Shown here: positions 1 through 64,000 of the stretch, one piece after another
Layout: the number at the start of each line of letters is the position of its first letter
Position numbering within the stretch: position 1 is the first letter of the stretch
Sequence record: OQ349392.1
Reading direction: 5' to 3' (one strand)
Source: Escherichia phage KIT06
DNA length: 64,000 nucleotides
Translations under genes and position numbers: made by a program
Notes under the pieces: model-generated
The model's database searches: none
What the model saw: only the letters and a program-made list of their open reading frames with translations
What the model was told of the DNA's origin: nothing

Positions 1-25
1 AATCTGTTGATGAAGCAAAAGATGA

Positions 26-487
<462 letters not shown>

Positions 488-500
488 TTTCACAAAGTTG

Positions 501-529
501 TTTACACGCTGATGAGGTAGTGATACTAT
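501..529 (+). promoter_or_regulatory. T4-type early promoter (-35 TTTACA, 17-bp spacer, -10 TACTAT, TG-extended)
   Basis: GTTGTTTACA...TGATACTAT with A/T-rich TTTCACAAAG upstream element; precedes ipI. Confidence 0.7.
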
Positions 530-559
530 TATCTCATCAAAATTAATTAGGAAAATAAA

Positions 560-847
560 ATGAAAACTTTCAAAGAATTTACTTCTACAACTATCCCGGT
601 TTCTACTATTACTGAAGCTACTCTTACTTCTGAAGTTATTAAAGCAAATAAAGGACGAGAAGGTAAACCAATGATTAGTTTGGTTGATGGCGAAGAAATC
701 AAAGGTACTGTTTACCTAGGTGATGGGTGGTCTGCTAAAAAGGATGGTGCTACAATCATTATCTCTCCTGCTGAAGAAACTGCGTTGTTTAAAGCTAAAC
801 ACATTTCTGCGGCACATCTCAAGATTATTGCTAAAAATCTTTTGTAA
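560..847 (+). CDS. ipI: internal protein I (capsid-targeted; anti-type-IV-restriction IPI in T4)
   Basis: 95 aa; N-terminal MKTFKEF capsid-targeting-like sequence with I-T-E site at residue 19; C-terminus ...HISAAHLKIIAKNLL as recalled for T4 IPI. Confidence 0.6.
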   Translation: MKTFKEFTSTTIPVSTITEATLTSEVIKANKGREGKPMISLVDGEEIKGTVYLGDGWSAKKDGATIIISPAEETALFKAKHISAAHLKIIAKNLL

Positions 848-866
848 TAAATATTTCACAAAGTTG

Positions 867-895
867 TTTACATAGGGTTTTAGTTGTGATACTAT
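867..895 (+). promoter_or_regulatory. T4-type early promoter
   Basis: TTTACA-N17-TACTAT with upstream TTTCACAAAG element. Confidence 0.7.
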
Positions 896-923
896 TACCC
901 TATCAACTACTGAGGAGAATAAA

Positions 924-1196
924 ATGAAAACATTTAAAGAATTTATCAATGAAGCTACTTTTAACGAAAAAGTAAAAATTAGCAAAGCTGTCAAGACTAT
1001 GATTGATAACATCAATTACCTATATGGTATTGATTTAACTGACTATGTAACAGTTGGTAACAAACGTAACTATTTCGTGTTTGACATCTCTGAACTTGAC
1101 CAGAATCAAATTAACAACATTGAGCGTTTTGCTAATGATAAGGGTCTTCGTCATGAGTCAGCGGGTTATAAAAAATACGCAATTTATTTAAAATGA
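924..1196 (+). CDS. capsid-targeted internal-protein-like protein (CTS MKTFKEFINE)
   Basis: 90 aa; N-terminal 10 residues match the T4 internal-protein capsid-targeting sequence with I-x-E site; own early promoter and GAGGAGAATAAAATG leader. Confidence 0.55.
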   Translation: MKTFKEFINEATFNEKVKISKAVKTMIDNINYLYGIDLTDYVTVGNKRNYFVFDISELDQNQINNIERFANDKGLRHESAGYKKYAIYLK

Positions 1197-1197
1197 G

Positions 1198-1226
1198 TTT
1201 ACTTTTAAATAGGGTTGTGGTACTAT
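1198..1226 (+). promoter_or_regulatory. T4-type early promoter
   Basis: TTTACT-N17-TACTAT, TG-extended. Confidence 0.65.
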
Positions 1227-1256
1227 TACCTTATCAAAATTAATTAGGAAAATAAA

Positions 1257-1565
1257 ATGAAAACTTACCAAGAATTTATCAATGAAGCGGCTGCACCAAA
1301 GACATTCATTATTTATACTCAAGCGGGTCTTGATGATGAGTATGCGGAAGCAATTCTGAGGTCACTTGCTAAGAACGGCGTTGAAGTAATCGCCTCGGAC
1401 TTTAAGAAAGGGGCTTCCGAGCTGTTTATTTCTATAACTAAAGGATCTAAAGCTAAAATCAAATCATCATTCGGAGTTGCTCGTACCGATCAAATCGACA
1501 ATCATGACTTTAAACAAACTGGTGCTAAACGGCAGAACACAATTGCATCACGCGGAATAAAATAG
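1257..1565 (+). CDS. capsid-targeted internal-protein-like protein (CTS MKTYQEFINE)
   Basis: 102 aa; CTS-type N-terminus; preceded by AGGAAAATAAAATG leader identical to the one before ipI. Confidence 0.55.
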   Translation: MKTYQEFINEAAAPKTFIIYTQAGLDDEYAEAILRSLAKNGVEVIASDFKKGASELFISITKGSKAKIKSSFGVARTDQIDNHDFKQTGAKRQNTIASRGIK

Positions 1566-1576
1566 TTTATAAACCG

Positions 1577-1605
1577 TTTACTTTTAGATAGGGTAGTGAT
1601 ATTAT
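1577..1605 (+). promoter_or_regulatory. T4-type early promoter
   Basis: TTTACT-N17-TATTAT. Confidence 0.65.
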
Positions 1606-1633
1606 TACCCTATCAACTACTGAGGAGAATAAA

Positions 1634-1857
1634 ATGAAAACTTATCAAAAATTTATCGCTGAAGCTAAAAGACATGAAGATGAACTACCAATTGTTACGA
1701 AAACTTTTGATGGTACATTAAGTGATTTTAAAAAATTCCTAGCGATAAACTTTCTAAGTTAACTGGCTCTATTAGTGAAAAGGATGGTAAAGTCACGTTT
1801 TCTGCTCGTGGCACTGCTAATCTTAAAAAGCTTTTGAAAGCTGCTGGAGCGGAATAA
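1634..1857 (+). pseudogene. frameshifted CTS-type internal-protein gene
   Basis: ATG 1634 opens MKTYQKFIAEA... which stops at 1760-1762; the -1 frame continues from the A-run at 1730-1735 to a stop at 1855-1857 (…KLSKLTGSISEKDGKVTFSARGTANLKKLLKAAGAE). Confidence 0.5.
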
Positions 1858-1861
1858 GTTG

Positions 1862-1890
1862 TTTACTTCTGGGTAGTAGTGTGATACTAT
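1862..1890 (+). promoter_or_regulatory. T4-type early promoter
   Basis: TTTACT-N17-TACTAT followed by the conserved leader. Confidence 0.7.
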
Positions 1891-1918
1891 TACCCTATCA
1901 ACTACTGAGGAGAATAAA

Positions 1919-2104
1919 ATGAAACGTTGTGAATTAATTCGAAATGTTGCTATTGCAATTTCTGCTTCCGCTTTTAGTTTTTCAATGTTTGTTGGATTTA
2001 TATGCGGATTATTGACTACAGCAGAAAATGTTTTTTCACTTGTAGTAGCATTTTTAATTGGTTTAATCGCTATTGTTATGGATAAAATTTCTAAAGGTGA
2101 ATAA
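1919..2104 (+). CDS. small membrane protein (two predicted TM helices)
   Basis: 61-aa hydrophobic ORF directly after early promoter and GAGGAGAATAAAATG leader. Confidence 0.45.
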   Translation: MKRCELIRNVAIAISASAFSFSMFVGFICGLLTTAENVFSLVVAFLIGLIAIVMDKISKGE

Positions 2105-2509
2105 ATGAATATTAACGAATATTATGTTTATGCTGGGGATTATGCAAATCCTTCTCATTTTGAAGGTAATTTAATACCTGATAGAGTTTTTAATACTCCT
2201 TTTGAAGCGTGGAGTTGGGTTGAAAGTAAAAATGGATTTTCTTATCGTTATGTTGAAGTAACTGATTGGAAAGGAACTAAATATCCTAAAGAGCATTATT
2301 ATGTAGACCCATCTAAAGTAAATTTTCTTTTGTTCGCAGGCGATAATTACTATCCTTGCGGTGGATATGATGATTTGATTGCGTATGCTGAAACAGAAGA
2401 TGAATTACGCCAAATTATTGAAGACAATAAATCAAAACGATTTGGTGATAGTTTTGACTGGTGGCAAATCGTAAATGCCCATACACATACTATTGTTGAT
2501 AAAGGTTAA
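2105..2509 (+). CDS. hypothetical protein
   Basis: 134-aa ORF, ATGA overlap with upstream stop. Confidence 0.5.
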   Translation: MNINEYYVYAGDYANPSHFEGNLIPDRVFNTPFEAWSWVESKNGFSYRYVEVTDWKGTKYPKEHYYVDPSKVNFLLFAGDNYYPCGGYDDLIAYAETEDELRQIIEDNKSKRFGDSFDWWQIVNAHTHTIVDKG

Positions 2510-2511
2510 TA

Positions 2512-2802
2512 ATGATTCTTTATGCGAAAGTATCATCCATTGAAAATGGATATAAATATGATCAAGATGCGGCTAAAGCCTTGATTGATGATTATGGCAT
2601 TTTAACATGTTTTGAAGTTGAAAAGGTTTACATTGACCGTTCATCTTCTCAAGTTAAATTAGTGAAGGAAGACCGTAAATTTAATACAGTAAATTTTGAT
2701 TTCTTTATTGAAACAGAAAAAGGTCCTCTTGAATATGATATTTTCAAGAATCCTTTGGGTCTTGAATGTATTAAATATACTTACATTAATGCAGCGTGGT
2801 GA
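2512..2802 (+). CDS. hypothetical protein
   Basis: 96-aa ORF tightly packed with neighbours. Confidence 0.45.
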   Translation: MILYAKVSSIENGYKYDQDAAKALIDDYGILTCFEVEKVYIDRSSSQVKLVKEDRKFNTVNFDFFIETEKGPLEYDIFKNPLGLECIKYTYINAAW

Positions 2803-3320
2803 AAATGAATATTTGTTTGGGTACTACAATTCCGCAGGGTTACGTAATTGATGTCACTACCTGGGAAAATGATGGTGACAACTATAAAACCAAAACACTG
2901 TTTGGCGTAGAAGAGCATGAAATCTTACAATTCCAATATCTTTTAAAGAAGTTTAAAAGCCGACATTCTAGTACTAAAATTGAGCACTATTGTGGTAATG
3001 CTTCGTTCAGTGAGCAATCGCTTTTTATCTATGAATACTTGGTTGAAGGACTGTTCTCAGACCAACTTTATCCAGAATTCATTAAAAAGGTCTTTGATAT
3101 AGAAGTTGACCTTGGTAATAAATCTGAAGAAGATGAAGAACGTGTATTTGACTTATTCTTTGTGAATGGTAATAAAGTGCTTGAAGGACTTATTAATATT
3201 TTAGGTAATGCTTCTGAGTATTATGATTATGATTTTTTGCGTGTAGTTGAGAGTGTTAAATACTCTTATATAGAAGAAGAAATTGTTTTGCCGACCGTTA
3301 AAATGTTTAATTTGCTTTAA
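2796..3320 (+). CDS. hypothetical acidic protein
   Basis: 174-aa ORF overlapping upstream stop. Confidence 0.45.
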   Translation: MVKMNICLGTTIPQGYVIDVTTWENDGDNYKTKTLFGVEEHEILQFQYLLKKFKSRHSSTKIEHYCGNASFSEQSLFIYEYLVEGLFSDQLYPEFIKKVFDIEVDLGNKSEEDEERVFDLFFVNGNKVLEGLINILGNASEYYDYDFLRVVESVKYSYIEEEIVLPTVKMFNLL

Positions 3321-3406
3321 GAATTATTTGTTATTATTAACTCATATCGCATTGATTAATACCCTCTATCATCAAGGGTTCTTTCCTGAGAGCCTTTGTT
3401 AATAAT

Positions 3407-3479
3407 TGGGAATTAGCCAAGTTGGTAAGGCATAGCACTTTGACTGCTAGATGCAAAGGTTCGAGTCCTTTATTCCCAG
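3407..3479 (+). tRNA. tRNA-Gln (anticodon TTG)
   Basis: Cloverleaf folded by hand: acceptor TGGGAAT/ATTCCCA, anticodon stem TAGCA/TGCTA, loop CTTTGAC, T-loop GGTTCGAGTCC. Confidence 0.85.
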
Positions 3480-3480
3480 C

Positions 3481-3567
3481 GCGAGAATGGTCAAATTGGT
3501 AAAGGCACAGCACTTAAAATGCTGCGGAATGATTTCCTTGTGGGTTCGAGTCCCACTTCTCGCACCA
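3481..3567 (+). tRNA. tRNA-Leu (anticodon TAA)
   Basis: Acceptor GCGAGAA/TTCTCGC, loop CTTAAAA, long variable arm, encoded CCA. Confidence 0.85.
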
Positions 3568-3572
3568 AATTT

Positions 3573-3647
<75 letters not shown>

Positions 3648-3657
3648 ATTTAATTTA

Positions 3658-3731
3658 CTCCGTGTAGCTCAGTTTGGTAGAGCGTCTGCTTTGGGAGCAG
3701 AATGTCGCAGGTTCAAATCCTGCCGCGGAGA
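3658..3731 (+). tRNA. tRNA-Pro (anticodon TGG)
   Basis: Acceptor CTCCGTG/CGCGGAG, loop TTTGGGA, T-loop GGTTCAAATCC; no encoded CCA. Confidence 0.8.
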
Positions 3732-3733
3732 CT

Positions 3734-3823
3734 GGAGGCGTGGCAGAGTGGTTTAATGCACCGGTCTTGAAAACCGGCAGTCGCTCCGGCGACTCATAGG
3801 TTCAAATCCTATCGCCTCCGCCA
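3734..3823 (+). tRNA. tRNA-Ser (anticodon TGA)
   Basis: Acceptor GGAGGCG/CGCCTCC, loop CTTGAAA, long variable arm, encoded CCA. Confidence 0.85.
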
Positions 3824-3828
3824 GTTTT

Positions 3829-3904
3829 GCTGATTTAGCTCAGTAGGTAGAGCAACTCACTTGTAATGAGAAGGTCGGCGGTTCGATTCCGTCAATCAGC
3901 ACCA
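3829..3904 (+). tRNA. tRNA-Thr (anticodon TGT)
   Basis: Acceptor GCTGATT/AATCAGC, loop CTTGTAA, encoded CCA. Confidence 0.85.
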
Positions 3905-3905
3905 A

Positions 3906-3980
3906 GGCCCTGTAGCTGGAAGGTTCAAGCAAGCGACTCATAATCGCCAGATGGTGGTTCAATTCCACCCAGGGCCACCA
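3906..3980 (+). tRNA. tRNA with CAT anticodon (Ile via lysidine as in T4, or Met)
   Basis: Acceptor GGCCCTG/CAGGGCC, loop CTCATAA, encoded CCA; occupies the tRNA-Ile position of the T4 array. Confidence 0.75.
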
Positions 3981-3989
3981 AATTAATTT

Positions 3990-4076
3990 GGGGAGTTATC
4001 CCGTAGAGGTAGCGGTGTGGACTGTAAATCCATTGTCATTGCGACTCGGGTGGTTCGACTCCATCACTCCCCACCA
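3990..4076 (+). tRNA. tRNA-Tyr (anticodon GTA)
   Basis: Acceptor GGGGAGT/ACTCCCC, loop CTGTAAA, long variable arm, encoded CCA. Confidence 0.75.
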
Positions 4077-4080
4077 ATTT

Positions 4081-4155
4081 GGATGTGTAGCTCAATGGCA
4101 GAGCGATCGCCTGTTAAGCGATTGGTTATAGGTTCGAATCCTATCACGTCCGCCA
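4081..4155 (+). tRNA. tRNA-Asn (anticodon GTT)
   Basis: Acceptor GGATGTG/CACGTCC (one G-U), anticodon stem ATCGC/GCGAT, loop CTGTTAA, encoded CCA. Confidence 0.75.
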
Positions 4156-4159
4156 AATC

Positions 4160-4235
4160 CGAGGCATAGCTCAGAAGGAAGAGCAAGGACCTTCTAAGTC
4201 CTAGGTCGTAGGTTCGATCCCTATTGCCTCGACCA
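4160..4235 (+). tRNA. tRNA-Arg (anticodon TCT)
   Basis: Acceptor CGAGGCA/TGCCTCG, loop CTTCTAA, T-loop TTCGATC, encoded CCA. Confidence 0.8.
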
Positions 4236-4251
4236 ATTAAGTGAGGAAAAT

Positions 4252-4602
4252 ATGAAAGGTAATGTTTATTTAGTAGTTCATGGTTTAACATTCTATTTTA
4301 ATCACAATGACACTGTTATTTCTGAACGTGTAATTAATTTACTTTATCAGCATGCAGATTATGTTTATGTCGAAAACGAATACGGTCATTGGCAATTTCT
4401 CAAAAATCGTTCATTTGGTTTAGATGGTTACGAATACTTTGAACGTAAAGACCTTTTAGATAAAATTCCATTATCTACACAATATCAAAATCACAAGTCT
4501 TTATATAAATGCCGTCCAATTCGAAATGCTGAATCTGCGTATGAAGTAATTGATTTATGGCGTAAACGTCGTGGACAGGTTGATGCTTTAAAAGAATATT
4601 AA
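4252..4602 (+). CDS. hypothetical protein
   Basis: 116-aa ORF with GAGGAAAATATG ribosome-binding site directly after tRNA-Arg. Confidence 0.5.
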   Translation: MKGNVYLVVHGLTFYFNHNDTVISERVINLLYQHADYVYVENEYGHWQFLKNRSFGLDGYEYFERKDLLDKIPLSTQYQNHKSLYKCRPIRNAESAYEVIDLWRKRRGQVDALKEY

Positions 4603-4604
4603 GA

Positions 4605-4915
4605 AACCGGGTCGCTACCGGTAAGTCGTCGGACTGATGTTCCCTGGGTAAGGACTGGCATTAACAAATCTTTACGATCTGTTAATGTCCCCTTACATCA
4701 CAGCAGAAACGGCGCACCGAATTATCGATTCGAGGAAATATCTTTGCCGTAAGCCGAGTAGCGTTTTTGACGGAACGTTCGGATATGGTCGAGATATGGC
4801 CTTTTAAAAATATTGAGTAGCGTCAACTACTCAATAACCGGGTTCGAATCCCGGCGTTTCGTACAAACACTTGCCTTAGCAGGTGGAACCCCGACAAGGT
4901 TGCCGCAAGGCTTAG
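4605..4915 (+). ncRNA. structured non-coding region, probably stable RNA species (T4 rnaC/rnaD-like)
   Basis: ~310 bp without ORF, tRNA-like T-arm CCGGGTTCGAATCCCGG at ~4838-4854, ends at a strong terminator; T4 has two stable RNAs beside its tRNA cluster. Confidence 0.4.
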
Positions 4916-4941
4916 CCCCGACCGAAAGGTCGGGGCTTTTT
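4916..4941 (+). terminator. rho-independent terminator (GAAA tetraloop hairpin plus T-run)
   Basis: CCCCGACC-GAAA-GGTCGGGG followed by CTTTTT. Confidence 0.75.
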
Positions 4942-5075
4942 GGCATCTAGGCCTTTCTGGACCTCTCTAGGCATCATTTAGTTTCTACCCTTTATAATAT
5001 ATTATCCTACATTTTAATTGCCCCTCCCTGCCCTAGAATTCCCTAAAACTTTTTAAAAAATTTTTCACAAAACTG

Positions 5076-5104
5076 TTTACATCCCCGTTCTTCCATGGTA
5101 CTAT
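5076..5104 (+). promoter_or_regulatory. T4-type early promoter
   Basis: TTTACA-N17-TACTAT with TTTTTCACAAAA upstream element. Confidence 0.7.
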
Positions 5105-5148
5105 ACAACTATCAACTACTGATACAGAAAAACAACTTGGAGAATGAA

Positions 5149-5412
5149 ATGGATAATTACGGCGAACTGTTCAACTTCTTTATGAAATGCGTTTCAGAAG
5201 ATTTCGGTCGTACAGTGAATGATATTAAAGTCATCGGTCCTGACCATCCGATGTTTGAAACTTACGCAGTAATGGGTAATGAAGACGGTCAGTGGTATAC
5301 TGTAAAAGTTGTGATTAATATGTTCACTGCTGAAGGTTATGTTAAACTGTCTTCTAAAGTTTACCACGATAACGATGAAATCGCAGAAGAATATTTCAAT
5401 AATATGAAATAA
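5149..5412 (+). CDS. hypothetical protein
   Basis: In-frame ATG 5149 after GGAG; the annotated 5095 start lies inside the promoter. Confidence 0.5.
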   Translation: MDNYGELFNFFMKCVSEDFGRTVNDIKVIGPDHPMFETYAVMGNEDGQWYTVKVVINMFTAEGYVKLSSKVYHDNDEIAEEYFNNMK

Positions 5413-5480
5413 GTGTGTACAAACACCAAGGACGGTGTTATTATAGATTTATCAAAACAATCACAGAAGCGGAGAAATAA

Positions 5481-5657
5481 ATGACTATTTTAACTATTTG
5501 GTTTGACGAAAATGAAGAAACATACTGTGTGAACATTGATGAAAGTCCAATGCCTGACTTTGAATCTTCAGATAAAAACTCGGTTGTATCTTGGGCTGAA
5601 GGTTATAAAGCAGCAAAAGGCGATGTTGAAATAGTTTACAAACTATCCGGAGTATAA
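5481..5657 (+). CDS. hypothetical small protein (58 aa)
   Basis: ORF not in the supplied track; GGAGAAATAAATG ribosome-binding site. Confidence 0.4.
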   Translation: MTILTIWFDENEETYCVNIDESPMPDFESSDKNSVVSWAEGYKAAKGDVEIVYKLSGV

Positions 5658-5700
5658 TACTCTCATGGATTTTAAATCTTAATTAACCTAAGGAAATACT

Positions 5701-6294
5701 ATGAACACACTGAAGAAAATTGTTGATTTTATTCGCACTAAACTTGGTTCTGCAATGGCTAAAAATCTATCTGTTGAAGAACAGTATACTGCTGCAGCAG
5801 CAAAACTGCTTGATAAAATTAAAGACCTAAAAACTGCTTCTGTTAAATCTATTAATGAAGAAAAACGTATTCGTGAACTTATTGTTGAAAAGAATAAACA
5901 GGCTGAATCAAAAGAGCGTGAAATTCGCAAGCTTCTTTCCGAAGGTCAAGATGTAACAATGCATGCTAAACTCGGTTTACTATATCGCCGAACAGCTGAG
6001 CAGTTGACTACTAAAGCTGACGGTTATGCTGAAATGCGAATTGAAATCGCCAAGAAAGTAGTTGAGTTAGATGATGCTCGCCAAGAACTTGCGGTTAAAT
6101 TGGAATATATCCGTGAAACTCGTGCGGCAAATGCCCTTGGAATTAGTACTGCCGATGATGTAGTTGAAATTGCAGCACTGACTAAGGTTGATATTGAAGA
6201 TACCCTTGCTCGAGTTGAAACCTTTAATGGTAATATTTCCGGGGTTGAAACTACCTCTGCCGATGTTCAGGAATACATTAATTCTCTGAAATAA
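5701..6294 (+). CDS. hypothetical coiled-coil protein
   Basis: 197 aa, heptad-rich, AAGGA ribosome-binding site. Confidence 0.5.
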
Positions 6295-6298
6295 TGAT

Positions 6299-6320
6299 AA
6301 GGGGCTTCGGCCCCTATTAC
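6299..6320 (+). terminator. UUCG-tetraloop hairpin (terminator or RNA-stabilising element)
   Basis: GGGGC-TTCG-GCCCC immediately after the stop; weak T-run. Confidence 0.5.
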
Positions 6321-6335
6321 TTGGAGTAAATAGGA

Positions 6336-6944
6336 ATGAAAATGCAAAGTGATTTCAATTCAATGTTTGAAGAGTTCCAAAGACAGGTTGATGTTCCAGA
6401 TCAATTACTAAATGCTCTTAAACGTATGGCAGAAGGACGTAATTACTATTGGGGGTCTTCATATGAAACTGATGAAAGCCTTTCTGGAAGATTTTATAAA
6501 GGTAAAAAGTCTTTAATACGTCCTGGAATACTCATTAAAAGTATTGAATCAATTCATTCATTGACGTGTGATTTTGATGTTGAATTTACTGATTTCATTT
6601 CTCCTGAATGGACAGTTTGTTATTTAAATGACGATTATGATTATCTTGGCGTTTACAGTTTAAGTGACGCATGGTTTAAACGTAATTTACAAAAGTCAAA
6701 TTTATTTTATATTGATACTACGGTAAAATTTCAGGGAAAGAAATATTTCTTTACTCTTATAGTTGATTCTGAAACAAAACATGAAAATAAACGTATTCTT
6801 AGTAAAAAGAATATCTTGACTATTGTTGATGATCTTTTTGATAAATTCGTAGAAAATCCTAATTTTGAAAGCGATTTATTATTAGAAAAATTTGTTAAGG
6901 AATGTAGAGAATATGTCAAAGCCATCACTATACCTTCCAAGTAA
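6336..6944 (+). CDS. hypothetical protein
   Basis: 202-aa ORF. Confidence 0.5.
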   Translation: MKMQSDFNSMFEEFQRQVDVPDQLLNALKRMAEGRNYYWGSSYETDESLSGRFYKGKKSLIRPGILIKSIESIHSLTCDFDVEFTDFISPEWTVCYLNDDYDYLGVYSLSDAWFKRNLQKSNLFYIDTTVKFQGKKYFFTLIVDSETKHENKRILSKKNILTIVDDLFDKFVENPNFESDLLLEKFVKECREYVKAITIPSK

Positions 6945-7305
6945 ACCTGTGAAGTATGAACTAAAGCGTCAGCTAATTCCTACTGACGTATTAATAGGTC
7001 CTGTGACAGCTATATCATTTGTAATTCTATTGATTGTTGGAATGGTTATAGACTTTATGACTGATATTGAATCTGGCGTAATATTTTTGTTAGTATTAAT
7101 TCTTCCATTAGTAGTTCCATTTTTATTGGTACCTGTAAATTGGGTAGGATATTGGTATCAAGGAAGGCATTATCGTAAACGTGTACGTGAATGGAAAGCT
7201 CAGTGTAAAAAGATTAAAAAGGAACACCAGCTTAAACTAAATATGTATGAATTTAATGAAATTATGAAATTTGTTAAGGAATCACGATGCAAAAGCCAAA
7301 ACTAA
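6913..7305 (+). CDS. membrane protein (two TM helices, basic C-terminus)
   Basis: ORF 6892-7305; ATG 6913 preferred as start, uncertain. Confidence 0.4.
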   Translation: MSKPSLYLPSKPVKYELKRQLIPTDVLIGPVTAISFVILLIVGMVIDFMTDIESGVIFLLVLILPLVVPFLLVPVNWVGYWYQGRHYRKRVREWKAQCKKIKKEHQLKLNMYEFNEIMKFVKESRCKSQN

Positions 7306-7661
7306 ATAAAGTCAAATATTCTTTTTCTGAGTCATTTTTAATTTTTGCTGTGGCGTTGGCTGCAGCTCTTGCTGGTAGTCTTATTGGATTAATGATTGAC
7401 TGTATTATTTTAAACATCCGCAGTAACGTCAGCGGTATAGTAGATATAATAGAAGTTTGGAGTGAACTTCATTATACTATAGCGATTTCATTATTTTCAT
7501 TCTTTGGTATTATTTTATATTTTCATTATGATAATTTTAAAATAAATTGGCAAAGAAAAAAGGATTACAAAATACAATTAAAAGAATATAATAACTACAT
7601 GTCTTATATTGAAAATGAATCAATGAAAGAATTCGTGAATGATTGTAGGAAAATCAAATGA
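7287..7661 (+). CDS. membrane protein
   Basis: 124 aa, AAGGA ribosome-binding site, two hydrophobic segments. Confidence 0.45.
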   Translation: MQKPKLNKVKYSFSESFLIFAVALAAALAGSLIGLMIDCIILNIRSNVSGIVDIIEVWSELHYTIAISLFSFFGIILYFHYDNFKINWQRKKDYKIQLKEYNNYMSYIENESMKEFVNDCRKIK

Positions 7662-8146
7662 TTTTAAAAACTCGCTGGTATGATTTAGATGATGGGGACG
7701 ATGGCATTCCAGTTGATAGAGTTGACTGGAATGGCTGTTCCGAAGATATGAAAAATTTGTTAATTAGGGAGTTTAGAATGGGATATCAGCCAGTTAAGCC
7801 ATCTACTGCAACAGATGATAAGTTTGTATGTATTCAAAATGGCCGCGCTAAGTTAACGAACGCTGATTGGTTCACAGATAAAATTATGATTCTGTGGTAT
7901 ATTATTAGTCTTCCTGTGACATCATTCGTATTTTACTTTTTTATAAAAAATCCAATGGACAGAATAGGAGATTGGATTCTTTTAACCATACTTGTTAATA
8001 TTTTTACAGCAGCAATATTATCTGGGATATGGTACACGTTCATTGAAATGCCATGGCGGCTACGCAGACAACAAAAGATTTTTGATGAAAAGAAATATAC
8101 TCAAAATTTAAATAACTTTATCACTGAATGCAGGAAATTAAAATGA
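7658..8146 (+). CDS. membrane protein
   Basis: 162 aa, ATGA overlap, hydrophobic central segments. Confidence 0.45.
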   Translation: MILKTRWYDLDDGDDGIPVDRVDWNGCSEDMKNLLIREFRMGYQPVKPSTATDDKFVCIQNGRAKLTNADWFTDKIMILWYIISLPVTSFVFYFFIKNPMDRIGDWILLTILVNIFTAAILSGIWYTFIEMPWRLRRQQKIFDEKKYTQNLNNFITECRKLK

Positions 8147-8583
8147 AAACATTATCAGCTGGTATTATCTTTATGACAGAAGATAAAGATTTATTCATGG
8201 GACGGGTTACTGGTTCTCGTAAGCCTGGAATGATGGCACATCGCTGGGATATCCCAAAGGGCCGCGTAGAAAATTCTGATTTAAGCGCACTAGATGCAGC
8301 ACGAAGAGAATGTTTAGAAGAGACTGGTTTTAACAATTATAATCCAGACCTTCTAGAAGACCTAGGTGTATTTAAATATTCTAGTAATAAAGACTTACAT
8401 CTGTTTTATTATACGATTCCAGTAGAGCATGAGATGTTTAGAAATTGCCATTGCGAGTCTTATTTTGAAAATAAAGATGGCGTTATGATTCCAGAGATGG
8501 ATGCTTTTGCTCTTATTCCTCGTACTCAGTGGCAATATGTGATGGGTCCTTCACTTTACCGAATAATGAACAACCTCTTTTAA
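8143..8583 (+). CDS. nudE: Nudix hydrolase NudE (T4 e.1)
   Basis: Nudix box ...RRECLEETGF...; ATG 8143 overlaps upstream stop; position immediately upstream of e. Confidence 0.75.
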   Translation: MKTLSAGIIFMTEDKDLFMGRVTGSRKPGMMAHRWDIPKGRVENSDLSALDAARRECLEETGFNNYNPDLLEDLGVFKYSSNKDLHLFYYTIPVEHEMFRNCHCESYFENKDGVMIPEMDAFALIPRTQWQYVMGPSLYRIMNNLF

Positions 8584-9114
<531 letters not shown>

Positions 9115-9119
9115 AGTTG

Positions 9120-9148
9120 TTTACTTTCTCCTAGAACTGTGATAGTAT
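9120..9148 (+). promoter_or_regulatory. T4-type early promoter
   Basis: TTTACT-N17-TAGTAT overlapping the e stop; precedes ipII. Confidence 0.65.
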
Positions 9149-9185
9149 ATTCATAGTTACTAATTAAAATATTTAAAGGAACCAT

Positions 9186-9503
9186 ATGAAAACGTTTAAA
9201 GAATTTATTGCAGAATCTGCCCAAGGACAACGTGTAGAAGGCGGTTATATCTGGATTGAACAAGTTGAGCCGCCAAGTCGCACTTCTACAGGTAAATGGA
9301 AAATTACTGTTGATGGTCCTGGTGGTAAACGTAGGACTCTTAAAGAAATTAATGGGTACTATGAAGAAGCTCTTTCGGATGCAGGAACTTACATGATGCA
9401 AATCATGATTAAAAACCCTGAAAACCGTTTTGCAGCTAGAGTTTTCCGACGCATCGGTAATAAACTTTATGACGCATACTCTAAAAACTTCCCTAAAGAA
9501 TAA
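9186..9503 (+). CDS. ipII: internal protein II
   Basis: 105 aa with CTS MKTFKEFIAE. Confidence 0.8.
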   Translation: MKTFKEFIAESAQGQRVEGGYIWIEQVEPPSRTSTGKWKITVDGPGGKRRTLKEINGYYEEALSDAGTYMMQIMIKNPENRFAARVFRRIGNKLYDAYSKNFPKE

Positions 9504-9529
9504 CATGAATTAAAACAATAGGAACAAAA

Positions 9530-10108
9530 ATGAAAACGTATCAAGAATTTATTGCTGAAGCTTCTGTAGTAAAGGCCAAAGGCATTAATAAGGACGAGTG
9601 GAACTATCGTGGTGGAAACGGCTTTGACCCTAAAACAGCCCCTATTGAACGATACTTAGCTACAAAAGCTTCCGATTTTAAAGCTTTCGCTTGGGAAGGA
9701 CTTCGCTGGCGTACCGATTTAAATATTGAAGTTGACGGACTTAAATTTGGTCATATTCAAGATGTTGTTGCTAGTAACTTGGACGCAGCTTTTGTTAAAG
9801 CTGACGGTGACCTTCGTCGCTGGAATTTAAAACTATTCTCTAAACAGAAAGGCCCGGTGTTTGTGCCTAAAGCTGGTAAATGGGTTATTGATAATAAATT
9901 AGCTAAGGCTGTCAACTACGCTGGCCTTGAATTCGCCAAGCATAAATCATCATGGAAAGGTCTTGATGCAATGGCCTTCCGTAAAGAATTTGCTGATGTT
10001 ATGGCTAAAGGCGGCTTTAAGGCAGAAATAGATACCTCTAAAGGTACGTTTAAGGACGCTAATGTTCAGTACGCTTATGCCGTTGCTAATGCAGCCCGTG
10101 GTAATTAA
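9530..10108 (+). CDS. ipIII: internal protein III
   Basis: 192 aa with CTS MKTYQEFIAE. Confidence 0.85.
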   Translation: MKTYQEFIAEASVVKAKGINKDEWNYRGGNGFDPKTAPIERYLATKASDFKAFAWEGLRWRTDLNIEVDGLKFGHIQDVVASNLDAAFVKADGDLRRWNLKLFSKQKGPVFVPKAGKWVIDNKLAKAVNYAGLEFAKHKSSWKGLDAMAFRKEFADVMAKGGFKAEIDTSKGTFKDANVQYAYAVANAARGN

Positions 10109-10110
10109 TA

Positions 10111-10135
10111 AGGCCGATACTTAGGCCTATTTACA
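10111..10135 (+). terminator. hairpin, possible terminator
   Basis: AGGCC-loop-GGCCT after ipIII; weak T-run. Confidence 0.4.
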
Positions 10136-10285
10136 TTCAAATAACATGGGAACAACCTGGACCTCATGATTCTATGAGGGATTCCCGCCAACCTGTAATA
10201 AGGTCGAGCCCAAGTGCGGTAATGGGTAAATACAGAAATGGACAATTCATGCGCCATGGAATGGCCCAAATTTAGAGAGAATAAA

Positions 10286-10825
10286 ATGAGAACATTTTTA
10301 ACTGGTCCTTATCTATCCCTGATGAATGCTTTTACACACCATTCTGATGCTAGAGTAGAAGAAATTTGTAAAAACGATTATATCCCACCATTTGAAGACT
10401 TACTCAAACAGTATTGTACACTTCGTTTAGATGGTGGCAGACAATCTGGTAAATCAACTGCAGTAACTAATTTTGCCGCTAATTGGTTATATGATGGTGG
10501 AACAGTTATTGTTCTTTCTAATACTTCAGCTTATGCTAAAATTTCTGCGGGCCACATTAAAAAAGAATTTTCTCGTTATTCTAGCGATGATATTCGATTC
10601 CGCTTATTTACCGATTCTGTCCGTAGTTTTATCGGTAATAAAGGAAGCAAGTTCAGAGGTTTATTGCTTTCGCGAATTTTGTATATAATTGATGATCCTG
10701 TTAAAGCTCCTGATATGGATAAAATTTACGATATTCATATTGAAACTGTGCACCACTGTTGCAATAGTAAATGCTGCATTGGTGGTATTACTCGTCCACA
10801 GTTTTTCATAATCGGAATGCAATGA
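10286..10825 (+). CDS. P-loop NTPase-like protein with C-terminal Cys cluster
   Basis: Walker A GGRQSGKST, Walker-B-like LYIIDD, HHCCNSKCC; ATG 10286 after GAGAGAATAAAATG. Confidence 0.45.
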   Translation: MRTFLTGPYLSLMNAFTHHSDARVEEICKNDYIPPFEDLLKQYCTLRLDGGRQSGKSTAVTNFAANWLYDGGTVIVLSNTSAYAKISAGHIKKEFSRYSSDDIRFRLFTDSVRSFIGNKGSKFRGLLLSRILYIIDDPVKAPDMDKIYDIHIETVHHCCNSKCCIGGITRPQFFIIGMQ

Positions 10826-11151
10826 TGACAGACACGCAACTTTTCGAATATCTTTATTTTTCGCCAAAAACTGTTAAAAATAAATTGGTGAATCATTTTG
10901 AAATTTTGGCAAATAACAACGTCTTGAGCGAATTTTATCCTAAGCAATACAAACTACAAAAAGGTGTATTCAAAGGATGCAGAGTTTTGTGCACTGCTCC
11001 TAATGTAAGATTAATGAATAAAATTCCATATTTTACCATGGAATTTATTGATGGGCCTTTTAAAGGACTAATCACGCAGAGTTTAATGGCATATGATTCT
11101 GAGCCATTTTTAATTAAAGAGCAATCTTGGATAAATTTATTTTCTAATTGA
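10822..11151 (+). CDS. hypothetical protein
   Basis: ATG overlapping upstream TGA (ATGATG). Confidence 0.45.
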
Positions 11152-11159
11152 GAGGTTAT

Positions 11160-11522
11160 ATGAAAGCATATCAAATTCTTGAAGGCACGCATAAAGGTAC
11201 TATTTATTTTGAAGACGGTATTCAAGCACGAATTATTGTCTCTAAAACTTTTAAAGAGGACTCTTTTGTAGACCCAGAAATTTTCTATGGTTTGCATGCC
11301 CGTGAAATTGAAATTGAAACACAACCTACAGTTAAAATTGAAGGTGGTCAACACCTGAACGTTAACGTTCTGCGTCGTGAAACTCTGGAAGATGCAGTTA
11401 AGCATCCGGAAAAATATCCGCAGCTGACCATCCGTGTATCCGGTTATGCAGTTCGCTTTAACTCTCTGACTCCGGAACAGCAGCGCGACGTTATCGCTCG
11501 TACCTTTACTGAGAGTCTGTAA
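11160..11522 (+). CDS. autonomous glycyl-radical cofactor (GrcA/YfiD-like; T4 Y06I-type)
   Basis: C-terminus ...[59 protein letters not shown] with glycyl-radical motif RVSGY; 3' ~190 bp uses host-like GC-rich codons. Confidence 0.8.
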
Positions 11523-11743
11523 TGGCAAAGATAATTATTGAAGGTTCTGAAGATGTGTTAAATGCTTTCGCCGAATGGTTTAGTAATTCAGGCGAACAGC
11601 AATTTAATGAAGCGTGGAACATGGGTGATATTAGTGGAATTTATCCTACGACAGAAATTTCTGTTCAGGGATATGGCATTCATGAGCCTATTCGTTTAAT
11701 TGAATATGATTTGGGTACTGGTGAGGAAGTAAAATATGATTGA
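11522..11743 (+). CDS. hypothetical protein
   Basis: 73 aa, TAATG stop-start overlap. Confidence 0.45.
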   Translation: MAKIIIEGSEDVLNAFAEWFSNSGEQQFNEAWNMGDISGIYPTTEISVQGYGIHEPIRLIEYDLGTGEEVKYD

Positions 11744-12002
11744 AGATATTAAGGGTTATAAGCCACATACTGAAGAGAAAATCGGTAAAGTGAATGCTAT
11801 CAAAGATGCTGAAGTTCGTTTAGGACTTATCTTTGATGCTTTATATGATGAATTCTGGGAAGCACTAGATAATTGTGAAGACTGTGAATTCGCGAAGAAT
11901 TATGCTGAAAGCCTTGATCAGTTAACTATTGCTAAAACTAAACTCAAAGAAGCCAGTATGTGGGCTTGTCGTGCTGTGTTCCAACCAGAGGAAAAATATT
12001 AA
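11736..12002 (+). CDS. hypothetical protein (vs-block; Acb2/vs.4 candidate by position only)
   Basis: 88-aa ORF. Confidence 0.45.
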
Positions 12003-12280
12003 TGGCTCAATTAAGCGCAGGGTTTGGTTATGAGTATTATACTGCCCCTCGTCGTGTATCTGTTGCTCCTAAGAAAATTCAAAGTCTTGATGATTTCCAG
12101 GAAGTAATTCGTAACGCTTTCCAGGACTATGCGCGTTATCTTAAAGAAGATTCACAGGACTGTCTCGAAGAAGATGAAATTGCTTACTATGAGCAGCGTC
12201 TTGAACAGCTTAAAAACTTACATGAGGTTCGTGCAGAAGTTTCAAAGTCTATGAATAAATTGATTAGATTTAAAGAATAA
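12002..12280 (+). CDS. hypothetical protein (vs-block)
   Basis: 92 aa [13 protein letters not shown]...; ATG overlaps upstream stop. Confidence 0.5.
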
Positions 12281-12283
12281 CTG

Positions 12284-12312
12284 TTTACTTTTCCTCTTGA
12301 CTGTGGTATAAT
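12284..12312 (+). promoter_or_regulatory. T4-type early promoter
   Basis: TTTACT-N17-TATAAT (perfect -10) upstream of regB. Confidence 0.7.
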
Positions 12313-12339
12313 TTTTCTATCAGTTAAGAGGAGAATAAC

Positions 12340-12801
12340 ATGACTATCAACACAGAAGTTTTTATCCGTCGAAATAAGCTCCGTCGTCACTTTGAGTCGG
12401 AGTTTCGTCAAATTAACAATGAGATTCGTGAGGCATCAAAAGCAGCAGGGGTCTCATCGTTTCATCTAAAATATTCTCAGCATCTTCTTGATCGTGCAAT
12501 TCAACGGGAGATTGATGAGACATATGTTTTTGAATTATTCCATAAAATAAAAGACCATGTTTTAGAAGTTAATGAATTCCTGAATATGCCTCCACGCCCT
12601 GACATTGACGAGGATTTTATTGATGGGATTGAATATCGTCCTGGGCGTTTAGAAATCACAGATGGAAATCTTTGGCTTGGATTTACAGTTTGTAAACCTA
12701 ATGCGAAGTTCAAAGACCCGTCGCTTCAATGCAGGATGGCAATTATCAACAGTCGTCGTTTACCGGGAAAGGCTTCTAAGGCAGTAATTAAAACTCAATG
12801 A
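12340..12801 (+). CDS. regB: RegB endoribonuclease
   Basis: 153 aa MTINTEVFIRRNKLRRHFESEFRQINNEIREASKAAG... as recalled for T4 RegB. Confidence 0.9.
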   Translation: MTINTEVFIRRNKLRRHFESEFRQINNEIREASKAAGVSSFHLKYSQHLLDRAIQREIDETYVFELFHKIKDHVLEVNEFLNMPPRPDIDEDFIDGIEYRPGRLEITDGNLWLGFTVCKPNAKFKDPSLQCRMAIINSRRLPGKASKAVIKTQ

Positions 12802-12808
12802 GGTAAGC

Positions 12809-13354
12809 ATGAGAAAAGCACTACTCGCTGGTCTATTGGCCATTTCTATGATGGCACATAGCTCCGAGCATACTTTCAGTAATGTCCAACTCGATAACAT
12901 GCGTTACGCGTATCAATTCGGGGAACAATTTTCTAAGGATGGAAAATATAAAACACACAAAAATATCCACAAGAGCGGATTAGGTCATATAATGGCTGCT
13001 ATTTTATGGCAAGAAAGCTCTGCCGGAGTTAATTTAAAATCTAAACCAAAGCATCATGCCTACGGAATGTTCCAAAATTATTTGCCGACCATGCGCGCAA
13101 GAGTTAAGGAACTTGGTTATAATATGACCGATGCCGAAATAAAAAGAATGTTGAATAAACGGTCCAATTCAGCTTCCTGGGCGTACATTGAACTTTCTTA
13201 TTGGTTAAATATACATAAGGGCGATATAAGAAAAGCAATATCCTCTTATAATTCGGGATGGAATGTTAAAGCAGGTTCTAAATATGCTTCTGAAGTCCTA
13301 GAAAAGGCTAACTACCTTAAAAATAATAAACTGTTGGAAATAGTAAATGACTAA
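12809..13354 (+). CDS. secreted lytic-transglycosylase-like protein (SLT motifs)
   Basis: Signal peptide MRKALLAGLLAISMMAHS; E-S...GMFQ...SYNSGWN motifs. Confidence 0.5.
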   Translation: MRKALLAGLLAISMMAHSSEHTFSNVQLDNMRYAYQFGEQFSKDGKYKTHKNIHKSGLGHIMAAILWQESSAGVNLKSKPKHHAYGMFQNYLPTMRARVKELGYNMTDAEIKRMLNKRSNSASWAYIELSYWLNIHKGDIRKAISSYNSGWNVKAGSKYASEVLEKANYLKNNKLLEIVND

Positions 13355-13688
13355 AATTTTGGTTTTATGTGTAGGATTAATTTCATTTTCTGCGTTAGCA
13401 GATATATCATATTCTGAAGTTAGAGAGTATGTAAACCGTACTGCCGCGGATTATTGTGGGAAAAATAAAGCATGCCAAGCTGAATTTGCGCAGAAATTAA
13501 TATATGCATATAAAGACGGAGAAAGAGATAAATCAAGTAGATACAAGAACGATACTTTATTAAAACGATATGCTAAAAAGTGGAATACCTTAGAATGTTC
13601 AGTTGCGGAGGAGAAAGATAAAGCCGCTTGTCATTCAATGGTTGACCGTTTAGTAGATTCTTATAATCGAGGATTGAGTACTAGATGA
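13347..13688 (+). CDS. secreted Cys-containing protein
   Basis: 113 aa, signal peptide MTKILVLCVGLISFSALA, four Cys. Confidence 0.45.
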   Translation: MTKILVLCVGLISFSALADISYSEVREYVNRTAADYCGKNKACQAEFAQKLIYAYKDGERDKSSRYKNDTLLKRYAKKWNTLECSVAEEKDKAACHSMVDRLVDSYNRGLSTR

Positions 13689-14164
13689 TTGTAAAATATA
13701 TCAAGGGCGATATTGTCGCCCTATTTCTTCAAGGTAATATTATTGCGCACGGGTGCAATTGTTTTCATACTATGGGTTCAGGTGTAGCAGGTCAATTAGC
13801 AAGGGCCTATCCTAAAATTTTAGAAATAGATAAAACTACTACCGAGTACGGTTCTCGCGATAAATTAGGCGATATGTCTATTGTTTTTAAACATAGTCCT
13901 ACGGGATTTGGTATATGCTATAACCTGTATACGCAATACGAACCGGGTCCTAATCTTGATTATGGTGCTTTAGTAAACTGCATGATAGAATTAAATCTAC
14001 AGGCAGAGACCCTTTTGTTTAAACCAGTAATTTACATTCCACGCATAGGTTGCGGTATTGCTGGCGGTGATTGGGATAAGGTTTCTAAATTAATCGATAT
14101 GTTTACTCCTGATATTGATTTAATAGTGGTGGATTATGAAAGTACATTACCCGCATCCGTTTGA
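13685..14164 (+). CDS. macro-domain-like protein (ADP-ribose binding/hydrolase fold, tentative)
   Basis: N-terminal IKGDI, glycine-rich HGCNCFHTMGSGVAGQL loop, later PRIGCGIAGG, resembling macro-domain signatures. Confidence 0.4.
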   Translation: MIVKYIKGDIVALFLQGNIIAHGCNCFHTMGSGVAGQLARAYPKILEIDKTTTEYGSRDKLGDMSIVFKHSPTGFGICYNLYTQYEPGPNLDYGALVNCMIELNLQAETLLFKPVIYIPRIGCGIAGGDWDKVSKLIDMFTPDIDLIVVDYESTLPASV

Positions 14165-14348
14165 TCCTAAAAACAAAGCGGAAATTATTCGTCAATGGGA
14201 ACGCATTTGCCGTACTAAATGCCCAATTAATAGTTCTCATGATGTAGATAAAGATTATATTGGAACATTCGTTGAATATACCTTTATTGATAGGAAAGGT
14301 CGTAAACAACATGTAGAAGAATATTGCTTAAAGGTTACATGGTTATGA
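14136..14348 (+). CDS. hypothetical protein
   Basis: 70-aa ORF overlapping upstream gene end. Confidence 0.35.
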   Translation: MKVHYPHPFDPKNKAEIIRQWERICRTKCPINSSHDVDKDYIGTFVEYTFIDRKGRKQHVEEYCLKVTWL

Positions 14349-14530
14349 GTCTGAGTAAAGAACAAAAAGATAAATTGTTTGAGCTTATCCATGAACTTCT
14401 AGATGAGCATACAGAAGCAAACACCTTTTATGATGAATACGGCCCGCTATCTCCCGAACAGCAAGAAGAATTTGCTGACCGGTTTGATAAGAAAGAAAAC
14501 GAATTAATAGCTTATGTGAATACGCTTTAA
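14324..14530 (+). CDS. hypothetical protein
   Basis: 68-aa ORF; start may be ATG 14345. Confidence 0.4.
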   Translation: MLKGYMVMSLSKEQKDKLFELIHELLDEHTEANTFYDEYGPLSPEQQEEFADRFDKKENELIAYVNTL

Positions 14531-14539
14531 GAAGGTGAT

Positions 14540-15121
14540 ATGGCGAGTTTAATTTTTACTTATGCAGCAATGAATGCTGGAAAATCTGCTTCTCTTTTGA
14601 CTGCTGCGCATAATTATAAAGAACGCGGAATGGGTGTATTAGTTCTTAAACCTGCTATTGATACTCGCGATTCTGTCTGTGAAGTCGTTTCTCGCATTGG
14701 AATTAAGCAGGAAGCGAATATTATTACGGATGATATGGATATTTTTGAGTTCTATAAATGGGCTGAAGCACAAAAAGATATTCATTGCGTATTTGTAGAT
14801 GAAGCTCAGTTTTTAAAAACTGAACAGGTGCATCAATTAAGCCGAATTGTCGATACATACAATGTTCCTGTTATGGCTTATGGTCTAAGGACTGATTTCG
14901 CTGGAAAATTATTTGAAGGTTCTAAAGAACTTTTGGCGATTGCAGATAAACTTATTGAACTAAAGGCAGTTTGTCATTGCGGTAAAAAAGCGATTATGAC
15001 GGCTCGATTAATGGAAGATGGAACACCAGTTAAAGAAGGTAATCAAATCTGTATTGGTGATGAAATTTATGTTTCTTTGTGCAGAAAACATTGGAATGAA
15101 TTAACTAAAAAGCTCGGTTAG
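14540..15121 (+). CDS. tk: thymidine kinase
   Basis: 193 aa with P-loop NAGKSAS; MASLIFTYAAMNAGKSASLL... as recalled for T4 Tk. Confidence 0.95.
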   Translation: MASLIFTYAAMNAGKSASLLTAAHNYKERGMGVLVLKPAIDTRDSVCEVVSRIGIKQEANIITDDMDIFEFYKWAEAQKDIHCVFVDEAQFLKTEQVHQLSRIVDTYNVPVMAYGLRTDFAGKLFEGSKELLAIADKLIELKAVCHCGKKAIMTARLMEDGTPVKEGNQICIGDEIYVSLCRKHWNELTKKLG

Positions 15122-15130
15122 TGCAAAAGT

Positions 15131-15138
15131 TATAAATA
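15131..15138 (+). promoter_or_regulatory. T4 late promoter (TATAAATA)
   Basis: Exact TATAAATA 26 bp before ATG 15164. Confidence 0.55.
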
Positions 15139-15163
15139 GGTTTATCTAACTAAAGGGGTATAT

Positions 15164-15376
15164 ATGCTACAATTAACTGAAAAGCAACTTCGCAATCTTA
15201 CTGTTCTTCAATTAGATGAAATTCGTAGGGAAGTTGGAAATATCATTTCAGCTTTGCGTCGAGAAGTATCACTCAACCAATCTCCGGCAGACTATACTAG
15301 ATTGCGAAATTTTGAAAAATACCTTGATAAAGTTAAGGCCGTGCATCGGCACAAAGTAAATACAGGACAAAAATGA
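15164..15376 (+). CDS. hypothetical protein (rI-adjacent)
   Basis: 70-aa ORF. Confidence 0.5.
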
Positions 15377-15388
15377 TAGGAGGCCTTT

Positions 15389-15682
15389 ATGGCCTTAAAA
15401 GCAACGGCACTATTTGCCATGCTAGGATTAGCGTTTGCTTTATCTCCACCGATTGAAGCGAATGTCGATCCTCATTTTGATAAATTTATGGAATCTGGCA
15501 TTAGACATGTTTATATGCTTTTTGAAAATAAAAGCGTAGAATCATCTGAACAGTTCTATAGTTTTATGCGAACGACCTATAAAAATGACCCGTGCTCTTC
15601 CGATTTTGAATGTATAGAGCGAGGCGCGGAGATGGCACAATCATACGCTAGAATTATGAACATTAAATTGGAGACTGAATGA
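15389..15682 (+). CDS. rI: RI antiholin (lysis-inhibition regulator)
   Basis: 97 aa MALKATALFAMLGLAFALSPPIEANVDPHFDKFMESGIRH... as recalled for T4 RI. Confidence 0.9.
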   Translation: MALKATALFAMLGLAFALSPPIEANVDPHFDKFMESGIRHVYMLFENKSVESSEQFYSFMRTTYKNDPCSSDFECIERGAEMAQSYARIMNIKLETE

Positions 15683-16065
15683 AATTCAGCGACTTTTCAC
15701 AAAGTGGAAAACCTTCAAAGGCAGATGAATACTTAGGTTTATTAATGGCTGCACAAGCTTATTTTCATTCTGCACATTTTGAAACTAAAAGTTATGCTAG
15801 ACACAAAGCATACGATTTTATTTTCTCTGAGTTGCCAGATTTGATTGATAAATTTGGTGAGCAATATTTGGGGTATTCTGGTAGAAAATACACACCTTCT
15901 ATTCCAGATGCCAGTAAACTTCCTACCGACACAATTAAAATGATTGATCGCATATTAGACCAATCTAACAGCATTTACAAAGAAATGCCTCCAGCCATTC
16001 AAAGCACGATAGATGATATTACTGGAATGTTTTATCAAAGTAAATATCTTCTTTCCCTCGAATAA
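15679..16065 (+). CDS. hypothetical protein
   Basis: 128 aa, ATGA overlap. Confidence 0.5.
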
Positions 16066-16070
16066 CATTA

Positions 16071-16092
16071 GTCTCCTTCGGGAGACTTTTTT
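16071..16092 (+). terminator. rho-independent terminator (UUCG tetraloop)
   Basis: GTCTCC-TTCG-GGAGAC followed by TTTTTT. Confidence 0.8.
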
Positions 16093-16103
16093 CATTTTAC
16101 CGG

Positions 16104-16132
16104 TTTACTTTCCATTTGAGCTGTGATACTAT
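16104..16132 (+). promoter_or_regulatory. T4-type early promoter
   Basis: TTTACT-N17-TACTAT. Confidence 0.7.
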
Positions 16133-16160
16133 ACAACTATCGGATAAAGAGGAGAACATC

Positions 16161-16349
16161 ATGAAAATTGAAGCACTTAATCAAGAAGGAAATATCTACG
16201 TCATCATTAATGGTGATTTTTTCGTCGACATGGATGAAGTTACCAGTGAAGAACTTGAAAAACTTCTTAAGAAACGTTATGATATGTGTGATGAAGCTGC
16301 AACTCATATGGCGTGTGCAATATTCTCTCTTTCATATGTGGTGGAATAA
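16161..16349 (+). CDS. hypothetical small acidic protein
   Basis: ATG 16161 after AGAGGAGAACATC. Confidence 0.5.
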
Positions 16350-16552
16350 TGATTAGTATCGAACAAGCAGATAAAATTAAAGAATTGGTAGCTTTAATTC
16401 GCAAAGCAGACGAGGAACTTAGTGACTTTGCTTGGTTTTCGGCAGGCATTGCAAATAAAGGCGCTGAAGAACTTGAAGCTAAAGTTGATAATGCTGTAGA
16501 AGCTTTAGATATGTTTCTTGATGAAATTATCGATCATAATACGAGAGTTTAA
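16349..16552 (+). CDS. hypothetical small protein
   Basis: ATG 16349 overlapping upstream TAA. Confidence 0.45.
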   Translation: MISIEQADKIKELVALIRKADEELSDFAWFSAGIANKGAEELEAKVDNAVEALDMFLDEIIDHNTRV

Positions 16553-16554
16553 GT

Positions 16555-16749
16555 ATGCTAACACGTGAACAGTTTGAAAAAATCATTAAATTAGCACGTG
16601 ATATTGAAATAGATTCATACCAATTGGCAGTTGAGCATTGTGAAGGATATTCATACGATGGTATAGAAGCAGCTAAAAAGGATTTGGATAAATCCAAAGC
16701 TAAGTTAGTTCAATATCTTGAAATGATTAGGTGGAATAATGAAAACTGA
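16555..16749 (+). CDS. hypothetical small protein
   Basis: 64-aa ORF. Confidence 0.45.
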   Translation: MLTREQFEKIIKLARDIEIDSYQLAVEHCEGYSYDGIEAAKKDLDKSKAKLVQYLEMIRWNNEN

Positions 16750-16912
16750 AAAGCAGATGTTTTTAATGAAGCTAATTGAAGAATATGCTAATGCAGTTTC
16801 TGACTATGAGTATTCTTCTCGTGAAAGAGGTACAGCTTTCGCAAAGGAAGAAATGAAAATCATGGTTGATGCTCACACAAAGCTTCAGAATTTTATTGAA
16901 AACGTCATTTAA
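16739..16912 (+). CDS. hypothetical small protein (57 aa)
   Basis: Not in the track (<60 aa); ATG overlaps upstream stop. Confidence 0.35.
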   Translation: MKTEKQMFLMKLIEEYANAVSDYEYSSRERGTAFAKEEMKIMVDAHTKLQNFIENVI

Positions 16913-16915
16913 TGG

Positions 16916-16944
16916 TTTACAAGTTGGCAAGGTTATGGTATAGT
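16916..16944 (+). promoter_or_regulatory. T4-type early promoter
   Basis: TTTACA-N17-TATAGT. Confidence 0.65.
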
Positions 16945-17137
16945 AATCTTGTCAACTGCCAAGGAGAAGAGAATGAAAATTTTGTTTGTTGTGTATGTGA
17001 TGATTCAATATAATTACCCAATGTTTACTTATAATCTAGTGAACAACATTATTGATATTATTCAAAGGAGTATGTAATGACAAATGAACAAGCTTTTAAG
17101 TTAAGAGAATTAATTGAAACTTTAATTGGTGAATAAT

Positions 17138-17404
17138 GTGAGCTTTCCGAAATTAGAAGTAGGTGATTTAGTCTTAACAAAATTGTGGAATGATGCTCAA
17201 TCAGTAGAAATCTGCCAATATCGTGGAGCAACAGGTAATTTGATGTACACGATTTATAATCCAGAAATTTTATTAGAGTGTCATTTGGAACGCTTTATAA
17301 AAGACACTGATAGTATGCCTTATAGTGTATCGATTGTGCGTAAATCTGATACAAAGGAATACTCTAAAATTTTAGAAAAAATTCATGCCAATAAAAAGGA
17401 TTAA
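17138..17404 (+). CDS. hypothetical protein (non-ATG start)
   Basis: ORF 17126-17404 has no in-frame ATG near its 5' end; GTG 17138 after GGTGA is most plausible. Confidence 0.3.
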   Translation: MSFPKLEVGDLVLTKLWNDAQSVEICQYRGATGNLMYTIYNPEILLECHLERFIKDTDSMPYSVSIVRKSDTKEYSKILEKIHANKKD

Positions 17405-17405
17405 T

Positions 17406-17936
17406 ATGAAACGATTAGTACTAGAAGTTAGTTCACTTTTTGGTGAATTGGCTATAGAAAAAGTAAATAATATGTATCGTTTGACGCAAGAAGACGATAT
17501 GCTGTATTTTACACCTAGTGAAATTATTCATTTAACCCAAATTGAAAAACCTTATACTGATAAAATTGTAAGCATTAATGATGAGCATAAAATTCATTTC
17601 TATTCTTTATGCCCAGGATTTAACATTGAAAGCGAGTCAATATGCTTATCAATTAATAATTGGGATAATTTTATAACTAAAATTAAATATTTTTATTATT
17701 CTAACGAAAGAAAACATGGTTTAAAATGGTTTAAAAATTGCAATGCTATTATTACTAACGCTTGTAATCAAAATTATGAAACTGTTTTAAATGTATCAAA
17801 GTGTTACGAAGAAGGAGATGTCTTAACTATTCGTCAATCGGTAAATGATGTTAATGTTGTTGTATTAAACAAAGAAGAAGCTGTTTTATTAAAGACTTAT
17901 CTTGATTCTGTCATTCCAACTATGATTTCAAAGTGA
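17406..17936 (+). CDS. hypothetical protein (paralogue A of a tandem pair)
   Basis: ATG 17406 after AAAAAGGA; C-terminal motif KTYLDSVIPTM shared with next gene. Confidence 0.5.
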   Translation: MKRLVLEVSSLFGELAIEKVNNMYRLTQEDDMLYFTPSEIIHLTQIEKPYTDKIVSINDEHKIHFYSLCPGFNIESESICLSINNWDNFITKIKYFYYSNERKHGLKWFKNCNAIITNACNQNYETVLNVSKCYEEGDVLTIRQSVNDVNVVVLNKEEAVLLKTYLDSVIPTMISK

Positions 17937-17942
17937 GGAAAT

Positions 17943-18464
17943 ATGTTTATTTCAAGTGAAAGCGGTTTAATTCGTGTTGAATTTAAAAATGACATCTTCC
18001 TTATTCAAGGAGATGATATTATTAAAATGAGTTATGATGAAATTAAGAAAATTTGTAATGCTCTTGAAAATCATGGAAAGGTGAATGCTGTCATTGATAT
18101 TGGCGATTTATGGGTGACACTTTATGAAGTATCCGAAGGATTTAACATTGAAGATGAAAACAACATCTTAGCTATTGATAAAAGAAGTGATTTGTTTGAT
18201 GTGTTAAAAGTTTATGAACAGTCAAACGGTGGAAGAAAAGCTGCATTGATTTATCAAAAACCACATTCATGCGGAACTGCTTCAATCATTTCAGATATTG
18301 AAGATGAAACTGATACTTATATGTGTATTTTAAAAGCTGGTGGTGACCGTCATCCGGATTTTATTTCTATTCGTCAAAACAATGGAGAAATTTCATTATC
18401 AAAATCAGAAGCTGAAGCTATGATTAAGTATTTAACAACTGTTACACCTTCAATGAAAGGATAA
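17943..18464 (+). CDS. hypothetical protein (paralogue B of a tandem pair)
   Basis: 173 aa; C-terminal IKYLTTVTPSM and EGFNIE segment echo the upstream gene. Confidence 0.5.
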   Translation: MFISSESGLIRVEFKNDIFLIQGDDIIKMSYDEIKKICNALENHGKVNAVIDIGDLWVTLYEVSEGFNIEDENNILAIDKRSDLFDVLKVYEQSNGGRKAALIYQKPHSCGTASIISDIEDETDTYMCILKAGGDRHPDFISIRQNNGEISLSKSEAEAMIKYLTTVTPSMKG

Positions 18465-18466
18465 TT

Positions 18467-18928
18467 ATGATTATTAATGAAAGCTCTTGGCACTATAAAT
18501 TATTCAAAATGTTTAACGACGAATGGAAACGACCTAAGACACTGTGTGCATATTTTTGGTCTATTGTTATCCCTACATTTTTCGTTTCTTTTTTCGGATG
18601 TACTATACTCGCAGGTCTAACTATCATCTGCGCAGAAATCATGCAGAAATGGCTTATTTTTGGTAGTTTATGGACTCTTATTCCATCAGCATTTATACTT
18701 GCTATTTTGCTTGTTTTACTTATTATTGGTTCATTTGTTATTCCTGCACAATTGCATGAAAAATATAAAGATTATAAATGGAAAAAGGATTATGCTTTAC
18801 ATGTAGAAAATATTGATAGAGCGTATAAAGGTTTACCTCCTATTCAACCAAAGAAATCTATTATCGTCGAATTTTTAAAAGCGCGTAAAGCTAAAGTATG
18901 TCCTGTTATTGAATATAAGGCTGAATGA
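18467..18928 (+). CDS. integral membrane protein
   Basis: 153 aa with several hydrophobic helices. Confidence 0.5.
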   Translation: MIINESSWHYKLFKMFNDEWKRPKTLCAYFWSIVIPTFFVSFFGCTILAGLTIICAEIMQKWLIFGSLWTLIPSAFILAILLVLLIIGSFVIPAQLHEKYKDYKWKKDYALHVENIDRAYKGLPPIQPKKSIIVEFLKARKAKVCPVIEYKAE

Positions 18929-19938
18929 TGAAAACAGTAATGAAAAGCTATTTTGGTAGTCATCTTTATGGAACTTCTACTCCAGAATCTGATGTAGATT
19001 TTAAAGAAATCTTTGTTCCTCCTGCTCGTGATATTCTTATCGGAAATGTTAAAGAGCATATGAGTAAAAACACTAACAACACATCATCTAAAAACACTAA
19101 AGATGATATTGACCATGAACTATACAGTCTTAAGTATTTCTTTAAATTAGCAGCAGATGGTGAAACTGTAGCATTGGATATGCTCCACACTCCACCTGAA
19201 CTGGTAGTTAAATCTGATTTGCCTGATGTATGGAAGTTTATTCAAGACAATCGTTCTCGTTTTTATACAACTAACATGAAATCTTATTTAGGATATGTCC
19301 GCAAGCAAGCTTCTAAATATGGTGTCAAGGGTTCTCGTTTGGCCGCATTGCGTGATGTATTGAAAGTAGTTAATCAAATCCCTGAGCAATGGGTTGATTA
19401 CCAAGAAGACGGTTCCATTAAGCAGCGTCGAACTAAAGTTGAAGATATTAAGCATCGTCTTCCAGAGAACGAATTCTGTGAATGGGTATTCCATAATCAT
19501 GAGAAAACAGGCCCACAAACGTTCTACACTGTGTTGGGCCGTAAATATCAGACAACGCTTTCTCTTATCGAGCTTAAGCAGTCACTGAACAAATTAGATG
19601 CTGAATATGGCGAGCGCGCTCGTAAGGCTGAAGCTAATGAAGGTATTGACTGGAAAGCTCTGAGTCATGCTTGTCGTGGTGGACTCCAACTATTGGAAAT
19701 TTACAAAACTGGTGACTTAGTCTATCCACTTCAAGACGCTCCTTTTATTCTCGACGTGAAGTTGGGTAAACATCCATTTAAAACTGTTCAAGAGTTTTTG
19801 GAAGATGTGGTCGATCAAGTAGAAGCAGCATCCATTGAAGCTTCTAAGAACGGTATGCAGCAAAAAGTAGATATGAGTTTCTGGGATGACTTCCTTGAGA
19901 GGGTTTATCTTGAAAACCACCGAAGTTATTATAAATGA
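18925..19938 (+). CDS. hypothetical protein with nucleotidyltransferase-like motif
   Basis: 337 aa; N-terminal GSHLYGTSTPESDVDF fits the G-S...D-x-D pattern of pol-beta-type nucleotidyltransferases (tentative). Confidence 0.45.
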   Translation: MMKTVMKSYFGSHLYGTSTPESDVDFKEIFVPPARDILIGNVKEHMSKNTNNTSSKNTKDDIDHELYSLKYFFKLAADGETVALDMLHTPPELVVKSDLPDVWKFIQDNRSRFYTTNMKSYLGYVRKQASKYGVKGSRLAALRDVLKVVNQIPEQWVDYQEDGSIKQRRTKVEDIKHRLPENEFCEWVFHNHEKTGPQTFYTVLGRKYQTTLSLIELKQSLNKLDAEYGERARKAEANEGIDWKALSHACRGGLQLLEIYKTGDLVYPLQDAPFILDVKLGKHPFKTVQEFLEDVVDQVEAASIEASKNGMQQKVDMSFWDDFLERVYLENHRSYYK

Positions 19939-19940
19939 TA

Positions 19941-19964
19941 GGGAGCCTTCGGGCTCCCTTTTTT
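19941..19964 (+). terminator. rho-independent terminator (UUCG tetraloop)
   Basis: GGGAGCC-TTCG-GGCTCCC followed by TTTTTT. Confidence 0.8.
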
Positions 19965-19987
19965 GTTTAAATGACGTCACAAAGTTG

Positions 19988-20016
19988 TTTACAAGCATAA
20001 AGCTTTGTGGTACTAT
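19988..20016 (+). promoter_or_regulatory. T4-type early promoter
   Basis: TTTACA-N17-TACTAT. Confidence 0.7.
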
Positions 20017-20050
20017 ACAACTATCAACTGATGTGGATTTGGGGAATAAA

Positions 20051-20200
20051 ATGAAAACTACGTTAATTGAAGTAAAAAAGTTGATTGACACAGAAGAGAT
20101 TTCAGCTTATTTTGAAAATTTCTTAGAAGATGCAACTGAAGATAACGCGGTTTATCTCGCTCAGAAAATTATAGAAACATATTTGGAGCAGAATCAATGA
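20051..20200 (+). CDS. hypothetical small acidic protein (49 aa)
   Basis: ATG after GGGGAATAAA; upstream part of ORF 19886 overlaps the promoter. Confidence 0.45.
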   Translation: MKTTLIEVKKLIDTEEISAYFENFLEDATEDNAVYLAQKIIETYLEQNQ

Positions 20201-20460
20201 CAGTTTACGTAGATGTTTTAATGAATCATGGATGGAAACTTCGCGGTCATCCAACTAAAAATTGTCATATGTTCACTGATGGAGATATTGAAGAGCTTCA
20301 TGAAATGGCAGAAGCAATAGGAATGAAACGTTCTTGGTTTCAAGATAAACGCATTAAACATTATGACTTACACGCGCGGCGACGCCAAAAAGCCGTAGAA
20401 CTTGGAGCTGTAGAAGTATCTCGTCGCGAAGCAGTAAAAATTTGGCGAACATTAAAATAA
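20197..20460 (+). CDS. hypothetical basic protein
   Basis: 87 aa, ATGA overlap. Confidence 0.5.
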   Translation: MTVYVDVLMNHGWKLRGHPTKNCHMFTDGDIEELHEMAEAIGMKRSWFQDKRIKHYDLHARRRQKAVELGAVEVSRREAVKIWRTLK

Positions 20461-20464
20461 ATTG

Positions 20465-20493
20465 TTTACAGTAGGGTAGTAGTGTGATACTAT
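20465..20493 (+). promoter_or_regulatory. T4-type early promoter
   Basis: TTTACA-N17-TACTAT. Confidence 0.7.
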
Positions 20494-20529
20494 TACCCTA
20501 TCAAAACAAATGTGAAATTGGAGAATAAA

Positions 20530-21498
20530 ATGAAAACTGTAACTATCAATAAGGGTATCTACTTCGGTAAAGAAATCTCTGGAACTTTTGAGCTTTTAGG
20601 CGAATGGTTCCCAGATAATGCTCCGGTAGATGCACAAGGAGATGGTAAAGTTTTTGTTGAAATTGACGGTAAACGTCGCGGTGTTTGGGTTTACAAATCA
20701 GATATTTCATATGATGGTGTAAAAGTTGAAGAAGTTAAAGAATCATATGAAGATATGAAAACCCGCATTAATAAAAGATTTAATGTTATGGGAATGATGA
20801 CGAATGGTATTATTAACGGAAATATTCGTTCATTGATTATCTCTGGCGCAGCAGGTATTGGTAAAACGTATTCTTTAGATAAAGCTTTAAATAAAGCAAA
20901 TGATATTGGATACATTGAATATAAAAGCATTAATGGTAAAATCTCTGGTATTGGTCTTTATGAACAGCTTTGGAATAATCGTGAAGAGAATTCTGTCCTT
21001 TTGATTGATGATGTGGATGTTTTCTCTGATATGGACATTCTTAATCTTCTAAAAGCTGCTCTGGACACTGGAGAGACCCGTAAAGTCTGCTGGAGCACTG
21101 CATCTTCTTACTTAGAAGAAAAAGGCATTGACCGTGAGTTTGAATTTAAAGGAACGATTGTTTTTATCACAAACGTTGACATTGACCGCGAATTAGACCG
21201 TGGTACTAAACTTGCCCCACACTTACAAGCATTAGTGTCCCGCTCAGTTTATTTGGATTTGGGTGTTCACACTAATGAAGAAATTATGGTCAGGGTTGAA
21301 GATGTTATTCTTTCAACTGACATGATGCAAAAGCGCGGTCTTTCTGATGAAGAAACTTATAAAGCATTATCATGGATGAAAGTTAATGTTAATCGTTTAC
21401 GCAATGTTTCACTGCGTACTGCTCTTTATCTTGCTGACTTTATTATGACCGACAAAAACGGTTGGGAAGAAATTGCTGAGGTTACTCTTCTGAAATAA
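20530..21498 (+). CDS. AAA+ ATPase-like protein
   Basis: Walker A GAAGIGKT, Walker B LLIDDVD; ATG 20530 after GGAGAATAAA. Confidence 0.55.
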   Translation: MKTVTINKGIYFGKEISGTFELLGEWFPDNAPVDAQGDGKVFVEIDGKRRGVWVYKSDISYDGVKVEEVKESYEDMKTRINKRFNVMGMMTNGIINGNIRSLIISGAAGIGKTYSLDKALNKANDIGYIEYKSINGKISGIGLYEQLWNNREENSVLLIDDVDVFSDMDILNLLKAALDTGETRKVCWSTASSYLEEKGIDREFEFKGTIVFITNVDIDRELDRGTKLAPHLQALVSRSVYLDLGVHTNEEIMVRVEDVILSTDMMQKRGLSDEETYKALSWMKVNVNRLRNVSLRTALYLADFIMTDKNGWEEIAEVTLLK

Positions 21499-21599
21499 TT
21501 CATAAGAGGACTTCTATGACAAAAAGGCAGTTCAGAAATAGATTATATGGACTGCCATCAAAAAGATGACTAGAATTAAACTGGTGAATGGAGGTAGTG

Positions 21600-21902
21600 A
21601 TGTTATACTCAAAGGCTCGTGAAATTTACGAAACTAAGATTAAAGAAGCTGTATTTCAATTCGCAACGACAATGCGATGGACAAATGATTGGGAATATTC
21701 AAAAAATCATAAGAAGCCCTTGGTGACAAGAAAGGCTCATATGTTAGTGTTAATAGACCGTGAGCAGATTAAAGCCCGAGAAGCCCTCCAGAATCATAAA
21801 AAGGCTGCCTTTGAATGGTTTATGGATAACACTGCTCCTGAGACTAAGAAAGCAGTGAGCGCTTGGTTCAGTGGAAAAAATTGTGAAAGAAGTTTCTTTT
21901 AG
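21600..21902 (+). CDS. hypothetical protein
   Basis: ATG 21600 after GGAGG (alternative ATG 21588). Confidence 0.45.
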   Translation: MLYSKAREIYETKIKEAVFQFATTMRWTNDWEYSKNHKKPLVTRKAHMLVLIDREQIKAREALQNHKKAAFEWFMDNTAPETKKAVSAWFSGKNCERSFF

Positions 21903-21905
21903 TGG

Positions 21906-21934
21906 TTTACAAGACTGTTCCTCTGTGGTACTAT
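21906..21934 (+). promoter_or_regulatory. T4-type early promoter
   Basis: TTTACA-N17-TACTAT. Confidence 0.7.
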
Positions 21935-21962
21935 ACAACTATCAACTACGGAGGAACAGAAA

Positions 21963-22490
21963 ATGAACGCTAAAGATATTTTCAACTTGGTAAATTACAA
22001 TGATGGTAAATTTAAATCTGAAGCACAGAGTAAGTTCTTTAATGACATCTCAATCGGAGGTGAAATCACTGTTGATGGAGGACAAATTTACAAATCCCGT
22101 TGGAATTGGATCGTTATTATTGATGAGATTGGTATTGTAGAAATTTACAAGAATACGAATAAAAATCGTACATTACACTGGTCTCGTGATACTAACGAAC
22201 AGTACAAAAAGGATAAAGCATCTAAATTATCTCGTGTAACTCAAGAAGATATTGAGTTCATCAAGAAAGATATTTTAATGTATGATAACTTAATTGCTGA
22301 AGAGCAAGCTGTTATTGATAAATTTGATGAGATTAAAGCTTCTCGTGAAATTCCTGATTTTATGAAAGAATCAGTAAATGAACGATACACTCTCATTTCA
22401 GAGCGTATTGAAACTTACAAAAAGCAAAGAGCTGAACGCCAAAATACTCTTCGGAAGTTTGAAGAACGGTTAAAGACGGTACTCGCATAA
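21963..22490 (+). CDS. hypothetical protein (coiled-coil C-terminus)
   Basis: 175 aa after GGAGGAACAGAAAATG. Confidence 0.5.
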   Translation: MNAKDIFNLVNYNDGKFKSEAQSKFFNDISIGGEITVDGGQIYKSRWNWIVIIDEIGIVEIYKNTNKNRTLHWSRDTNEQYKKDKASKLSRVTQEDIEFIKKDILMYDNLIAEEQAVIDKFDEIKASREIPDFMKESVNERYTLISERIETYKKQRAERQNTLRKFEERLKTVLA

Positions 22491-22492
22491 CC

Positions 22493-22516
22493 GCTTTATA
22501 CCAAGGATGGTATAAT
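22493..22516 (+). promoter_or_regulatory. possible MotA-dependent middle promoter (imperfect MotA box)
   Basis: CGCTTTA, 12-bp spacer, TATAAT. Confidence 0.35.
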
Positions 22517-22545
22517 GGTTCTAAGCCCTTTTAATTGAGATTATT

Positions 22546-22953
22546 ATGAAACAGTTGATAATTAAAAGATTGAATTTATTGATATGTTGTTTATGTGTAG
22601 TAGTTGCATACGGTTATTATGCTATTAATGATTATATGCATTATAAAGATTATGATGTTACTGTAGTTAATACCATTACAGGAACACAAGGAAAAGGGTC
22701 TAGTTTATCGTTTATTGCCGTATATGAACTTAAAGACGGTTATAGATTTAGTGAATATATTTCCCCAGAGATGTATTCTTCAATAGAAAAAGGTGATAAT
22801 ATTACTGTAAGTTTACGTCCTTTCGACGTAAAACAGACACTGTTTGATAATATTGTTTGGTTCTTTGGGATGGTATTAGTTCAATCTGTGTGCGGTGCTT
22901 ATGTAGTCTGTTCCATCTTATTCTGTATATTTAGTAAAATTGAAATTGAGTGA
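22546..22953 (+). CDS. membrane protein
   Basis: 135 aa with N- and C-terminal hydrophobic helices. Confidence 0.5.
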   Translation: MKQLIIKRLNLLICCLCVVVAYGYYAINDYMHYKDYDVTVVNTITGTQGKGSSLSFIAVYELKDGYRFSEYISPEMYSSIEKGDNITVSLRPFDVKQTLFDNIVWFFGMVLVQSVCGAYVVCSILFCIFSKIEIE

Positions 22954-22960
22954 GGAAAAT

Positions 22961-23851
22961 ATGTCAGTAGTAATTAATAATGTCAATGCAGTAATTAAAT
23001 CTTTAGTTAATAAAAAAATGATGAATGAATGGACTGTATTTCGTCGTGGAGAGCCAGATAAATTTTTTCATAGATTTAACCCAACTTTGGATTTGAATGT
23101 TATCGACAAAGATGTTCATGCAGAAATTTTAGATAAGTTTAAAGTTGATATTGGATTTGGATTAGAAAAACATTTACAGCGAACAACCGGGTCTGGAATG
23201 AGTTTATCTAATCGCATTATGAAAGCCCTTAATAAAATTGGAGCGTTGTCTCGTATTAATGCGAGTGAAATTCTTCGTAATTATAATAAAGGATATGACC
23301 TTTATGGTCGACTAATGCCGAAATTATCATTCGATCAAATGATTGCGGATTTGTGGGAAAATCAACGACGATTATTAGCATTAGGCGCTCGATTAGCTAA
23401 AGGTCTAGATAAACAAATGATTTTTAAGACCAATAATACAGAAGACCTTAAATGCTTTAAATTTAGTATTCGTGGAGATGATTATTACATCAGAGCTCGC
23501 TCTACCGATTATATTAATATGGGACATCATCTCTGTTTAGCTTTTGAAGTTTTAAAAGAAGCTGGAACACTAGAATATTCATCTGGTGCAAAATGCCCTA
23601 TTGGTTCAAGTTGTATTTTAATTTATCGCCCGGATGAATCTAGTTCAACTAAATTGCCTACAAAACCTGTACCGGTTCGTAGTAACGAAAAACATTCTGA
23701 ACAAATTGATTATTTTAATAAGCAGATTGAAGAGCTGAATATTTCTATTCAACAATATGATGATGAAATTTTCAGACTATCTGGATTGAGTAGTAAAGCT
23801 AAATCTGAGCGTGAAAAGTTAATTAAAATTGTTGATTTACTTAAATCTTAA
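22961..23851 (+). CDS. hypothetical protein, C-terminal coiled coil (array member 1)
   Basis: ATG 22961 after GAGGAAAAT; C-terminal ~40 aa heptad-like. Confidence 0.5.
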   Translation: MSVVINNVNAVIKSLVNKKMMNEWTVFRRGEPDKFFHRFNPTLDLNVIDKDVHAEILDKFKVDIGFGLEKHLQRTTGSGMSLSNRIMKALNKIGALSRINASEILRNYNKGYDLYGRLMPKLSFDQMIADLWENQRRLLALGARLAKGLDKQMIFKTNNTEDLKCFKFSIRGDDYYIRARSTDYINMGHHLCLAFEVLKEAGTLEYSSGAKCPIGSSCILIYRPDESSSTKLPTKPVPVRSNEKHSEQIDYFNKQIEELNISIQQYDDEIFRLSGLSSKAKSEREKLIKIVDLLKS

Positions 23852-23859
23852 GGAACACC

Positions 23860-24888
23860 ATGAAAACTCGTTCTCAAATTGAAGATATGGTTCGTACTGC
23901 CAGTGATACTCGTAATGTTATGACATTTTTGTGTGAAAATAATTTAGACCCTGATAAAGTTAATCGTGTTATTCATCACTTTAAGTATACGAATAGCAGT
24001 GAATGGGTGCGTAATTTTAGTAAAGCGGGTTATATTACACAAATGACTGCTCGTGAGCAACTCACCGATTTCTGTAAAACTATTGATTATAAAAATCCTC
24101 TATTTGTTCAAGGCGTTGGTCAAAGTAAGGTCGATTTATCATCTGGATTTTTCAATCCAAATCATTATCGTATTGAATGGAGATTTATTGCTCTGTTCCG
24201 TAGACAATTAAAGCAAATTTTATCAACTGCGAGTCGATTAAAAGGTTCTGATATTAATTTAAAGAATCTGAAATTTGATGGTTATACTCTTCAGATGGAA
24301 GTAAGACCATTAAAAGAAAATAATAGAACTGCACGAATTAGCTTTAAACCTAATACAAAAAATTCTCTTTCAATTTGCGAATGCCTTAAATCGCAGTTGA
24401 CAGAAGCATTTAAGTATATGGATGTTGTTGCCGCTGTTCAGTCTAAGATTTTACCTCGTTTTGAGCGATTTAAATTAGACACAACAACATATGAACTTGA
24501 TATGATCGTTTCATTTAAATACGATTTTTTGAGAAAGGATGAAGTCACGCAAGAGAAAAAGCAAGAAGTGCAAGATAACTTAAATTTAAATTTATCCAAT
24601 TACTCATCAAACGACCCTAAATTTTGGATGTATAGCTCAAGCAATATAGATGCATGTAAACTTAATAAAGTGAGTTTTCTTCCTACTGAAAATTCAAATT
24701 TTAAACCTGTAGAAAAATGGCACGCTGACGCGATTGAGAAGTCTCTTGAGGCAGTAGATGATGAACTCGTTAAAGCGACCAATGAAGTGCTAGAAGCTGA
24801 AAAGGTGTTAGAACAAGCTCAGTCAAGGGTTCAAAATCTGACAAAGCAACGTTCTAAACTGAACAATGCACTAAATGCACTGAACTAG
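23860..24888 (+). CDS. hypothetical protein, C-terminal coiled coil (array member 2)
   Basis: 342 aa; C-terminus ...EAEKVLEQAQSRVQNLTKQRSKLNNALNALN. Confidence 0.5.
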   Translation: MKTRSQIEDMVRTASDTRNVMTFLCENNLDPDKVNRVIHHFKYTNSSEWVRNFSKAGYITQMTAREQLTDFCKTIDYKNPLFVQGVGQSKVDLSSGFFNPNHYRIEWRFIALFRRQLKQILSTASRLKGSDINLKNLKFDGYTLQMEVRPLKENNRTARISFKPNTKNSLSICECLKSQLTEAFKYMDVVAAVQSKILPRFERFKLDTTTYELDMIVSFKYDFLRKDEVTQEKKQEVQDNLNLNLSNYSSNDPKFWMYSSSNIDACKLNKVSFLPTENSNFKPVEKWHADAIEKSLEAVDDELVKATNEVLEAEKVLEQAQSRVQNLTKQRSKLNNALNALN

Positions 24889-24917
24889 TTTACTTTGCCA
24901 CAAGGATGTGGTATAAT
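24889..24917 (+). promoter_or_regulatory. T4-type early promoter
   Basis: TTTACT-N17-TATAAT overlapping upstream stop. Confidence 0.65.
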
Positions 24918-24945
24918 GTTCTTACTTTCTACTGAGGAGATTAAT

Positions 24946-25947
24946 ATGACTCGTAACGAATATATCAAATCATTCAATAGTGTTATTGATGATAAAGCTA
25001 TACCGATGTTTGGCCAAAATAGCGTTCTTTCTATTATCAATCAATGGCTCAATAGTGTTGATGCAGGTATTGTTTCTTCTACTAAATTTATTCATGAAAT
25101 TCGTAAAATTTCTAGTCGTGTAGATAAAGATGTTATCAAGAAAACCTTTAAAGAGTCTCGTCTTCTTTCATATTTGGTTAATCGGGATATTCTTGGTAAT
25201 TTTGGGAAAGAAATTAAACGAACCAAAGATGTAGTAGGATATAATTGGTTCGGTGATGTTAATTCTTATCATCTTAATAATAAAGAAGACCCTGAGAATA
25301 TTTTTACTCGTCGTTGGATTAGTAATTTCAGACTTTTCAAAGGACAGATTCTAAAATCAGCTTCTAAATTATGTTATGGCGATTATCGTCAAATTCATCC
25401 TTTGGCTTCTGATATGATTATCATAAAAGAATATGAACTTGATAAAAATAAAGTATCTATTTTTGTGAATTATGGATTTTTTACACCAGAAACTAACCAA
25501 AAGAATATTAATAAATTTTTCTCAATTGCTAGCACTATAACTCGTCAATTAGAAACCGCATTACTTTGTATGGAAACGGTAGAAAATATTCATACTTATC
25601 CTTTTAAGAATATGTGTGGTTGGGAAGGATATAAAATTATAATTAGCCTTCGTGAAGTGAAATGCGCTTATTCACCGACTGATAAAGAAATTTACCAACA
25701 AAAATGTGATGAAATTGTGAATACTCCTAAAGAAGAAACTACCCTTGAAGAACTAATGGATAATCTTGACGATTCGCCTGAACCGATAGAAATTCGTCCA
25801 GAAGTTATTGCACTAGAAAAAGCTTATAAAGAAGTTCTAGAAATTTCTAATAAAGCGCAGAAAGAATATGAGAAGGCTAAAAGGATTTGGGAAGAATCTG
25901 TTAATCGTCTGGATCGTCTTGAACAAGCTTTACAGCTAATTAAGTAA
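24946..25947 (+). CDS. hypothetical protein, C-terminal coiled coil (array member 3)
   Basis: ATG 24946 after GAGGAGATTAAT; C-terminus ...KAQKEYEKAKRIWEESVNRLDRLEQALQLIK. Confidence 0.5.
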   Translation: MTRNEYIKSFNSVIDDKAIPMFGQNSVLSIINQWLNSVDAGIVSSTKFIHEIRKISSRVDKDVIKKTFKESRLLSYLVNRDILGNFGKEIKRTKDVVGYNWFGDVNSYHLNNKEDPENIFTRRWISNFRLFKGQILKSASKLCYGDYRQIHPLASDMIIIKEYELDKNKVSIFVNYGFFTPETNQKNINKFFSIASTITRQLETALLCMETVENIHTYPFKNMCGWEGYKIIISLREVKCAYSPTDKEIYQQKCDEIVNTPKEETTLEELMDNLDDSPEPIEIRPEVIALEKAYKEVLEISNKAQKEYEKAKRIWEESVNRLDRLEQALQLIK

Positions 25948-25999
25948 TTTAAAGCCAAGGATGGCTCGGAGTATAAATCATTAACCAAATGAGAAGAAC

Positions 26000-26929
26000 A
26001 TGAAAACTCGTAAACATTATATTGATTATTTTGATAGTCTTATTACTAAACACCGTAATTATCAGATCGGACACAGAGCAGTAATCAATAATATTCTTCG
26101 TGATTTCCTTCAATATGTTGGCCAGGAAAATCATATCTGTAAAGATACACAGAACGCTTATTCTCATTCGTTGGGCAATTTGCTTCAATGGTTTAAACGT
26201 TCTCGTATGTTATCTTCTACTGTAGCTCGCGATAACATTAAAAACTTTATGAAGCCGAGTTTTATTAAATCTGCGACATCTATAACTGATTTGGTTGAAT
26301 TTACTATTGTTAACGATGTTAAAAAGACCCATTTGGCTGATTGGCTATCTACCATTCCTGAAACTAAATTTGCTGATAAATTTGCCTGTCAATTTAATGA
26401 CCAAGTGAATATGCTTTTTAAGCATGCTCGTAAACTATTTACCGCAGGCGATGACCGTACAAATACAGTTCATGTTAAGGACTGGGTTATTGCTGATGAA
26501 GTAACACACAAGCCAGGTGGTTCATCAGTATTAATTAATATCCAGGTTCCTTATTATTACTCACGTAATCTCGGCACCATGACAGCTAGAGAAATTAATA
26601 AGCACAACAAAACTATTCGTTCGTTGTCTTATAAACTCCGCATGATGCTAAAAATTATGGACGTAGTGGAAATGTATGACGAAACCGAAGATAACGGTTC
26701 AATGTTATACAGTTCACGCATTCTAATTAAACTGAAGAACCCTAATACATATAAGACAGTTGTAAAAGAGCCTAAAGTAGAAAAGATTGATAACTTGAGC
26801 GAAGAACGTGAATATCTCAATGCTCGCTTAATTGAAGTTGAATCCCAGATTGCCGAACACACCAAATTGTTAAAAGCTCTTAATGCAAAAGCAAATGGTT
26901 TACGCAATGCTATTGAGGTATTGAAATGA
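26000..26929 (+). CDS. hypothetical protein, C-terminal coiled coil (array member 4)
   Basis: 309 aa; C-terminus ...[42 protein letters not shown]. Confidence 0.5.
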   Translation: MKTRKHYIDYFDSLITKHRNYQIGHRAVINNILRDFLQYVGQENHICKDTQNAYSHSLGNLLQWFKRSRMLSSTVARDNIKNFMKPSFIKSATSITDLVEFTIVNDVKKTHLADWLSTIPETKFADKFACQFNDQVNMLFKHARKLFTAGDDRTNTVHVKDWVIADEVTHKPGGSSVLINIQVPYYYSRNLGTMTAREINKHNKTIRSLSYKLRMMLKIMDVVEMYDETEDNGSMLYSSRILIKLKNPNTYKTVVKEPKVEKIDNLSEEREYLNARLIEVESQIAEHTKLLKALNAKANGLRNAIEVLK

Positions 26930-27243
26930 AAAAGCGTCTATTAGAAGATATTGCAGCTTCAAGTAATTCCAGTCTAATTAAAATTATTATGGCTGGTGAA
27001 GAAGACGATCTGGAAATGCGTGGAAAGATTCATGGTTGCGATGATTTAGACTTTAAACCTCCAGCCTGGGATGCCATTATGGTTATGGTTGAACGCCGCG
27101 AAAGGGCTTCTAAGAATGTTCCGAACTGCCCAAAATGTGGTACTGAACAGGTTCAATTAATTCATTGGCAGACTAGTAATCTTCGTTATAAATGTCGTCA
27201 TTGCAAACACCGATTTAACCGAGAAGAAAATGACCAAGCGTAA
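26926..27243 (+). CDS. zinc-ribbon protein
   Basis: CPKCG...CRHCKH four-Cys motif. Confidence 0.5.
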
Positions 27244-27472
27244 AGAATATATGGAGATTGCTGAAAAGGCAGTCCGCGAATTAGCAATAGCTTATTATTA
27301 TGAACATGGTAAATTTCCTGATAGATACAGCGTGCTTAAATCTGCTTTAACTCGTTCATATAAAAATATGCTATCAGAAGTAAGTGATATTATATACAAA
27401 CATAAAGAACAAACAGGTCAAAGTCTTGATTACGACGAGACTTTTAAACAAGTACTAGGAATTAAGGAATAA
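27230..27472 (+). CDS. hypothetical protein
   Basis: 80-aa ORF. Confidence 0.45.
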
Positions 27473-27473
27473 T

Positions 27474-27737
27474 ATGTTTAAAGTATATGGTTATGATAGC
27501 AGCATCCATAAATGTGTGTATTGCGATAATGCAAAACGTCTTTTGACTGTGAAGAAACAGCCGTTTGAATTTATCAACATTATGCCGGAAAAAGGTGTTT
27601 TTGATGATGAGAAAATCGCTGAGCTTCTAACTAAACTGGGTCGTGATACTCAAATTGGTTTGACAATGCCACAAGTATTTGCTCCTGATGGAAGTCATAT
27701 TGGTGGATTTGACCAATTGCGGGAATACTTTAAATGA
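27474..27737 (+). CDS. nrdC: thioredoxin/glutaredoxin NrdC
   Basis: 87 aa MFKVYGYDSSIHKCVYCDNAKRLL... with CVYC redox motif. Confidence 0.92.
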   Translation: MFKVYGYDSSIHKCVYCDNAKRLLTVKKQPFEFINIMPEKGVFDDEKIAELLTKLGRDTQIGLTMPQVFAPDGSHIGGFDQLREYFK

Positions 27738-27949
27738 TGCTCGAAGGAACTGATTATATCCATGACTACCGCGGAAGCTCGGTATATGTAGGTGATGAGG
27801 TTGCAGTTTATTACGGGTATGGAACTTTGATGACAGCAAAGGTTATTCAAATTAAAAATAATCGTGCTAAACTCGAAGTTTATTATTCTAACGGTGAAAA
27901 GTCTATTTCTAAATGGAAATACGGCGATTGCATGGTCAAACTGGGGTAA
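27734..27949 (+). CDS. hypothetical protein
   Basis: 71 aa, ATGA overlap. Confidence 0.45.
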   Translation: MMLEGTDYIHDYRGSSVYVGDEVAVYYGYGTLMTAKVIQIKNNRAKLEVYYSNGEKSISKWKYGDCMVKLG

Positions 27950-27951
27950 AT

Positions 27952-28122
27952 ATGATTTACGATATTAGTGTATCAAGAACTCCGTCAATGGTTACTATTC
28001 CAGCCGAAGAATTAGATCGTCTTCAGAAAATTGAAGAGCTTCTTTGGGAAATTGAATCTGATTTGCCATCAGGATTAGAATCCTGGATTGATTATGAAGA
28101 ACTTAATAAATTGCGAAATTAA
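27952..28122 (+). CDS. hypothetical small protein (56 aa)
   Basis: ATG 27952 right after upstream stop. Confidence 0.4.
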   Translation: MIYDISVSRTPSMVTIPAEELDRLQKIEELLWEIESDLPSGLESWIDYEELNKLRN

Positions 28123-28133
28123 AGTGGTGAAAA

Positions 28134-28454
28134 ATGAATATTGAAAATAAATTAGATGTTGATGCAGTTCTGAGTGAAATCATCGAAGACCATGATGCAT
28201 TTTCAGAAAATTATGATTTCGATTTTTCGGATTATCTTAAACCTGTCGAAATAGAAGATTGGGTACAAGATGGCAAATGCCAATATCGGAAGTGCGTTTA
28301 TTTTAGTCCGAAACATAATGTACATGTTTCCGTAAATGAATCTCGCTCAGGTTCTTACCATTCTGACTGGTATTATGCAGTTCCAACTGTTGAACTAGTC
28401 GAGCCTCGTGAACGCGTAGTAACTCAGACAATACGAGAATGGATTACGCTATAA
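28134..28454 (+). CDS. hypothetical acidic protein
   Basis: 106-aa ORF. Confidence 0.5.
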   Translation: MNIENKLDVDAVLSEIIEDHDAFSENYDFDFSDYLKPVEIEDWVQDGKCQYRKCVYFSPKHNVHVSVNESRSGSYHSDWYYAVPTVELVEPRERVVTQTIREWITL

Positions 28455-28594
28455 AACCTTGGTGGGCGGCTAGATGGGAAACTGTAGAGCCAGAGCCGGA
28501 AGAACCGGTTTACACTGATGAAGAAACAGTATATAATGAACCTACGATAAATGACTTAATTGATATGGAGATGGGACATGATTACAGTAGATAA
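28439..28594 (+). CDS. hypothetical small acidic protein (51 aa)
   Basis: Not in the track; overlaps both neighbours. Confidence 0.3.
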   Translation: MDYAIKPWWAARWETVEPEPEEPVYTDEETVYNEPTINDLIDMEMGHDYSR

Positions 28595-29024
28595 GTGGTT
28601 TAGAATTAATCGTGCTGATACAGGGCTGTGTAATTATTGGCCGGAACTTAGTGCAGGTACTGTCTTTAAAGTTCGTGAACTTACAAAAGAATGCGAAGAT
28701 GATATAGAACCTGATACTGGAATTATTGAAATTGAACTTTCTGATGGAAAGATTATTAACATCTACGATAAGCCAATTACGTATTGGTGCTTATGGAATA
28801 CTGAATCAGTAGAAAATGGCGAAATTGAAGAGGTCGTAGAACGAGTTGATCAAGCTATTCATAAACCTAAAGCCGCTTTTCAAGGTGAACGTATTTCATA
28901 TGCATTAGCTAAATTAGCTGCGCAAGAAAACAACGATGGCTATGAAGGAAATTTGATGCAAGCTGCGGCAGAATATATTGAATGGCTTGAAACTCAAATT
29001 TCTTTTTCTGACCGAGCATTTTAA
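28578..29024 (+). CDS. hypothetical protein
   Basis: ATG 28578 (MITVDKW...); alternative ATG 28560. Confidence 0.45.
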   Translation: MITVDKWFRINRADTGLCNYWPELSAGTVFKVRELTKECEDDIEPDTGIIEIELSDGKIINIYDKPITYWCLWNTESVENGEIEEVVERVDQAIHKPKAAFQGERISYALAKLAAQENNDGYEGNLMQAAAEYIEWLETQISFSDRAF

Positions 29025-29042
29025 TACTTGAAAATAATAAAT

Positions 29043-29067
29043 ACCCTTATCTATTCAAGGTAAGGGT
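29043..29067 (+). promoter_or_regulatory. hairpin sequestering the gene 49 ribosome-binding site
   Basis: ACCCTTA-11 nt loop-TAAGGGT then TTTTATT; the 3' stem contains AAGGG 8 nt before ATG 29074. Confidence 0.5.
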
Positions 29068-29073
29068 TTTATT

Positions 29074-29547
29074 ATGTTATTGACTGGCAAATTATACAAA
29101 GAAGAAAAACAAAAATTTTATGATGCACAAAACGGTAAATGCTTAATTTGCCAACGAGAACTAAATCCTGATGTTCAAGCTAATCACCTTGACCATGACC
29201 ATGAATTAAATGGACCAAAAGCAGGAAAGGTACGTGGGTTGCTATGTAATCTCTGTAATGCTGCAGAAGGTCAAATGAAGCATAAATTCAATCGTTCTGG
29301 CTTAAAGGGACAAGGTGTTGATTATCTTGAATGGCTAGAAAATTTACTTACTTATTTAAAATCCGATTACACCCAAAATAATATTCACCCTAACTTCGTT
29401 GGAGATAAATCAAAGGAATTTTCTCGTTTAGGAAAAGAGGAAATGATGGCTGAGATGCTTCAAAGAGGATTTGAATATAATGAATCTGACACTAAAACAC
29501 AATTAATAGCTTCATTTAAGAAGCAGCTTAGAAAGAGTTTAAAATGA
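29074..29547 (+). CDS. 49: endonuclease VII (Holliday-junction resolvase)
   Basis: 157 aa MLLTGKLYKEEKQKFYDAQNGKCLICQRELNPDVQANHLDHDHELNGPKAGKVRGLLCNLCN... as recalled for T4 gp49. Confidence 0.95.
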   Translation: MLLTGKLYKEEKQKFYDAQNGKCLICQRELNPDVQANHLDHDHELNGPKAGKVRGLLCNLCNAAEGQMKHKFNRSGLKGQGVDYLEWLENLLTYLKSDYTQNNIHPNFVGDKSKEFSRLGKEEMMAEMLQRGFEYNESDTKTQLIASFKKQLRKSLK

Positions 29548-31361
29548 CAATTGAAAAAGAAATTGAAGGATTGATTCATAAAACTAATAAAGACCTTTTA
29601 AACGAGAATGCTAATAAAGATTCTCGTGTTTTTCCAACTCAACGGGACCTTATGGCTGGTATTGTGTCTAAACACATTGCCAAAAATATGGTCCCGTCTT
29701 TTATTATGAAAGCGCATGAAAGCGGAATTATTCATTTCCATGATATTGATTATTCCCCTGCTCTTCCATTTACTAATTGCTGTTTAGTAGATTTAAAAGG
29801 AATGCTTGAGAACGGATTTAAGCTCGGTAATGCACAGATTGAAACTCCTAAATCAATCGGTGTTGCTACTGCAATTATGGCACAAATTACTGCACAGGTT
29901 GCTTCCCATCAATATGGTGGAACGACTTTTGCGAATGTAGATAAAGTACTTTCTCCTTATGTTAAACGCACCTATGCAAAACATATTGAGGACGCAGAAA
30001 AATGGCAAATCGCTGATGCGTTGAATTATGCCCAATCTAAAACAGAAAAAGATGTATACGATGCATTCCAAGCTTATGAATACGAAGTAAATACTCTCTT
30101 TAGTTCAAACGGACAAACGCCTTTTGTAACAATTACATTTGGTACGGGAACTGACTGGACTGAACGAATGATTCAGAAAGCAATTCTGAAAAATCGTATT
30201 AAAGGCCTTGGTCGCGACGGGATAACTCCTATTTTCCCTAAACTTGTTATGTTCGTTGAAGAAGGTGTTAATCTTTATAAAGACGATCCGAACTATGATA
30301 TTAAGCAGCTTGCTCTAGAATGTGCAAGTAAAAGAATGTATCCTGACATCATTTCGGCTAAGAACAATAAAGCTATCACCGGTTCATCTATTCCTGTTTC
30401 TCCAATGGGTTGTCGTAGTTTCTTGGGTGTATGGAAAGATTCGACTGGTAATGAAATTCTTGATGGACGTAATAATCTTGGTGTTGTAACACTGAATCTT
30501 CCTCGCATTGCACTAGATTCTTATATTGGAACACAGTTCAATGAACAGAAATTTGCCGAATTGTTCAATGAGAGAATGGATTTATGTTTTGAAGCATTGA
30601 TGTGTAGAATTAGTTCATTAAAAGGAGTTAAAGCTACTGTTGCTCCTATTCTTTACCAAGAAGGTGCATTCGGGGTTCGTCTTAAACCTGATGACGATAT
30701 AATTGAGTTATTTAAAAACGGTAGAAGTTCAGTGTCTTTGGGATACATTGGTATTCACGAATTGAATATTCTTGTCGGTCGTGATATTGGACAAGAAATT
30801 TTAACTAAAATGAATGCTCATCTTAAGCAGTGGACTGAAAGAACTGGTTTTGCTTTTAGTTTGTATTCGACACCTGCTGAAAACCTGTGCTATCGCTTCT
30901 GTAAACTTGATACCGAAAAATATGGAAGTGTAAAAGATGTTACCGATAAAGGCTGGTACACTAACAGTTTCCACGTTTCAGTAGAAGAAAATATCACTCC
31001 GTTTGAAAAGATTTCTCGTGAAGCACCATATCATTTCATTGCGACAGGTGGTCACATTTCTTATGTTGAACTTCCTGATATGAAAAATAACCTAAAAGGT
31101 CTTGAGGCTGTATGGGATTATGCTGCGCAACATTTAGATTATTTTGGCGTTAACATGCCAGTAGATAAATGTTTTACGTGTGGAAGTACCCATGAAATGA
31201 CTCCTACTGAAAACGGATTTGTTTGTTCTATTTGTGGAGAAACTGATCCTAAAAAGATGAACACAATAAGAAGAACATGCGGATATCTTGGAACTCCTAG
31301 CGTTGTTCCATGGAATTTAGGTAAAATGAAAGAAATGGTAAAACGAGTAAAACATGCATAG
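29544..31361 (+). CDS. nrdD: anaerobic ribonucleoside-triphosphate reductase NrdD
   Basis: 605-aa uninterrupted ORF with C-terminal glycyl-radical motif RRTCGYLG and Cys cluster. Confidence 0.97.
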   Translation: MTIEKEIEGLIHKTNKDLLNENANKDSRVFPTQRDLMAGIVSKHIAKNMVPSFIMKAHESGIIHFHDIDYSPALPFTNCCLVDLKGMLENGFKLGNAQIETPKSIGVATAIMAQITAQVASHQYGGTTFANVDKVLSPYVKRTYAKHIEDAEKWQIADALNYAQSKTEKDVYDAFQAYEYEVNTLFSSNGQTPFVTITFGTGTDWTERMIQKAILKNRIKGLGRDGITPIFPKLVMFVEEGVNLYKDDPNYDIKQLALECASKRMYPDIISAKNNKAITGSSIPVSPMGCRSFLGVWKDSTGNEILDGRNNLGVVTLNLPRIALDSYIGTQFNEQKFAELFNERMDLCFEALMCRISSLKGVKATVAPILYQEGAFGVRLKPDDDIIELFKNGRSSVSLGYIGIHELNILVGRDIGQEILTKMNAHLKQWTERTGFAFSLYSTPAENLCYRFCKLDTEKYGSVKDVTDKGWYTNSFHVSVEENITPFEKISREAPYHFIATGGHISYVELPDMKNNLKGLEAVWDYAAQHLDYFGVNMPVDKCFTCGSTHEMTPTENGFVCSICGETDPKKMNTIRRTCGYLGTPSVVPWNLGKMKEMVKRVKHA

Positions 31362-32184
31362 GTATTATATAATTTATAAAATAACAAATATAATTAATTC
31401 AAAGGAATATATCGGTGCGCATAGCACCGATAACATAAATGACGGTTATATGGGGTCAGGAACATTGATTCGTGCCGCTTTATTAAAATATGGTAGAAAA
31501 AATTTTAATAAAGAAATTTTACATGTTTTTGATAATGAAAAACAAATGTATGATAAAGAAGCTGAACTCGTAACCGAAGAGTATTGTCTAAAAGAAAATA
31601 CATATAATATTAAACCTGGTGGAAAAGGTGGAACTGCCTATGAACAGACACTTGAACATCGCCGCAAAAATAGTTTAGCAAATAAAGGTAAAAAGAGAAC
31701 AGAAGAAACTAAAATAGCTATTTCACGTGCTTTAAAGAAATATAAACGTACGCCAGAGCATCAAGCAAATTTAAATAAAGCCGTAAGCATAGCTATGAAG
31801 CGAAAAGATGTTAGAAGTAAATTAGCTGGAGAGCGGTCTGAGAAAGATAAATTATCTATATCAAACGGTGTTAAAAAATATTACAATTCTTTGAGTGAAG
31901 AAGAACGCGAACTTCATCGCAAGCGAATTATTGAAGGTAAAAAGAATTCTCCCATGTCATTGGAATCTAGACAAAAGCTTTCAAAAGCTTTAAAAGGACT
32001 TCAAGTTGGTTCAAAAAATCCAATGTATGGAAAAATTTCTCCAACTAGCAAAACCGTTTCAGTTGACGGTATTAAATATGATTCAATTAAAAAGTGCTCA
32101 AATGCCATAAAAGTTTCTAGACATCTTATACTAAAACGCTGTAATTCTACTGATGAAGCTTGGAAAAATTGGATATTATTATGA
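31354..32184 (+). CDS. free-standing GIY-YIG homing endonuclease (Seg-like)
   Basis: N-terminal YIIYKITN...EYIGAHS GIY-YIG module; basic C-terminal region with NUMOD3-like GSKNPMYGK; overlaps nrdD stop and nrdG start. Confidence 0.8.
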   Translation: MHRYYIIYKITNIINSKEYIGAHSTDNINDGYMGSGTLIRAALLKYGRKNFNKEILHVFDNEKQMYDKEAELVTEEYCLKENTYNIKPGGKGGTAYEQTLEHRRKNSLANKGKKRTEETKIAISRALKKYKRTPEHQANLNKAVSIAMKRKDVRSKLAGERSEKDKLSISNGVKKYYNSLSEEERELHRKRIIEGKKNSPMSLESRQKLSKALKGLQVGSKNPMYGKISPTSKTVSVDGIKYDSIKKCSNAIKVSRHLILKRCNSTDEAWKNWILL

Positions 32185-32651
32185 ATTATGACAGAATATA
32201 CCCGTGTTGCTTTGTTAACGGTCCTGGGTGCCGAACTGTTCTTTTCGTTACAGGTTGTTTGCATAAATGTGAAGGGTGTTATAATAAATCAACATGGAAT
32301 GCTAGAAATGGCGTTCCATTCACTGGTGAAACACTAGAACAATTAATTAAATGTTTGAATAATGATTATATAGAAGGATTAACTATAACTGGAGGAGACC
32401 CTCTCTATCCAGATAACCGAGATGTTGTTCATTGCATTGTTCAAACAGTAAAAAATCTTTATCCGAATAAAAGCATTTGGTTGTGGACAGGATATAAGTT
32501 TGAAGATATTAAACAACTAGAAATGCTTAAATATGTTGATGTTATTATTGATGGGAAGTATGAGAAAAATCTTCCGACCAAAAAGCTGTGGCGAGGTTCA
32601 GATAATCAGCGACTTTGGTCAAATACCGATGGGGTGTGGAAACATGATTAA
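32181..32651 (+). CDS. nrdG: anaerobic RNR activating enzyme NrdG (radical SAM)
   Basis: MNYDRIYPCCFVNGPGCRTVLFVTGCLHKCEGCYN...; ATG 32181 overlaps the endonuclease stop. Confidence 0.9.
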   Translation: MNYDRIYPCCFVNGPGCRTVLFVTGCLHKCEGCYNKSTWNARNGVPFTGETLEQLIKCLNNDYIEGLTITGGDPLYPDNRDVVHCIVQTVKNLYPNKSIWLWTGYKFEDIKQLEMLKYVDVIIDGKYEKNLPTKKLWRGSDNQRLWSNTDGVWKHD

Positions 32652-32765
32652 ACTGAATTATATTATTGATACTATAAATGATATGATTTTTCATTTTGGT
32701 CCAGAATTTTATTCGCAGTATAGTTTAGTACTTATCAATGCTTGGTTAATCAATTAAGGGTAAAT

Positions 32766-32981
32766 ATGTATAAATTTCGTAAAGGTTTAGCTGATTTTCT
32801 TACAACTGTAACATTCTTTTTGTTTATGGCAGTTGGTGCTATTTTTCTTATTCCTTTTATTGCTATATTTTTCGTGATTAGCTTAATTTCTCCAGAAAAA
32901 GGACTATCTTCTAGCGAGTTCAATGAGCGTCTGGATAAAATTACTAACAAACTGAATGCTGTTCTTGATAAAAAGGCTTAA
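32766..32981 (+). CDS. small membrane protein
   Basis: ATG 32766 after AAGGG; hydrophobic core. Confidence 0.45.
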   Translation: MYKFRKGLADFLTTVTFFLFMAVGAIFLIPFIAIFFVISLISPEKGLSSSEFNERLDKITNKLNAVLDKKA

Positions 32982-32983
32982 TT

Positions 32984-33295
32984 ATGATTAGTTTTGAGCG
33001 GTATGTGGTAGAGAGTTGGAAGGGTTTTGATATGTTCGGTAATGACTATTATTTCTATGAATGTAGTCTAAATCCTAGTTTTTGGGCTGGACGAGAACGA
33101 GAACTTGAAGAAATTAATAACCGCGCTGAATTGTTAGGTGAATTACCTACGGTTTATTTTACCTTTGATGCATCTGGATTTGTTATCCAGGTTTATTTTC
33201 CTGAAGAAAATTCTGGCGATGATTCTGTTAACCCGCCATACTGGGCTTATCAAGGAATTATTTCTCGTGGAACAAAACTCGAACTTAAAGAATAA
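32984..33295 (+). CDS. hypothetical protein
   Basis: 103-aa ORF. Confidence 0.5.
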   Translation: MISFERYVVESWKGFDMFGNDYYFYECSLNPSFWAGRERELEEINNRAELLGELPTVYFTFDASGFVIQVYFPEENSGDDSVNPPYWAYQGIISRGTKLELKE

Positions 33296-33296
33296 G

Positions 33297-33590
33297 ATTG
33301 AAGTCTATGGAATTCCAGATGAAGTAGGTCGTTGTCCTGGATGTCAATCAGTTACAAAACTTCTAAAGGAGCTCAATGCTCCTTTTACTTTCTATAAAGT
33401 TCTTACAAATAATGGTAAGATTGAGTATGATCGCCCACTGATTGTATCTCTTGCTAAACGTGCTGGATTCACATCTCTTAACATTCGTTATCCAGTCATT
33501 TTCATCAATGATTCTAGACAAAAGAACATTAAACACTTCAAAGAAACTCTCATTTCACTTGGATATGATAGAGATATCATAGAAGATTAA
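33297..33590 (+). CDS. nrdH: glutaredoxin-like protein (NrdH-like) without canonical start codon
   Basis: KIEVYGIPDEVGRCPGCQ... with CPGC redox motif; reading frame opens right after upstream TAA; first sense codon ATT, no in-frame ATG. Confidence 0.4.
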   Translation: MEVYGIPDEVGRCPGCQSVTKLLKELNAPFTFYKVLTNNGKIEYDRPLIVSLAKRAGFTSLNIRYPVIFINDSRQKNIKHFKETLISLGYDRDIIED

Positions 33591-33593
33591 GAC

Positions 33594-33613
33594 GGGCCCT
33601 CTGGGCCTTTCTT
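33594..33613 (+). terminator. hairpin plus T-rich tract (possible terminator)
   Basis: GGCCC-TCT-GGGCC followed by TTTCTTTCTC. Confidence 0.45.
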
Positions 33614-33689
33614 TCTCGCATTCTGTATATTACCATTCTAAGCTATCGTTCCCTTCTTATCATTCCCTAAAATAATTTTCACAAAGTTG

Positions 33690-33718
33690 TTTACAAGAAG
33701 TTCAAACTGTGGTATTAT
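33690..33718 (+). promoter_or_regulatory. T4-type early promoter
   Basis: TTTACA-N17-TATTAT. Confidence 0.65.
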
Positions 33719-33748
33719 TAACATATGAATTGCCTTTGAGGATTTGAT

Positions 33749-33925
33749 ATGGTTGATAAAGAGATTAAAAGGGATCAGTATTATCGTGTTAACGGACATA
33801 TTGTTATTGTTACAGCAGTAGATGATCTAGATGTTCATTATACTGTACTTAAATGGAACAAACACATGATTTGTGACCGTGCTGTATTTAGTTCAGTTGC
33901 TAAGGAAATTAAACTCCATGGGTAA
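33749..33925 (+). CDS. hypothetical small protein (58 aa)
   Basis: Not in the track; ATG 33749. Confidence 0.35.
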   Translation: MVDKEIKRDQYYRVNGHIVIVTAVDDLDVHYTVLKWNKHMICDRAVFSSVAKEIKLHG

Positions 33926-34211
33926 AACGTATCGTCGTAAAGATTTAAAAGTACGTGATTATGACTATTTCGGAAAGCGTAAAGCTCCTGATGGTGTAAG
34001 TCATAAAGATATGGTTGAAAACATTTTTCGCTCTGATAAATGGCGTAGAATGAAAGGCATTGATTCAGAAGTTAAAGATGAGCTAAATCGTCAATTACGT
34101 AGTGAAGTAAGAAAGTTGAAAAAATCAGTTTACATTGATGACGATTTTGATTATAATACTTCTCAACGAGTTGCTAAACGTAAATCAAACGAGTGCTATC
34201 GTTACAGCTGA
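33918..34211 (+). CDS. hypothetical basic protein
   Basis: ATG 33918 overlapping upstream stop; Lys/Arg-rich. Confidence 0.45.
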   Translation: MGKTYRRKDLKVRDYDYFGKRKAPDGVSHKDMVENIFRSDKWRRMKGIDSEVKDELNRQLRSEVRKLKKSVYIDDDFDYNTSQRVAKRKSNECYRYS

Positions 34212-34218
34212 GGAAAAT

Positions 34219-34350
34219 ATGAATATCAAACGTATGCTTTTTAAACAAGGATTATACACTTTAAATGTTGCTCCAAAAGGCGATACGACCAAGTGGTCAG
34301 TAAATGACTGGATTAAATTCATTGATGAAAATGGCAATTGGAAAATTTAA
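34219..34350 (+). CDS. hypothetical small protein (43 aa)
   Basis: ATG after GAGGAAAAT. Confidence 0.4.
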   Translation: MNIKRMLFKQGLYTLNVAPKGDTTKWSVNDWIKFIDENGNWKI

Positions 34351-34551
34351 ATGAATCCTGAATCTAAATTATCACAACGAATTGCCGAAGCTCGTCGTCA
34401 GTTCTTTGAAAATATGATAGCCCAAGGTATTGATGACGAAGTTTTTCTGAACTGGTTTTGGAATCACAAATATTCAAGTTGTTCAGGGGCAATATTAATA
34501 TCAGCCGCAATGATGTATGAAGGCTGGAAGGGTGCCAAACAGTTTAGCTAA
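34351..34551 (+). CDS. hypothetical small protein
   Basis: 66 aa, TAAATG junction. Confidence 0.45.
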   Translation: MNPESKLSQRIAEARRQFFENMIAQGIDDEVFLNWFWNHKYSSCSGAILISAAMMYEGWKGAKQFS

Positions 34552-34569
34552 GGGCTTCGGCCCTTTTTG
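34551..34569 (+). terminator. rho-independent terminator (UUCG tetraloop)
   Basis: AGGGC-TTCG-GCCCT followed by TTTTT. Confidence 0.8.
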
Positions 34570-34603
34570 GATAATAAAATTTTAACGCAATTGAGGATAA
34601 TGT

Positions 34604-34930
34604 ATGACTATTCAAATTAAAAACGCCATCAATTCTTATGCATATGATAAAGTAGTTTCTCTGCTAGAAAAAGGCGATATTGTAACTCCTCAAATTTTGG
34701 ATAAATGGGAAAAAGAGCTTCATCAGATGATGAAACAGAATGATCAGAAAATTGGACGAAATACTATTCGTGAATTGTTGGTTCAATATATCTTGTCAGA
34801 ATTTGATGTTAAAGCTTTTGGTGTAGAATCTAAAGCTTATCAAAAGCATGAAATTTCTGATAAAACTATTCGTCGTATGAAAAATCAACGCAAGAAAAAA
34901 TTTGCTGATCTGAAAATTACTAAGGTATAA
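34604..34930 (+). CDS. hypothetical protein
   Basis: 108 aa after GAGGATAATGTATG. Confidence 0.5.
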   Translation: MTIQIKNAINSYAYDKVVSLLEKGDIVTPQILDKWEKELHQMMKQNDQKIGRNTIRELLVQYILSEFDVKAFGVESKAYQKHEISDKTIRRMKNQRKKKFADLKITKV

Positions 34931-34932
34931 TT

Positions 34933-35148
34933 ATGAATGAATCTCTTATCAATGATTTGCGTCTTGCCGGATATGAAGTAAATACAAATGGCATTGGTTT
35001 AACTCAAATTGAAGGAAATGGATTTATCCTTGAGTATGAATTTAGCCAATGGTGGTTATATGCTAATTACGGCGAATTGATTGAATATGCCGATCAATTT
35101 GATTCACTAGATGCAGCTCTTGAAGCGGCTAAGTTGATGAATGCATGA
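34933..35148 (+). CDS. hypothetical small acidic protein
   Basis: 71-aa ORF. Confidence 0.45.
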   Translation: MNESLINDLRLAGYEVNTNGIGLTQIEGNGFILEYEFSQWWLYANYGELIEYADQFDSLDAALEAAKLMNA

Positions 35149-35414
35149 AATTTATTAATATTTCTATTACTATTGAAAATTATGGAATTTTCTATGTTGA
35201 CCAATATATGAAAATTTCATTTTTCCCAAATAAGACTGGTGTTGGATATTGGGAAAGCCATGTTTCTGAATTAAATGAAAGCGAATATGTTAGCACACAT
35301 GAAAAGTTTTTAGACTTTTTATATCATGCTGATTTAACTAGTCATTATATAGATATTCATGAATTTAAAAAGATGATGGAGAAAGTATTCCAAGCATACT
35401 GTTTACTTAGATAG
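35145..35414 (+). CDS. hypothetical protein
   Basis: 89 aa, ATGA overlap. Confidence 0.45.
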   Translation: MKFINISITIENYGIFYVDQYMKISFFPNKTGVGYWESHVSELNESEYVSTHEKFLDFLYHADLTSHYIDIHEFKKMMEKVFQAYCLLR

Positions 35415-35494
35415 CTGATTTATCCTCTATGCTTTAAGATAGATCTTCAAATATTATGATATAATAGATCTATGAATTGAGCTAAGAGGTGAAA

Positions 35495-36052
35495 ATGTCA
35501 GAAACTAAGCCTAAATATAATTACGTAAACAATAAAGAGCTTTTACAAGCTATTATTGATTGGAAAACAGAATTAGCAAATAATAAAGACCCAAATAAAG
35601 TAGTTCGTCAGAATGATACTATCGGATTAGCCATTATGCTTATTGCAGAAGGCTTATCTAAACGTTTCAACTTTTCAGGATACACCCAATCCTGGAAACA
35701 AGAAATGATTGCAGATGGTATAGAAGCTTCTATTAAGGGGCTTCATAATTTTGATGAAACGAAATATAAAAACCCACATGCATATATAACTCAAGCTTGT
35801 TTTAATGCATTCGTCCAACGTATTAAAAAAGAACGTAAGGAAGTTGCAAAGAAATATAGTTACTTCGTTCACAATGTCTATGACAGTCGTGACGACGATA
35901 TGGTTGCGTTAGTAGATGAAACTTTTATTCAAGACATCTACGATAAAATGACGCATTACGAAGAATCAACCTATAGAACACCGGGGGCTGAAAAGAAAAG
36001 TGTTGTAGACGATTCTCCTAGTTTGGATTTTTTATATGAGGCTAACGATTAA
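35495..36052 (+). CDS. 55: late-transcription sigma factor gp55
   Basis: 185 aa [20 protein letters not shown]... after AAGAGG. Confidence 0.92.
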
Positions 36053-36254
36053 CCTCTCCGGATTCTTGGAAGAAATACCTGAAGTTGAAGCTATTCCCTA
36101 TTTACTTAAAATGTATCTCAGGGAAGTTTTAGCTCTTGACATTGATATTGATCCAGAAAATCCGTATGATACCGCTTTTAAATCTAATGGTGTAGAATTA
36201 AACTATCGGTATCATTTAACAGATGATGATTTTTATTTTATATTAGAGAAATAA
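36036..36254 (+). CDS. hypothetical small protein
   Basis: 72-aa ORF overlapping the end of gene 55; start uncertain. Confidence 0.35.
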
Positions 36255-36255
36255 T

Positions 36256-36573
36256 ATGACTGATAAACCCGAAATTAATGATGAAGTGGAAAAGCTTATT
36301 TCTTCTATTGAAGAAAAGAACCGTCTTGAAGCAGAAAGAAAAGCAAATAAGTTATTGTCTAAAAACAAACGCGAACTGAACCGTCTTTATAAGCACGCTC
36401 AGATTGCAGCTGAAAACAATAATTTTGCTCAATACGAATATGCTATCAAGAAAAGTCGGGATATTCTAAAACAGCCATATAACGATGAACTTATTAGTAT
36501 TCTTTGGAAGACTACTAGATCGCAGATTGAGGATATGATTGATGCTTACACACGTAAAATTCAAGCGTCTTAA
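36256..36573 (+). CDS. hypothetical protein
   Basis: 105-aa ORF. Confidence 0.5.
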   Translation: MTDKPEINDEVEKLISSIEEKNRLEAERKANKLLSKNKRELNRLYKHAQIAAENNNFAQYEYAIKKSRDILKQPYNDELISILWKTTRSQIEDMIDAYTRKIQAS

Positions 36574-36745
36574 AATTAACGCAGGATTTACTGAATCTTT
36601 GAATGGTCATCTTTGTGTGAAAATTTCTGAAAAAGAATACCATGATAGTTCAATTAAAGAAGTTAATCCTCCTATTGTAAGAGCAGACCCTAATATGAAA
36701 GTGTGGGTTGATTCTTATCAAGTCAAAAAATGGTGGCAACTGTGA
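36542..36745 (+). CDS. hypothetical small protein
   Basis: ATG 36542 overlaps upstream gene by 32 nt; start uncertain. Confidence 0.3.
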   Translation: MLTHVKFKRLKINAGFTESLNGHLCVKISEKEYHDSSIKEVNPPIVRADPNMKVWVDSYQVKKWWQL

Positions 36746-36921
36746 AAGATGAACACCAGACTTCTGAAATAGATTATAATAAAATTCGTTCCTCTAAAGT
36801 AGAAATGATGAGACGCTTTAAAGAGGCTCATGATAAAGCTAAAGCAGAAGGAACTATAACGTATAAGCGTATTAAATTTAGAAGCTCTAATGAGCCTCTG
36901 TACGGTGTATTATGCGGATAG
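36730..36921 (+). CDS. hypothetical small protein
   Basis: 63-aa ORF. Confidence 0.4.
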   Translation: MVATVKDEHQTSEIDYNKIRSSKVEMMRRFKEAHDKAKAEGTITYKRIKFRSSNEPLYGVLCG

Positions 36922-36936
36922 GAGCTTCGGCTCCTA
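36919..36936 (+). terminator. UUCG-tetraloop hairpin (terminator or stabiliser)
   Basis: TAGGAGC-TTCG-GCTCCTA. Confidence 0.5.
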
Positions 36937-36939
36937 TAT

Positions 36940-36963
36940 TGCTTTATAAATTTTTGGTAAAAT
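36940..36963 (+). promoter_or_regulatory. MotA-dependent middle promoter
   Basis: MotA box TTGCTTTA, 11-bp spacer, -10 TAAAAT; 25 bp before the alpha-gt start. Confidence 0.5.
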
Positions 36964-36987
36964 AAACCAAAACAATGAGGATATTAA

Positions 36988-38190
36988 ATGAAAGTATGTA
37001 TTTTTATGGCTCGAGGTCTTGAAGGTTGCGGTGTAACTAAATTTTCTCTTGAGCAGCGTGATTGGTTTATTAAAAATGGTCATGAAGTAACTTTGGTTTA
37101 TGCTAAAGATAAATCATTTACTCGTAATTGCGCGCATGATTATAAATCATTTTCAATTCCGGTTTTATTGGCAAAAGAATACGATAAAACGCTTAAGCTG
37201 GTAAATGATTGTGATATTCTAGTTATCAATTCAGTTCCTGCTACTTCAGTCGAAGAAGACACAATTAATAACTATAAAAAAATTATTGATAACATTAAAC
37301 CTTCGGTTCGTGTTGTAGTTTATCAGCATGACCATTCTTCTCTTTCTTTGCGTCGAAATTTGGGATTAGAAGAAACTGTTCGTCGAGCTGATGTTATTTT
37401 TAGCCATTCTGATAATGGCGATTTTAATAAAGTTTTAATGAAAGAATGGTATCCAGAAACTGTTTCACTGTTTGATGATATTGAAGAAGCACCGACTGTA
37501 TATAACTTTCAGCCTCCTATGGATATTGCGAAGGTTCGATCAACTTACTGGAAAGATGTTTCTGAAATTAACATGAATATCAACCGTTGGATTGGTCGTA
37601 CTACTACATGGAAAGGCTTTTATCAGATGTTTGATTTTCACGAAAAACATCTTAAACCTGCAGGACTAAGTACTATTATGGAAGGTCTGGAACGTTCTCC
37701 AGCGTTCATTCCTATTAAAGAAAAAGGAATTCCATACGAGTATTATCGTCTTCATCAAGTAGACCAAATTAAAATTGCTCCTAATTTGCCGACGCAAATT
37801 CTCGACCGTTATGTAAATAGCGAAATGCTTGAACGCATGAGTAAATCCGGATTTGGTTATCAGCTGAGTAAATTAGATAAAAAATATCTACAGCGTTCTT
37901 TAGAATATACTCATCTCGAGCTTGGTGCGTGTGGAACAATTCCGGTATTTTGGAAATCTACTGGCGAAAATTTAAAATTCCGTGTTGATAATACTCCGTT
38001 AATTTCACATGATAGTGGTATCGTTTGGTTTGATGAAAATGACATGGAATCAACATTTGAACGTATTAAAGAACTGTCATCTGATCGAGCTCTTTATGAC
38101 CGTGAACGTGAAAAAGCTTATGAATTTTTGTATCAGCATCAAGATTCAAGCTTCTGCTTTAAAGAACAGTTTGACATTATTACAAAATAA
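36988..38190 (+). CDS. agt: DNA alpha-glucosyltransferase
   Basis: 400 aa M(K)VCIFMARGLEGCGVTKFSLEQRDWFIKNGHEVTLVYAKDKSF... as recalled for T4 alpha-gt. Confidence 0.93.
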   Translation: MKVCIFMARGLEGCGVTKFSLEQRDWFIKNGHEVTLVYAKDKSFTRNCAHDYKSFSIPVLLAKEYDKTLKLVNDCDILVINSVPATSVEEDTINNYKKIIDNIKPSVRVVVYQHDHSSLSLRRNLGLEETVRRADVIFSHSDNGDFNKVLMKEWYPETVSLFDDIEEAPTVYNFQPPMDIAKVRSTYWKDVSEINMNINRWIGRTTTWKGFYQMFDFHEKHLKPAGLSTIMEGLERSPAFIPIKEKGIPYEYYRLHQVDQIKIAPNLPTQILDRYVNSEMLERMSKSGFGYQLSKLDKKYLQRSLEYTHLELGACGTIPVFWKSTGENLKFRVDNTPLISHDSGIVWFDENDMESTFERIKELSSDRALYDREREKAYEFLYQHQDSSFCFKEQFDIITK

Positions 38191-38212
38191 AGGGCTTCGG
38201 CCCTTTAGCTTT
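38191..38212 (+). terminator. UUCG-tetraloop hairpin terminator
   Basis: AGGGC-TTCG-GCCCT then TTAGCTTTA. Confidence 0.6.
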
Positions 38213-38229
38213 ATACGGAGTTTGATATA

Positions 38230-38370
38230 ATGATATTTCTTGGATATGTGATACTTTTTCTTGCATTTTATCTATTTGCTAGAGCATGTTGGATTGGGTT
38301 CTTTAGCACTCCAGATGGATTTATTTCAATAATTTTATTTTGCATTTCAATGACGGTTCTTGATATATGA
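38230..38370 (+). CDS. small hydrophobic peptide (46 aa)
   Basis: Not in the track; ends ATATGA overlapping gene 47 start. Confidence 0.35.
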   Translation: MIFLGYVILFLAFYLFARACWIGFFSTPDGFISIILFCISMTVLDI

Positions 38371-39386
38371 AAATTTTAAATTTAGGTGATTGGCATTTAG
38401 GCGTTAAAGCTGATGATGAGTGGATTCAATCAATCCAGTTGGATGGAATTAAGCAAGCGATAGAATATTCTAAGAAAAACGGAATTACTACATGGATTCA
38501 ATACGGCGATATTTTTGATGTGCGAAAAGCAATCACACATAAAACTATGGAGTTCGCCCGTGAAATAGTTCAAATGCTTGATGATGCTGGTATTACCCTG
38601 CATACTGTTGTAGGAAACCATGATATGCACTTTAAAAATACTTTAACTCCAAATGCTTCTACTGAGCTTTTGGCTAAATATTCTAATGTTAAAGTATATG
38701 ATAAGCCTACTACAGTAGATTTTGACGGATGTTTGATTGATTTAATTCCTTGGATGTGTGAAGAAAATACTGGTGAAATTCTTGAACACATCAAAACTTC
38801 ATCTGCTTCTTTTTGTGTCGGTCACTGGGAACTGAATGGATTTTATTTTTATAAAGGAATGAAATCTCACGGTCTTGAACCTGATTTCCTTAAGACTTAT
38901 AAAGAGGTGTGGTCTGGTCACTTCCATACTATCTCTGAGGCTGCTAACGTCAGATATATTGGGACACCATGGACACTAACTGCAGGTGACGAGAATGACC
39001 CTCGTGGGTTCTGGATGTTTGATACAGAAACAGAACGAATGGAATTTATTCCAAACAACACTACCTGGCATCGTCGAATTCAATATCCATTTAAGGGAAA
39101 AATTGACTATAAAGATTTTACAAATCTATCAGTACGTGTTATAGTAACTGAGGTAGACAAAAATCTGACGAAGTTCGAATCTGAACTAGAAAAAGTTGTG
39201 CATTCATTACGAGTTGTGTCAAAGATTGATAACTCTGTCGAGTCAGATGATAGTGAAGAAGTTGAAGTTCAATCTCTTCAGACGTTAATGGAAGAATACA
39301 TTAATGCAATTCCAGACATCACTGATTCTGACCGCGAAGCACTTATTCAATATGCAAATCAGTTATATGTAGAGGCAACACAATGA
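38367..39386 (+). CDS. 47: recombination nuclease subunit gp47 (Mre11-like)
   Basis: 339 aa with phosphoesterase motifs LGDWHLG, GDIFD, GNHD. Confidence 0.93.
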   Translation: MKILNLGDWHLGVKADDEWIQSIQLDGIKQAIEYSKKNGITTWIQYGDIFDVRKAITHKTMEFAREIVQMLDDAGITLHTVVGNHDMHFKNTLTPNASTELLAKYSNVKVYDKPTTVDFDGCLIDLIPWMCEENTGEILEHIKTSSASFCVGHWELNGFYFYKGMKSHGLEPDFLKTYKEVWSGHFHTISEAANVRYIGTPWTLTAGDENDPRGFWMFDTETERMEFIPNNTTWHRRIQYPFKGKIDYKDFTNLSVRVIVTEVDKNLTKFESELEKVVHSLRVVSKIDNSVESDDSEEVEVQSLQTLMEEYINAIPDITDSDREALIQYANQLYVEATQ

Positions 39387-39646
39387 CTTTTGATGAATTT
39401 AAAAATGTTATGATGAGTCAGCATTTTGAATGCGAAGTAAAAGATGATATTGGGCATAAAGAAATTATTGAATATTGGTTTGAACCGCTAGAGGTTGAAG
39501 ATAATTGTATTAAAAAGGTCACGGTCTGCACTGACTGGGCTGTATCTTTTAACTTCAACATTTTAGATAATGACACACCTAAATCATTACAAGATATGGC
39601 TGTATCTTGTATTAAGGATGCATACTGTGAAGTTTTCGACATTTGA
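39383..39646 (+). CDS. hypothetical protein
   Basis: 87 aa, ATGA overlap with gene 47 stop. Confidence 0.45.
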   Translation: MTFDEFKNVMMSQHFECEVKDDIGHKEIIEYWFEPLEVEDNCIKKVTVCTDWAVSFNFNILDNDTPKSLQDMAVSCIKDAYCEVFDI

Positions 39647-39833
39647 CATTAATGATGAATTCATAGCAAATATTGATTACACCGAAGAAGATTCTAGATA
39701 TGTTGGAATAATTTATATCACATCAAAAGCAGCACAAGGTGTTGTTTGCATGGCTGAATTTGATGAATACTTTTTAGATTATGACGATATGATAGAATGG
39801 TCTAAAAGATACATTAAAAGGAATCTTTTGTGA
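39618..39833 (+). CDS. hypothetical protein (start uncertain)
   Basis: ORF 39570-39833 overlaps upstream gene; ATG 39618 or GTG 39627 after AAGGA. Confidence 0.35.
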   Translation: MHTVKFSTFDINDEFIANIDYTEEDSRYVGIIYITSKAAQGVVCMAEFDEYFLDYDDMIEWSKRYIKRNLL

Positions 39834-41512
39834 AGAATTTTAAACTAAACCGAGTTAGGTATCAAAATATAATGTCAGTAGGTGGAAATCCTATTGACAT
39901 TCAACTAGATAAGGTTCAAAAAACTCTTATTACTGGACGAAATGGCGGTGGTAAGTCTACTATGTTAGAAGCCATCACATTTGGGCTTTTCGGCAAGCCA
40001 TTCCGTGATGTAAAGAAAGGTCAATTAATAAACAGCACAAATAAGAAAGAACTTTTAGTTGAACTGTGGATGGAATATGATGAGAAAAAGTACTATATCA
40101 AAAGAGGACAAAAACCAAACGTTTTCGAAATCACCGTTAACGGTACACGTCTTAATGAATCTGCCAGCAGTAAAGATTTCCAAGCAGAATTTGAACAGCT
40201 TATCGGAATGTCATATGCCAGTTTCAAGCAGATTGTTGTCCTTGGTACAGCAGGGTATACCCCTTTCATGGGTTTGTCGACCCCTGCGCGAAGAAAGCTT
40301 GTGGAAGACCTGCTTGAGGTAGGAACATTAGCTGAAATGGATAAGCTTAATAAAGCACTAATACGTGAATTAAATTCACAAAACCAAGTGCTTGATGTTA
40401 AAAAAGATAGTATTATCCAACAAATTAAAATATATAATGATAACGTTGAACGCCAGAAAAAATTAACTGGTGATAATCTTACTCGTCTGCAGAATATGTA
40501 TGATGATTTAGCAAAAGAAGCTAGAACGTTAAAATCGGAAATAGAAGAAGCTAATGAAAGATTAGTTAATATTGTTTTGGATGAAGACCCGACTGATGCA
40601 TTTAATAAAATCGGTCAAGAAGCATTTTTAATTAAATCAAAAATTGACTCGTATAATAAAGTTATTAATATGTATCACGAAGGTGGATTATGTCCAACCT
40701 GTTTGTCACAATTAAGTTCCGGTGATAAAGTTGTTTCTAAAATTAAAGATAAAGTTTCTGAATGCACGCATTCATTTGAACAGCTTTCAACACATCGTGA
40801 TAATTTAAAAGTTCTTGTTGATGAATACCGAGATAATATTAAAACCCAACAGACGTTGGCAAATGATATTCGCAATAAAAAGCAATCTCTAATCACGACT
40901 GTAGATAAAGCTAAAAAGGTTAAAGCGGCTATAGAAAAAGCATCATCTGAGTTTATTGACCATGCTGATGAAATAGCACTGCTTCAAGAAGAACTTGATA
41001 AAATTGTTAAGACAAAAACTAATTTAGTAATGGAAAAATACCACAGAGGAATTTTGACTGACATGCTCAAAGATTCTGGTATTAAAGGTGCTATTATTAA
41101 AAAGTACATTCCATTATTTAATAAGCAAATTAACCATTATCTTAAAATAATGGAAGCGGATTATGTGTTTACATTAGATGAAGAATTTAATGAGACAATT
41201 AAATCCCGTGGTCGTGAAGATTTTAGTTATGCTTCATTTAGTCAAGGTGAAAAAGCACGAATTGATATTGCTCTTTTATTTACTTGGCGTGATATTGCTG
41301 AAAAAGTTTCAGGTGTTAAAATAAACACACTAATTCTTGATGAAGTTTTTGATTCAGCAACTGATGTTGAAGGCGTAAAAGCTATTTCAACTATTTTAGA
41401 TAGTTTAAAAAATACTAATGTTTTTGTTATTTCGCATAGAGACCATGACCCACAAGCATATGGTCAGCATCTTCAAATGAAGAAAGTTGGTCGATTTACT
41501 GTAATGGTTTAA
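39830..41512 (+). CDS. 46: recombination ATPase gp46 (Rad50/SbcC-like)
   Basis: 560 aa; Walker A GRNGGGKST; GTG start M(V)KNFKLNRV... Confidence 0.93.
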   Translation: MKNFKLNRVRYQNIMSVGGNPIDIQLDKVQKTLITGRNGGGKSTMLEAITFGLFGKPFRDVKKGQLINSTNKKELLVELWMEYDEKKYYIKRGQKPNVFEITVNGTRLNESASSKDFQAEFEQLIGMSYASFKQIVVLGTAGYTPFMGLSTPARRKLVEDLLEVGTLAEMDKLNKALIRELNSQNQVLDVKKDSIIQQIKIYNDNVERQKKLTGDNLTRLQNMYDDLAKEARTLKSEIEEANERLVNIVLDEDPTDAFNKIGQEAFLIKSKIDSYNKVINMYHEGGLCPTCLSQLSSGDKVVSKIKDKVSECTHSFEQLSTHRDNLKVLVDEYRDNIKTQQTLANDIRNKKQSLITTVDKAKKVKAAIEKASSEFIDHADEIALLQEELDKIVKTKTNLVMEKYHRGILTDMLKDSGIKGAIIKKYIPLFNKQINHYLKIMEADYVFTLDEEFNETIKSRGREDFSYASFSQGEKARIDIALLFTWRDIAEKVSGVKINTLILDEVFDSATDVEGVKAISTILDSLKNTNVFVISHRDHDPQAYGQHLQMKKVGRFTVMV

Positions 41513-41567
41513 TTTATAAGAGATTATGCTTTAATTTATTAGAGTATAATCTCTATGGAGGAAAAAC

Positions 41568-41756
41568 ATGGAATATTCAACTGGACAGCATCTATTAACT
41601 ATTCCTGAAATAAAACGATATATTCTGAGAAATAATTTTTCTAATGAAGAGCATATAGTTACTGAATCTATGCTTAAGAATGCATTTAAATCAGAATATA
41701 CGAAAATAATGTCCAACAGAAATGAAGCTTGGACTGTTACTGATTATTATGACTAA
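41568..41756 (+). CDS. hypothetical small protein
   Basis: 62 aa after GGAGGAAAAACATG. Confidence 0.5.
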   Translation: MEYSTGQHLLTIPEIKRYILRNNFSNEEHIVTESMLKNAFKSEYTKIMSNRNEAWTVTDYYD

Positions 41757-41765
41757 AGGTGTATT

Positions 41766-42155
41766 ATGACTAAAATTACCGTGAATTATACTGTTGATGT
41801 AAAAGATATTCAGCCAAAACACGTGCGTTCTGAATCAAATCCACAAAACCAAAATAAAATTCGTCGAGCATGGGTTTTGTCTCTTTCTGATAACGCGATG
41901 GAAGTTATTCAGAACAAAATTAAATCTGCACCTGCTCGTCATGCGTATTATGAAGCTATCGATCGTGAAGTTAGTGATAAATGGATTGAACTGATGCGCA
42001 AACATACGGCAGAATCTCTAAATGCTGGTGCTAAATTTATTATGACTTCATGCGGTGAACGCCTTGAAGATGATTATTGCGGTAATGCAGATGAACGTCT
42101 AATTGTTGCTGCTCAAATTGTTGCGGAAACAATTGCTGCTGATTTTAATCGTTAA
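41766..42155 (+). CDS. rpbA: RNA polymerase binding protein RpbA
   Basis: 129 aa immediately upstream of gene 45, as in T4. Confidence 0.75.
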
Positions 42156-42156
42156 T

Positions 42157-42181
42157 TGCTTTATTAAATTAGTTATAAAAT
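42157..42181 (+). promoter_or_regulatory. MotA-dependent middle promoter
   Basis: MotA box TTGCTTTA then TATAAAAT; 30 bp before the gene 45 start. Confidence 0.55.
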
Positions 42182-42210
42182 TAAATCTCATTTGAATTGA
42201 AGGAAATTAC

Positions 42211-42897
42211 ATGAAACTGTCTAAAGATACTACTGCTCTGCTTAAAAATTTCGCTACTATTAACTCTGGTATTATGCTTAAATCCGGTCAATTTATTATG
42301 ACTCGCGCGGTTAATGGTACCACTTATGCGGAAGCAAATATTTCTGACACTATTGATTTTGATGTAGCAATTTACGATTTGAACGGTTTTCTCGGTATTC
42401 TGTCTCTAGTTAATGACGATGCAGAAATTTCCCAGTCAGAAGATGGAAATATTAAAATTGCTGATGCCCGTTCAACAATTTTTTGGCCAGCAGCCGATCC
42501 GAGTACAGTAGTTGCTCCTAATAAACCAATTCCATTCCCGGTAGCATCTGTTGTTACTGAAATTAAAGCTGAAGACCTTCAACAGCTGTTGCGTGTATCT
42601 CGTGGTCTGCAGATTGATACAATTGCTATCACAGTAAAAGAAGGTAAAATCGTAATTAACGGTTTTAATAAAGTAGAAGATTCTGCTTTGACTCGTGTTA
42701 AATATTCTTTGACTCTTGGTGATTATGATGGTGAAAATACATTTAATTTCATTATCAATATGGCAAATATGAAAATGCAACCAGGAAATTATAAACTTCT
42801 TCTCTGGGCAAAAGGTAAACAAGGCGCTGCTAAATTTGAAGGTGAACACGCGAATTATGTAGTAGCTCTTGAAGCTGATTCTACCCACGATTTTTAA
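42211..42897 (+). CDS. 45: sliding clamp gp45
   Basis: 228 aa MKLSKDTTALLKNFATINSGIMLKSGQFIMTRAVNGTTYAEANISD... Confidence 0.95.
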   Translation: MKLSKDTTALLKNFATINSGIMLKSGQFIMTRAVNGTTYAEANISDTIDFDVAIYDLNGFLGILSLVNDDAEISQSEDGNIKIADARSTIFWPAADPSTVVAPNKPIPFPVASVVTEIKAEDLQQLLRVSRGLQIDTIAITVKEGKIVINGFNKVEDSALTRVKYSLTLGDYDGENTFNFIINMANMKMQPGNYKLLLWAKGKQGAAKFEGEHANYVVALEADSTHDF

Positions 42898-42898
42898 T

Positions 42899-42922
42899 AG
42901 AGGGCTTCGGCCCTTTATAATT
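42899..42922 (+). terminator. UUCG-tetraloop hairpin terminator
   Basis: GAGGGC-TTCG-GCCCTT then TATAATTT. Confidence 0.6.
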
Positions 42923-42948
42923 TACACTAAAACTTGAATGAGGAAATT

Positions 42949-43908
42949 ATGATTACTGTAAATGAAAAAGAACACATTCTTGAACAGAAATATCGTCCAT
43001 CTACTATCGATGAATGTATTCTTCCCGCCTTTGATAAAGAAACCTTTAAATCTATTACAAGTAAAGGTAAGATTCCACATATTATTCTTCATTCTCCTTC
43101 TCCAGGAACAGGTAAAACAACTGTAGCAAAAGCATTGTGTCATGATGTAAATGCTGATATGATGTTTGTGAATGGATCAGATTGTAAAATTGATTTCGTT
43201 CGTGGTCCTTTGACTAATTTTGCCAGTGCAGCTTCATTTGATGGTCGTCAAAAAGTAATCGTTATTGATGAATTTGACCGTTCAGGGTTAGCAGAGTCTC
43301 AGCGACATCTTCGTTCCTTTATGGAAGCTTATAGTTCAAACTGTAGTATTATTATTACTGCTAACAATATTGATGGTATTATTAAACCGCTTCAGTCACG
43401 CTGCCGAGTTATTACGTTCGGTCAACCGACCGATGAAGATAAAATTGAAATGATGAAGCAGATGATTCGTCGATTGACTGAAATCTGTAAGCATGAAGGA
43501 ATTGCTATAGCTGATATGAAAGTTGTAGCAGCTTTGGTTAAAAAGAATTTTCCTGATTTTCGTAAAACTATTGGCGAGCTCGATAGTTATTCATCTAAAG
43601 GTGTTTTGGATGCTGGTATTTTATCACTGGTTACTAACGATCGTGGTGCTATTGATGATGTTCTTGAGTCTCTCAAAAATAAAGATGTTAAACAACTCAG
43701 AGCTTTAGCACCAAAATATGCGGCTGATTATTCGTGGTTCGTTGGTAAACTTGCCGAAGAAATTTATACACGCGTAACTCCGCAAAGTATTATTCGTATG
43801 TATGAAATTGTTGGTGAAAATAACCAGTATCATGGAATTGCGGCTAATACGGAATTACATTTAGCATATCTTTTCATTCAATTGGCATGTGAAATGCAGT
43901 GGAAGTGA
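42949..43908 (+). CDS. 44: clamp loader large subunit gp44
   Basis: 319 aa [17 protein letters not shown]... with Walker [11 protein letters not shown]. Confidence 0.95.
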
Positions 43909-43909
43909 T

Positions 43910-44473
43910 ATGAGCTTATTTGAAGATGATATTCAATTAAACGAGCATCAAGTTGCTTGGTATTCAAAAGATTGGACAGCTGTCCAATCTGCTGCTGATT
44001 CTTTTAAAGAAAAAGCTGAAAATGAATTTTTTGAAATAATTGGAGCTATTAATAATAAAACTAAATGCTCTATTGCTCAAAAAGATTATTCAAAATACAT
44101 GGTTGAGAATGCATTATCACAATTTCCTGAATGTATGCCAGCTGTATATGCTATGAATTTAATTGGATCAGGTTTAAGCGATGAAGCCCATTTTAATTAT
44201 CTAATGGCTGCTGTTCCTCGGGGTAAAAGATATGGTAAATGGGCAAAACTGGTAGAAGATTCTACCGAAGTATTGATTATTAAGTTACTTGCTAAGCGGT
44301 ATCAAGTTAATACAAATGATGCAATTAACTATAAATCAATTCTTACTAAAAATGGAAAACTCCCTTTAGTATTAAAAGAACTAAAAGGTTTAGTCACGGA
44401 TGATTTTTTGAAAGAAGTGACTAAGAACGTAAAAGAACAGAAACAACTCAAAAAACTAGCATTGGAATGGTAA
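43910..44473 (+). CDS. 62: clamp loader small subunit gp62
   Basis: 187 aa [22 protein letters not shown]...; ATG overlaps gene 44 stop. Confidence 0.92.
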
Positions 44474-44474
44474 A

Positions 44475-44843
44475 ATGATTGAAATTACTCTTAAAAAACC
44501 TGAAGATTTTCTGAAAGTTAAAGAAACTCTGACTCGTATGGGAATTGCTAATAATAAAGATAAAGTTCTATATCAGTCCTGTCATATTCTTCAGAAAAAA
44601 GGACTATACTATATCGTTCATTTTAAAGAAATGCTTCGTATGGATGGTCGCCAGGTTGAAATGACAGAAGAAGATGAAGTTCGTCGTGATTCGATTGCAT
44701 GGCTGTTAGAAGATTGGGGACTGATTGAAATCGTTCCTGGTCAAAGAACTTTTATGAAAGATTTAACCAATAACTTCCGAGTTATTTCTTTTAAACAAAA
44801 ACATGAATGGAAACTCGTTCCAAAATATACGATTGGTAATTAA
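44475..44843 (+). CDS. regA: translational repressor RegA
   Basis: 122 aa MIEITLKKPEDFLKVKETLTRMGIANNKDKVLYQSCHILQKKG... Confidence 0.92.
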   Translation: MIEITLKKPEDFLKVKETLTRMGIANNKDKVLYQSCHILQKKGLYYIVHFKEMLRMDGRQVEMTEEDEVRRDSIAWLLEDWGLIEIVPGQRTFMKDLTNNFRVISFKQKHEWKLVPKYTIGN

Positions 44844-44844
44844 T

Positions 44845-45066
44845 ATGACTGCTATAACCCCACAAGAATACATGGCGTCTCTTAAAGAAAAATATAATCT
44901 TTCTGCAACAGAAACACTTTTTGATTTACCAGAAAATCTCCAACTAAAATTTCAGGTAGAATTTCAAAAATTAGTTCACCCAGAACAAAAACACTTTACC
45001 GCAGTGGTTAAGTCAATTAATGCAGATGGATTGACAATTTTTCACCGACAAATGGTATTAATTTAA
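44845..45066 (+). CDS. hypothetical small protein
   Basis: 73 aa, ATG right after regA stop. Confidence 0.45.
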   Translation: MTAITPQEYMASLKEKYNLSATETLFDLPENLQLKFQVEFQKLVHPEQKHFTAVVKSINADGLTIFHRQMVLI

Positions 45067-45068
45067 GC

Positions 45069-45090
45069 AAGGGGCTTCGGCCCCTTATTT
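45069..45090 (+). terminator. UUCG-tetraloop hairpin terminator
   Basis: GGGGC-TTCG-GCCCC then TTATTT. Confidence 0.65.
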
Positions 45091-45144
45091 GGAGTATAAT
45101 ATATCAAGAGCCTAATAACTCGGGCTATAAACTAAGGAATATCT

Positions 45145-47841
45145 ATGAAAGAATTTTATATCTCTATCGAAACAGTCGGAAATAATATTGTTGAGCGTTA
45201 TATTGATGAAAACGGAAAGGAACGTACTCGTGAAGTAGAATATCTTCCGACTATGTTTAGGCATTGTAAGGAAGAGTCAAAGTACAAAGACATTTACGGT
45301 AAAAATTGCGCTCCTCAAAAATTTCCATCAATGAAAGATGCACGAGACTGGATGAAGCGAATGGAAGACATCGGTCTCGAAGCTCTTGGTATGAACGATT
45401 TTAAACTCGCTTATATCAGTGATACATATGGTTCAGAAATTGTTTATGACCGAAAATTTGTTCGTGTAGCTAACTGTGACATTGAGGTTACTGGTGATAA
45501 ATTTCCTGACCCAATGAAAGCAGAATATGAAATTGATGCTATCACTCATTATGATTCAATTGACGACCGTTTTTACGTCTTTGATTTGTTGAATTCAATG
45601 TACGGTTCAGTATCAAAATGGGATGCAAAGTTAGCTGCTAAGCTTGACTGTGAAGGTGGTGATGAAGTTCCTCAAGAAATTCTTGACCGAGTAATTTATA
45701 TGCCATTTGATAATGAGCGCGATATGCTCATGGAATATATTAATCTCTGGGAACAGAAACGACCTGCTATTTTTACTGGTTGGAATATTGAGGGATTTGA
45801 CGTTCCGTATATCATGAATCGTGTTAAAATGGTTCTCGGTGAACGTAGTATGAAACGTTTCTCTCCAATCGGTCGAGTAAAATCTAAACTAATTCAAAAT
45901 ATGTACGGTAGCAAAGAAATTTATTCTATTGATGGCGTATCTATTCTTGATTATTTAGATTTGTACAAGAAGTTCGCATTTACTAATTTGCCATCGTTCT
46001 CTTTGGAATCAGTTGCTCAACACGAAACCAAAAAAGGTAAATTGCCGTACGATGGTCCTATTAATAAACTTCGTGAGACTAATCATCAACGATACATTAG
46101 TTATAACATCATTGACGTAGAATCAGTTCAAGCAATTGATAAAATTCGTGGGTTTATCGATCTAGTTTTAAGTATGTCTTATTACGCTAAAATGCCTTTT
46201 TCTGGTGTAATGAGTCCTATTAAAACTTGGGATGCTATTATTTTTAACTCATTGAAAGGTGAACATAAGGTTATTCCTCAACAAGGTTCGCACGTTAAAC
46301 AGAGTTTTCCAGGTGCATTTGTATTTGAACCTAAACCGATTGCTCGTCGATACATTATGAGTTTTGACTTGACGTCTCTGTATCCTAGCATTATTCGTCA
46401 GGTTAACATTAGTCCTGAGACTATTCGTGGACAGTTTAAAGTTCATCCAATTCATGAATATATCGCAGGAACAGCTCCTAAGCCAAGTGATGAATATTCT
46501 TGTTCTCCGAATGGATGGATGTATGATAAGCATCAAGAAGGTATCATTCCAAAGGAAATCGCTAAAGTATTTTTCCAACGTAAAGATTGGAAAAAGAAAA
46601 TGTTCGCTGAAGAAATGAATGCCGAAGCTATTAAAAAGATTATTATGAAAGGTGCAGGGTCTTGTTCAACTAAACCAGAAGTTGAACGATATGTTAAGTT
46701 CAATGATGATTTCTTAAACGAATTATCGAATTACACTGAATCTGTTCTTAATAGTCTGATCGAAGAATGTGAAAAAGCAGCTACACTTGCTAACACAAAT
46801 CAGCTGAACCGTAAAATTCTTATTAACAGTCTTTATGGTGCTCTTGGTAATATTCATTTCCGTTACTATGATTTGCGAAATGCTACTGCTATCACAATTT
46901 TTGGTCAAGTTGGTATTCAGTGGATTGCTCGTAAAATTAATGAATACCTAAATAAAGTATGTGGAACTGATGGTGAAGATTTCATCGCGGCGGGTGATAC
47001 TGATTCGGTATATGTTTGTGTAGATAAAGTTATTGAAAAAGTAGGTCTTGACCGCTTTAAAGAACAAAATGATTTAGTTGAATTCATGAATCAGTTTGGT
47101 AAGAAAAAGATGGAACCTATGATTGATGTTGCATATCGTGAGTTATGTGATTATATGAATAACCGCGAGCATCTGATGCATATGGACCGTGAAGCTATTT
47201 CTTGCCCTCCACTTGGTTCAAAGGGTGTTGGTGGATTTTGGAAAGCGAAAAAACGTTATGCTCTGAACGTTTATGATATGGAAGATAAACGATTTGCTGA
47301 ACCGCATCTAAAAATCATGGGTATGGAAACTCAACAAAGTTCAACACCAAAAGCAGTACAAGAAGCTCTCGAAGAAAGTATTCGTCGTATTCTTCAGGAA
47401 GGTGAAGAGTCTGTCCAAGAATACTATAAGAACTTTGAGAAAGAATACCGTCAACTTGACTATAAAGTTATTGCTGAAGTAAAAACCGCGAACGATATAG
47501 CGAAATATGATGATAAAGGTTGGCCAGGGTTTAAATGCCCGTTCCATATTCGTGGTGTACTAACTTATCGTCGAGCTGTTAGTGGTTTAGGTGTAGCTCC
47601 AATTTTGGATGGAAATAAGGTAATGGTTCTTCCATTACGTGAGGGAAATCCATTTGGTGACAAGTGCATTGCTTGGCCGTCGGGTACGGAACTTCCAAAA
47701 GAAATTCGTTCTGATGTACTGTCTTGGATTGACTACTCAACTTTGTTCCAAAAATCGTTTGTTAAACCGCTTGCGGGCATGTGTGAATCGGCAGGTATGG
47801 ACTATGAGGAAAAAGCTTCGTTAGACTTCTTGTTTGGCTGA
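45145..47841 (+). CDS. 43: DNA polymerase gp43 (family B)
   Basis: 898 aa MKEFYISIETVGNNIVERYIDENGKERTRE...; polymerase motifs DTDS and KxxxNSLYG. Confidence 0.97.
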   Translation: MKEFYISIETVGNNIVERYIDENGKERTREVEYLPTMFRHCKEESKYKDIYGKNCAPQKFPSMKDARDWMKRMEDIGLEALGMNDFKLAYISDTYGSEIVYDRKFVRVANCDIEVTGDKFPDPMKAEYEIDAITHYDSIDDRFYVFDLLNSMYGSVSKWDAKLAAKLDCEGGDEVPQEILDRVIYMPFDNERDMLMEYINLWEQKRPAIFTGWNIEGFDVPYIMNRVKMVLGERSMKRFSPIGRVKSKLIQNMYGSKEIYSIDGVSILDYLDLYKKFAFTNLPSFSLESVAQHETKKGKLPYDGPINKLRETNHQRYISYNIIDVESVQAIDKIRGFIDLVLSMSYYAKMPFSGVMSPIKTWDAIIFNSLKGEHKVIPQQGSHVKQSFPGAFVFEPKPIARRYIMSFDLTSLYPSIIRQVNISPETIRGQFKVHPIHEYIAGTAPKPSDEYSCSPNGWMYDKHQEGIIPKEIAKVFFQRKDWKKKMFAEEMNAEAIKKIIMKGAGSCSTKPEVERYVKFNDDFLNELSNYTESVLNSLIEECEKAATLANTNQLNRKILINSLYGALGNIHFRYYDLRNATAITIFGQVGIQWIARKINEYLNKVCGTDGEDFIAAGDTDSVYVCVDKVIEKVGLDRFKEQNDLVEFMNQFGKKKMEPMIDVAYRELCDYMNNREHLMHMDREAISCPPLGSKGVGGFWKAKKRYALNVYDMEDKRFAEPHLKIMGMETQQSSTPKAVQEALEESIRRILQEGEESVQEYYKNFEKEYRQLDYKVIAEVKTANDIAKYDDKGWPGFKCPFHIRGVLTYRRAVSGLGVAPILDGNKVMVLPLREGNPFGDKCIAWPSGTELPKEIRSDVLSWIDYSTLFQKSFVKPLAGMCESAGMDYEEKASLDFLFG

Positions 47842-47854
47842 TAGAATAAATCTA

Positions 47855-47876
47855 GGGACCTCCGGGTCCCTTTTTC
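47855..47876 (+). terminator. rho-independent terminator
   Basis: GGGACC-TCCG-GGTCCC followed by TTTTT. Confidence 0.8.
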
Positions 47877-47959
47877 ATACAAGTAATATAAATCTATACT
47901 TAGGAAAAATAGATGATTCTGGGCCCTTTGAATTCATTAAAAATTTTTTCACAAAATGG

Positions 47960-47988
47960 TTTACATCCCGGTTCCTTTATGGTACTAT
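47960..47988 (+). promoter_or_regulatory. T4-type early promoter
   Basis: TTTACA-N17-TACTAT with TTTTTTCACAAAA upstream element. Confidence 0.7.
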
Positions 47989-48022
47989 ACAACTATCAAC
48001 TGATGCGGATTTGGAGAATGAA

Positions 48023-48403
48023 ATGAAAATCGCTATTTTGGTTATTGCATTGGGTCTTACTGGTTGTGTAGCTCAAGGACCAGTAGTAAATCAGTCTGAT
48101 GTAGGAAAAATTGTAAACTGTTCAAGCAAATTTTATAATCCTAATGTTAAGTGTTATAAAGAAGCTCCAAAACAGACAGTAGAACAAATGCAGGCGAATT
48201 TTGACGAAGCTATTCGTCCAGATGAATCTGCCCAAGCATATCGTAATTCAGATGTAATTACACGCGAAGAAAAAATTGAAAGCTACTGCGCTGAACTTTG
48301 GGCAAATTGGGCTAATAATTACCAATGGCGTACTGGTAAAAATGCTCCGATGGAGTATGTAGTAAATTCTTATAATTCATGTGTAAAAAATTTAACTAAG
48401 TGA
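48023..48403 (+). CDS. predicted lipoprotein
   Basis: ATG 48023 after GGAGAATGAA; signal peptide with lipobox LTGC. Confidence 0.55.
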   Translation: MKIAILVIALGLTGCVAQGPVVNQSDVGKIVNCSSKFYNPNVKCYKEAPKQTVEQMQANFDEAIRPDESAQAYRNSDVITREEKIESYCAELWANWANNYQWRTGKNAPMEYVVNSYNSCVKNLTK

Positions 48404-48410
48404 GGAAAAC

Positions 48411-48662
48411 ATGGAAACTTTAGTAGCAGGTTCAATTTTTATGGTTTTAGTTTCAGGCGTGTTGGCTATTATTATATACATGCTTCCATGGTTCATCGCC
48501 TTGATGCGTGGGTCAAAATCTACAGTAGGAATCTTTTTCACATCTTTACTGTTTAACTGGTCAATTATTGGTTGGTTTATTACATTTATTTGGTCAATTG
48601 CCGGTGAAACTAAAAAATCTGCACAGCAAAACCAAGTAATTATCATCAGAGAGAAGGAATGA
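48411..48662 (+). CDS. imm: immunity protein Imm (superinfection exclusion)
   Basis: 83-aa two-TM protein METLVAGSIFMVLVSGVLAIIIYMLPWFIALMRGSKSTVG... Confidence 0.9.
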   Translation: METLVAGSIFMVLVSGVLAIIIYMLPWFIALMRGSKSTVGIFFTSLLFNWSIIGWFITFIWSIAGETKKSAQQNQVIIIREKE

Positions 48663-48808
48663 AAAGCAAAATTATAGCAGTGCTGCTTTTAATCTTGATG
48701 ATTATAATAAGTATATACTATAGTGTAACGGTTCCTCTTATGATTCCAACGCTTATTATAGGGTGGAGTTTATTACTGTTACAAGTTAAATATGAATGTA
48801 TCAATTGA
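48659..48808 (+). CDS. small membrane peptide (49 aa)
   Basis: Not in the track; ATGA overlap with imm stop. Confidence 0.35.
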   Translation: MKSKIIAVLLLILMIIISIYYSVTVPLMIPTLIIGWSLLLLQVKYECIN

Positions 48809-48815
48809 GGTTTAA

Positions 48816-49556
48816 ATGATTAATGACTCTATGACAGTTGAAGAAATTCGTCTTCATTTGGGAATTGCATTAAAGGAAAAAGATTTTGTAATTGACAAAA
48901 CCGGGGTTAAAACTATTGAAATTATTGGTGCATCATTTGTAGCAGATGAACCTTTTATTTTTGGTGCTCTTAATGACGAATACATTCAGCGTGAACTTGA
49001 ATGGTATAAATCTAAAAGCTTGTTTGTTAAAGATATTCCAGGTGAAACACCGAAGATTTGGCAACAAGTAGCATCTTCTAAAGGTGAAATTAACTCGAAT
49101 TATGGTTGGGCTATCTGGTCAGAAGATAACTATGCTCAGTATGATATGTGTTTAGCTGAACTTTGTCAAAATCCTGATTCTCGACGTGGTATCATGATTT
49201 ATACTCGTCCATCCATGCAATTTGACTACAATAAAGATGGTATGTCAGATTTCATGTGTACTAATACAGTACAGTACCTGATTCGTGATAAGAAAGTCAA
49301 TGCAGTCGTTAACATGAGAAGCAATGATTGCTGGGCAGGCTATCGTAATGATTATGCATGGCAAAAATACGTATTAGATAAATTAGTATCTGATTTGAAT
49401 GCAGGCGACCCATCGCGGCAATATAAAGCAGGTTCTATTATATGGAACGTTGGAAGTCTTCATGTGTACGAAAATCAGTTTTATTTAGTTGACCATTGGT
49501 GGAACACTGGTGAAACTCATATTGCTAAAAAGGATTATACTGGAAAATGGAAGTAA
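48816..49556 (+). CDS. 42: dCMP hydroxymethylase gp42
   Basis: 246 aa MINDSMTVEEIRLHLGIALKEKDFVIDKTGVKTIEIIGASFVADEPF... Confidence 0.95.
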   Translation: MINDSMTVEEIRLHLGIALKEKDFVIDKTGVKTIEIIGASFVADEPFIFGALNDEYIQRELEWYKSKSLFVKDIPGETPKIWQQVASSKGEINSNYGWAIWSEDNYAQYDMCLAELCQNPDSRRGIMIYTRPSMQFDYNKDGMSDFMCTNTVQYLIRDKKVNAVVNMRSNDCWAGYRNDYAWQKYVLDKLVSDLNAGDPSRQYKAGSIIWNVGSLHVYENQFYLVDHWWNTGETHIAKKDYTGKWK

Positions 49557-50188
49557 ATGTGCCACATGTTTATAAGTATAAACATCCTAAAACTAAAAAG
49601 TGGTATATAGGAAGTCATGATGGTCACAACCCGAATTATGATGGTTCGGGTGTAGTTTGGCAACATGCTAAAAAGAAATATGGAATAAAATCCTTTAATA
49701 AAGAAATATTATATGAAGGACCAATGTTTAGACAAGTTGAAGAAATTATTTTAACTTGTTTAGATGCTGCTAATTGTCCGGATTCATATAATTTAAAGAA
49801 TGAAGCATGGGGAGGAAGTTTTCCAGGCAAATTAAATGGAATGTACGGTAAAAAACTATCTCCAGAAGAAAGATATAAGTGCGGAAATGCCTTTCGTGGA
49901 ATCAAGCGTCCTGATCATTCTAAAAGAATGAAAGGCGAAGGTAATCCAATGTATGGTAAAAATGAGCAGGCATATGGAATTATAAATCGAGCAAAGGAAA
50001 ATTCTGGTAAAACTTATGAAGAAATTTTTGGCGCAGAAAAAGCTAAAATAATTAAAGAAACGATGTCTAAAAATCGTAAAGGAAAACCTCATAATTTGAT
50101 AGAAAAAATATGTCCGCATTGCGGACTAAAAGGACGTGGGCCAAATATGACAAGATACCATTTTGACAAATGTAAGGCACTTAAATGA
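49547..50188 (+). CDS. free-standing GIY-YIG homing endonuclease (Seg-like)
   Basis: HVYKYKH...KKWYIGSHDG GIY-YIG module; repeated NUMOD3-like GKKLSPEE / NPMYGK motifs; overlaps gene 42 stop. Confidence 0.75.
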   Translation: MEVNVPHVYKYKHPKTKKWYIGSHDGHNPNYDGSGVVWQHAKKKYGIKSFNKEILYEGPMFRQVEEIILTCLDAANCPDSYNLKNEAWGGSFPGKLNGMYGKKLSPEERYKCGNAFRGIKRPDHSKRMKGEGNPMYGKNEQAYGIINRAKENSGKTYEEIFGAEKAKIIKETMSKNRKGKPHNLIEKICPHCGLKGRGPNMTRYHFDKCKALK

Positions 50189-51027
50189 TTCAATTTGTAA
50201 TTCCAAGTTATCAACGCGTAGGGGCAGTTTCTGCCCTTGATATGTTTCCGACTGATTATGAACCTCATATTGTAGTACGTGAACACGAAGAAAAAGCTTA
50301 TTTTGACGCTTACGGGTCTAGAGCTAAAATTATAACTATTCCTGATGATGTTAATGGAATTGCTGGAACTCGTAAAGCAATTACTGATATGTATGCAGGT
50401 CAACGAATTTGGATGATCGATGATGATACTACTATTCGTATGAGTTCAATGCGAAAGAAAGATGATCGTCGCTGCGTAGATAAAATTAATCAGTTAACTC
50501 GTGAACAGTTCTATGAATTGATTCAATATGTTGAAGATGCCATGGATTGCGGATATTATCATGGCCATGCTCGTTTACCAATTTTTAAAATTACTTCATC
50601 TTGGGGTAATTATCGTGAAAATTCATATGGATTCACGAATACATGGTATGACCTTGGAAAACTTACGACAGAACAAATTGGGTATGGAAAAATTGATTTA
50701 TGCGAAGATATGTATGCATTTCTCAATTTAATTAATCAAGGTTATCCGCATTTGGCCTTGTTCAAATATCTGGTTGTGTCTGGAAAAGCACAAGCTCCAG
50801 GTGGATGTAGTTCAATTCGTAGTAATTCAAAACATAATAGAGCTCTTGAGCAAATCAATAGAGAGTTTCCAGAGCAAGCTCGTTGGAAAACATCGAATAT
50901 TGAAAAGAGAAAATCGTTGGGTGAAGAAGACGAGCCATTAAAGGTTCTTCGCATGTGTGTTTCGCGCAAAGAAAAATCAGAAGCGTTTCATAAGTTTAAT
51001 GCTATTCATCCAATAGCAGTCGATTAA
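50185..51027 (+). CDS. GT-A-type glycosyltransferase in the beta-gt slot (possibly T2/T6 beta-glucosyl-HMC-alpha-glucosyltransferase)
   Basis: 280 aa with DxD-type motif WMIDDDTTI; unlike T4 beta-gt as recalled. Confidence 0.5.
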   Translation: MIQFVIPSYQRVGAVSALDMFPTDYEPHIVVREHEEKAYFDAYGSRAKIITIPDDVNGIAGTRKAITDMYAGQRIWMIDDDTTIRMSSMRKKDDRRCVDKINQLTREQFYELIQYVEDAMDCGYYHGHARLPIFKITSSWGNYRENSYGFTNTWYDLGKLTTEQIGYGKIDLCEDMYAFLNLINQGYPHLALFKYLVVSGKAQAPGGCSSIRSNSKHNRALEQINREFPEQARWKTSNIEKRKSLGEEDEPLKVLRMCVSRKEKSEAFHKFNAIHPIAVD

Positions 51028-51104
51028 TGCCTAAATTTATTGTGTTATAATTACTTTATCTTTAACCAGTGAGGAAAATATAATGATGCCTATGGAAAAA
51101 ATGA

Positions 51105-52286
51105 ATGTCTATTGCAGATTTAAAATCCCGTTTGATTAAAGCTTCCACTTCTAAAATGACTGCTGAACTGACTACATCTAAATTCTTTAATGAAAAGGAT
51201 GTAATCCGTACAAAAATCCCAATGCTTAATATCGCTATTTCTGGTGCGATTGATGGTGGTATGCAGTCTGGTTTAACCATTTTTGCAGGTCCTTCTAAAC
51301 ACTTTAAATCAAATATGTCTTTGACTATGGTTGCGGCGTATTTGAACAAATATCCTGATGCGGTTTGTTTATTTTATGATAGCGAATTTGGTATTACTCC
51401 AGCTTATTTGCGATCCATGGGAGTTGACCCGGAACGAGTAATTCATACACCAATTCAGTCAGTTGAACAGCTGAAAATTGATATGGTGAATCAGCTTGAA
51501 GCTATTGAGCGCGGTGAAAAAGTTATTGTATTCATCGACTCAATCGGTAATATGGCTTCTAAGAAAGAAACGGAAGATGCCTTGAATGAAAAATCTGTGG
51601 CAGATATGACTCGTGCTAAATCACTGAAGTCATTATTCCGTATTGTTACTCCTTATTTTAGTATTAAAAACATTCCGTGTGTTGCGGTTAACCACACAAT
51701 TGAAACAATTGAAATGTTTAGTAAAACCGTGATGACAGGTGGTACAGGCGTAATGTATTCGGCTGATACTGTATTCATTATCGGTAAGCGCCAGATTAAA
51801 GATGGTTCTGATCTTCAGGGGTATCAATTTGTTCTAAATGTAGAAAAATCTCGTACCGTTAAAGAAAAAAGTAAATTCTTTATTGATGTTAAATTTGACG
51901 GTGGTATCGATCCTTATTCTGGATTGTTAGATATGGCTCTTGAATTAGGATTTGTAGTAAAACCTAAAAATGGTTGGTATGCTCGTGAATTTCTTGACGA
52001 AGAAACCGGCGAGATGATTCGCGAAGAAAAATCTTGGCGTGCAAAAGATACCAATTGCACTACATTCTGGGGTCCTTTATTTAAGCATCAACCATTCCGA
52101 GATGCTATTAAACGTGCTTATCAGTTAGGTGCTATTGATAGTAATGAAATTGTTGAAGCTGAAGTTGATGAATTGATTAACTCAAAGGTTGAAAAATTTA
52201 AATCTCCAGAAAGTAAAAGTAAATCAGCCGCTGATTTAGAAACTGACCTAGATCAGTTAAGTGATATGGAAGAATTTAATGAATAA
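51105..52286 (+). CDS. uvsX: recombinase UvsX (RecA-like)
   Basis: 393 aa MSIADLKSRLIKASTSKMTAELT... Confidence 0.95.
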   Translation: MSIADLKSRLIKASTSKMTAELTTSKFFNEKDVIRTKIPMLNIAISGAIDGGMQSGLTIFAGPSKHFKSNMSLTMVAAYLNKYPDAVCLFYDSEFGITPAYLRSMGVDPERVIHTPIQSVEQLKIDMVNQLEAIERGEKVIVFIDSIGNMASKKETEDALNEKSVADMTRAKSLKSLFRIVTPYFSIKNIPCVAVNHTIETIEMFSKTVMTGGTGVMYSADTVFIIGKRQIKDGSDLQGYQFVLNVEKSRTVKEKSKFFIDVKFDGGIDPYSGLLDMALELGFVVKPKNGWYAREFLDEETGEMIREEKSWRAKDTNCTTFWGPLFKHQPFRDAIKRAYQLGAIDSNEIVEAEVDELINSKVEKFKSPESKSKSAADLETDLDQLSDMEEFNE

Positions 52287-52623
52287 AGATGATTTAGATT
52301 TAGATCTAGAAATTATCGATGAATCCCCCTCTTCGGAGGGGGAAGAAGAAAGAAAAGAACGTCTTTTTAATGAATCTCTTAAGATAATTAAATCTGCCAT
52401 GGAAAATGTTATCCAGGAGATTGTCATTAAACTAGAAGACGGTTCTACACACATTGTGTATGTGACAAAATTAGATTGGGTTGATGGAAAAGTCGTAATG
52501 GACTTTGCTGTTCTTGACCAAGAAAGAGGAGCTGAGTTAGCTCCTCATGTAGAAAAATGTATTACAATGCAACTACAAGATGCATTTAATAAAAGGTCAA
52601 AGAAAAAATTTAAATTCTTTTAA
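52279..52623 (+). CDS. 40: gp40 (head-vertex assembly factor)
   Basis: MNKDDLDLDLEIIDESPSSEGEEERKERLF...; ATG 52279 overlaps uvsX stop. Confidence 0.75.
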   Translation: MNKDDLDLDLEIIDESPSSEGEEERKERLFNESLKIIKSAMENVIQEIVIKLEDGSTHIVYVTKLDWVDGKVVMDFAVLDQERGAELAPHVEKCITMQLQDAFNKRSKKKFKFF

Positions 52624-52632
52624 GGAGTAAGT

Positions 52633-54060
52633 GTGGTAGAAATTATTCTTTCTCATCTCATATTTGATCAAGCTTATTTTTCAAAAGTTTGGCCATATAT
52701 GGATTCAGAATATTTTGAAAGTGGTCCGGCTAAAAATACGTTCAAATTAATTAAATCTCATGTTAATGAGTATCATAGCGTTCCATCCATTAATGCGTTA
52801 AATGTTGCATTAGAAAATAGTTCATTTACTGAAACAGAATATTCTGGTGTAAAAACACTTATTTCAAAACTAGCCGATTCTCCGGAAGACCACAGCTGGT
52901 TAGTAAAAGAAACAGAAAAATATGTTCAGCAAAGGGCAATGTTTAATGCCACGTCTAAAATAATTGAAATTCAAACTAATGCTGAGCTTCCTCCGGAAAA
53001 ACGAAATAAGAAAATGCCAGATGTAGGTGCTATTCCTGACATCATGCGCCAAGCATTATCAATTTCATTTGATAGTTACGTTGGTCATGATTGGATGGAT
53101 GACTACGAAGCACGTTGGCTATCTTATATGAATAAAGCTCGTAAGGTTCCATTTAAACTCAAAATTCTAAATAAAATTACTAAAGGCGGAGCTGAGACTG
53201 GAACACTGAACGTTTTAATGGCTGGTGTTAACGTTGGTAAGTCATTAGGTCTGTGTTCATTGGCAGCAGATTATTTACAGCTTGGACATAATGTTCTTTA
53301 CATTTCCATGGAAATGGCAGAAGAAGTCTGTGCTAAGCGTATTGACGCTAATATGCTTGATGTTTCTCTTGATGACATTGATGATGGGCATATTTCTTAC
53401 GCTGAGTATAAAGGAAAAATGGAAAAATGGCGTGAGAAATCTACTCTCGGTCGTTTAATCGTTAAACAGTATCCTACTGGTGGAGCAGACGCTAATACAT
53501 TTCGATCGCTTTTAAACGAATTAAAGCTCAAGAAGAATTTTGTTCCAACAATCATTATTGTTGACTATCTAGGTATTTGTAAATCTTGCCGCATCAGAGT
53601 TTACTCAGAAAATAGTTACACAACTGTTAAAGCTATCGCAGAGGAATTGCGTGCTCTGGCTGTTGAAACCGAAACTGTTCTTTGGACTGCAGCACAGGTT
53701 GGTAAGCAAGCTTGGGATTCTTCTGATGTTAACATGAGCGATATTGCAGAATCTGCCGGTCTTCCAGCAACAGCCGATTTTATGCTTGCGGTCATTGAAA
53801 CCGAGGAGTTAGCAGCTGCTGAACAACAACTCATTAAGCAAATCAAATCACGATATGGTGATAAGAATAAATGGAATAAGTTTTTGATGGGTGTTCAAAA
53901 AGGAAATCAGAAATGGGTAGAAATTGAACAAGATTCTACTCCAACTGAAGTGAACGAAGTAGCAGGTTCACAGCAGATTCAGGCTGAGCAGAATCGCTAT
54001 CAAAGAAACGAATCTACTCGAGCCCAGTTAGATGCTTTGGCAAATGAATTAAAATTTTAG
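52633..54060 (+). CDS. 41: replicative DNA helicase gp41
   Basis: 475 aa, GTG start after AAGGAG; Walker A GVNVGKS. Confidence 0.95.
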   Translation: MVEIILSHLIFDQAYFSKVWPYMDSEYFESGPAKNTFKLIKSHVNEYHSVPSINALNVALENSSFTETEYSGVKTLISKLADSPEDHSWLVKETEKYVQQRAMFNATSKIIEIQTNAELPPEKRNKKMPDVGAIPDIMRQALSISFDSYVGHDWMDDYEARWLSYMNKARKVPFKLKILNKITKGGAETGTLNVLMAGVNVGKSLGLCSLAADYLQLGHNVLYISMEMAEEVCAKRIDANMLDVSLDDIDDGHISYAEYKGKMEKWREKSTLGRLIVKQYPTGGADANTFRSLLNELKLKKNFVPTIIIVDYLGICKSCRIRVYSENSYTTVKAIAEELRALAVETETVLWTAAQVGKQAWDSSDVNMSDIAESAGLPATADFMLAVIETEELAAAEQQLIKQIKSRYGDKNKWNKFLMGVQKGNQKWVEIEQDSTPTEVNEVAGSQQIQAEQNRYQRNESTRAQLDALANELKF

Positions 54061-54089
54061 TTTACAAGCTGACAGGACTATGGTATAGT
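54061..54089 (+). promoter_or_regulatory. T4-type early promoter
   Basis: TTTACA-N17-TATAGT abutting gene 41 stop. Confidence 0.65.
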
Positions 54090-54118
54090 AGTCTTGTTGG
54101 TTAAATGAGGAGATTGTT

Positions 54119-54301
54119 ATGGAATTGGTAAAGGTAGTTTTTATGGGGTGGTTTAAGAATGAAAGCATGTTTACTAAAGAAATCACAATGATGAAAGACG
54201 ACGTTCAATGGGCTACTACTCAATATGCTGAAGTTAATAAAGCATTAGTTAAAGCTTTCATTGATGACAAGAAAGTATGCGAAGTGGATTGCCGAGGGTA
54301 A
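54119..54301 (+). CDS. dmd: Dmd, inhibitor of host RnlA/LsoA RNase toxins (T4 61.5)
   Basis: 60 aa MELVKVVFMGWFKNESMFTKEITMMKDDVQWATTQYAEVNKALVKAFIDDKKVCEVDCRG; first gene after 41 as in T4. Confidence 0.8.
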   Translation: MELVKVVFMGWFKNESMFTKEITMMKDDVQWATTQYAEVNKALVKAFIDDKKVCEVDCRG

Positions 54302-54302
54302 T

Positions 54303-54545
54303 ATGCATATCGTTTTATTTAAACCTACTCCGTATAATGTCAGGAAAAATACTCAATTCAAAGCACTTATTGCAGATACGTGGGAATTGGTGTTAGATAT
54401 TCCAGCAGAAGAAAGTCCTCCATTTGGTCGAGTGGAATTTATTAAGTTTGCTGTGCGCCCTACGAAGCGGCAGATTCGCCAATGCAAAAGATACTTTCGT
54501 AAAATCGTCAAGTTAAAGAAACAGTTATTGATGCTAGTAAAATAG
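54303..54545 (+). CDS. hypothetical small basic protein
   Basis: ATG 54303 after GAGGGTAAT. Confidence 0.45.
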   Translation: MHIVLFKPTPYNVRKNTQFKALIADTWELVLDIPAEESPPFGRVEFIKFAVRPTKRQIRQCKRYFRKIVKLKKQLLMLVK

Positions 54546-54548
54546 TAG

Positions 54549-54577
54549 TTTACAAGCTGATAGAGTTGTGTTATAGT
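54549..54577 (+). promoter_or_regulatory. T4-type early promoter
   Basis: TTTACA-N17-TATAGT. Confidence 0.65.
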
Positions 54578-54608
54578 AATTCTATCAGCTAATCGCGGAG
54601 AAAAGAAA

Positions 54609-54863
54609 ATGATGCTAGTTAATAGAGAATATCAGTTTAAATCAGAAGAAGATTTGGAAAAATTCGCAAGTGGTTGTGAACTGAATAGACGCACAGCTAA
54701 AGTCATAGGATTAAAACCCTTTACAGTTCTAGATTGTGAAGTTTCTAAATTCCGCAGAGGGTGTTCTATTAGCGGTCATGCTCTGGTTGATGGGAACACA
54801 TTTTTCTTTGTTTTTAGCGTCAGAGAACTTTTATTGATTAACGAACTTGAGGAAATAAAATAG
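54609..54863 (+). CDS. hypothetical small protein
   Basis: 84 aa after GCGGAGAAAAGAAAATG. Confidence 0.5.
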   Translation: MMLVNREYQFKSEEDLEKFASGCELNRRTAKVIGLKPFTVLDCEVSKFRRGCSISGHALVDGNTFFFVFSVRELLLINELEEIK

Positions 54864-54892
54864 TTTACTTTTGTTAGAAATTGAGATACTAT
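54864..54892 (+). promoter_or_regulatory. T4-type early promoter
   Basis: TTTACT-N17-TACTAT. Confidence 0.65.
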
Positions 54893-54921
54893 TATAAACA
54901 TAAACTACTGAGGAGATTATC

Positions 54922-55215
54922 ATGAAAAAATTTGTTTTTGCTGCAATTTTTGCTTTGGCTTCTTGTGCTGCTCAGCCTGCTATGGCGGGTTATGATAAAG
55001 ATTTGTGCGAATGGTCTATGACTGCAGATCAGACTGAGGTTGAAACTCAGATTGAAGCAGATATTATGAATATCGTTGAGCGTGATCGCCCTGAAATGAA
55101 AGCTGAAGTACAAAAACAGCTTAAGTCTGGTGGTGTAATGCAGTATAATTACGTTCTGTATTGTGATAAAAACTTCAATAATAAAAATATCATCGCTGAA
55201 GTAGTAGGTGAATAA
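54922..55215 (+). CDS. sp: Spackle periplasmic protein (superinfection exclusion)
   Basis: 97 aa with signal peptide MKKFVFAAIFALASCAAQPAMA... Confidence 0.85.
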   Translation: MKKFVFAAIFALASCAAQPAMAGYDKDLCEWSMTADQTEVETQIEADIMNIVERDRPEMKAEVQKQLKSGGVMQYNYVLYCDKNFNNKNIIAEVVGE

Positions 55216-55841
55216 TGCTCTATCAAATGCACAAGTGTAAAGACACGTACAATTATAAAGGTGCCCAGTGTTATATCATCAATCGTGAAAACGTGGGTCC
55301 AGGTCATTCGCATCAATCACGGTTTGTATTCGTTAAAAATAATGAAATTATAGCAGTTGCTAATTACATGCTTGTGACTAATGATGTTAATCCGGTGCCT
55401 TTTACGTATTATAATCTAATGGATTTGGCGTACGATTATAATTGGTTTAATCATGATAATTTGGCTCATATTGAAGGCGTAGGATTTGACATCTCTTATT
55501 CTAGTTACTCGTTGTGTCCTATGAGCCGAGCTCATAAAGAGCCTGAATATTTTTCATTTCGTCGGCGTGTAGACTTTGAACGCAGCACAGAGTATATCGG
55601 TGGAATTTTTGTTAAAGATAATCGAATTACTCGCATTATTTATCCTTTGGGCTGTGGTCAAAAAGATATTGATGTTGATTTAGACTTTACTGAAAACATC
55701 ATTAATCATATTGCTTCTGTGTATTTTGATATTGATCATAAAATTGTAATATGTGGATATGAATTACCATCAGAAAAACAGTCTAAAGTGAATGTTTCTA
55801 TTGATGACCAAATTTTTAATGCTTTTATGAATAGAGGTTAA
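55215..55841 (+). CDS. hypothetical protein in the T4 61.2 position (AdfA-like anti-DarT candidate by synteny)
   Basis: 208-aa ORF between sp and primase; assignment is positional only. Confidence 0.4.
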   Translation: MLYQMHKCKDTYNYKGAQCYIINRENVGPGHSHQSRFVFVKNNEIIAVANYMLVTNDVNPVPFTYYNLMDLAYDYNWFNHDNLAHIEGVGFDISYSSYSLCPMSRAHKEPEYFSFRRRVDFERSTEYIGGIFVKDNRITRIIYPLGCGQKDIDVDLDFTENIINHIASVYFDIDHKIVICGYELPSEKQSKVNVSIDDQIFNAFMNRG

Positions 55842-55842
55842 T

Positions 55843-56007
55843 ATGAAAACGTTTAAAGAATTTATCAAAGAAGATATGGTCGCTGGAGATTCAGGTGGTA
55901 ATCCTGAAAATATCTCTACTGGAACAACGTCAGGCGCTGTAGTAAATAAAGGTCCTGAACAGATTCCTAAAAAGAAAAAAGAGGAATCTAAAGAAAAAGA
56001 AGAGTAA
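55843..56007 (+). CDS. small CTS-bearing protein (54 aa)
   Basis: Not in the track; MKTFKEFIKE N-terminus identical in type to internal-protein CTS; Lys/Glu-rich tail. Confidence 0.4.
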   Translation: MKTFKEFIKEDMVAGDSGGNPENISTGTTSGAVVNKGPEQIPKKKKEESKEKEE

Positions 56008-56009
56008 AA

Positions 56010-57038
56010 ATGTCATCAATACCTTGGATTGATAATGAGTTTGCATACCGTGCGCTAGCTCATTTACCTAAATTCACACAAGTAAATAATAGTTCAACTT
56101 TTAAATTACGGTTTAGATGCCCTGTTTGTGGAGATTCAAAAACCGACCAAAATAAAGCCCGTGGATGGTATTATGGTGATAATAATGAAGGAAATATTCA
56201 TTGTTATAACTGTAACTATCATGCACCAATCGGAATATATTTAAAGGAGTTTGAACCTGATTTATATCGTGAGTATATCTTTGAAATAAGAAAAGAAAAA
56301 GGTAAAAGTCGTCCAGTAGAAAAACCTAAAGAACTTCCTAAACAACCTGAGAAGAAAATAATTAAATCTCTTCCGTCATGTATTAGATTAGATAAACTGG
56401 CGGAAGACCATCCAATTATAAAATACGTAAAAGCTCGCTGTATTCCAAAGGATAAATGGAAATATCTTTGGTTTACAACCGAATGGCCTAAATTAGTTAA
56501 TAGTATAGCACCAGGAACATACAAAAAGGAAATACCTGAGCCCCGTCTTGTTATTCCAATTTATAATGCTAATGGAAAAGCTGAGTCTTTTCAAGGACGT
56601 GCATTAAAGAAAGATGCTCCCCAAAAATATATCACAATCAAAGCTTATCCTGAGGCAACAAAAATCTATGGAGTCGAACGAGTCAAAGATGGTGATGTAT
56701 ATGTTCTAGAAGGACCTATAGATTCACTTTTTATTGAAAACGGTATAGCTATTACGGGTGGTCAATTAGACCTAGAAATTGTTCCATTTAAAGATAGACG
56801 TGTATGGGTTTTAGATAATGAACCTCGTCACCCTGACACTATTAAACGAATGACTAAATTAGTTGATGCAGGAGAAAGGGTTATGTTTTGGGACAAATCT
56901 CCCTGGAAATCAAAAGATGTTAATGATATGATTAGAAAGGAAGGTGCAACCCCTGAACAAATTATGGAATATATGAAAAATAATATTGCACAGGGGTTGA
57001 TGGCTAAAATGCGGCTATCTAAATATGCTAAGATTTAA
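56010..57038 (+). CDS. 61: DNA primase gp61
   Basis: 342 aa with zinc-binding CPVCGDS...CYNCNYH and TOPRIM-like core. Confidence 0.93.
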   Translation: MSSIPWIDNEFAYRALAHLPKFTQVNNSSTFKLRFRCPVCGDSKTDQNKARGWYYGDNNEGNIHCYNCNYHAPIGIYLKEFEPDLYREYIFEIRKEKGKSRPVEKPKELPKQPEKKIIKSLPSCIRLDKLAEDHPIIKYVKARCIPKDKWKYLWFTTEWPKLVNSIAPGTYKKEIPEPRLVIPIYNANGKAESFQGRALKKDAPQKYITIKAYPEATKIYGVERVKDGDVYVLEGPIDSLFIENGIAITGGQLDLEIVPFKDRRVWVLDNEPRHPDTIKRMTKLVDAGERVMFWDKSPWKSKDVNDMIRKEGATPEQIMEYMKNNIAQGLMAKMRLSKYAKI

Positions 57039-57235
57039 ATTAACCCAACTAAAGCAAATGCTAAATCTACGAATGTATCAAGAGTAATTACTGGAATACT
57101 AACGCCATGAGCAATAGCAACTGGCGATAAAACAAAATTCCAAAGTAAAATTCCTATCATAGCAGAAATAGTAAAAGCTATACGTTTTTTATTACCTTTG
57201 ATGGCATTAACAAGTGCCATTAATTTTTGTACCAT
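57035..57235 (-). CDS. small membrane protein on the opposite strand
   Basis: 66 aa, two hydrophobic helices; strong minus-strand AAGGAGG 5 nt before ATG. Confidence 0.55.
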   Translation of the reverse strand: MVQKLMALVNAIKGNKKRIAFTISAMIGILLWNFVLSPVAIAHGVSIPVITLDTFVDLAFALVGLI

Positions 57236-57248
57236 ATGTCCTCCTTAT

Positions 57249-57272
57249 TGCTTTATATATTTATTGTATAAT
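57249..57272 (+). promoter_or_regulatory. MotA-dependent middle promoter
   Basis: MotA box TTGCTTTA, 11-bp spacer, -10 TATAAT; upstream of gene 56. Confidence 0.55.
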
Positions 57273-57308
57273 TAATCTACTAACCCATGAATTGAAAGGA
57301 AAAATAAC

Positions 57309-57827
57309 ATGCCACATTTTAACGAATGTAGTCATCTGATCGAAGGCGCTGATAAAGCTCAAAATGAATACTGGGATATTCTCGGTGATGAAAAAGACCC
57401 GCTGCAGGTTATGCTTGATATGCAGAAATCTTTGCAGGTTCGTTTAGCTAAAGATAAACCTGAATATAACCGTCATCCTGATGATTTGGCTACTGCTGGT
57501 GAAGTTGTTGATTGGCTGCGTAATCAGAAAGATTATATTGATGATGAATTCCGCGAACTTCTGACTTCTCTTGGCGGTATGAGCAATGGCGAAAAAGATG
57601 CATCTGCTGTATGGAAACCTTGGAAGTCACAGCACGGTGAACGCCGTGAAACTCTAATTACTGATTTGTCTCCACAAGACCAGTTAGAAATTAAATTCGA
57701 AATGATTGATATTCTTCATTTCGTTCTGAATATGTTCCAAGGTCTCGGTCTTACGGCTGAAGAAATCTTTAAACTTTATTATCTGAAAAATGCTGAAAAC
57801 TTCGCTCGTCAAGATCGAGGTTATTAA
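57309..57827 (+). CDS. 56: dCTP pyrophosphatase gp56
   Basis: 172 aa M(P)HFNEC(S)HLIEG...NEYWDILGDEKDPLQVMLDMQ...LYYLKNAENFARQDRGY. Confidence 0.92.
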   Translation: MPHFNECSHLIEGADKAQNEYWDILGDEKDPLQVMLDMQKSLQVRLAKDKPEYNRHPDDLATAGEVVDWLRNQKDYIDDEFRELLTSLGGMSNGEKDASAVWKPWKSQHGERRETLITDLSPQDQLEIKFEMIDILHFVLNMFQGLGLTAEEIFKLYYLKNAENFARQDRGY

Positions 57828-58036
57828 TGGCTCGTTTAAATAAACGCCAGCTTAAGAAAGCCCGCAAGAAACGTATTGACCAGCTATTTAAAAATTATGA
57901 CAAAGAGCTCGTATGTGAGCTCTTATCTAATCAGCTTCGTGTGGTTGATTGGGTTGATTGGGTTGTAGAAGAAGGTCCTGATGAAATTTTTGTCAGCGAA
58001 GAAGCCTTAAAATTAATTATAGAACATTCAAAATGA
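57827..58036 (+). CDS. hypothetical small protein (occupies the T4 segF position)
   Basis: 69 aa; contains 9-bp tandem repeat encoding VDWVDWV. Confidence 0.45.
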   Translation: MARLNKRQLKKARKKRIDQLFKNYDKELVCELLSNQLRVVDWVDWVVEEGPDEIFVSEEALKLIIEHSK

Positions 58037-58242
58037 AATTTGATTTTTATGCATGGCAAAAAGCCGGGAGACCGGCTAGTCGAGCATTTGGTTCTGATGG
58101 ATATAATATTAGAGCCCATTGGAAATTTAATGCTCCAGAAGATTATTCTCCGGTAATTATTAACGGCGATGTTGTTATATTAACTAAAATCGGGTATTTT
58201 AACGTTCCGCGAGAATTTATTATAAATAATCATGTAATTTAA
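58033..58242 (+). CDS. hypothetical small protein
   Basis: 69 aa, ATGA overlap. Confidence 0.45.
   Translation: MKFDFYAWQKAGRPASRAFGSDGYNIRAHWKFNAPEDYSPVIINGDVVILTKIGYFNVPREFIINNHVI
58231..58238 (+). promoter_or_regulatory. T4 late promoter (TATAAATA)
   Basis: Exact TATAAATA 21 bp before soc ATG. Confidence 0.65.
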
Positions 58243-58258
58243 ATAAAAGGAGAATTAC

Positions 58259-58516
58259 ATGGCTAGTACTCGCGGTTATGTTAATATCAAAACATTTGAC
58301 CAAGCAGTTGATGGTGGTACAATTCAGGGTAAAGAAATTTCTGTAGCTTTCCCTCTTTATTCTGATGTTCACAAAATTTCTGGTGCTCATTATCAGACAT
58401 TCCCTTCTGAAAAAGCAGCATATTCTACAGTATATGAAGAAAATCAGCGTACTGAATGGATCACTGCTAATGAAGGTCTTTGGACTGTTACACCTACACC
58501 AGGTGTAGGTGGTTAA
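58259..58516 (+). CDS. soc: small outer capsid protein Soc
   Basis: 85 aa MASTRGYVNIKTFDQ...ISVAFPLYSDVHKISGAHYQTFPSEKAAYSTVYEENQRTEW... Confidence 0.9.
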   Translation: MASTRGYVNIKTFDQAVDGGTIQGKEISVAFPLYSDVHKISGAHYQTFPSEKAAYSTVYEENQRTEWITANEGLWTVTPTPGVGG

Positions 58517-58525
58517 ATAATTTAA

Positions 58526-58548
58526 GGAATCCTTCGGGGTTCCTTTTT
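58526..58548 (+). terminator. rho-independent terminator (UUCG tetraloop)
   Basis: GGAATCC-TTCG-GGGTTCC followed by TTTTT. Confidence 0.8.
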
Positions 58549-58559
58549 CGTTTTTGCAG

Positions 58560-58588
58560 TTTACATATCAAAATGAGTGTGGTATAAT
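58560..58588 (+). promoter_or_regulatory. T4-type early promoter
   Basis: TTTACA-N17-TATAAT. Confidence 0.7.
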
Positions 58589-58614
58589 AGAATTATCTTA
58601 TAGAGGAGAACACT

Positions 58615-58827
58615 ATGTTAAATCGTTGGATTAAACCAAATGAAGACCTCCAGAAGGTTCTTGATAAAGCTATCGCTGATAAATGGGGTATGAAAAGCTG
58701 GGATTGTGATGTCGTCACGCATTCATTCATGATGCATGCAGATGGTTCAGTCGAGTTCAATGCTGAAATGCGATACACTGACTGGGGTGGATTTCAAAGA
58801 GTCGAATTTCAAAGAGGCTTTTTGTAA
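58615..58827 (+). CDS. hypothetical small protein
   Basis: 70 aa after AGAGGAGAACACTATG. Confidence 0.5.
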   Translation: MLNRWIKPNEDLQKVLDKAIADKWGMKSWDCDVVTHSFMMHADGSVEFNAEMRYTDWGGFQRVEFQRGFL

Positions 58828-59168
58828 TGTTTATCTTTAATTGGTTTAAAAGTTTCTTTACGGATTTTTTCTCTACAACTCCCGGAGAAGGTGTAGTTCC
58901 TATTTCAAACGACTACCTTCCTTTAACTGTAGTTGAATATGTTTATATGGGAGATGGAACAGTAGAAGCAGTTACTATGACTTATGAAGAAGCCCAAGAA
59001 TATTATAAAAATCCTTGGCGCTGGTCAACACCTACTACATCATCTAATACACAGAATACGCAGTCTAGTTCTGATTCATATGATACTAATGTTCCTGTTC
59101 ATGTATGGACGGGCGATTCATGTGGAAGTTCTTGTGATTCTAGTTGTTCATCTACATCTTGTGATTGA
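58827..59168 (+). CDS. hypothetical protein with Ser/Cys-rich C-terminus
   Basis: 113 aa ending [18 protein letters not shown]. Confidence 0.45.
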
Positions 59169-59176
59169 GGAAAATT

Positions 59177-59662
59177 ATGGAAGCGATTTTGTTTGAAATG
59201 TATATTAGCAGTAATAGTATGTCGTTTGCTAAAGACGTTCCAATTACTGTAGCAGTAATGATTGATAAAAGATATGATAATAGCATGTATCTAGTAGAAG
59301 ATTTTATTTCAATGCCAGTTCCAGAAGATGCTGAAATAAAACTTAAAAAGATTGGTATTATTGAAACTGTACGAAATTCTCCATTTATGTCAATTCAAGC
59401 ATTTACTAAATCTAACTATATTGATGTTGCTGAAGCATATTATAACAATAAACCGTTGCCATTATATTCATATGATTCAATATATGACTGGAAAGTAGAT
59501 AAGGGAAATAAATTTATAATTACGGAAGAAAATGCGCTATCATATTTTATTACCTCTTTATGGAATAATTTAAATCCAAATTTGCTAAAAATTCATAAAT
59601 TCGATGATGCTCCTACTGTTGTTTTAGGTAAAATAAATGAAAGTTCTGAAGAAAATGTTTGA
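59177..59662 (+). CDS. hypothetical protein
   Basis: ATG 59177 after GAGG (track start 59165 is TTG). Confidence 0.45.
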
Positions 59663-59840
59663 ATGGTTCAATAGACCAAACTCAATGTACATTGATGATG
59701 GTTGGGTTGAACAAGCAAATAAAGAAATACAGAATGAATCAGAAGAATGGATGAAATCAATGATTAGTGCTGAGAAAGAAAAGAAATTAGAACGCTCAGC
59801 GCTTAAATTGATGAGAGACATCTATGGGGATAAATCATGA
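59637..59840 (+). CDS. hypothetical small protein
   Basis: 67-aa ORF overlapping upstream gene end. Confidence 0.35.
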
Positions 59841-60001
59841 ACAGAGATATGACGCTAGAAGAGGCCAAGGCTAAAGCAAATGAAGCATTGGATTTGCTTC
59901 TTAAAATCGGTAGTAAAATGATGAAAGAAAATGAGAAATATATCCAGGAAAACAAAATTCCTGACGGCCCGTTAGTAGGCAAGAGGAAATCACATGATTG
60001 A
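59837..60001 (+). CDS. hypothetical small protein (54 aa)
   Basis: Not in the track; overlaps both neighbours. Confidence 0.35.
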
Positions 60002-60464
60002 AGTAGCAAAACATTATTCAATAGAATTTATGTCTAAAGAAGGTAAATCGGTAAATACACTTGATAAAGAGTGCTCATTAATTATTCCTTTAGCAGAAAA
60101 TCCGGATATTTTAATTAAAGATATAAAAGAAAGAAAATATCCAGAAAATGTTATTCTAATTATAAAGCATACTGAAGATATTTTGCAGAATACTGATTCA
60201 CCGTTTTCTTCTTCCGAAGCTTTAACTATTAAAGGCTATAAAAGAGCCCATGAATATGGTCTTTTTGACCTGTTTGAAGACGATAAAGTTAAATTAGCGA
60301 GTCAACCTTCTAAAAGTAAAACATTCATTATTGAAGATATTAAAGATATAAATGCATTTGTTAAGATGGTCTGGGCTCATTTTGATGTTGGACTACGCTG
60401 GAGAATGTCCGAAGAAGAAAGAAAAATTATTGAAGCTAATCGTTATTTTGGTTTTTATCGCTAG
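59994..60464 (+). CDS. hypothetical protein (possibly mrh-like by position)
   Basis: 156-aa ORF upstream of the mod genes. Confidence 0.45.
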
Positions 60465-60472
60465 GAATTAAT

Positions 60473-60655
60473 ATGGATTTATTTGAGATGTTAGAAGATA
60501 ATCATTCTACGAATATCCAGAATGATTCTAGTGATTATAAGAAAGAGTACCGTATAGTATTACAGAATTATGGAATTGAAGCCCCAGATGCTCTTCTAGA
60601 AGAACTAGCTTCATACCATCTTGACCCTCCGCCCTGGGCTCCCTGGGCAAAATAA
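60473..60655 (+). CDS. hypothetical small acidic protein
   Basis: 60-aa ORF. Confidence 0.4.
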   Translation: MDLFEMLEDNHSTNIQNDSSDYKKEYRIVLQNYGIEAPDALLEELASYHLDPPPWAPWAK

Positions 60656-60667
60656 TTCAAAAAGTTG

Positions 60668-60696
60668 TTTACTTTCCTTCCTAACAATGATATGAT
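60668..60696 (+). promoter_or_regulatory. T4-type early promoter
   Basis: TTTACT-N17-TATGAT. Confidence 0.6.
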
Positions 60697-60722
60697 AGCT
60701 TCTGAAGTATATGGAGGCTATC

Positions 60723-61346
60723 ATGATTATTAATCTTGCAGATGTTGAACAGTTATCTATAAAAGCTGAAAGCGTTGATTTTCAATATGATATGTATAAA
60801 AAGGTCTGTGAAAAATTTACTGACTTTGAACAATCAGTTCTTTGGCAATGTATGGAAGCCAAAAAGAATGAATCTCTTCATCGGCAGTTGAATAAAATCA
60901 TTAAAAAGCATTTAACTAAATCACCTTATCAGCTATATCGTGGTATATCAAAATCGACAAAAGAACTCATTAAAGATTTACAAGTTGGAGAAGTGTTTTC
61001 AACGAATAGAGTAGATTCATTTACTACTAGTTTGCACACAGCATGTGGTTTTTCTTATGTTGAGTATTTCACTGAAATAATATTTCGCTTAAAAACTGAT
61101 AAAGCTTTTAATTATTCTGACCATATCAGCGATATTATACTTTCTTCTCCTAATACTGAGTTTAAGTATACATATGAAGATACTGATGGATTAGATTCAG
61201 AACGTACTGATAACTTAATGATGATTGTGCGTGAACAAGAATGGATGATTCCAATTGGAAAGTATAAAATAACTTCTATTTCAAAAGAAAAATTACACGA
61301 TTCGTTTGGAACATTTAAAGTGTATGATATTGAGGTAGTTGAATGA
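60723..61346 (+). CDS. modB: mono-ADP-ribosyltransferase ModB-like
   Basis: ATG 60723 after GGAGG; R-S-E type motifs LYRG, STN, REQEWMIP. Confidence 0.7.
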   Translation: MIINLADVEQLSIKAESVDFQYDMYKKVCEKFTDFEQSVLWQCMEAKKNESLHRQLNKIIKKHLTKSPYQLYRGISKSTKELIKDLQVGEVFSTNRVDSFTTSLHTACGFSYVEYFTEIIFRLKTDKAFNYSDHISDIILSSPNTEFKYTYEDTDGLDSERTDNLMMIVREQEWMIPIGKYKITSISKEKLHDSFGTFKVYDIEVVE

Positions 61347-61945
61347 AATATTCAGCAATGCAATTAAAAGATTTTAAAATCAAATCAATGGATGCATCGG
61401 TGCGTGCTTCTATTCGTGAAGAATTACTTTCTGAAGGATTTAATTTATCCGAAATTGAACTTTTAATTCATTGTATTACTAATAAGCCAGACGATCATTC
61501 TTGGTTAAATGAAATAATCAAATCTCGTTTGGTTCCAAACGATAAACCTCTTTGGAGAGGTGTTCCAGTTGAGACTAAGCAGGCGTTAAATCAAGGAATT
61601 GATATTATTACATTTGATAAAGTAGTATCAGCTTCATATGATAAAAATATAGCTTTACATTTTGCTTCTGGATTAGAATACAATACACAAGTTATTTTTG
61701 AATTCAAAGCTCCTATGGTATTTAATTTCCAGGAGTATGCTATAAAAGCTTTACGTTGTAAAGAATATAGTCCGAGTTTTAAATTTCCAGATAGCCATCG
61801 CTATCGTAATATGGAATTAGTTTCAGATGAACAAGAAGTAATGATACCAGCTGGAAGTGTATTTAGAATTGCGGATAGATATGAATATAAAAAGTATTCA
61901 ACATACACTATCTATACTCTTGATTTTGAAGGATTTAATCTATAA
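61343..61945 (+). CDS. modA: mono-ADP-ribosyltransferase ModA-like
   Basis: 200 aa; LWRG, SAS, DEQEVMIP motifs; paralogue of upstream gene. Confidence 0.75.
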   Translation: MKYSAMQLKDFKIKSMDASVRASIREELLSEGFNLSEIELLIHCITNKPDDHSWLNEIIKSRLVPNDKPLWRGVPVETKQALNQGIDIITFDKVVSASYDKNIALHFASGLEYNTQVIFEFKAPMVFNFQEYAIKALRCKEYSPSFKFPDSHRYRNMELVSDEQEVMIPAGSVFRIADRYEYKKYSTYTIYTLDFEGFNL

Positions 61946-62002
61946 TGGAAGGACTTAGATTCATTATACCATGAAAGTTTTAAAGCATTTTTCATAAAGT
62001 TG

Positions 62003-62031
62003 TTTACAAGCTGAAGTAAAAATGTTATAGT
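62003..62031 (+). promoter_or_regulatory. T4-type early promoter
   Basis: TTTACA-N17-TATAGT. Confidence 0.65.
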
Positions 62032-62061
62032 ATAAGTAGTTAACCCGTCCGTGAGAAAAAT

Positions 62062-62808
62062 ATGAAACTGTCTAAAAATCAAATTCGTAAAATTACACGT
62101 CGTTTAGAGCATACTCAGGCATCTGCCAAAAGACGTTCTAAAGATTTTAACTTAGACTTCAATTACATTAAGAACATTTTAGATCAGAAAGTTTGCGCTT
62201 ACTCGGGAGAACCTTTTGATAATCGTATTGAAGGAGAGAAATTATCGTTAGAACGTTTTGATAATAACGTTGGATACATTAAAGGGAATGTTATTGCAGT
62301 AAAGAAAAAGTATAATACATTTCGTTCTGATTATACTTTAGAAGAGTTGATTGAAAAGCGTGATTTATTTGCTTTGCGAATTGGTCGTTCATCTGCGAAA
62401 AAAGTTCATAAACTAAATTTAGATGAAAAGAAATGGGCTAAAATCAAAAAGACTTATAATCAAATTAAAGCTATACAGAAAAAACGTGAAAACCGAATTG
62501 AGCACATTTCTCAGCTTTCTAAATCAAAACAAACTTCTGACGTTAAGCTAACGATTATAGCACTCAAAGCTCGTATTGATGGTTCTCGTATAGCAGAAGG
62601 CGCTGAAGTTGTTAAATTGAACGTTCTTCTTAAAGGCTCGGATTGGAAAACTGTGAAAAAGTTGTCAGAAGCAGAAATGCAATATGATATGTGTGATAAA
62701 ATTATTCAAGGTGTAGAGCGGTATCAAAACTTGTCTTTTATTGATAAACTTAAACTGAAAAGAGGATACCCGCTAAATTGTTCAATTTTTAAACTTATCC
62801 GAGGATAA
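62062..62808 (+). CDS. srd: Srd (sigma-like protein)
   Basis: 248-aa basic protein between modA and dda as in T4. Confidence 0.65.
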   Translation: MKLSKNQIRKITRRLEHTQASAKRRSKDFNLDFNYIKNILDQKVCAYSGEPFDNRIEGEKLSLERFDNNVGYIKGNVIAVKKKYNTFRSDYTLEELIEKRDLFALRIGRSSAKKVHKLNLDEKKWAKIKKTYNQIKAIQKKRENRIEHISQLSKSKQTSDVKLTIIALKARIDGSRIAEGAEVVKLNVLLKGSDWKTVKKLSEAEMQYDMCDKIIQGVERYQNLSFIDKLKLKRGYPLNCSIFKLIRG

Positions 62809-62809
62809 T

Positions 62810-63121
62810 ATGTTTTATGTATATGCGATAGTGTATAGAGATAAAGATGGATTTGCGGTGCCTGTTCCTCTTGATGAACATCGTCCTGCTGTATTTTTTG
62901 AAAGGGAGATTGCTGATAAAGTATTTACTACTCTTAAAGAGCAGTATCGACTAGCTTTAGGTATGGGAATTCCGAGATTAGTTGAGACTCCACGCAAGTT
63001 TTGGTTTAATAAAATAGAAGTTAAACATGTTAAGCCTGATGTAGACACACAAAGATTATATCGGCGAATTTTAGATACTGGGCGTATTGTTAGTATACCA
63101 ATTGCAGGGAATTTACGATGA
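62810..63121 (+). CDS. hypothetical protein (dda.1 position)
   Basis: 103 aa; stop overlaps dda ATG. Confidence 0.5.
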   Translation: MFYVYAIVYRDKDGFAVPVPLDEHRPAVFFEREIADKVFTTLKEQYRLALGMGIPRLVETPRKFWFNKIEVKHVKPDVDTQRLYRRILDTGRIVSIPIAGNLR

Positions 63122-64000
63122 CATTTGATGATTTGACAGAAGGCCAGAAAAATGCCTTTAACATCGTTATGAGGGCTATTAAAGAAAAGAAACATCATGT
63201 AACTATTAATGGACCTGCTGGTACTGGTAAGACTACTCTTACTAAGTTCATCATTGAAGCCTTAATATCTACAGGCGAAACTGGCATTATTTTAGCAGCT
63301 CCTACTCATGCAGCTAAAAAGATTCTTTCAAAACTGTCAGGGAAAGAAGCGAGTACTATTCACAGTATTCTTAAAATTAACCCAGTAACATACGAAGAAA
63401 ACGTTCTTTTTGAGCAAAAAGAAGTACCGGATTTGGCTAAATGCAGAGTACTAATCTGCGACGAAGTGTCAATGTATGATAGAAAGCTATTTAAAATTCT
63501 GCTTTCAACTATTCCACCTTGGTGTACTATAATTGGAATAGGCGATAATAAGCAAATTAGACCTGTTGACCCAGGAGAAAATACTGCTTATATCAGTCCA
63601 TTCTTTACGCACAAAGACTTTTATCAGTGTGAACTCACTGAAGTTAAACGCAGTAATGCTCCTATTATTGATGTAGCTACTGATGTTCGTAACGGTAAGT
63701 GGATTTATGATAAAATTGTTGACGGACATGGAGTACGTGGATTTACTGGTGATACCGCTTTACGCGATTTTATGGTAAATTATTTTTCAATCGTCAAATC
63801 ACTAGATGATTTGTTTGAAAATCGCGTAATGGCATTTACGAATAAATCTGTTGATAAGTTAAATAGCATTATTCGCAAAAAGATTTTTGAAACCGATAAA
63901 GATTTTATCGTTGGTGAAATTATTGTAATGCAGGAACCATTAATTAAAACATATAAAATTGATGGAAAGCCTGTGTCAGAAATTATTTTTAATAACGGGC
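63118..64000 (+). CDS. dda: Dda DNA helicase (5' part; continues beyond window)
   Basis: MTFDDLTEGQKNAFNIVMRAIKEKKHHVTINGPAGTGKTTLTKF... Walker A GPAGTGKTT; no stop before window end. Confidence 0.9.
   Translation, partial: MTFDDLTEGQKNAFNIVMRAIKEKKHHVTINGPAGTGKTTLTKFIIEALISTGETGIILAAPTHAAKKILSKLSGKEASTIHSILKINPVTYEENVLFEQKEVPDLAKCRVLICDEVSMYDRKLFKILLSTIPPWCTIIGIGDNKQIRPVDPGENTAYISPFFTHKDFYQCELTEVKRSNAPIIDVATDVRNGKWIYDKIVDGHGVRGFTGDTALRDFMVNYFSIVKSLDDLFENRVMAFTNKSVDKLNSIIRKKIFETDKDFIVGEIIVMQEPLIKTYKIDGKPVSEIIFNNG

Follow-up and report, generated by a model that had tools for sequence, protein, structure and literature searches.

The vs.8 gene at a T4-type internal-protein locus apparently lacking ipII and denV in Escherichia phage KIT06

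Gene order and identity of the P-loop gene

In the RefSeq genome of T4, the genes in the region of interest are ordered e, ipIII, ipII, denV, vs.8, vs.7 and vs.6, with further genes up to regB. The product of denV, endonuclease V (DenV; Pfam Pyr_excise, PF03013), is a 138-aa all-helical pyrimidine-dimer glycosylase/AP lyase that contains no P-loop. The locus that holds the genes for internal proteins (IP) is polymorphic in T4-type phages according to Repoila et al. (1994), as that work is cited in PMC4122927, and phages of this type are described as gaining and losing small cassettes through PeSLs, which are repeated regulatory motifs (Arbiol et al., 2010, PMC2839356; Comeau et al., 2014, PMC4122927).

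We compared this locus to the corresponding region in a stretch of 64,000 nucleotides from Escherichia phage KIT06 (OQ349392.1), referred to here as the window. A megablast search with positions 9100-12400 retrieved 932 phage records, of which the best was Escherichia phage EP01, with 97.7% identity over 100% of the query, and the surrounding genes identify the window as a piece of a Tequatrovirus (T4-type) genome. On the left side, nudE (8128-8583) is followed by e, the gene for T4 lysozyme (8620-9114, plus strand), which was identified from its ORF translation and a DNA identity of 92% to the T4 e region, and which represents the left anchor of the internal-protein locus. Thereafter follows a gene for an internal-protein-like product of 105 aa (9186-9503, plus strand; phrog_3966, E 2.4e-33), with the N-terminus MKTFKEFIAE, which is absent from this position in T4 but present in EP01 and IME340, and then ipIII, the gene for internal head protein III (9530-10108, plus strand), the product of which is 94% identical to T4 IpIII over 192 aa. 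On the right side, we identified an ortholog of vs.7 (10822-11151, plus strand; phrog_2049; 96% identity to T4 Vs.7), vs.6/GrcA (11148-11522; Pfam Gly_radical), vs.5 (11522-11743), vs.4/Acb2 (11736-12002; Pfam Acb2_Tad1_hairpin, E 7e-20), vs.3 (12002-12280) and regB (12340-12801), and thereafter vs.1, vs, tk.4 and the thymidine kinase gene tk (14540-15121). A cluster of ten tRNA genes at 3407-4232 (Rfam RF00005, 30-74 bits) is the counterpart of the T4 tRNA region.

Between ipIII and vs.7, an ORF on the plus strand extends from an ATG at 10286 to a TGA at 10823-10825, with the stop codon overlapped by the start of vs.7 (ATGATGA), and encodes a single-domain P-loop (ASCE) protein of 179 aa. The initial annotation had described this protein by three motifs, and all three were recovered where it had placed them. 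These are the Walker A motif or P-loop, GGRQSGKST (aa 50-58; 10433-10459, plus strand), which contains an Arg as in the SRQLGKT of T4 gp17; the Walker B strand, LYIIDD (aa 132-137; 10679-10696, plus strand), for which the family consensus is LYIIDEP and the allele in the window thus has E137D; and the Cys-rich sequence HHCCNSKCC (aa 156-164; 10751-10777, plus strand), which is located in a variable surface loop that is modelled with low confidence.

A tblastn search with T4 Vs.8 (NP_049732, T4p119) matched the window at 10238-10822 with 87% identity (E 2e-116), and the protein is a full-length match, over residues 3-179 of 179, to phrog_1488 (E 1.7e-77), to which no function has been assigned in PHROGs. 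In T4, EP01, vB_VIPECOOM01, IME340 and distant contigs, as in the window, the gene is positioned between the e/IP locus and the segment from vs.7 to regB. The family is further defined by a Walker A motif of the form DGGRQSGK(S/T), which is intact in the window, and a Walker B motif of the form hhIIDEP, which is present with the E137D change. The downstream flanks in T4 and the window are the same (vs.7, vs.6/GrcA, vs.5, vs.4/Acb2, vs.3 and regB), and the Walker A and B motifs as well as the Cys loop are common to the two proteins, whereas the upstream neighbour is denV in T4 and ipIII in the window. In total, homologs to Vs.8 were identified by tblastn in 1,009 phage records, from phages of Escherichia, Shigella, Klebsiella, Enterobacter, Yersinia, Salmonella and Serratia and other T-even-type phages. 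On the basis of these sequence comparisons, we consider the P-loop gene to be the ortholog of T4 vs.8, which in T4 is the normal right-hand neighbour of denV.

The two proteins differ in their annotated start. T4 Vs.8 is annotated with a length of 219 aa, including about 40 extra N-terminal codons, whereas the protein in the window starts with MRTFLTG. The ATG at 10286 is preceded by a Shine-Dalgarno-like GAGAG at a spacing of 6 nt, and the homologs, even those with only 38-44% identity, all begin at the equivalent Met; it is therefore the best start. An alternative in-frame ATG at 10238, which would give a protein of 195 aa, has no Shine-Dalgarno-like site. The N-terminus of the distant homologs in the family alignment is M(R/K)(T/Y/F)(F)LT. 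A conserved leader block precedes the gene (10148-10285, plus strand), and corresponds to the first ~40 codons of vs.8 in T4. Residues 1-32 of T4 Vs.8 matched the window at 10174-10269 by tblastn in another frame than that of the main ORF, and the junction alignment (T4 NC_000866, 64790-64912) shows that the upstream frame is opened by a 10-nt tandem duplication (TTATAGAG) specific to T4. The leader stretch is out of frame in the window as well as in other phages, in which the homologs begin with MRTFLTG or MKxLT. Judging from the alignments, the conserved Vs.8 protein appears to be the 179-180-aa form, and the start of the 219-aa protein annotated in T4 is probably too far upstream. The predicted RNA fold of the leader (180 nt) is not unusual (z = -0.49), the leader has no match in Rfam, and promoter-like sites within it are not above the shuffled expectation. 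GenBank labels on the homologs include "endoribonuclease", "large terminase subunit", "DNA packaging protein" and "endonuclease", none of which is supported by the present analysis.

Predicted fold and activity of Vs.8

The Vs.8 family is small, and was represented by 27 clusters in a set of 5.8 billion proteins and by 51 representatives in a set of 1.84 billion proteins, nearly all of which are stand-alone proteins of 150-185 aa. The sequence DGGRQSGK is invariant in the family alignment. Among 58 members, R52 is conserved in 57, K56 in 52, R113 in 50, R124 in 47 and D136 in 49, with a Glu in the other nine, while E137 is found in 48 members, G177 in 50 and Q179 in 44. The conservation of both Walker motifs throughout the family implies that they are not chance occurrences.

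The AF2 model of Vs.8 (pLDDT 80) consists of one domain with five strands, and the protein ends directly after the fifth beta-strand. The top structural matches were all to ASCE-class proteins, namely helicase domain 1, terminases and RecA/F1/KaiC, with Sf6 gp2 and P74-26 TerL among the proteins named in the fold comparison, and included no kinases. Foldseek searches against PDB and BFVD agreed, and also matched many uncharacterised proteins of 140-180 aa from large phages. Matches to this fold are to be expected for ASCE/RecA-like domains in general, and a sequence search against solved structures produced only P-loop noise (E ~0.07).

Several of the sequence matches were to large terminases. 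Terminase_6N scored 14.4 bits on the protein in the window, which is below the Pfam cut-off of 22, and produced sub-threshold matches to 10 of 17 members, with a best E of 6.8e-5, while the match to phrog_2 (TerL) had an E of 6e-5. In an alignment with hhalign to the large terminase of T4, gp17 (E 0.0026, with a probability of only 11.6%), GGRQSGKS was paired with LSRQLGKT, R124-G125 with R-G and IIDD with YIDE. Vs.8 thus shares with gp17 the ASCE fold, an Arg-containing Walker A motif and a Walker B DE pair, but it is composed of 179 aa as compared to 610 aa, its scores are all below the curated cut-offs, and its gene belongs to the vs/regB accessory block rather than to the packaging operon. 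We rejected Vs.8 as a large terminase subunit, given that it falls below the gathering threshold and contains neither ATPase subdomain II nor the RNase H-like nuclease domain. The SF2 helicases, which have two tandem RecA-like domains with motifs I-VI, were also rejected. Only domain 1 of the SF2/DEAD-box helicases aligns to Vs.8, which has no second RecA domain and none of the motifs Q, Ia, Ib and IV-VI, and a monomer of Vs.8 can therefore not act as a helicase.

The picture that emerges from the motifs and the modelled fold is that Vs.8 would be a small stand-alone ASCE ATPase with one RecA-like domain, a Walker A motif of the terminase type (G-R-Q-x-G-K-S/T) and a Walker B motif of the form hhhhDE. 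R113 and R124-G125 are candidates for arginine fingers that would act in trans, and the C-terminal G-x-Q is predicted to be placed at the sensor/motif III position. Because Vs.8 has only one domain, hydrolysis would require oligomerisation, and we give about an even chance to the proposal of a minimal ASCE ATPase with an active site that is completed only upon oligomerisation. A wider and more doubtful proposal, which we put forward tentatively, is that Vs.8 and its distant relatives may together constitute an unrecognised class of single-domain, terminase-like ATPases that are minimal in size (about 140-260 aa), with a task in host takeover or counter-defence in large myoviruses. The class as proposed includes phrog_2586 and many of the 140-180-aa proteins in BFVD from T4-like, jumbo and SPO1-like phages.

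A full-text search of the literature found nothing on the vs.8 gene, and a function for the distant relatives was also absent from PHROGs. In the genomic contexts of distant phages no constant partner gene emerged, and we therefore propose no partner for Vs.8. We considered and rejected Vs.7 as an obligatory partner, as the next gene is a vs.5 homolog in STML-198 and a vs.1 homolog in another distant phage. Among very distant Vs.8-like proteins, one is encoded beside a RecA-like recombinase on a contig that is not T4-like (2302-4818), and another beside a Gly_radical protein of 217 aa and an HNH protein in a divergent T4-like phage (2840-4516). Vs.8 is a widely conserved T-even gene product with a clear ATPase signature, which makes it a reasonable target for knock-out and biochemical studies.

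Allele differences and alternative roles of Vs.8

Compared to its homolog in EP01, Vs.8 in the window has the private changes S127L, E137D, S141A and V175I. Of these, E137D (codon 137, nt 10694-10696) affects the residue after the Walker B Asp, which is the predicted catalytic Glu. Asp is present at this position in only 3 of the 58 family members, and Glu is present in EP01, T4, IME340, vB_VIPECOOM01 and the 1,051-member cluster P0001. Goetzinger and Rao are said to have found in 2003 that even E256D in T4 gp17 abolishes function. By comparison with this loss of function in gp17, the allele in the window might hydrolyse ATP poorly; E137D may weaken hydrolysis, and the copy in the window may be catalytically weak or inactive. 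In T2, vs.8 (PV648363.1, 2890-3536) is broken by two frameshifts, and a separate T2 entry in BFVD is a fragment of 57 aa. The gene is probably a pseudogene in T2, although further genes, including hoc, are also split in the same record, which leaves some room for sequencing errors. The two observations in T2 suggest that vs.8 is dispensable under some conditions, and E137D together with the T2 frameshifts indicates that decay of the gene does occur. If the proposed class of minimal ATPases is real, its task could be approached via the naturally occurring E137D allele and the pseudogene in T2.

The altered Walker B motif in the window and the frameshifts in T2 would also fit a Vs.8 that binds a nucleotide without being an enzyme, and serves as an NTP-dependent switch, an adaptor or a decoy, for example by titrating a host factor or a defence ATPase, with the gene possibly decaying in some lineages, this allele included. 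Such a role would suit a block that is rich in accessory and counter-defence genes (Acb2/vs.4, the internal proteins and the macro-domain gene tk.4), and PADLOC reported a weak match to the P-loop of PtuA (E 0.006). However, the PtuA match covers the generic P-loop only, and we rejected the link to defence that it might have indicated. Moreover, the catalytic set is conserved family-wide (K56, D136, E137 in 48 of 58 members, the arginines and G-x-Q), which argues for hydrolysis in most members. A purely nucleotide-binding role is for these reasons rather unlikely, and an ATPase remains the reading that we prefer.

The Cys cluster might indicate a different activity, in which Vs.8 is a metal-binding (zinc or iron-sulfur) protein that binds nucleic acids and depends on HHCCNSKCC. 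This sequence contains four Cys and two His within 9 residues, and the CC pair is kept in most of the close Tequatrovirus alleles. In the family as a whole, however, four Cys are found in the loop of only 3 of the 58 members and none in 26, and there is no set of four Cys/His ligands that is conserved across the homologs. The loop varies in length and is modelled with a pLDDT below 50 (residues 157-168). We know of no zinc-knuckle pattern with the spacing CCxxxCC. The match to Pfam Toxin_19, a conotoxin-like family, was below the threshold (19.6 vs 23.2 bits) and was rejected as an artefact of the Cys composition. As judged from the model and the alignment, HHCCNSKCC is best described as a lineage-specific surface loop, predicted to be disordered, rather than as a conserved metal site or the functional core, and a metal-dependent function of Vs.8 is very improbable. 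We attach equally little credence to Vs.8 being a small-molecule or nucleotide kinase of the kinase-GTPase P-loop class, with a role in nucleotide metabolism like that of the nearby tk: the protein is small, it has a P-loop and its gene is located a few kb from the thymidine kinase gene, but it did not match any kinase family in Pfam, kinases were lacking from the top structural matches, and the Walker B DE pair of Vs.8, in which the Glu is conserved, is typical of ASCE ATPases.

Absence of the ipII and denV cassette and comparison to relatives

The DNA of the window was aligned to the T4 genome with blastn. The matching segments covered 8503-9218, corresponding to e and the first bases of ipIII, 9508-10125, corresponding to ipIII, and 10148-11200, which aligned from the base immediately after the denV stop codon. 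Positions 9219-9507, which code for the 105-aa phrog_3966 protein, had no blastn counterpart in T4. Conversely, 878 bp of the T4 genome, comprising ipII and denV, had no counterpart in the window, where about 22 bp (10126-10147) were found instead. The break points of the alignment thus coincide exactly with the two ends of the segment with ipII and denV in T4. The junction (10109-10147, plus strand) contains an ipIII-distal hairpin at 10111-10128, in addition to the short segment without a counterpart in T4.

The initial annotation had noted that no DenV-like ORF is present between ipIII and the vs/regB block, and this held not only for that interval but across the 64-kb window. The best tblastn match to T4 DenV in the window had an E of 1.5, and the best match to DenV of vB_VIPECOOM01 had an E of 0.010 (27 bits), both at the level of noise. 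The six-frame translation of the window was also searched with an HMM derived from four DenV sequences, with a best score of 12 bits as compared to 294 bits for IME340, which served as the positive control. The P-loop ORF had no Pfam match to Pyr_excise, and its product has no similarity to T4 DenV, the only link between the two being that their genes are neighbours in T4. From the alignments it appears that the window lacks the ipII and denV cassette, with no new gene inserted at the site and with another small IP gene carried instead, and that the phage probably belongs, with T2 and EP01, to the T-even phages that naturally lack denV.

We examined the arrangement of denV and vs.8 in the relatives. 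The window covers 64 kb of the genome, and denV might be located beyond it, but the place of denV in all T4-type genomes examined is the locus between e and vs.8. Genes for both Vs.8 and DenV are present in T4, vB_VIPECOOM01, IME340 and a distant T4-like contig. In vB_VIPECOOM01, the arrangement is that of T4, with ipIII, an ipII-type IP gene, denV and vs.8. The order in IME340 (NC_054904.1, 6514-7534) is e, ip, denV, ip, IP105, ipIII and vs.8, with a direct junction from ipIII to vs.8 as in the window. The slot occupied by denV is thus located between e and the IP genes in IME340, where two small IP genes flank it, and between ipII and vs.8 in T4. The distant contig, in which Vs.8 is 39% identical, encodes lysozyme, two small ORFs, DenV, IPI, one small ORF and Vs.8. 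The local layout in EP01 is fully the same as in the window, and neither tblastn nor the HMM identified DenV in the complete 165.6-kb genome of this phage. In T2 (PV648363.1), an IP gene is followed directly by vs.8, and DenV was found nowhere in the 163.9-kb genome by the same two methods. The direct junction from ipIII to vs.8 was spanned by one continuous match in at least 48 records, including some RefSeq/GenBank duplicates.

More broadly, the number of records with Vs.8 as compared to DenV was 550 vs 479 for Escherichia, 79 vs 65 for Shigella, 40 vs 25 for Enterobacteria and 162 vs 44 for Klebsiella. These counts by host name provide a lower bound on the absence of denV, and more than 200 records with Vs.8 must therefore be without DenV. 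The absence of denV, with or without that of ipII, is a common polymorphism in T-even phages that has been known from its phenotype since T2 was compared to T4, and is as such not a new observation.

While the absence of denV noted in the initial annotation stands, its suggestion that the P-loop gene has taken the place of denV does not, since the gene is vs.8, a conserved gene of the T4 vs block that adjoins intact denV in T4. A replacement in which denV gave way to an acquired P-loop/Cys protein that fulfils its role, perhaps through another DNA-repair activity, is almost certainly not what occurred: the gene is indeed the first after ipIII, where denV had been expected, and P-loop proteins often act on DNA, but vs.8 adjoins or coexists with an intact denV in the four denV-bearing genomes above, the homology to T4 DNA resumes exactly after the denV stop codon, about 1,000 T-even-type records contain vs.8 whether or not they have denV, and the EP01 allele differs from alleles in denV-bearing genomes at scattered positions only, with no distinct clade that carries new motifs. 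The apparent replacement is an artefact of an imperfect picture of the T4 gene order. We have good confidence in the overall explanation, namely a T4-type locus with an ortholog of vs.8, from which the ipII and denV cassette is absent and in which Vs.8 is most likely an ASCE ATPase. Its main value lies in the correct annotation of vs.8 as the normal neighbour of denV.

Streisinger in 1956 and Harm in 1963 reportedly found T2 to be more sensitive to UV than T4, with which the absence of DenV from the T2 genome agrees. The phage in the window would, being denV-less like T2, be expected to be about as UV-sensitive as T2. More generally, the lineage with EP01 and T2, without the pyrimidine-dimer glycosylase, should exceed T4 in UV sensitivity, a matter of relevance where such phages are used or disinfected.

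The locus differences fit, at the level of sequence, with a shuffling of cassettes in the known hyperplastic IP region. As in the described IP-locus polymorphism and PeSL system, IP genes and denV are present, absent or relocated between the anchors e and vs.8, and the cassettes are flanked by repeated IP 5' leaders and intergenic motifs. The junction in the window differs in that no intact promoter-stem-loop pair was demonstrated there. The junction sequence is CTATTTACATTCAAATAACATGGG. A motif, TATTTACATTTAAA, is located upstream of ipII and also at the 3' end of denV of the vB_VIPECOOM01 type. The junction includes the 10-nt sequence TATTTACATT (10130-10139), which is matched both by the 3' end of denV of the vB_VIPECOOM01 type and by the generic IP upstream motif. 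The match to denV could be a scar of a deletion or recombination event or be due to chance, and the reading as a scar stays ambiguous because T2 has only the right-hand part of the junction. DenV of T4 and DenV of the distant T4-like contig (3090-3509) are 81% identical, as compared to 39-64% for the neighbouring Vs.8, e, RegB and NudE, a difference that is compatible with cassette exchange or with a stronger constraint on DenV.

The IP genes share common 5' leaders of ~45 bp with 88-94% identity, which are potential substrates for recombination. Repeated leaders of the IP type, consisting of the upstream motif and a start like MKTYQEFIAE, were observed in the window at 921-968, 1254-1301, 1631-1669, 9171-9226, 9520-9561 and 55840-55887, which reveals a second IP cluster at about 0.9-1.7 kb as well as a single weak copy at about 55.8 kb.

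Follow-up and report, generated by a model that had tools for sequence, protein, structure and literature searches.

A probable gene-conversion patch from host grcA inside the vs.6 glycyl-radical gene of a T4-type phage

The gene at 11160-11522 of this DNA raises two questions: how a single reading frame in otherwise AT-rich phage DNA comes to carry a 3′ half written in the codons of its host, and what the protein that it encodes would do in an infected cell. Both were addressed within the window, that is, the whole stretch of 64,000 nucleotides (64 kb) that was analysed, and by comparison with bacterial and phage sequences. An initial annotation, made from the letters alone, had proposed a chimeric gene with a recently host-derived 3′ module, the product of which might serve as a spare part for NrdD or for the PFL of the host.

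The window is that of a T4-type phage (Tequatrovirus), in the orientation opposite to the T4 reference record. Judged by sequence and position, the reading frame is the ortholog of T4 vs.6, whose product bears the Swiss-Prot name Y06I. The gene and its parts are as follows.

11160..11522, plus strand: vs.6 / Y06I ortholog, stop codon included, encoding a 120-aa GrcA-type autonomous glycyl-radical protein (ORF, 98.3% amino acid identity to T4 Vs.6, synteny, Pfam Gly_radical, PDB 6owr, PHROG 1209)
11150..11155, plus strand: GAGAGG, Shine-Dalgarno-like, 4 nt before the ATG (read from the sequence; putative function)
11160..11337, plus strand: phage-type 5′ part, comprising codons 1-59 with the initial base of codon 60, an AT-rich diverged homolog of the GrcA N-terminus (GC 0.331, GC3 0.19, no E. 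coli DNA match)
11338..11512, plus strand: probable host-derived conversion tract of 175 nt, coding for the glycyl-radical domain (E. coli grcA identity, dS = 0, 98% bootstrap grouping, host-type codons)
11442..11444, plus strand: GGT codon, Gly95 in RVSGYAV (aligned with G102 of GrcA, 6owr, and G734 of PflB, 1h16)
11513..11522, plus strand: phage-type last 10 nt, the GAG AGT CTG TAA region (differs from bacterial GAA AGC)

In the ORF listing the frame starts with ATG at 11160 and stops with TAA at 11520-11522, and the stop overlaps the ATG of vs.5 (ORF 11522-11743) as TAATG. The phage-type 3′ end, overlapping the vs.5 start, might speculatively also hold the ribosome-binding site of vs.5. The window protein and T4 Vs.6 are of equal length and identical at 118 of 120 residues (98.3%), and RefSeq labels the T4 protein (NP_049730) "autonomous glycyl radical cofactor GrcA". 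The T4 gene order is kept, as seen by tblastn of T4 proteins and from the annotation of T4 and RB51: e ... vs.8, vs.7, vs.6, vs.5 ... regB, vs.1, vs, tk.4. Within this order vs.6 sits between vs.7 and vs.5, downstream of the lysozyme gene e (8620-9114) and upstream of regB (RegB, 12340-12801). A promoter scan around vs.6 returned sites no more frequent than in shuffled sequence, and the terminator and promoter scans together revealed nothing particular to vs.6. Megablast finds the gene in 756 phage records and sensitive blastn in ~1500, including those of T5-like and jumbo phages; at least 80% of the gene is covered in 744 phage records. In one record, that of Salmonella phage Lv5cm (MZ150757), two places match vs.6, perhaps owing to terminal redundancy in the assembly.

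The neighborhood has features of its own. Between e and vs.8 lie a 105-aa ORF (9186-9503) and an IpIII-like ORF (9530-10108, 94% to T4 IpIII), both of which start with MKT(F/Y)(K/Q)EFIAE and resemble internal-protein capsid-targeting leaders in this respect. T4 Vs.8 matches two reading frames (10174-10269 and 10238-10822, within 10174-10825), which suggests a frameshift or another start in the vs.8 of this phage. No homolog of denV or ipII was found in the 64 kb by tblastn with T4 proteins.

At the level of the protein, Pfam Gly_radical matches residues 60-101 (E 2e-18) over profile positions 65-106 only, and no second domain was found beside it in the 120 residues. The best PDB match is GrcA (6owr, E 5e-42), to which the C-terminal 60 residues are identical (60/60), and the initial annotation was thus right about a C-terminal match of ~60 residues to E. 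coli GrcA/YfiD. Residues 697-759 of PflB (1h16) match with an E of 5e-26 and about 76% identity over 63 residues. The product has the marks of the GrcA/YfiD type, namely a small stand-alone protein of about 14 kDa with little beyond the glycyl-radical domain, and RVSGYAV within a PflB-like C-terminal part of ~60 residues; the identity of the radical glycine is taken from PMC8683613. RVSGYAV is common to vs.6 and the C-terminal domain of PflB, which is the piece that the spare part replaces, but vs.6 is of the GrcA type and not of the PflB type (MNREMLLDAMEN), and it is without the catalytic barrel. The NCBIfam equivalog TIGR04365 (spare_glycyl) is still the best-scoring family for the window protein, with model positions 25-126 matched, although its score of 154.6 bits falls below the cut-off of 170 (E. 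coli GrcA scores 233.9) because the N-terminal half is diverged and shortened. The protein is therefore filed as a member of the phage clade (PHROG 1209) of GrcA-type proteins and not as a strict bacterial GrcA equivalog.

The composition of the DNA changes within the gene. GC rises from 0.331 in 11160-11337 to 0.486 in 11338-11522, where the window as a whole has a mean of 0.346, and a GC of at least 0.486 is reached by just 1% of all 185-nt intervals in the stretch. GC3 likewise rises from 0.19 to 0.43 between the 5′ and 3′ halves, whereas 73 background ORFs have a mean of 0.245 and a maximum of 0.39. In the 3′ half, Leu is encoded by CTG in 6 of 6 cases (8.3% in the background), Arg by CGT/CGC in 6 of 6 (background 60%) and Pro by CCG in 3 of 3 (background 15%), a codon choice with a joint chance of ~5e-11. 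The GC-richer 3′ DNA with CTG, CGT and CCG codons that had been described by eye is thus borne out when computed, as 15 of 15 Leu, Arg and Pro codons are CTG, CGT/CGC or CCG, and the start of the shift, which had been put at ~11335, lies within 3 nt of the real junction at 11337/11338.

The other 185-nt intervals that are as GC-rich fall in the tRNA cluster, in the stretch after it and at one spot in a helicase gene. The cluster (3407-4235) holds 10 tRNA genes (Gln, Leu, Gly, Pro, Ser, Thr, CAT-anticodon Met/Ile, Tyr, Asn, Arg). The region after it (4606-5044) is GC-rich and ORF-poor, is conserved in >700 T4-like phage records and has no Rfam family at threshold; it may hold small stable RNAs. 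The third spot (53632-53822) lies within an ORF that is replicative-helicase-like by reading of its translation, and it was ruled out as a second host patch because it has no E. coli DNA match.

The source of the GC-rich half of vs.6 is evident from comparison with E. coli genomes. Segment 11338-11522 is identical to grcA at 183 of 185 positions in all 5426 complete genomes, while its core, 11338-11512, is identical at 175 of 175 positions in many of them and at least 99% identical in 5156 of the 5426. The patch and its E. coli counterpart differ at 0 of about 44 synonymous sites (dS = 0). No DNA match to the 5426 genomes was found for the 5′ half (11160-11337). When the whole 64 kb was compared with the same genomes, the grcA patch was the sole chromosomal match, and a weaker second chromosomal place in each genome lies under the same grcA query segment. 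The sole non-chromosomal E. coli match in the 64 kb is the resemblance of the tRNA-Tyr region (3987-4079) to some plasmids; a tRNA-Tyr in about 260 plasmid records of E. coli (e.g., NZ_CP077546.1) is 90.5% identical to it, and these records may be those of phage-plasmids.

Both ends of the host-like tract lie inside the gene. At the left junction (11337/11338), codons 59-60 read AAA ATT, as in the Klebsiella phages of the genus Jiaodavirus, where all bacteria examined have CGC/CGT GTN. At the right junction (11512/11513), the gene ends in GAG AGT CTG TAA, compared with GAA AGC CTG TAA in bacterial grcA. Among the bacterial grcA genes examined, none has the G at 11513 or the T at 11516, apart from one Klebsiella plasmid copy with AGT, and the GAG AGT state is common to the alleles of Slopekvirus and Enterobacter phage YI837. 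Upstream of the patch, residues 22-59 align with GrcA 28-66 even though the N-terminal half is only about 35% identical to GrcA, and the whole gene is therefore a grcA homolog.

A sharply bounded tract of host identity thus has diverged phage grcA homolog on both sides. Since at least 175 nt of host sequence lie between grcA-homologous flanks of the phage lineage, the tract is best described as a gene-conversion patch within an older phage grcA and not as an illegitimate capture, and vs.6 as a mosaic of two diverged alleles of one gene. The identity at 175 of 175 nucleotides, the sharp junction and the lack of synonymous differences from E. coli strongly support the recently host-derived 3′ module of the initial annotation; neither of the outcomes that would have told against it, a low identity to host grcA or a uniform composition, was seen. 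Its chimeric gene stands in that respect, but not as a fusion of unrelated parts, given the alignment of residues 22-59 with GrcA and the return to phage type over the last 10 nt. T4 Vs.6 resembles the window gene in position, length and mosaic structure with a host-identical 3′ half; the two proteins differ at two residues, and in T4 the patch carries a single non-synonymous change (R73H) and the right end reads GAA AGT TTG. E. coli GrcA (YfiD, 6owr) shares with the window protein its small stand-alone form, the C-terminal 60 residues and 175 nt of DNA, but the phage protein is 7 residues shorter, with an AT-rich N-terminal half, and E. coli grcA lies between ung and eamB whereas the phage gene lies in a string of early-region genes.

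The direction of transfer can be read from the relationships of the patch. It groups with Escherichia grcA at 98% bootstrap (Escherichia, Tequatrovirus and Mosigvirus together), and identity follows host phylogeny downward, from 98.9% in E. coli to 97.8% in Escherichia sp. and 91.8% in Citrobacter. Third codon positions are 97-98% identical to E. coli but 55-76% identical to other genera. Together with the phage-foreign composition, these data indicate that the sequence moved from host to phage, and that the donor was E. coli or Shigella. Movement from phage to host is ruled out by the phylogeny-graded identity and the nesting within Escherichia at 98% bootstrap.

The age of the patch is bounded by the split of Tequatrovirus from Mosigvirus. 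Between the window and Mosigvirus, dS is 0.27-0.44 in the 5′ half and 0-0.10 in the patch. In the small samples of 7 Tequatrovirus and 6 Mosigvirus sequences, the first 178 nt of the gene hold 9 fixed differences between the two genera and the 175-nt patch holds none (Fisher p 0.0035), and the flanking vs.5 and vs.7 proteins are likewise diverged between the genera. The low patch dS and the lack of fixed differences, set against the diverged 5′ half and neighboring genes, indicate that the patch is younger than the split.

A similar mosaic with a different donor is seen in Jiaodavirus, where vs.6 has a like architecture and GC steps up from 0.37 (5′ part) to 0.55 (3′ part). Over gene positions 181-339, identities to the two host genes are as follows.

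Jiaodavirus: 155-157/159 to K. pneumoniae grcA; 139-141/159 to E. coli grcA
Window gene: 139/159 to K. pneumoniae grcA; 159/159 to E. coli grcA

K. pneumoniae and Jiaodavirus group at 75% bootstrap, and 134 records of Klebsiella/Raoultella phages are 90-99% identical to the K. pneumoniae tail, compared with 86-88% for E. coli phages. The K. pneumoniae side of the comparison comes from grcA loci, returned by a metagenome scan, whose product is exactly the K. pneumoniae protein GRCA_KLEP7. The right end point in Jiaodavirus is unlike that of the window gene, as the last 24 nt are phage-type. By these comparisons the Jiaodavirus patch is an independent import from Klebsiella grcA at the same place in the gene, and recent host sequence thus recurs across lineages, with an E. 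coli-type patch in Tequatrovirus and Mosigvirus and a K. pneumoniae-type patch with other end points in Jiaodavirus. In one Jiaodavirus contig from IMG/VR (L121) the phage-type 5′ half seems to be frameshifted, and the Klebsiella-type patch is intact.

A recent host patch was also sought in Karamvirus, Slopekvirus, Krischvirus, Enterobacter phage YI837, T5-like phages, jumbo phages and Haemophilus-type contigs, and none was found. At the DNA level, the closest among about 160 bacterial alleles is 72-87% identical to the copies in these lineages, a figure that is 76-87% for Krischvirus, T5-like phages and Slopekvirus, which infect E. coli or Klebsiella. The protein domain itself is the same in Karamvirus, Slopekvirus, Krischvirus, T5-like phages and jumbo phages. 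Several IMG/VR loci were set aside along the way: L165-L175 are probably bacterial, with PflB-type C-termini; L124 is probably bacterial and resembles a Yersinia-type grcA; and L122, caught by the motif search alone, has an NrdD-like tail.

The reading preferred here, with a probability of roughly 0.8, is that the vs.6/Y06I ortholog is a glycyl-radical spare part, and that the radical-domain segment of this older phage grcA was overwritten from the host by gene conversion. How often such overwriting takes place is a separate matter. Tentatively, and at a little under even odds, we suggest that recurrent conversion from host to phage keeps the radical-domain half in concerted evolution with host grcA, such that lytic T-even phages re-sample the allele of their host genus. 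The competing account holds that a single conversion took place in one T-even lineage and that the patch then spread from phage to phage in co-infections, with no ongoing exchange with the host and with Jiaodavirus as a second single event. T-even phages do recombine freely, and the left junction is common to 13 of 13 Tequatrovirus and Mosigvirus sequences, most of which also have G at gene position 354 and T at 357. The 14 polymorphic sites of the patch in the 7 Tequatrovirus and 6 Mosigvirus sequences are nearly all singletons, and the four variants in phage mar005P1 are absent from E. coli alleles, which indicates that most patch variation is private mutation and fits spread from a single import. 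Spread between phages does not, however, readily explain why the patch moved without the genus-specific markers that adjoin it (gene positions 160-171 and 360); this is expected if donor homology was confined to the patch, as it would be with a host donor. The right end of T4 differs as well (GAA), a CAA/CAG polymorphism at grcA nt 213 is common to E. coli alleles and to phages of both genera, and, at three linked sites, the Jiaodavirus phage Nispero has the variants of a second Klebsiella allele (L180). On balance the single import followed by spread seems unlikely, though it is the most serious of the competing accounts.

Diversity within Jiaodavirus bears on the same point, with a pi of 0.054 in the patch compared with 0.021 in the 5′ half, and almost all changes synonymous. 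The private changes in the Jiaodavirus patch are mostly GC-to-AT, however, so that decay of a GC-rich insert is a rival reading of this excess to repeated import. Of 22 phage patch variants, 20 also occur in a broad bacterial panel, but this panel is close to saturation at third codon positions and the count was set aside as carrying no information. The E. coli-type patch is kept in Tequatroviruses whose isolation hosts were Yersinia, Serratia or Salmonella, and host tracking is therefore not immediate.

A quite different history would have the whole of host grcA captured once, long ago, with fast divergence of the 5′ part, a 3′ half held in place by constraint on the radical domain, and no recent exchange. 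Purifying selection on this domain is indeed very strong, as its C-terminal 60 residues are almost invariant across all sampled bacteria and phages. Constraint on the protein nevertheless cannot preserve synonymous sites: other phage lineages with the same domain protein sequence have a dS above 1 relative to E. coli, whereas none of about 44 synonymous sites has changed in the patch. The abrupt junction, with its jump in GC3 from 0.19 to 0.43, and a patch lacking fixed differences between two genera whose 5′ halves and flanking genes differ also stand against ancient capture, which is highly improbable.

With regard to function, oxygen cuts PflB at its radical glycine, G734 (PMC8683613). In that source, which cites Wagner et al. 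2001, YfiD/GrcA and T4 Y06I are reported to be radicalised by PFL activase, to bind cleaved PflB and to restore its activity. By analogy with the T4 ortholog, to which it is 98.3% identical, the window protein is probably a stand-alone glycyl-radical spare part for PFL. The alternative, that it supplies a spare radical domain for the NrdD of the phage itself, has a parallel in PMC1524935, where a role in nucleotide metabolism was speculated on. The NrdD noted in the initial annotation is indeed encoded in the window (29544-31361), together with its activase NrdG (32160-32651), and NrdD and vs.6 both match Pfam Gly_radical. BLASTP of vs.6 against this NrdD, however, detects no pairwise similarity, the best alignment having an E of 5.9 and missing the radical site, while the domain is identical to that of GrcA, about 76% identical to PflB 697-759 (E 5e-26) and copied from a PFL-specific gene of the host. 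Of the two spare-part roles raised at the outset, the one for host PFL accords with what PMC8683613 reports of the T4 protein, which works with PFL and PFL-AE, and the one for NrdD is very doubtful. Vs.6 and NrdD/NrdG would both fit an anaerobic or microaerobic gut lifestyle. Between nrdD and nrdG, and overlapping both, lies an ORF (31354-32184) with a NUMOD3 motif and an I-TevI-type DNA-binding domain, of the free-standing homing-endonuclease type.

Finally, although contamination with host reads or DNA in assembly or cloning would yield perfect identity to the propagation host, such an artefact can practically be dismissed, as the in-frame mosaic recurs with the same junctions in 744 phage records, those of T4, T2 and RB51 among them, that come from many laboratories, occurs in IMG/VR contigs, reverts to phage type in its last 10 nt where it overlaps the next phage gene, and has a Klebsiella version in Klebsiella phages.

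T4 DNA contains hydroxymethylcytosine, and T-even phages degrade host DNA. Under the preferred reading of gene conversion in an older phage gene, an AT-rich phage grcA homolog would have had its radical-domain segment replaced by chromosomal grcA of the host through homologous gene conversion, with both crossovers within the gene, the left one no later than 11338 and the right one between 11512 and 11516. A plausible route, which we infer entirely, is phage recombination-dependent repair that copies fragments of host DNA. Unconverted phage alleles share exact runs of only 14-20 nt with host genes, and a first import should therefore be rare and later imports easy. Once a patch is present, its perfect homology to the host would ease further conversion, and the domain may then evolve in concert with the host gene.

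In the infected cell, PFL-AE of the host would place the radical on Gly95 of RVSGYAV. The radicalised small protein would bind PflB that has been shorn of its C-terminal radical domain by oxygen and restore its activity, and the rescued PflB would keep up the fermentative supply of acetyl-CoA and ATP. The phage may carry its own copy because host gene expression is shut off and the cell is unable to resupply GrcA or PflB.

The gene and its PFL-rescue function are already known from T4 at textbook level, and vs.6 is not a new system. No published description of its DNA-level mosaic or of host tracking was found, only protein-level, functional and domain work; the main T4 genome review (PMC150520) lay outside this search, so an earlier mention is possible. 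The closest precedent is in cyanophages, where psbA/psbD, metabolic genes carried by T4-like lytic phages, have a patchy G+C and segments exchanged with the host copy (Sullivan et al., 2006, PMC1484495). That paper cites Zeidner et al. 2005 for host-phage intragenic recombination in cyanophage psbA/psbD. The vs.6 patch differs in being a single sharply bounded tract, 100% identical to a named host species, in T-even phages with hydroxymethylcytosine-containing DNA, and in having been overwritten independently in E. coli phages and Klebsiella phages. As for the transfer itself, in T4 marker rescue and plasmid-phage recombination cytosine-containing DNA donates sequence to the T4 chromosome given homology. 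This is a laboratory case with cloned T4 DNA, whereas the donor of the vs.6 patch would be a chromosomal host gene with, at first, only partial homology.

One consequence is practical. The gene grcA has been proposed as a conserved qPCR marker for typing Straboviridae (PMC12845203), and primers placed in its 3′ half would amplify host DNA, because Tequatrovirus and Mosigvirus have an identical sequence in common with the E. coli chromosome there.

In evolutionary terms the gain is new though modest, and it can be tested. A lytic T-even phage carries 175 nt that are letter for letter those of the host chromosome, the sole such stretch in 64 kb, and vs.6 would thereby offer a clean, datable case, beyond that of cyanophage psbA, of a metabolic gene converted in part from host to phage. 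If conversion is recurrent, each import would leave 160-175 nt of perfect host homology and thus ease the next. The allele carried would then follow the host genus, that of E. coli in Tequatrovirus and Mosigvirus and that of Klebsiella in Jiaodavirus, and the diversity of phage patches would mirror that of the host gene. In that event, vs.6 would be a natural and measurable reporter of the copying of host chromosomal DNA by lytic phages.

Follow-up and report, generated by a model that had tools for sequence, protein, structure and literature searches.

The tk.4 gene of Escherichia phage KIT06 encodes a Gln-type macrodomain protein with a likely role against DarT2

What would a stand-alone macrodomain do in a phage that also encodes ADP-ribosyltransferases, and on which ADP-ribosylated substrate would it act? 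The question is raised by an open reading frame (ORF) of 159 aa at positions 13685..14164 (+ strand) of a 64,000-nucleotide stretch of Escherichia phage KIT06 (sequence record OQ349392.1), called the window here. A sequence-only reading had picked out this ORF, at exactly these coordinates, as a possible macro-domain protein and had proposed the control of ADP-ribosylation, or defence against host DNA-ADP-ribosylating toxins, as a plausible theme.

Identity and fold of the tk.4 product

The ORF is embedded in the gene order regB, vs.1, vs, ORF, tk.3, tk.2, tk, rI.1 and rI, which matches that of phage ime09 and T4, and the T4 gene at the matching position between vs and tk.3 is tk.4. Its ATG shares the letters ATGA with the stop codon of the upstream vs, and its last 29 nt are shared with the start of tk.3. 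The protein matches T4 Tk.4 over its full length (58% identity over 155 aa, E = 1e-70), and the DNA around the gene shares 99.1% identity with Shigella phage SH-1 and at least 95% with several hundred Tequatrovirus records; the window phage is a Tequatrovirus. That the product of 13685–14164 is a macrodomain and the ortholog of T4 Tk.4, a gene now also called adfM, is near certain. Homologous GenBank entries go by the names “Macro domain-containing protein”, “phosphatase”, “RNase III inhibitor” and “Poa1p-like family protein”, and T4 tk.4 itself is labelled “phosphatase; contains A1pp phosphatase motif”. The gene tk.1, which in T4 lies between tk.2 and tk, is missing here as it is in phage ime09, and the gap between tk.2 and tk is 9 nt (14530–14540). 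A scan for sigma-70 promoters around tk.4 returned 13 sites with 15 expected, i.e. no excess over chance.

The GDI and glycine-rich loop motifs on which the suspicion of a macro domain had been built are present as K7-G8-D9-I10, M30-G-S-G-V-A-G36 and G122-C-G-I-A-G-G128. The Pfam Macro model (PF01661) matches with E = 1.3e-7 and 32 bits (gathering score 22) over model positions 2–117 of 118; it was the sole match of the Pfam search, which returned no Poa1p-specific model. PHROG 335, which carries the label “phosphatase”, matches with E = 1.2e-71. In a phmmer search of the PDB, all significant matches were macrodomains (Bt_1257, 4e-10; Poa1p, 1.6e-9; SCO6735, 8.5e-8; Mycobacterium tuberculosis (Mtb) DarG, 4.9e-5), with TARG1 borderline at 0.01. 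An AlphaFold2 model computed from 55 homologs (mean pLDDT 94.8, pTM 0.89) has the three-layer alpha/beta/alpha macro fold with a central mixed sheet, and Foldseek retrieved TARG1, Bt_1257, Poa1p, the DarG proteins of T. aquaticus and M. tuberculosis, and SCO6735 from the PDB with E-values of 1e-8 to 1e-10 and TM scores of 0.7–0.76. Structure prediction, which could have overturned the macro-domain proposal by returning a different fold, thus returned a confident macro fold, and the Pfam, PHROG, PDB and fold matches place the motifs far beyond chance resemblance.

Its nearest structural and profile neighbours are ALC1-like proteins and not those of the MacroD, PARG or macroH2A classes, and the protein, a stand-alone macrodomain of the early region, is a member of this ALC1-like (TARG1/DarG/SCO6735/ALC1) class. 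Both glycine-rich loops are conserved (G31-x-G33 and G122-x-G124-I-A-G-G128), and the cleft between them is the predicted ADP-ribose site. The macrodomain as such is known: tk.4 already carries an annotation in hundreds of phage genomes, several of the about 310 phage genomes with this allele (at least 90% identity) already call it a macro-domain protein, and a counter-defence role of the T4 gene was published in 2025. What the present analysis adds is modest, namely the Gln-type classification of the active site and the allele-cassette structure of the locus.

An active site with Gln in place of Lys

Four segments, all on the + strand, make up the putative active site. The motif H22-G23-C24-N25-C26 (13748..13762) corresponds to H24-V25-C26-N27 of SCO6735 in a multiple alignment with SCO6735 and Bt_1257, and N25 falls on N22 of DarG in an hhalign alignment. 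It is followed by the first glycine-rich, substrate-binding loop, M30-G31-S32-G33-V34-A35 (13772..13789), which aligns to VMGKG of DarG and WGKG of SCO6735. The segment N80-L81-Y82-T83-Q84 (13922..13936) carries the residue that sets the protein apart: Q84 falls on the catalytic lysines of TARG1 (K84, HMMER profile alignment) and DarG (K80, hhalign with the DarG-family profile) in two independent alignments, and on the essential Gln85 of SCO6735, an invariant column of the multiple alignment with SCO6735 and Bt_1257. In the phosphate-binding loop P119-R-I-G-C-G-I-A-G-G-D-W130 (14039..14074), G122 and G124 are equivalent to G126 and G128 of SCO6735; this loop (PRIGCGIAGGDW) has the form seen in SCO6735 (PRIGCGLAGGTW) and Bt_1257 (PRIGCGLAGGKW) and is unlike that of TARG1 (PRIGCGLDRLQW) and DarG (PPLGVGNGGLDW). 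When eight distant macrodomains were simply aligned with MAFFT, the DarG/TARG1 lysine came to lie one or two positions away from Q84; this placement was rejected because the HMMER, hhalign and SCO6735/Bt_1257 alignments agree with one another and match the structure-based alignment in PMC9411070.

Conservation across the Tk.4 family follows these segments closely. Q84 is found in 121 of 121 family sequences, as are D49, N80 and Y82, and no other residue replaces H22, G23, N25 or C26 in the 119 sequences without a gap there (two of the 121 aligned rows are gapped). The C24 position is occupied by cysteine in 115 and alanine in four sequences, and G33 is invariant. When SCO6735 and Bt_1257 are aligned with the family, H22, C24, N25, N80, Q84, G88, G122, G124 and W130 remain invariant. 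Three further residues, C26 (13760–13762), D49 (13829–13831) and Y82 (13928–13930), are invariant within the Tk.4 family and conserved in neither SCO6735 nor Bt_1257; they are candidate family-specific functional residues.

The best guide to such a site is SCO6735 of Streptomyces coelicolor, which groups with Bt_1257 and is a thymidine-ADP-ribose (T-ADPr) DNA hydrolase with an essential Gln85 (PMC9411070). Its hydrolysis of T-ADPr DNA is abolished in the Q85A and Q85E mutants, its active site is lined by His24, Val25 and Asn27, and the protein rescues E. coli from DarT (PMC9411070); activity on T-ADPr DNA has since been confirmed again (PMC12879935, PMC13036486). At about 26–28% identity, SCO6735 and Bt_1257 share with the Tk.4-type protein the Gln at the Lys position, the His24 and Asn27 equivalents and the PRIGCGLAGGxW loop with Gly126 and Gly128. 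The active site of the window protein is therefore probably of the water-mediated SCO6735 type rather than of the DarG type and, given the precedent of Gln85, the missing DarG lysine does not argue against thymidine-ADPr hydrolysis but points to an SCO6735-type mechanism.

Several features nevertheless differ from SCO6735. The mobile loop after Q84 is five residues shorter (QYE-----PG versus QHGMKTGSKG) and has no lysine, whereas a mobile loop five residues longer than in DarG and TARG1, with the DNA-contacting Lys89 and Lys94, is a trait of the SCO6735 subclass (PMC9411070). At the position of Val25, where the subclass has Val or Ile and where the SCO6735 backbone has been proposed to hold the catalytic water (PMC9411070), the Tk.4 family has glycine (Gly23, 119 of the 119 sequences with a residue there). 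The window protein is also acidic (pI 5.0), SCO6735 basic (pI 9.5). Judged by its short loop, Gly23 and acidic pI, the protein is not a strict member of the SCO6735 subclass.

Neither does it belong to DarG, an assignment that we rejected for want of the lysine, of the C-terminal domain and of a neighbouring darT, and with a score at about a tenth of the cut-off. The catalytic Lys80 of DarG (FPTKKHW; T. aquaticus 5M31, M. tuberculosis 5M3I), which is the lysine of the T-K motif (PMC8120803), is Gln in the window protein. With the NCBIfam DarG model NF048014, the cut-off of which is 250 bits, the protein scores 27.7 bits over positions 2–142 of 338, and the PADLOC DarG model gives 27.5 bits over positions 3–144 of 329. 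Whereas DarG has about 330–340 aa including a C-terminal DarT-binding domain, the window protein ends at 159 aa without that domain, and no darT was found next to tk.4, the neighbours being vs and tk.3, neither of which is annotated as a transferase in T4. TARG1 (OARD1) is the top Foldseek match (E = 2.9e-10, TM 0.73–0.76) and shares the AH-C strand start and PRIGCG with the window protein, but its catalytic dyad K84/D125 is replaced by Q84/A126 in the HMMER profile alignment. TARG1, too, cleaves T-ADPr (PMC12879935).

A bacterial homolog of about 40% identity, from Pelagimonas phthalicica (P0094; L006 6001–6459), is likewise of the Gln type; its gene stands alone, surrounded by housekeeping genes, and no ADP-ribosyltransferase is encoded in its neighbourhood. 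The resemblance of this stand-alone gene to SCO6735 argues against a recent DarG origin. The search for a telling bacterial neighbourhood yielded nothing from P0094, and a further homolog, P0107, proved to lie on another T4-like phage contig. Taken together, T4-type Tk.4 is best seen as a Gln-type branch of the ALC1-like class that is specific to phages. To call it a “DarG homolog” obscures this Gln-type (SCO6735) active site and the lack of the DarG lysine in the T4 family, which matters for inhibitor design and for catalytic-dead controls, where Q84A or N25A, and no Lys mutant, would be the choice.

Substrate and role of the macrodomain

Genetic evidence on the role of the gene comes from T4. 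T4 lacking adfA and adfN was still resistant to DarTG2, from which a further factor was predicted (PMC11825919). In a T4 transposon library plated on a DarTG2-expressing host, tk.4 was the single significant match, and a clean tk.4 knockout was sensitised to DarTG2, upon which the gene was renamed adfM, for anti-DarT factor Macrodomain (bioRxiv 10.1101/2025.11.20.689424, November 2025). The authors of that preprint inferred enzymatic removal of ADP-ribose from DNA, which “seems likely” (10.1101/2025.11.20.689424); we came across no biochemical test of a Tk.4-type protein in the literature. We consider it likely that the tk.4 protein of the window, via a Gln-type site, hydrolyses ADP-ribose linked to thymidine in DNA and so guards the phage against DarT2. 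By analogy with T4 Tk.4, we infer the same DarTG2 protection, by enzymatic means, for the 58%-identical window allele, with the caution that 42% of the positions differ from the tested T4 protein and that an anti-DarTG2 function is not to be taken for granted in this allele.

In the mechanism that we propose, host DarT2 would place ADP-ribose on thymidine of single-stranded phage DNA, and the tk.4 macrodomain would hydrolyse the ADP-ribose–thymidine bond. The diphosphate would be held by the two glycine-rich loops, and a water molecule and the distal ribose would be positioned by Q84, N25 and the backbone of H22-G23. Once the bond was hydrolysed, replication would resume and the phage would evade DarTG2. 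Counting against this explanation are the missing DarG/TARG1 lysine, DarG scores far below the cut-offs, the absence of two SCO6735 hallmarks and the acidity of the protein.

The name AdfM is shared with another phage protein. In vitro, PhiKZ gp104, also called AdfM, strips a TNTC oligonucleotide of the ADP-ribose added by DarT2 (PMC13309987, 2026) and, like the T4-type protein, is an orphan phage macrodomain that counters DarTG2, with the same inferred reaction. The PhiKZ-type proteins (Pseudomonas phage SL2 gp246, L004 277–765), however, are truly DarG-like and of the Lys type (FPTKDNW), reach 133 bits with the PADLOC DarG model and are 35% identical to Mtb DarG, whereas T4-type AdfM is of the Gln type (LYTQ) and reaches 27–36 bits. 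The two types are independent phage acquisitions of macrodomains under one name, which now covers two unrelated lineages.

The phosphatase labels attached to this family suggest a different substrate, namely small ADP-ribose derivatives such as ADP-ribose-1''-phosphate, O-acetyl-ADP-ribose or ADPr immune signals of the Thoeris type. Such derivatives have been named as the main targets of phage Macro domains on the basis of comparative genomics (PMC9503650), and the A1pp phosphatase annotation of T4 tk.4 and the label of PHROG 335 are in keeping with this. Yeast Poa1p, an Appr1p phosphatase, is close in sequence and fold and has the H-x-C-N-C motif in common with Tk.4; in the phmmer alignment, of which only residues 3–79 align well, H22 falls on the active-site His23 and T29 on the active-site Ser30 of Poa1p, and an H23A mutant of Poa1p is deposited in the PDB. 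The labels, however, are homology-derived names, the Pfam match is to Macro and not to a Poa1p-specific model, the closest solved and characterised profile relatives (the Bt_1257/SCO6735 cluster) act on T-ADPr DNA, and DarTG2 sensitivity is the only phenotype of the T4 ortholog that we found in the literature. We therefore regard small derivatives as an unlikely main substrate.

The window also contains the genes that had drawn attention to ADP-ribosylation in the first place. ModB (60711–61346, + strand) and ModA (61343–61945, + strand), both ADP-ribosyltransferases, and the anti-DarT factor AdfA were all found as the sequence-only reading had it, with 96%, 97% and 96% identity to their T4 counterparts, respectively. 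The ModB ORF as called begins four codons 5' of the T4-equivalent ATG at 60723 (60711–60722), and this ATG is probably the true start. With ModA and ModB encoded in the same window, the macrodomain might reverse protein or RNA ADP-ribosylation, be it the phage's own Alt/ModA/ModB marks, ModB RNAylation or the marks of host CmdT-like toxins. SCO6735 and TARG1 do also remove Glu/Asp-linked ADPr from proteins and uracil-linked ADPr from RNA (PMC8120803, PMC13036486, PMC9411070), and the mRNA ADP-ribosyltransferase CmdT targets T-even phages (PMC11618068). The chemistry fits poorly, however: ModA modifies arginine, its reported target being Arg265 of the RNA polymerase alpha subunits, and Arg-ADPr is listed for the DraG/ARH and not for the ALC1-like class (PMC8120803), while the adenine modification by CmdT is described as irreversible so far (PMC13036486). 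Moreover, about 47 kb of the window separate tk.4 from modA/modB, and no phenotype ties it to Mod functions. Regulation of ModA/ModB as the main role was rejected on the arginine linkage chemistry, and reversal of protein or RNA marks in general appears quite improbable to us. Of the theme first proposed for this ORF, defence against DNA-ADP-ribosylating toxins is thus supported by the DarTG2 sensitivity of the T4 tk.4 knockout, whereas nothing supports control of the phage's own ModA/ModB activity.

Hydrolysis of thymidine-linked ADP-ribose would not be the only safeguard against DarT. The second anti-DarT factor, gp61.2/AdfA, is encoded at 55215..55841 (+ strand; 96% identity to T4 gp61.2; Pfam PF23813 AdfA, E = 5e-134), and its presence in the same genome implies layered anti-DarT functions. 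Elsewhere in the window, a NUDIX protein of 151 aa is encoded at 8128–8583 (Pfam E = 8.4e-14), at the position of T4 nudE (e.1); the lysozyme gene (8620–9114) follows shortly downstream. T4 NudE hydrolyses free ADP-ribose. This substrate of NudE would be the product of the tk.4 macrodomain reaction, and a link between the two is possible.

Allelic divergence at tk.4

Whereas the genes around it are nearly those of T4, tk.4 is not. Tk.4 is 58% identical to its T4 counterpart at the protein level, as compared to 94% for Vs, 91% for Tk.3 and 99% for Tk, and to 96–97% for ModA, ModB and AdfA elsewhere in the window. At the DNA level, identity to T4 is 95.3% in vs (13347–13684) and 100% in the first 38 nt of tk.4 (13685–13722), falls to 82.9% in the adjoining segment (13723–13798) and to 54.9% in the strongly divergent interior (13799..14135, + strand), and returns to 88.7% in tk.3 (14136–14348). 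A 13-nt deletion relative to T4 gives the protein a different C-terminal tail and widens the overlap with tk.3 to 29 nt, from 4 nt in T4. The phosphate loop reads GCGIAGGDW here versus GAGIGKGNW in T4 Tk.4, the window form being nearer to the family consensus; every family-invariant residue is common to both proteins, which are of the same length class and fold family. In the phage collection, 312 records carry the window allele and 224 the T4 allele (at least 90% identity in each case), and there are intermediate classes too. From this pattern of identities, tk.4 of the window is a swapped allele cassette, as would be expected of a counter-defence gene.

Strong divergence of this kind also fits a protein–protein interface in an arms race, and DarT2 might accordingly be neutralised mainly without catalysis, by binding of the toxin or by shielding of ADP-ribosylated DNA. 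There is a precedent in SCO6735, the catalytically dead Q85A mutant of which still inhibits DarT in vitro, more so than dead DarG or dead TARG1 (PMC9411070). Against this stand the absence of a DarG-like C-terminal toxin-binding domain from the protein, which has 159 aa in total, and the conservation of all active-site residues in at least 121 homologs, with identities as low as about 39%, which speaks for catalysis having been kept. We judge a mainly non-catalytic role to be very improbable and retain hydrolysis of thymidine-linked ADP-ribose as the preferred explanation.

Within the first 38 nt of tk.4, positions 13704–13722 form a perfect GC-rich hairpin of 8 bp (AGGGCGAT ATT GTCGCCCT), behind which comes a T-rich run. 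Its folding energy is -12.9 kcal/mol (z = -2.9 versus shuffles), each strand was marked as terminator-like, and it is 100% identical in the window phage, ime09 and T4. The hairpin is located exactly at the onset of the divergence from T4 and hence might serve as an RNA element or mark a boundary of recombination.

It is possible, if doubtful, that tk.4 is an allele-swapping hot spot, with at least two cassette types of ~58% identity in closely similar Tequatrovirus genomes, and that T4-type AdfM at the same time represents a third, phage-specific Gln-type ALC1-like lineage rather than a captured DarG. If the locus were such a hot spot, its alleles might differ in the DarT2 variants, or in the other base-ADP-ribosylating toxins, that they counter. 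If the lineage were a third one, it might have found its own catalytic solution for thymidine-ADP-ribose cleavage, with a short loop, Gly23 and D49/Y82/C26.

A last observation in the window concerns its tRNA genes, of which ten form a cluster at 3407–4235 (Gln, Leu, Gly, Pro, Ser, Thr, Met(CAT), Tyr, Asn and Arg). T4 has eight tRNA genes. The Tyr and Asn tRNAs would presumably be the extra ones relative to T4, and the CAT tRNA we take to be probably an Ile tRNA.

Follow-up and report, generated by a model that had tools for sequence, protein, structure and literature searches.

In bacteriophage T4 the genes mobD.1, nrdC.11 and nrdC.10 have been part of the genome record for decades; the RNA ligases and Pnk of this phage are encoded elsewhere in its genome. 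T4 carrying a deletion across nrdC.11-mobD.3 is viable (PMC9825161). For T4-type phages, the shuffling of hyperplastic regions via PeSL (promoter-early stem-loop) cassettes has been described, in which a terminator hairpin followed by an early promoter is found at the borders of variable genes (PMC2839356, PMC4122927). T4 NrdC.11 has been assigned to the RlaP family (PF10127), SSN cluster 5, in the same preprint which reports that two RlaPs from Pseudomonas, those of P. fluorescens and P. aeruginosa, add one to two NMPs to RNA 3'-OH ends (10.64898/2025.12.29.696909). The crystal structure of PfRlaP exhibits a cleft between the C-terminal helical domain and the nucleotidyltransferase (NTase) domain. 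In CBASS-like systems, an NTase is paired with an effector.

The block at positions 17406-21498 of the window, by which we denote the whole analysed stretch of 64,000 nucleotides from Escherichia phage KIT06 (OQ349392.1), most probably represents the mobD.1-nrdC.11-nrdC.10 segment of a T4-type (Tequatrovirus) genome, within its tk-nrdC hyperplastic region, that is, an assembly of individually swapped, non-essential immediate-early genes and no single machine. Across the whole 4.3 kb it shares about 95% nucleotide identity with hundreds of Tequatrovirus records. Gene order and strand are those of mobD.1, nrdC.11 and nrdC.10 in T4, and the terminator and early promoter between the latter two are likewise common to both phages. 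A sequence-only reading of this DNA had stated that none of the five proteins it described matches a nameable T4 protein. This is wrong for three of them, which correspond to mobD.1 (82% amino acid identity), NrdC.11 (98.8%) and NrdC.10 (99%). The five genes themselves are real, but two open reading frames (20051-20200 and 20197-20460), a terminator and two early promoters, all located between the NTase and the ATPase gene, had been missed. T4 differs in the following respects: KIT06 lacks the mobD homing endonuclease gene and instead harbours a second y05I paralogue and a membrane protein gene; it contains an additional tudor-domain ORF upstream; and nrdC.10 is preceded by a cassette with its own promoter, in which a 49-aa ORF is combined with a DUF4031 gene. 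The block is well known and constitutes no new nucleotidyltransferase-ATPase signalling module. Its present importance is small, as sequenced phages with copies of 90-100% identity number in the hundreds and T4 survives the deletion mentioned above; natural fusion/deletion proteins (P0141 and P0153), which we counted toward dispensability, were found as well.

The one gene of the block which offers a testable lead is nrdC.11 (18925..19938, + strand; phrog_388). Its 337-aa product matches PF10127 with an E value of 2.7e-11 and 44.1 bits at a cut-off of 23, whereby residues 7-135 align to positions 23-142 of the 249-position model and therefore to its N-terminal half only. The GS...DVDF motif pointed out previously is indeed present (GS at 11-12, D23-V-D25-F) and is joined by D85. 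These residues make up the Pol-beta signature (hG[GS], DxD, third carboxylate), and all five (G11, S12, D23, D25, D85) are unchanged across 13 homologues with identities as low as 33%. The NTase core of the P. fluorescens and P. aeruginosa RlaPs carries the same elements, including the third Asp. With this GS/DxD/D active site NrdC.11 would, like its RlaP relatives, extend RNA 3'-OH ends by one or two NMPs, an activity which we regard as a serious possibility. Since the match is confined to the N-terminal half of the Pfam model and NrdC.11 belongs to cluster 5 whereas the assayed enzymes belong to cluster 1a, this assignment is an extrapolation. As to the biological role, NrdC.11 would put back nucleotides that host anticodon nucleases have trimmed from tRNAs, ahead of sealing by the phage Pnk and RNA ligase, which we propose tentatively. 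It appears rather doubtful that the enzyme is, more specifically, a third and so far unrecognised member of T4's classic pathway of RNA repair, rebuilding tRNA nucleotides removed by RloC-type ("excising") anticodon nucleases so that Pnk and Rnl1 can then reseal the molecule. If this were true, NrdC.11 would represent a counter-defence of the phage, directed at nucleases whose evolution has made simple religation ineffective, and any repair of RNA 3' ends by this protein would extend the T4 tRNA-repair paradigm. RNA 3'-end repair by NrdC.11 would be the most plausible single function of the block.

Not all features of the protein point to RNA repair. The PF10127 match is limited to the N-terminal NTase core, while the C-terminal 200 residues show a separate motif of very strong conservation, YGERARKAEANEGIDWKALSHA, and neither sequence nor profile searches of the PDB returned a matching structure for NrdC.11. 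In addition, the RlaP family owes its name to an association with RNA ligases, whereas nrdC.11 is located beside neither RtcB nor any other RNA ligase: no RNA ligase or RNA-repair operon adjoins it in the nrdD-vs.1 stretch of T4 or in the neighbourhoods mapped for 31 loci. These observations would fit an NTase of another kind, either of the toxin/antitoxin type (MNT, AbiEii, MenT-like) or a protein or small-molecule nucleotidylyltransferase modifying a host factor during takeover. We nevertheless consider such an enzyme somewhat unlikely, as the PF10127 match exceeds the curated cut-off by 21 bits with no other NTase family scoring better, phrog_388 places NrdC.11 with nucleotidyltransferases, and the authors of the RlaP study put T4 NrdC.11 inside the family.

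Upstream of nrdC.11, a T4-type early promoter (GTTTAC...TGGTATAGT; 16915..16944, + strand) was recognised by its motif. A single unit made up of mobD.2, the tudor-domain ORF, both y05I paralogues, the membrane protein gene and nrdC.11 is predicted to be transcribed from it and would end at a strong intrinsic terminator (19940..19959, + strand). The latter combines a GC-rich stem of 8 bp with a UUCG loop and a T-run, has a folding energy of -21.6 kcal/mol (z -5.8) and is identical in T4. Read-through of terminators is frequent in T4 early transcripts. The first of the y05I paralogues, gene A (17406..17936, + strand; 176 aa, phrog_1502), is the orthologue of T4 mobD.1 (Y05I). Its ATG at 17406 is preceded by a ribosome-binding site, whereas the mechanically called ORF begins at 17385. 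Gene B (17943..18464, + strand) has no match in T4 beyond a weak one to mobD.1. The suspected tandem duplication proved real: A and B share 27% identity (BLASTP E 6e-10), the C-terminal motif (YLDSVIPTM in A, YLTTVTPSM in B) and two Pfam domains, PF24449 (A: 1.6e-40, 138.1 bits; B: 9e-34, 116.5 bits) and PF24448 (A: 2e-17, 63.7 bits; B: 3.6e-23, 82.1 bits), each above its gathering score. The Pfam label of the family is that of a (DNA-binding) transcription factor. An AlphaFold model of y05I calculated from a 12-sequence alignment was unusable (pLDDT 51), and a PDB profile search with the family gave no match. Together with the genes of the membrane protein and the DUF4031 protein, both y05I paralogues would be accessory host-takeover genes.

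The small membrane protein (18467..18928, + strand; 153 aa, phrog_944 at 1.2e-49) had been proposed to be a multi-pass protein, and hydropathy agrees with this in that a hydrophobic core of approximately residues 25-98 provides room for at least two membrane spans. Its stop codon overlaps the start codon of nrdC.11 by 4 nt (ATGA). In the sampled Tequatrovirus, JS98-like and RB69-like relatives 0-9 nt separate the gene from the NTase gene downstream of it, a spacing kept even where the membrane protein is only 30-48% identical; in more distant relatives the distance grows to about 0.4-1.2 kb. This arrangement would be expected if the two genes formed a translationally coupled unit in which the membrane protein anchors or regulates the NTase at the inner membrane, for instance so that RNA or nucleotides are acted upon where DNA enters or superinfection takes place. 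We consider this improbable, however, because nrdC.11 occurs without the membrane protein gene, which is absent from T4 and from a further relative (L005), mobD sits between both genes in another (L009), and phage records with the membrane protein number 859, as opposed to 1517 for the NTase.

Beyond the terminator, an early promoter (19983..20029, + strand) was identified by its motif, which together with the terminator forms a PeSL-type unit. Its T4 counterpart drives nrdC.10 directly, whereas in KIT06 two small genes follow: a 49-aa ORF (20051..20200, + strand; phrog_6888 at 3.4e-27), whose ribosome-binding site and three opening codons are copies of those of nrdC.10, and the DUF4031 gene (20197..20460, + strand; 87 aa, PF13223 at 8.2e-22). 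A second early promoter (20460..20506, + strand), likewise recognised by its motif, came with this cassette and now drives nrdC.10. On the basis of these motifs the 49-aa ORF and the DUF4031 gene, on the one hand, and NrdC.10 and NrdC.9, on the other, are predicted to belong to separate early-promoter units. Members of this promoter family are located at 16103, 16915, 19987, 20464 and 21905, and across the window the motif occurs in 21 copies on the + strand and in none on the - strand.

NrdC.10 (20530..21498, + strand; 322 aa) is a stand-alone AAA+ ATPase composed of an N-terminal beta domain (about residues 1-61), an AAA+ core and a helical lid. As had been recognised before, it is a P-loop protein of the AAA+ type, with GAAGIGKT as Walker A and LLIDDVD as Walker B motif; both motifs, sensor 1 and arginine residues are conserved on core and lid. 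No Pfam AAA model reaches its cut-off with this protein, the N-terminal beta domain yielded no match, and the family (phrog_1250) is phage-restricted. Owing to a flat Z profile, no AAA+ clade (MCM, MoxR-type NorQ/CbbQ, NtrC-type activators, HslU, DnaA/Orc or RFC) stands out. We infer that NrdC.10 is an active, probably oligomeric remodelling ATPase which would act independently of NrdC.11 on an early target.

The speculation that NTase and ATPase constitute a paired signalling or counter-defence module, in which NrdC.11 produces a nucleotide signal or modifies a target and NrdC.10 acts with it, has their proximity in its favour: the two are early genes of the same strand, are neighbours in T4 with a gap of 114 bp, and 21 of 31 NTase loci have the ATPase gene within 10 kb. 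They are adjacent or nearly so in most T4-like phages of enterobacteria and Acinetobacter (these 21 loci), for which function, besides shared ancestry, could be a reason. Yet such a module is very improbable, given that the strong terminator and two early promoters predicted from the sequence separate the genes, that the gap among relatives varies from 112 to 2290 bp with unrelated cassettes inside, marking an insertion hot spot, that in the JS98-like L009, L011 and L024, which retain the NTase, the ATPase is not found within 10 kb, that Aeromonas T4-like phages carry both genes about 60-100 kb apart (about 100 kb in one genome; at 50 kb and 110 kb in phage B614), that an NTase is near in only 9 of 43 ATPase loci, and that 33 distant ATPase homologues have no NTase profile match within 5 kb. 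Consistent co-occurrence and co-transcription of the NTase with a partner were accordingly not found, and separate scattering in relatives, which the sequence-only reading had named as grounds for refutation, is seen for this pair. Furthermore, PADLOC gave no match for any of nine proteins, and Pfam matches of NTase type at E values up to 0.1 were restricted to RlaP and a sub-threshold NTP_transf_2. With CBASS CD-NTases and other nucleotide-signalling synthases NrdC.11 has only the generic fold motif of the Pol-beta NTase superfamily in common and, unlike these systems, no conserved partner gene. What persists of the counter-defence idea concerns the NTase by itself, for which such a role is plausible because it belongs to the RlaP family, whose bacterial members add nucleotides to damaged RNA 3' ends. 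The corrective value of these data lies in that the block is to be read as the T4 mobD.1-nrdC.10 segment and the NTase-ATPase pair as no conserved module.

Comparison of relatives shows the block to be a patchwork of early genes shuffled independently via terminator-promoter (PeSL-type) cassettes. In T4, mobD replaces gene B and the membrane protein gene (17962-18923); in L005, mobD.3 is joined directly to nrdC.11; and in L009 the order is membrane protein gene, mobD, nrdC.11. Prevalence differs from gene to gene, with 1517 (NTase), 1311, 859 (membrane protein), 448 (gene B) and 326 (DUF4031) phage records. The locus is a clean textbook case of a hyperplastic region with cassette shuffling and homing-endonuclease replacement. 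Alignment with T4 reveals that the 49-aa ORF and the DUF4031 gene form an insert of 477-479 bp between the T4 nrdC.10 promoter and nrdC.10. The terminator at 19940-19959 and the promoter at 19983-20029 fit the PeSL scheme, and the T4 indel is found exactly there. In contrast to PeSL cassettes, however, the recombination joint lies downstream of the promoter within a repeated segment comprising the ribosome-binding site and start codons, which bounds the cassette as a direct repeat (20026-20059 and 20505-20538, 85%), and the two promoter copies share only 62% identity. The DUF4031 gene, absent from T4, behaves as a mobile cassette gene; its homologues are all small stand-alone proteins, and in some Klebsiella and Salmonella phages it is located downstream of the ATPase gene.

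The 4.3-kb stretch which contains the block is matched by 747 phage records; 342 of these span 80% or more of it, for the most part with 90-99% nucleotide identity, and nearly all come from Escherichia or Shigella Tequatrovirus (T4-type) phages. Since the genes 5' of the block are those of thymidine kinase, rI.1, rI and rI.-1, the plus strand of the window corresponds to the T4 early-gene strand in the order tk, rI, mobD.x, nrdC.11 and nrdC.1. All five genes named in a sequence-only reading of this DNA are present, among them a nucleotidyltransferase (NTase) and an AAA+ ATPase. The accompanying statement that none matches a T4 protein must be corrected for three of them, which are T4 MobD.1 (82% identity), NrdC.11 (98.8%) and NrdC.10 (99%), and the gene list has to be extended as the interval between NTase and ATPase holds a terminator, two early promoters, a 49-aa ORF and a DUF4031 gene. 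The block has been recorded before, both as sequence and in the form of named T4 genes; its function is uncharacterised and its kind is not new. An earlier comparison noted the AAA match of nrdC.10, a gene found in only three of six phages, as well as the nucleotidyltransferase match of nrdC.11 (PMC1524935), and in T4 the nrdC.11-mobD.3 stretch can be deleted (PMC9825161). Searches of the literature by gene name returned only comparative-genomics mentions, a genome-reduction study and a preprint on RlaP nucleotidyltransferases. Scans of nine proteins against NCBIfam and PADLOC, the latter including all seven of the block, gave zero matches, and sequence and profile searches of the PDB with NrdC.11, NrdC.10, the y05I proteins and the DUF4031 protein yielded chance-level matches only. 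As a side observation, GenBank and RefSeq contain misannotations propagated from the gene names: nrdC.x genes, those of the NTase and the AAA+ ATPase among them, are called “thioredoxin”, and mobD.x genes [quoted passage not shown], a label borne in RefSeq by T4 mobD.4.

NTase and ATPase had been proposed to form a signalling or counter-defence module. The two genes are, however, scattered in relatives, which argues against such a pairing. Phage records number 1517 for the NTase, 1311 for the ATPase, 859 for the membrane protein, 448 for y05I paralogue B and 326 for DUF4031. Linkage was counted in sampled loci only (31 NTase-centred loci from IMG/VR and 43 ATPase-centred ones). In 21 of the former the ATPase is located no more than 10 kb downstream of the NTase, separated by 112-2290 bp; it was not found within 10 kb of the NTase in three JS98-like relatives, in Aeromonas phages and around the most distant homologues. 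Conversely, an NTase is near the ATPase in only 9 of the 43 ATPase-centred loci, namely those with an ATPase of 66% identity or more; in the other 33 analysed, tblastn detected no NTase, nor did an NTase profile search within 5 kb. In one Aeromonas phage genome (L029 and L043 ranges) the two genes are about 100 kb apart, and in Aeromonas phage B614 they are located at 50 kb and 110 kb. Members of the ATPase family also occur in jumbo phages and a Roseobacter siphovirus, and no conserved partner emerged when the genes around 33 distant homologues of NrdC.10 were clustered. The adjacency of NTase and ATPase in enterobacterial T4-like phages is best read as inherited synteny. NrdC.10 itself (20530-21498, 322 aa) possesses the full set of catalytic residues of an active AAA+ ATPase as well as, at its N terminus, a small beta domain, and cannot be assigned to a single AAA+ functional clade; Foldseek against viral structures retrieved uncharacterised phage AAA proteins only. 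Some of its orthologues carry the label “clamp loader”.

The T4 early-promoter motif (GTTTAC-N(12-16)-TGnTAnnnT) occurs 21 times on the plus strand of the window and not once on the minus strand, a bias consistent with early transcription of the entire 64 kb in one direction. Copies in the region lie at 16103, 16915, 19987, 20464 and 21905. Motif searches found neither a MotA-box middle promoter nor a late-promoter motif within the block. Behind the NTase gene lies a strong intrinsic terminator (19940-19959; -21.6 kcal/mol, z -5.8), followed, ahead of the ATPase gene, by a first (19983-20029) and a second early promoter (20460-20506). Three transcription units are predicted. The first would run from the promoter at 16915 through mobD.2, a tudor-domain ORF, the y05I paralogues A and B, the membrane protein and NrdC.11 to the terminator, and displays gene spacings of 6 nt and 2 nt and then a 4-nt ATGA overlap; the second would lead from 19987 into the 49-aa ORF and DUF4031, and the third from 20464 into NrdC.10 and NrdC.9. 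On this reading, NTase and ATPase would belong to separate units. An Rfam scan of the region detected no known RNA family; an L20 leader candidate at 19811-19974, which overlaps both the 3' end of nrdC.11 and the hairpin of the terminator, scored 28.5 bits against a gathering threshold of 58.7 (E 0.024) and was judged a chance hit.

Alignment with T4 reveals that the terminator, the first early promoter, the ribosome-binding site (RBS) and the codons ATGAAAACT are near-identical in both phages. In T4, nrdC.10 follows directly, whereas in KIT06 a cassette of 477-479 bp is inserted after the ATGAAAACT codons. It consists of the body of the 49-aa ORF (20051-20200, phrog_6888), the DUF4031 gene (20197-20460, PF13223 8e-22), the second early promoter, which differs from the first, and another copy of RBS plus ATGAAAACT. 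A repeat spanning RBS and ATGAAAACT (20026-20059 and 20505-20538, 85% identical) bounds the cassette (20060-20538). This arrangement indicates that the 49-aa ORF took over promoter, RBS and first three codons of T4 nrdC.10, and that nrdC.10 is now served by the second promoter. The pair of 49-aa ORF and DUF4031 gene also directly precedes nrdC.10 in a contig of an Enterobacter-type phage (L023/L039), and DUF4031 is found downstream of nrdC.10 in some phages of Klebsiella and Salmonella. All DUF4031 homologues are small, stand-alone proteins without a fused domain; one Mycobacterium copy resides in a prophage-like context.

The 337-aa protein with the GS...DVDF motif, NrdC.11 (18925-19938), bears a Pol-beta NTase signature, and its catalytic residues G11-S12, D23-x-D25 and D85 are invariant across 13 homologues with identities down to 33%. 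It matches the RlaP family (PF10127) with 44 bits at a cut-off of 23. In the classic tRNA-repair pathway of T4, Pnk and Rnl1 counter the PrrC anticodon nuclease. Two RlaPs from Pseudomonas are reported to extend the 3'-OH ends of RNA by one or two NMPs and to favour damaged RNAs (preprint of December 2025, 10.64898/2025.12.29.696909), this addition being required for the function of repaired, nucleotide-depleted tRNA; the same work assigns T4 NrdC.11 to a distinct cluster of the RlaP family. Taking family membership and Pnk/Rnl1 repair together, we infer that the most economical mechanism for NrdC.11 would be the restoration of 3'-end nucleotides on cleaved, trimmed RNAs. However, NrdC.11 matches the Pfam model over its N-terminal half only, its C-terminal half has a very conserved motif of its own, and no ligase gene adjoins nrdC.11, all of which counts against this mechanism. 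As a candidate phage RNA 3'-end repair enzyme, NrdC.11 is the sole lead from this block that merits experiment.

The suspected duplication at the start of the block is genuine and not a chance motif. Paralogue A (MobD.1, 17406-17936, plus strand), whose ATG at 17406 is preceded by an AGGA ribosome-binding site, and paralogue B (17943-18464, plus strand) share 27% identity across 174 residues (E 6e-10), and both score far above the Pfam cut-offs for T4_y05I_N and T4_y05I_C and match phrog_1502. Pfam names y05I proteins “putative transcription factor”; the AlphaFold model of A is poor (pLDDT 51), and the family comprises only 33 clusters in a database of 5.8 billion proteins. The adjoining 153-aa product (18467-18928, phrog_944 “membrane protein”) was rightly taken for a multi-pass membrane protein, as its continuous hydrophobic region (residues ~25-98) offers room for at least two spans. 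Upstream of mobD.1, the tudor-domain ORF (17126-17404; PF24144 7e-40, phrog_3215) lies in a region (17081-17407) missing from T4 in the alignment; it recurs in other Tequatroviruses and, with 41-73% identity, in T4-like phages of Klebsiella and of the Enterobacter type.

In place of B and the membrane protein (17962-18923), T4 harbours the homing-endonuclease gene mobD (10446-11259 of the T4 contig), and homology resumes one base ahead of the nrdC.11 start codon. A related contig (L009) shows the order membrane protein, mobD (79% identical) and nrdC.11. From both arrangements, the spot just 5' of the nrdC.11 start looks like a mobD insertion or homing site, with KIT06 carrying the mobD-less allele. 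MobD is listed among the free-standing HNH endonucleases, as an insertion between nrdC.11 and mobD.1 (PMC2988022). In another contig (L005) mobD.3 abuts nrdC.11 while A, B and the membrane protein are absent, and JS98-like phages have one y05I gene only. Two database proteins show that deletion between and within these genes is still ongoing: P0141 joins the N-terminal half of A to the C-terminal half of B, and in P0153 the initial ~50 residues of MobD.1 run directly into the C-terminal part of NrdC.11, the NTase catalytic domain being gone. These rearrangements match the behaviour described for T4-type hyperplastic regions, in which terminator/early-promoter units (PeSLs) are recombination points (PMC2839356, PMC4122927).

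Further downstream, the nrdC.6 orthologue (22940-23851) encodes 303 aa compared to 275 aa annotated in T4. Its final 37 residues lie in another reading frame in T4 (tblastn pieces 6915-6118 and 6118-6008 of the T4 contig), which points to a frameshift as the difference between the two phages.
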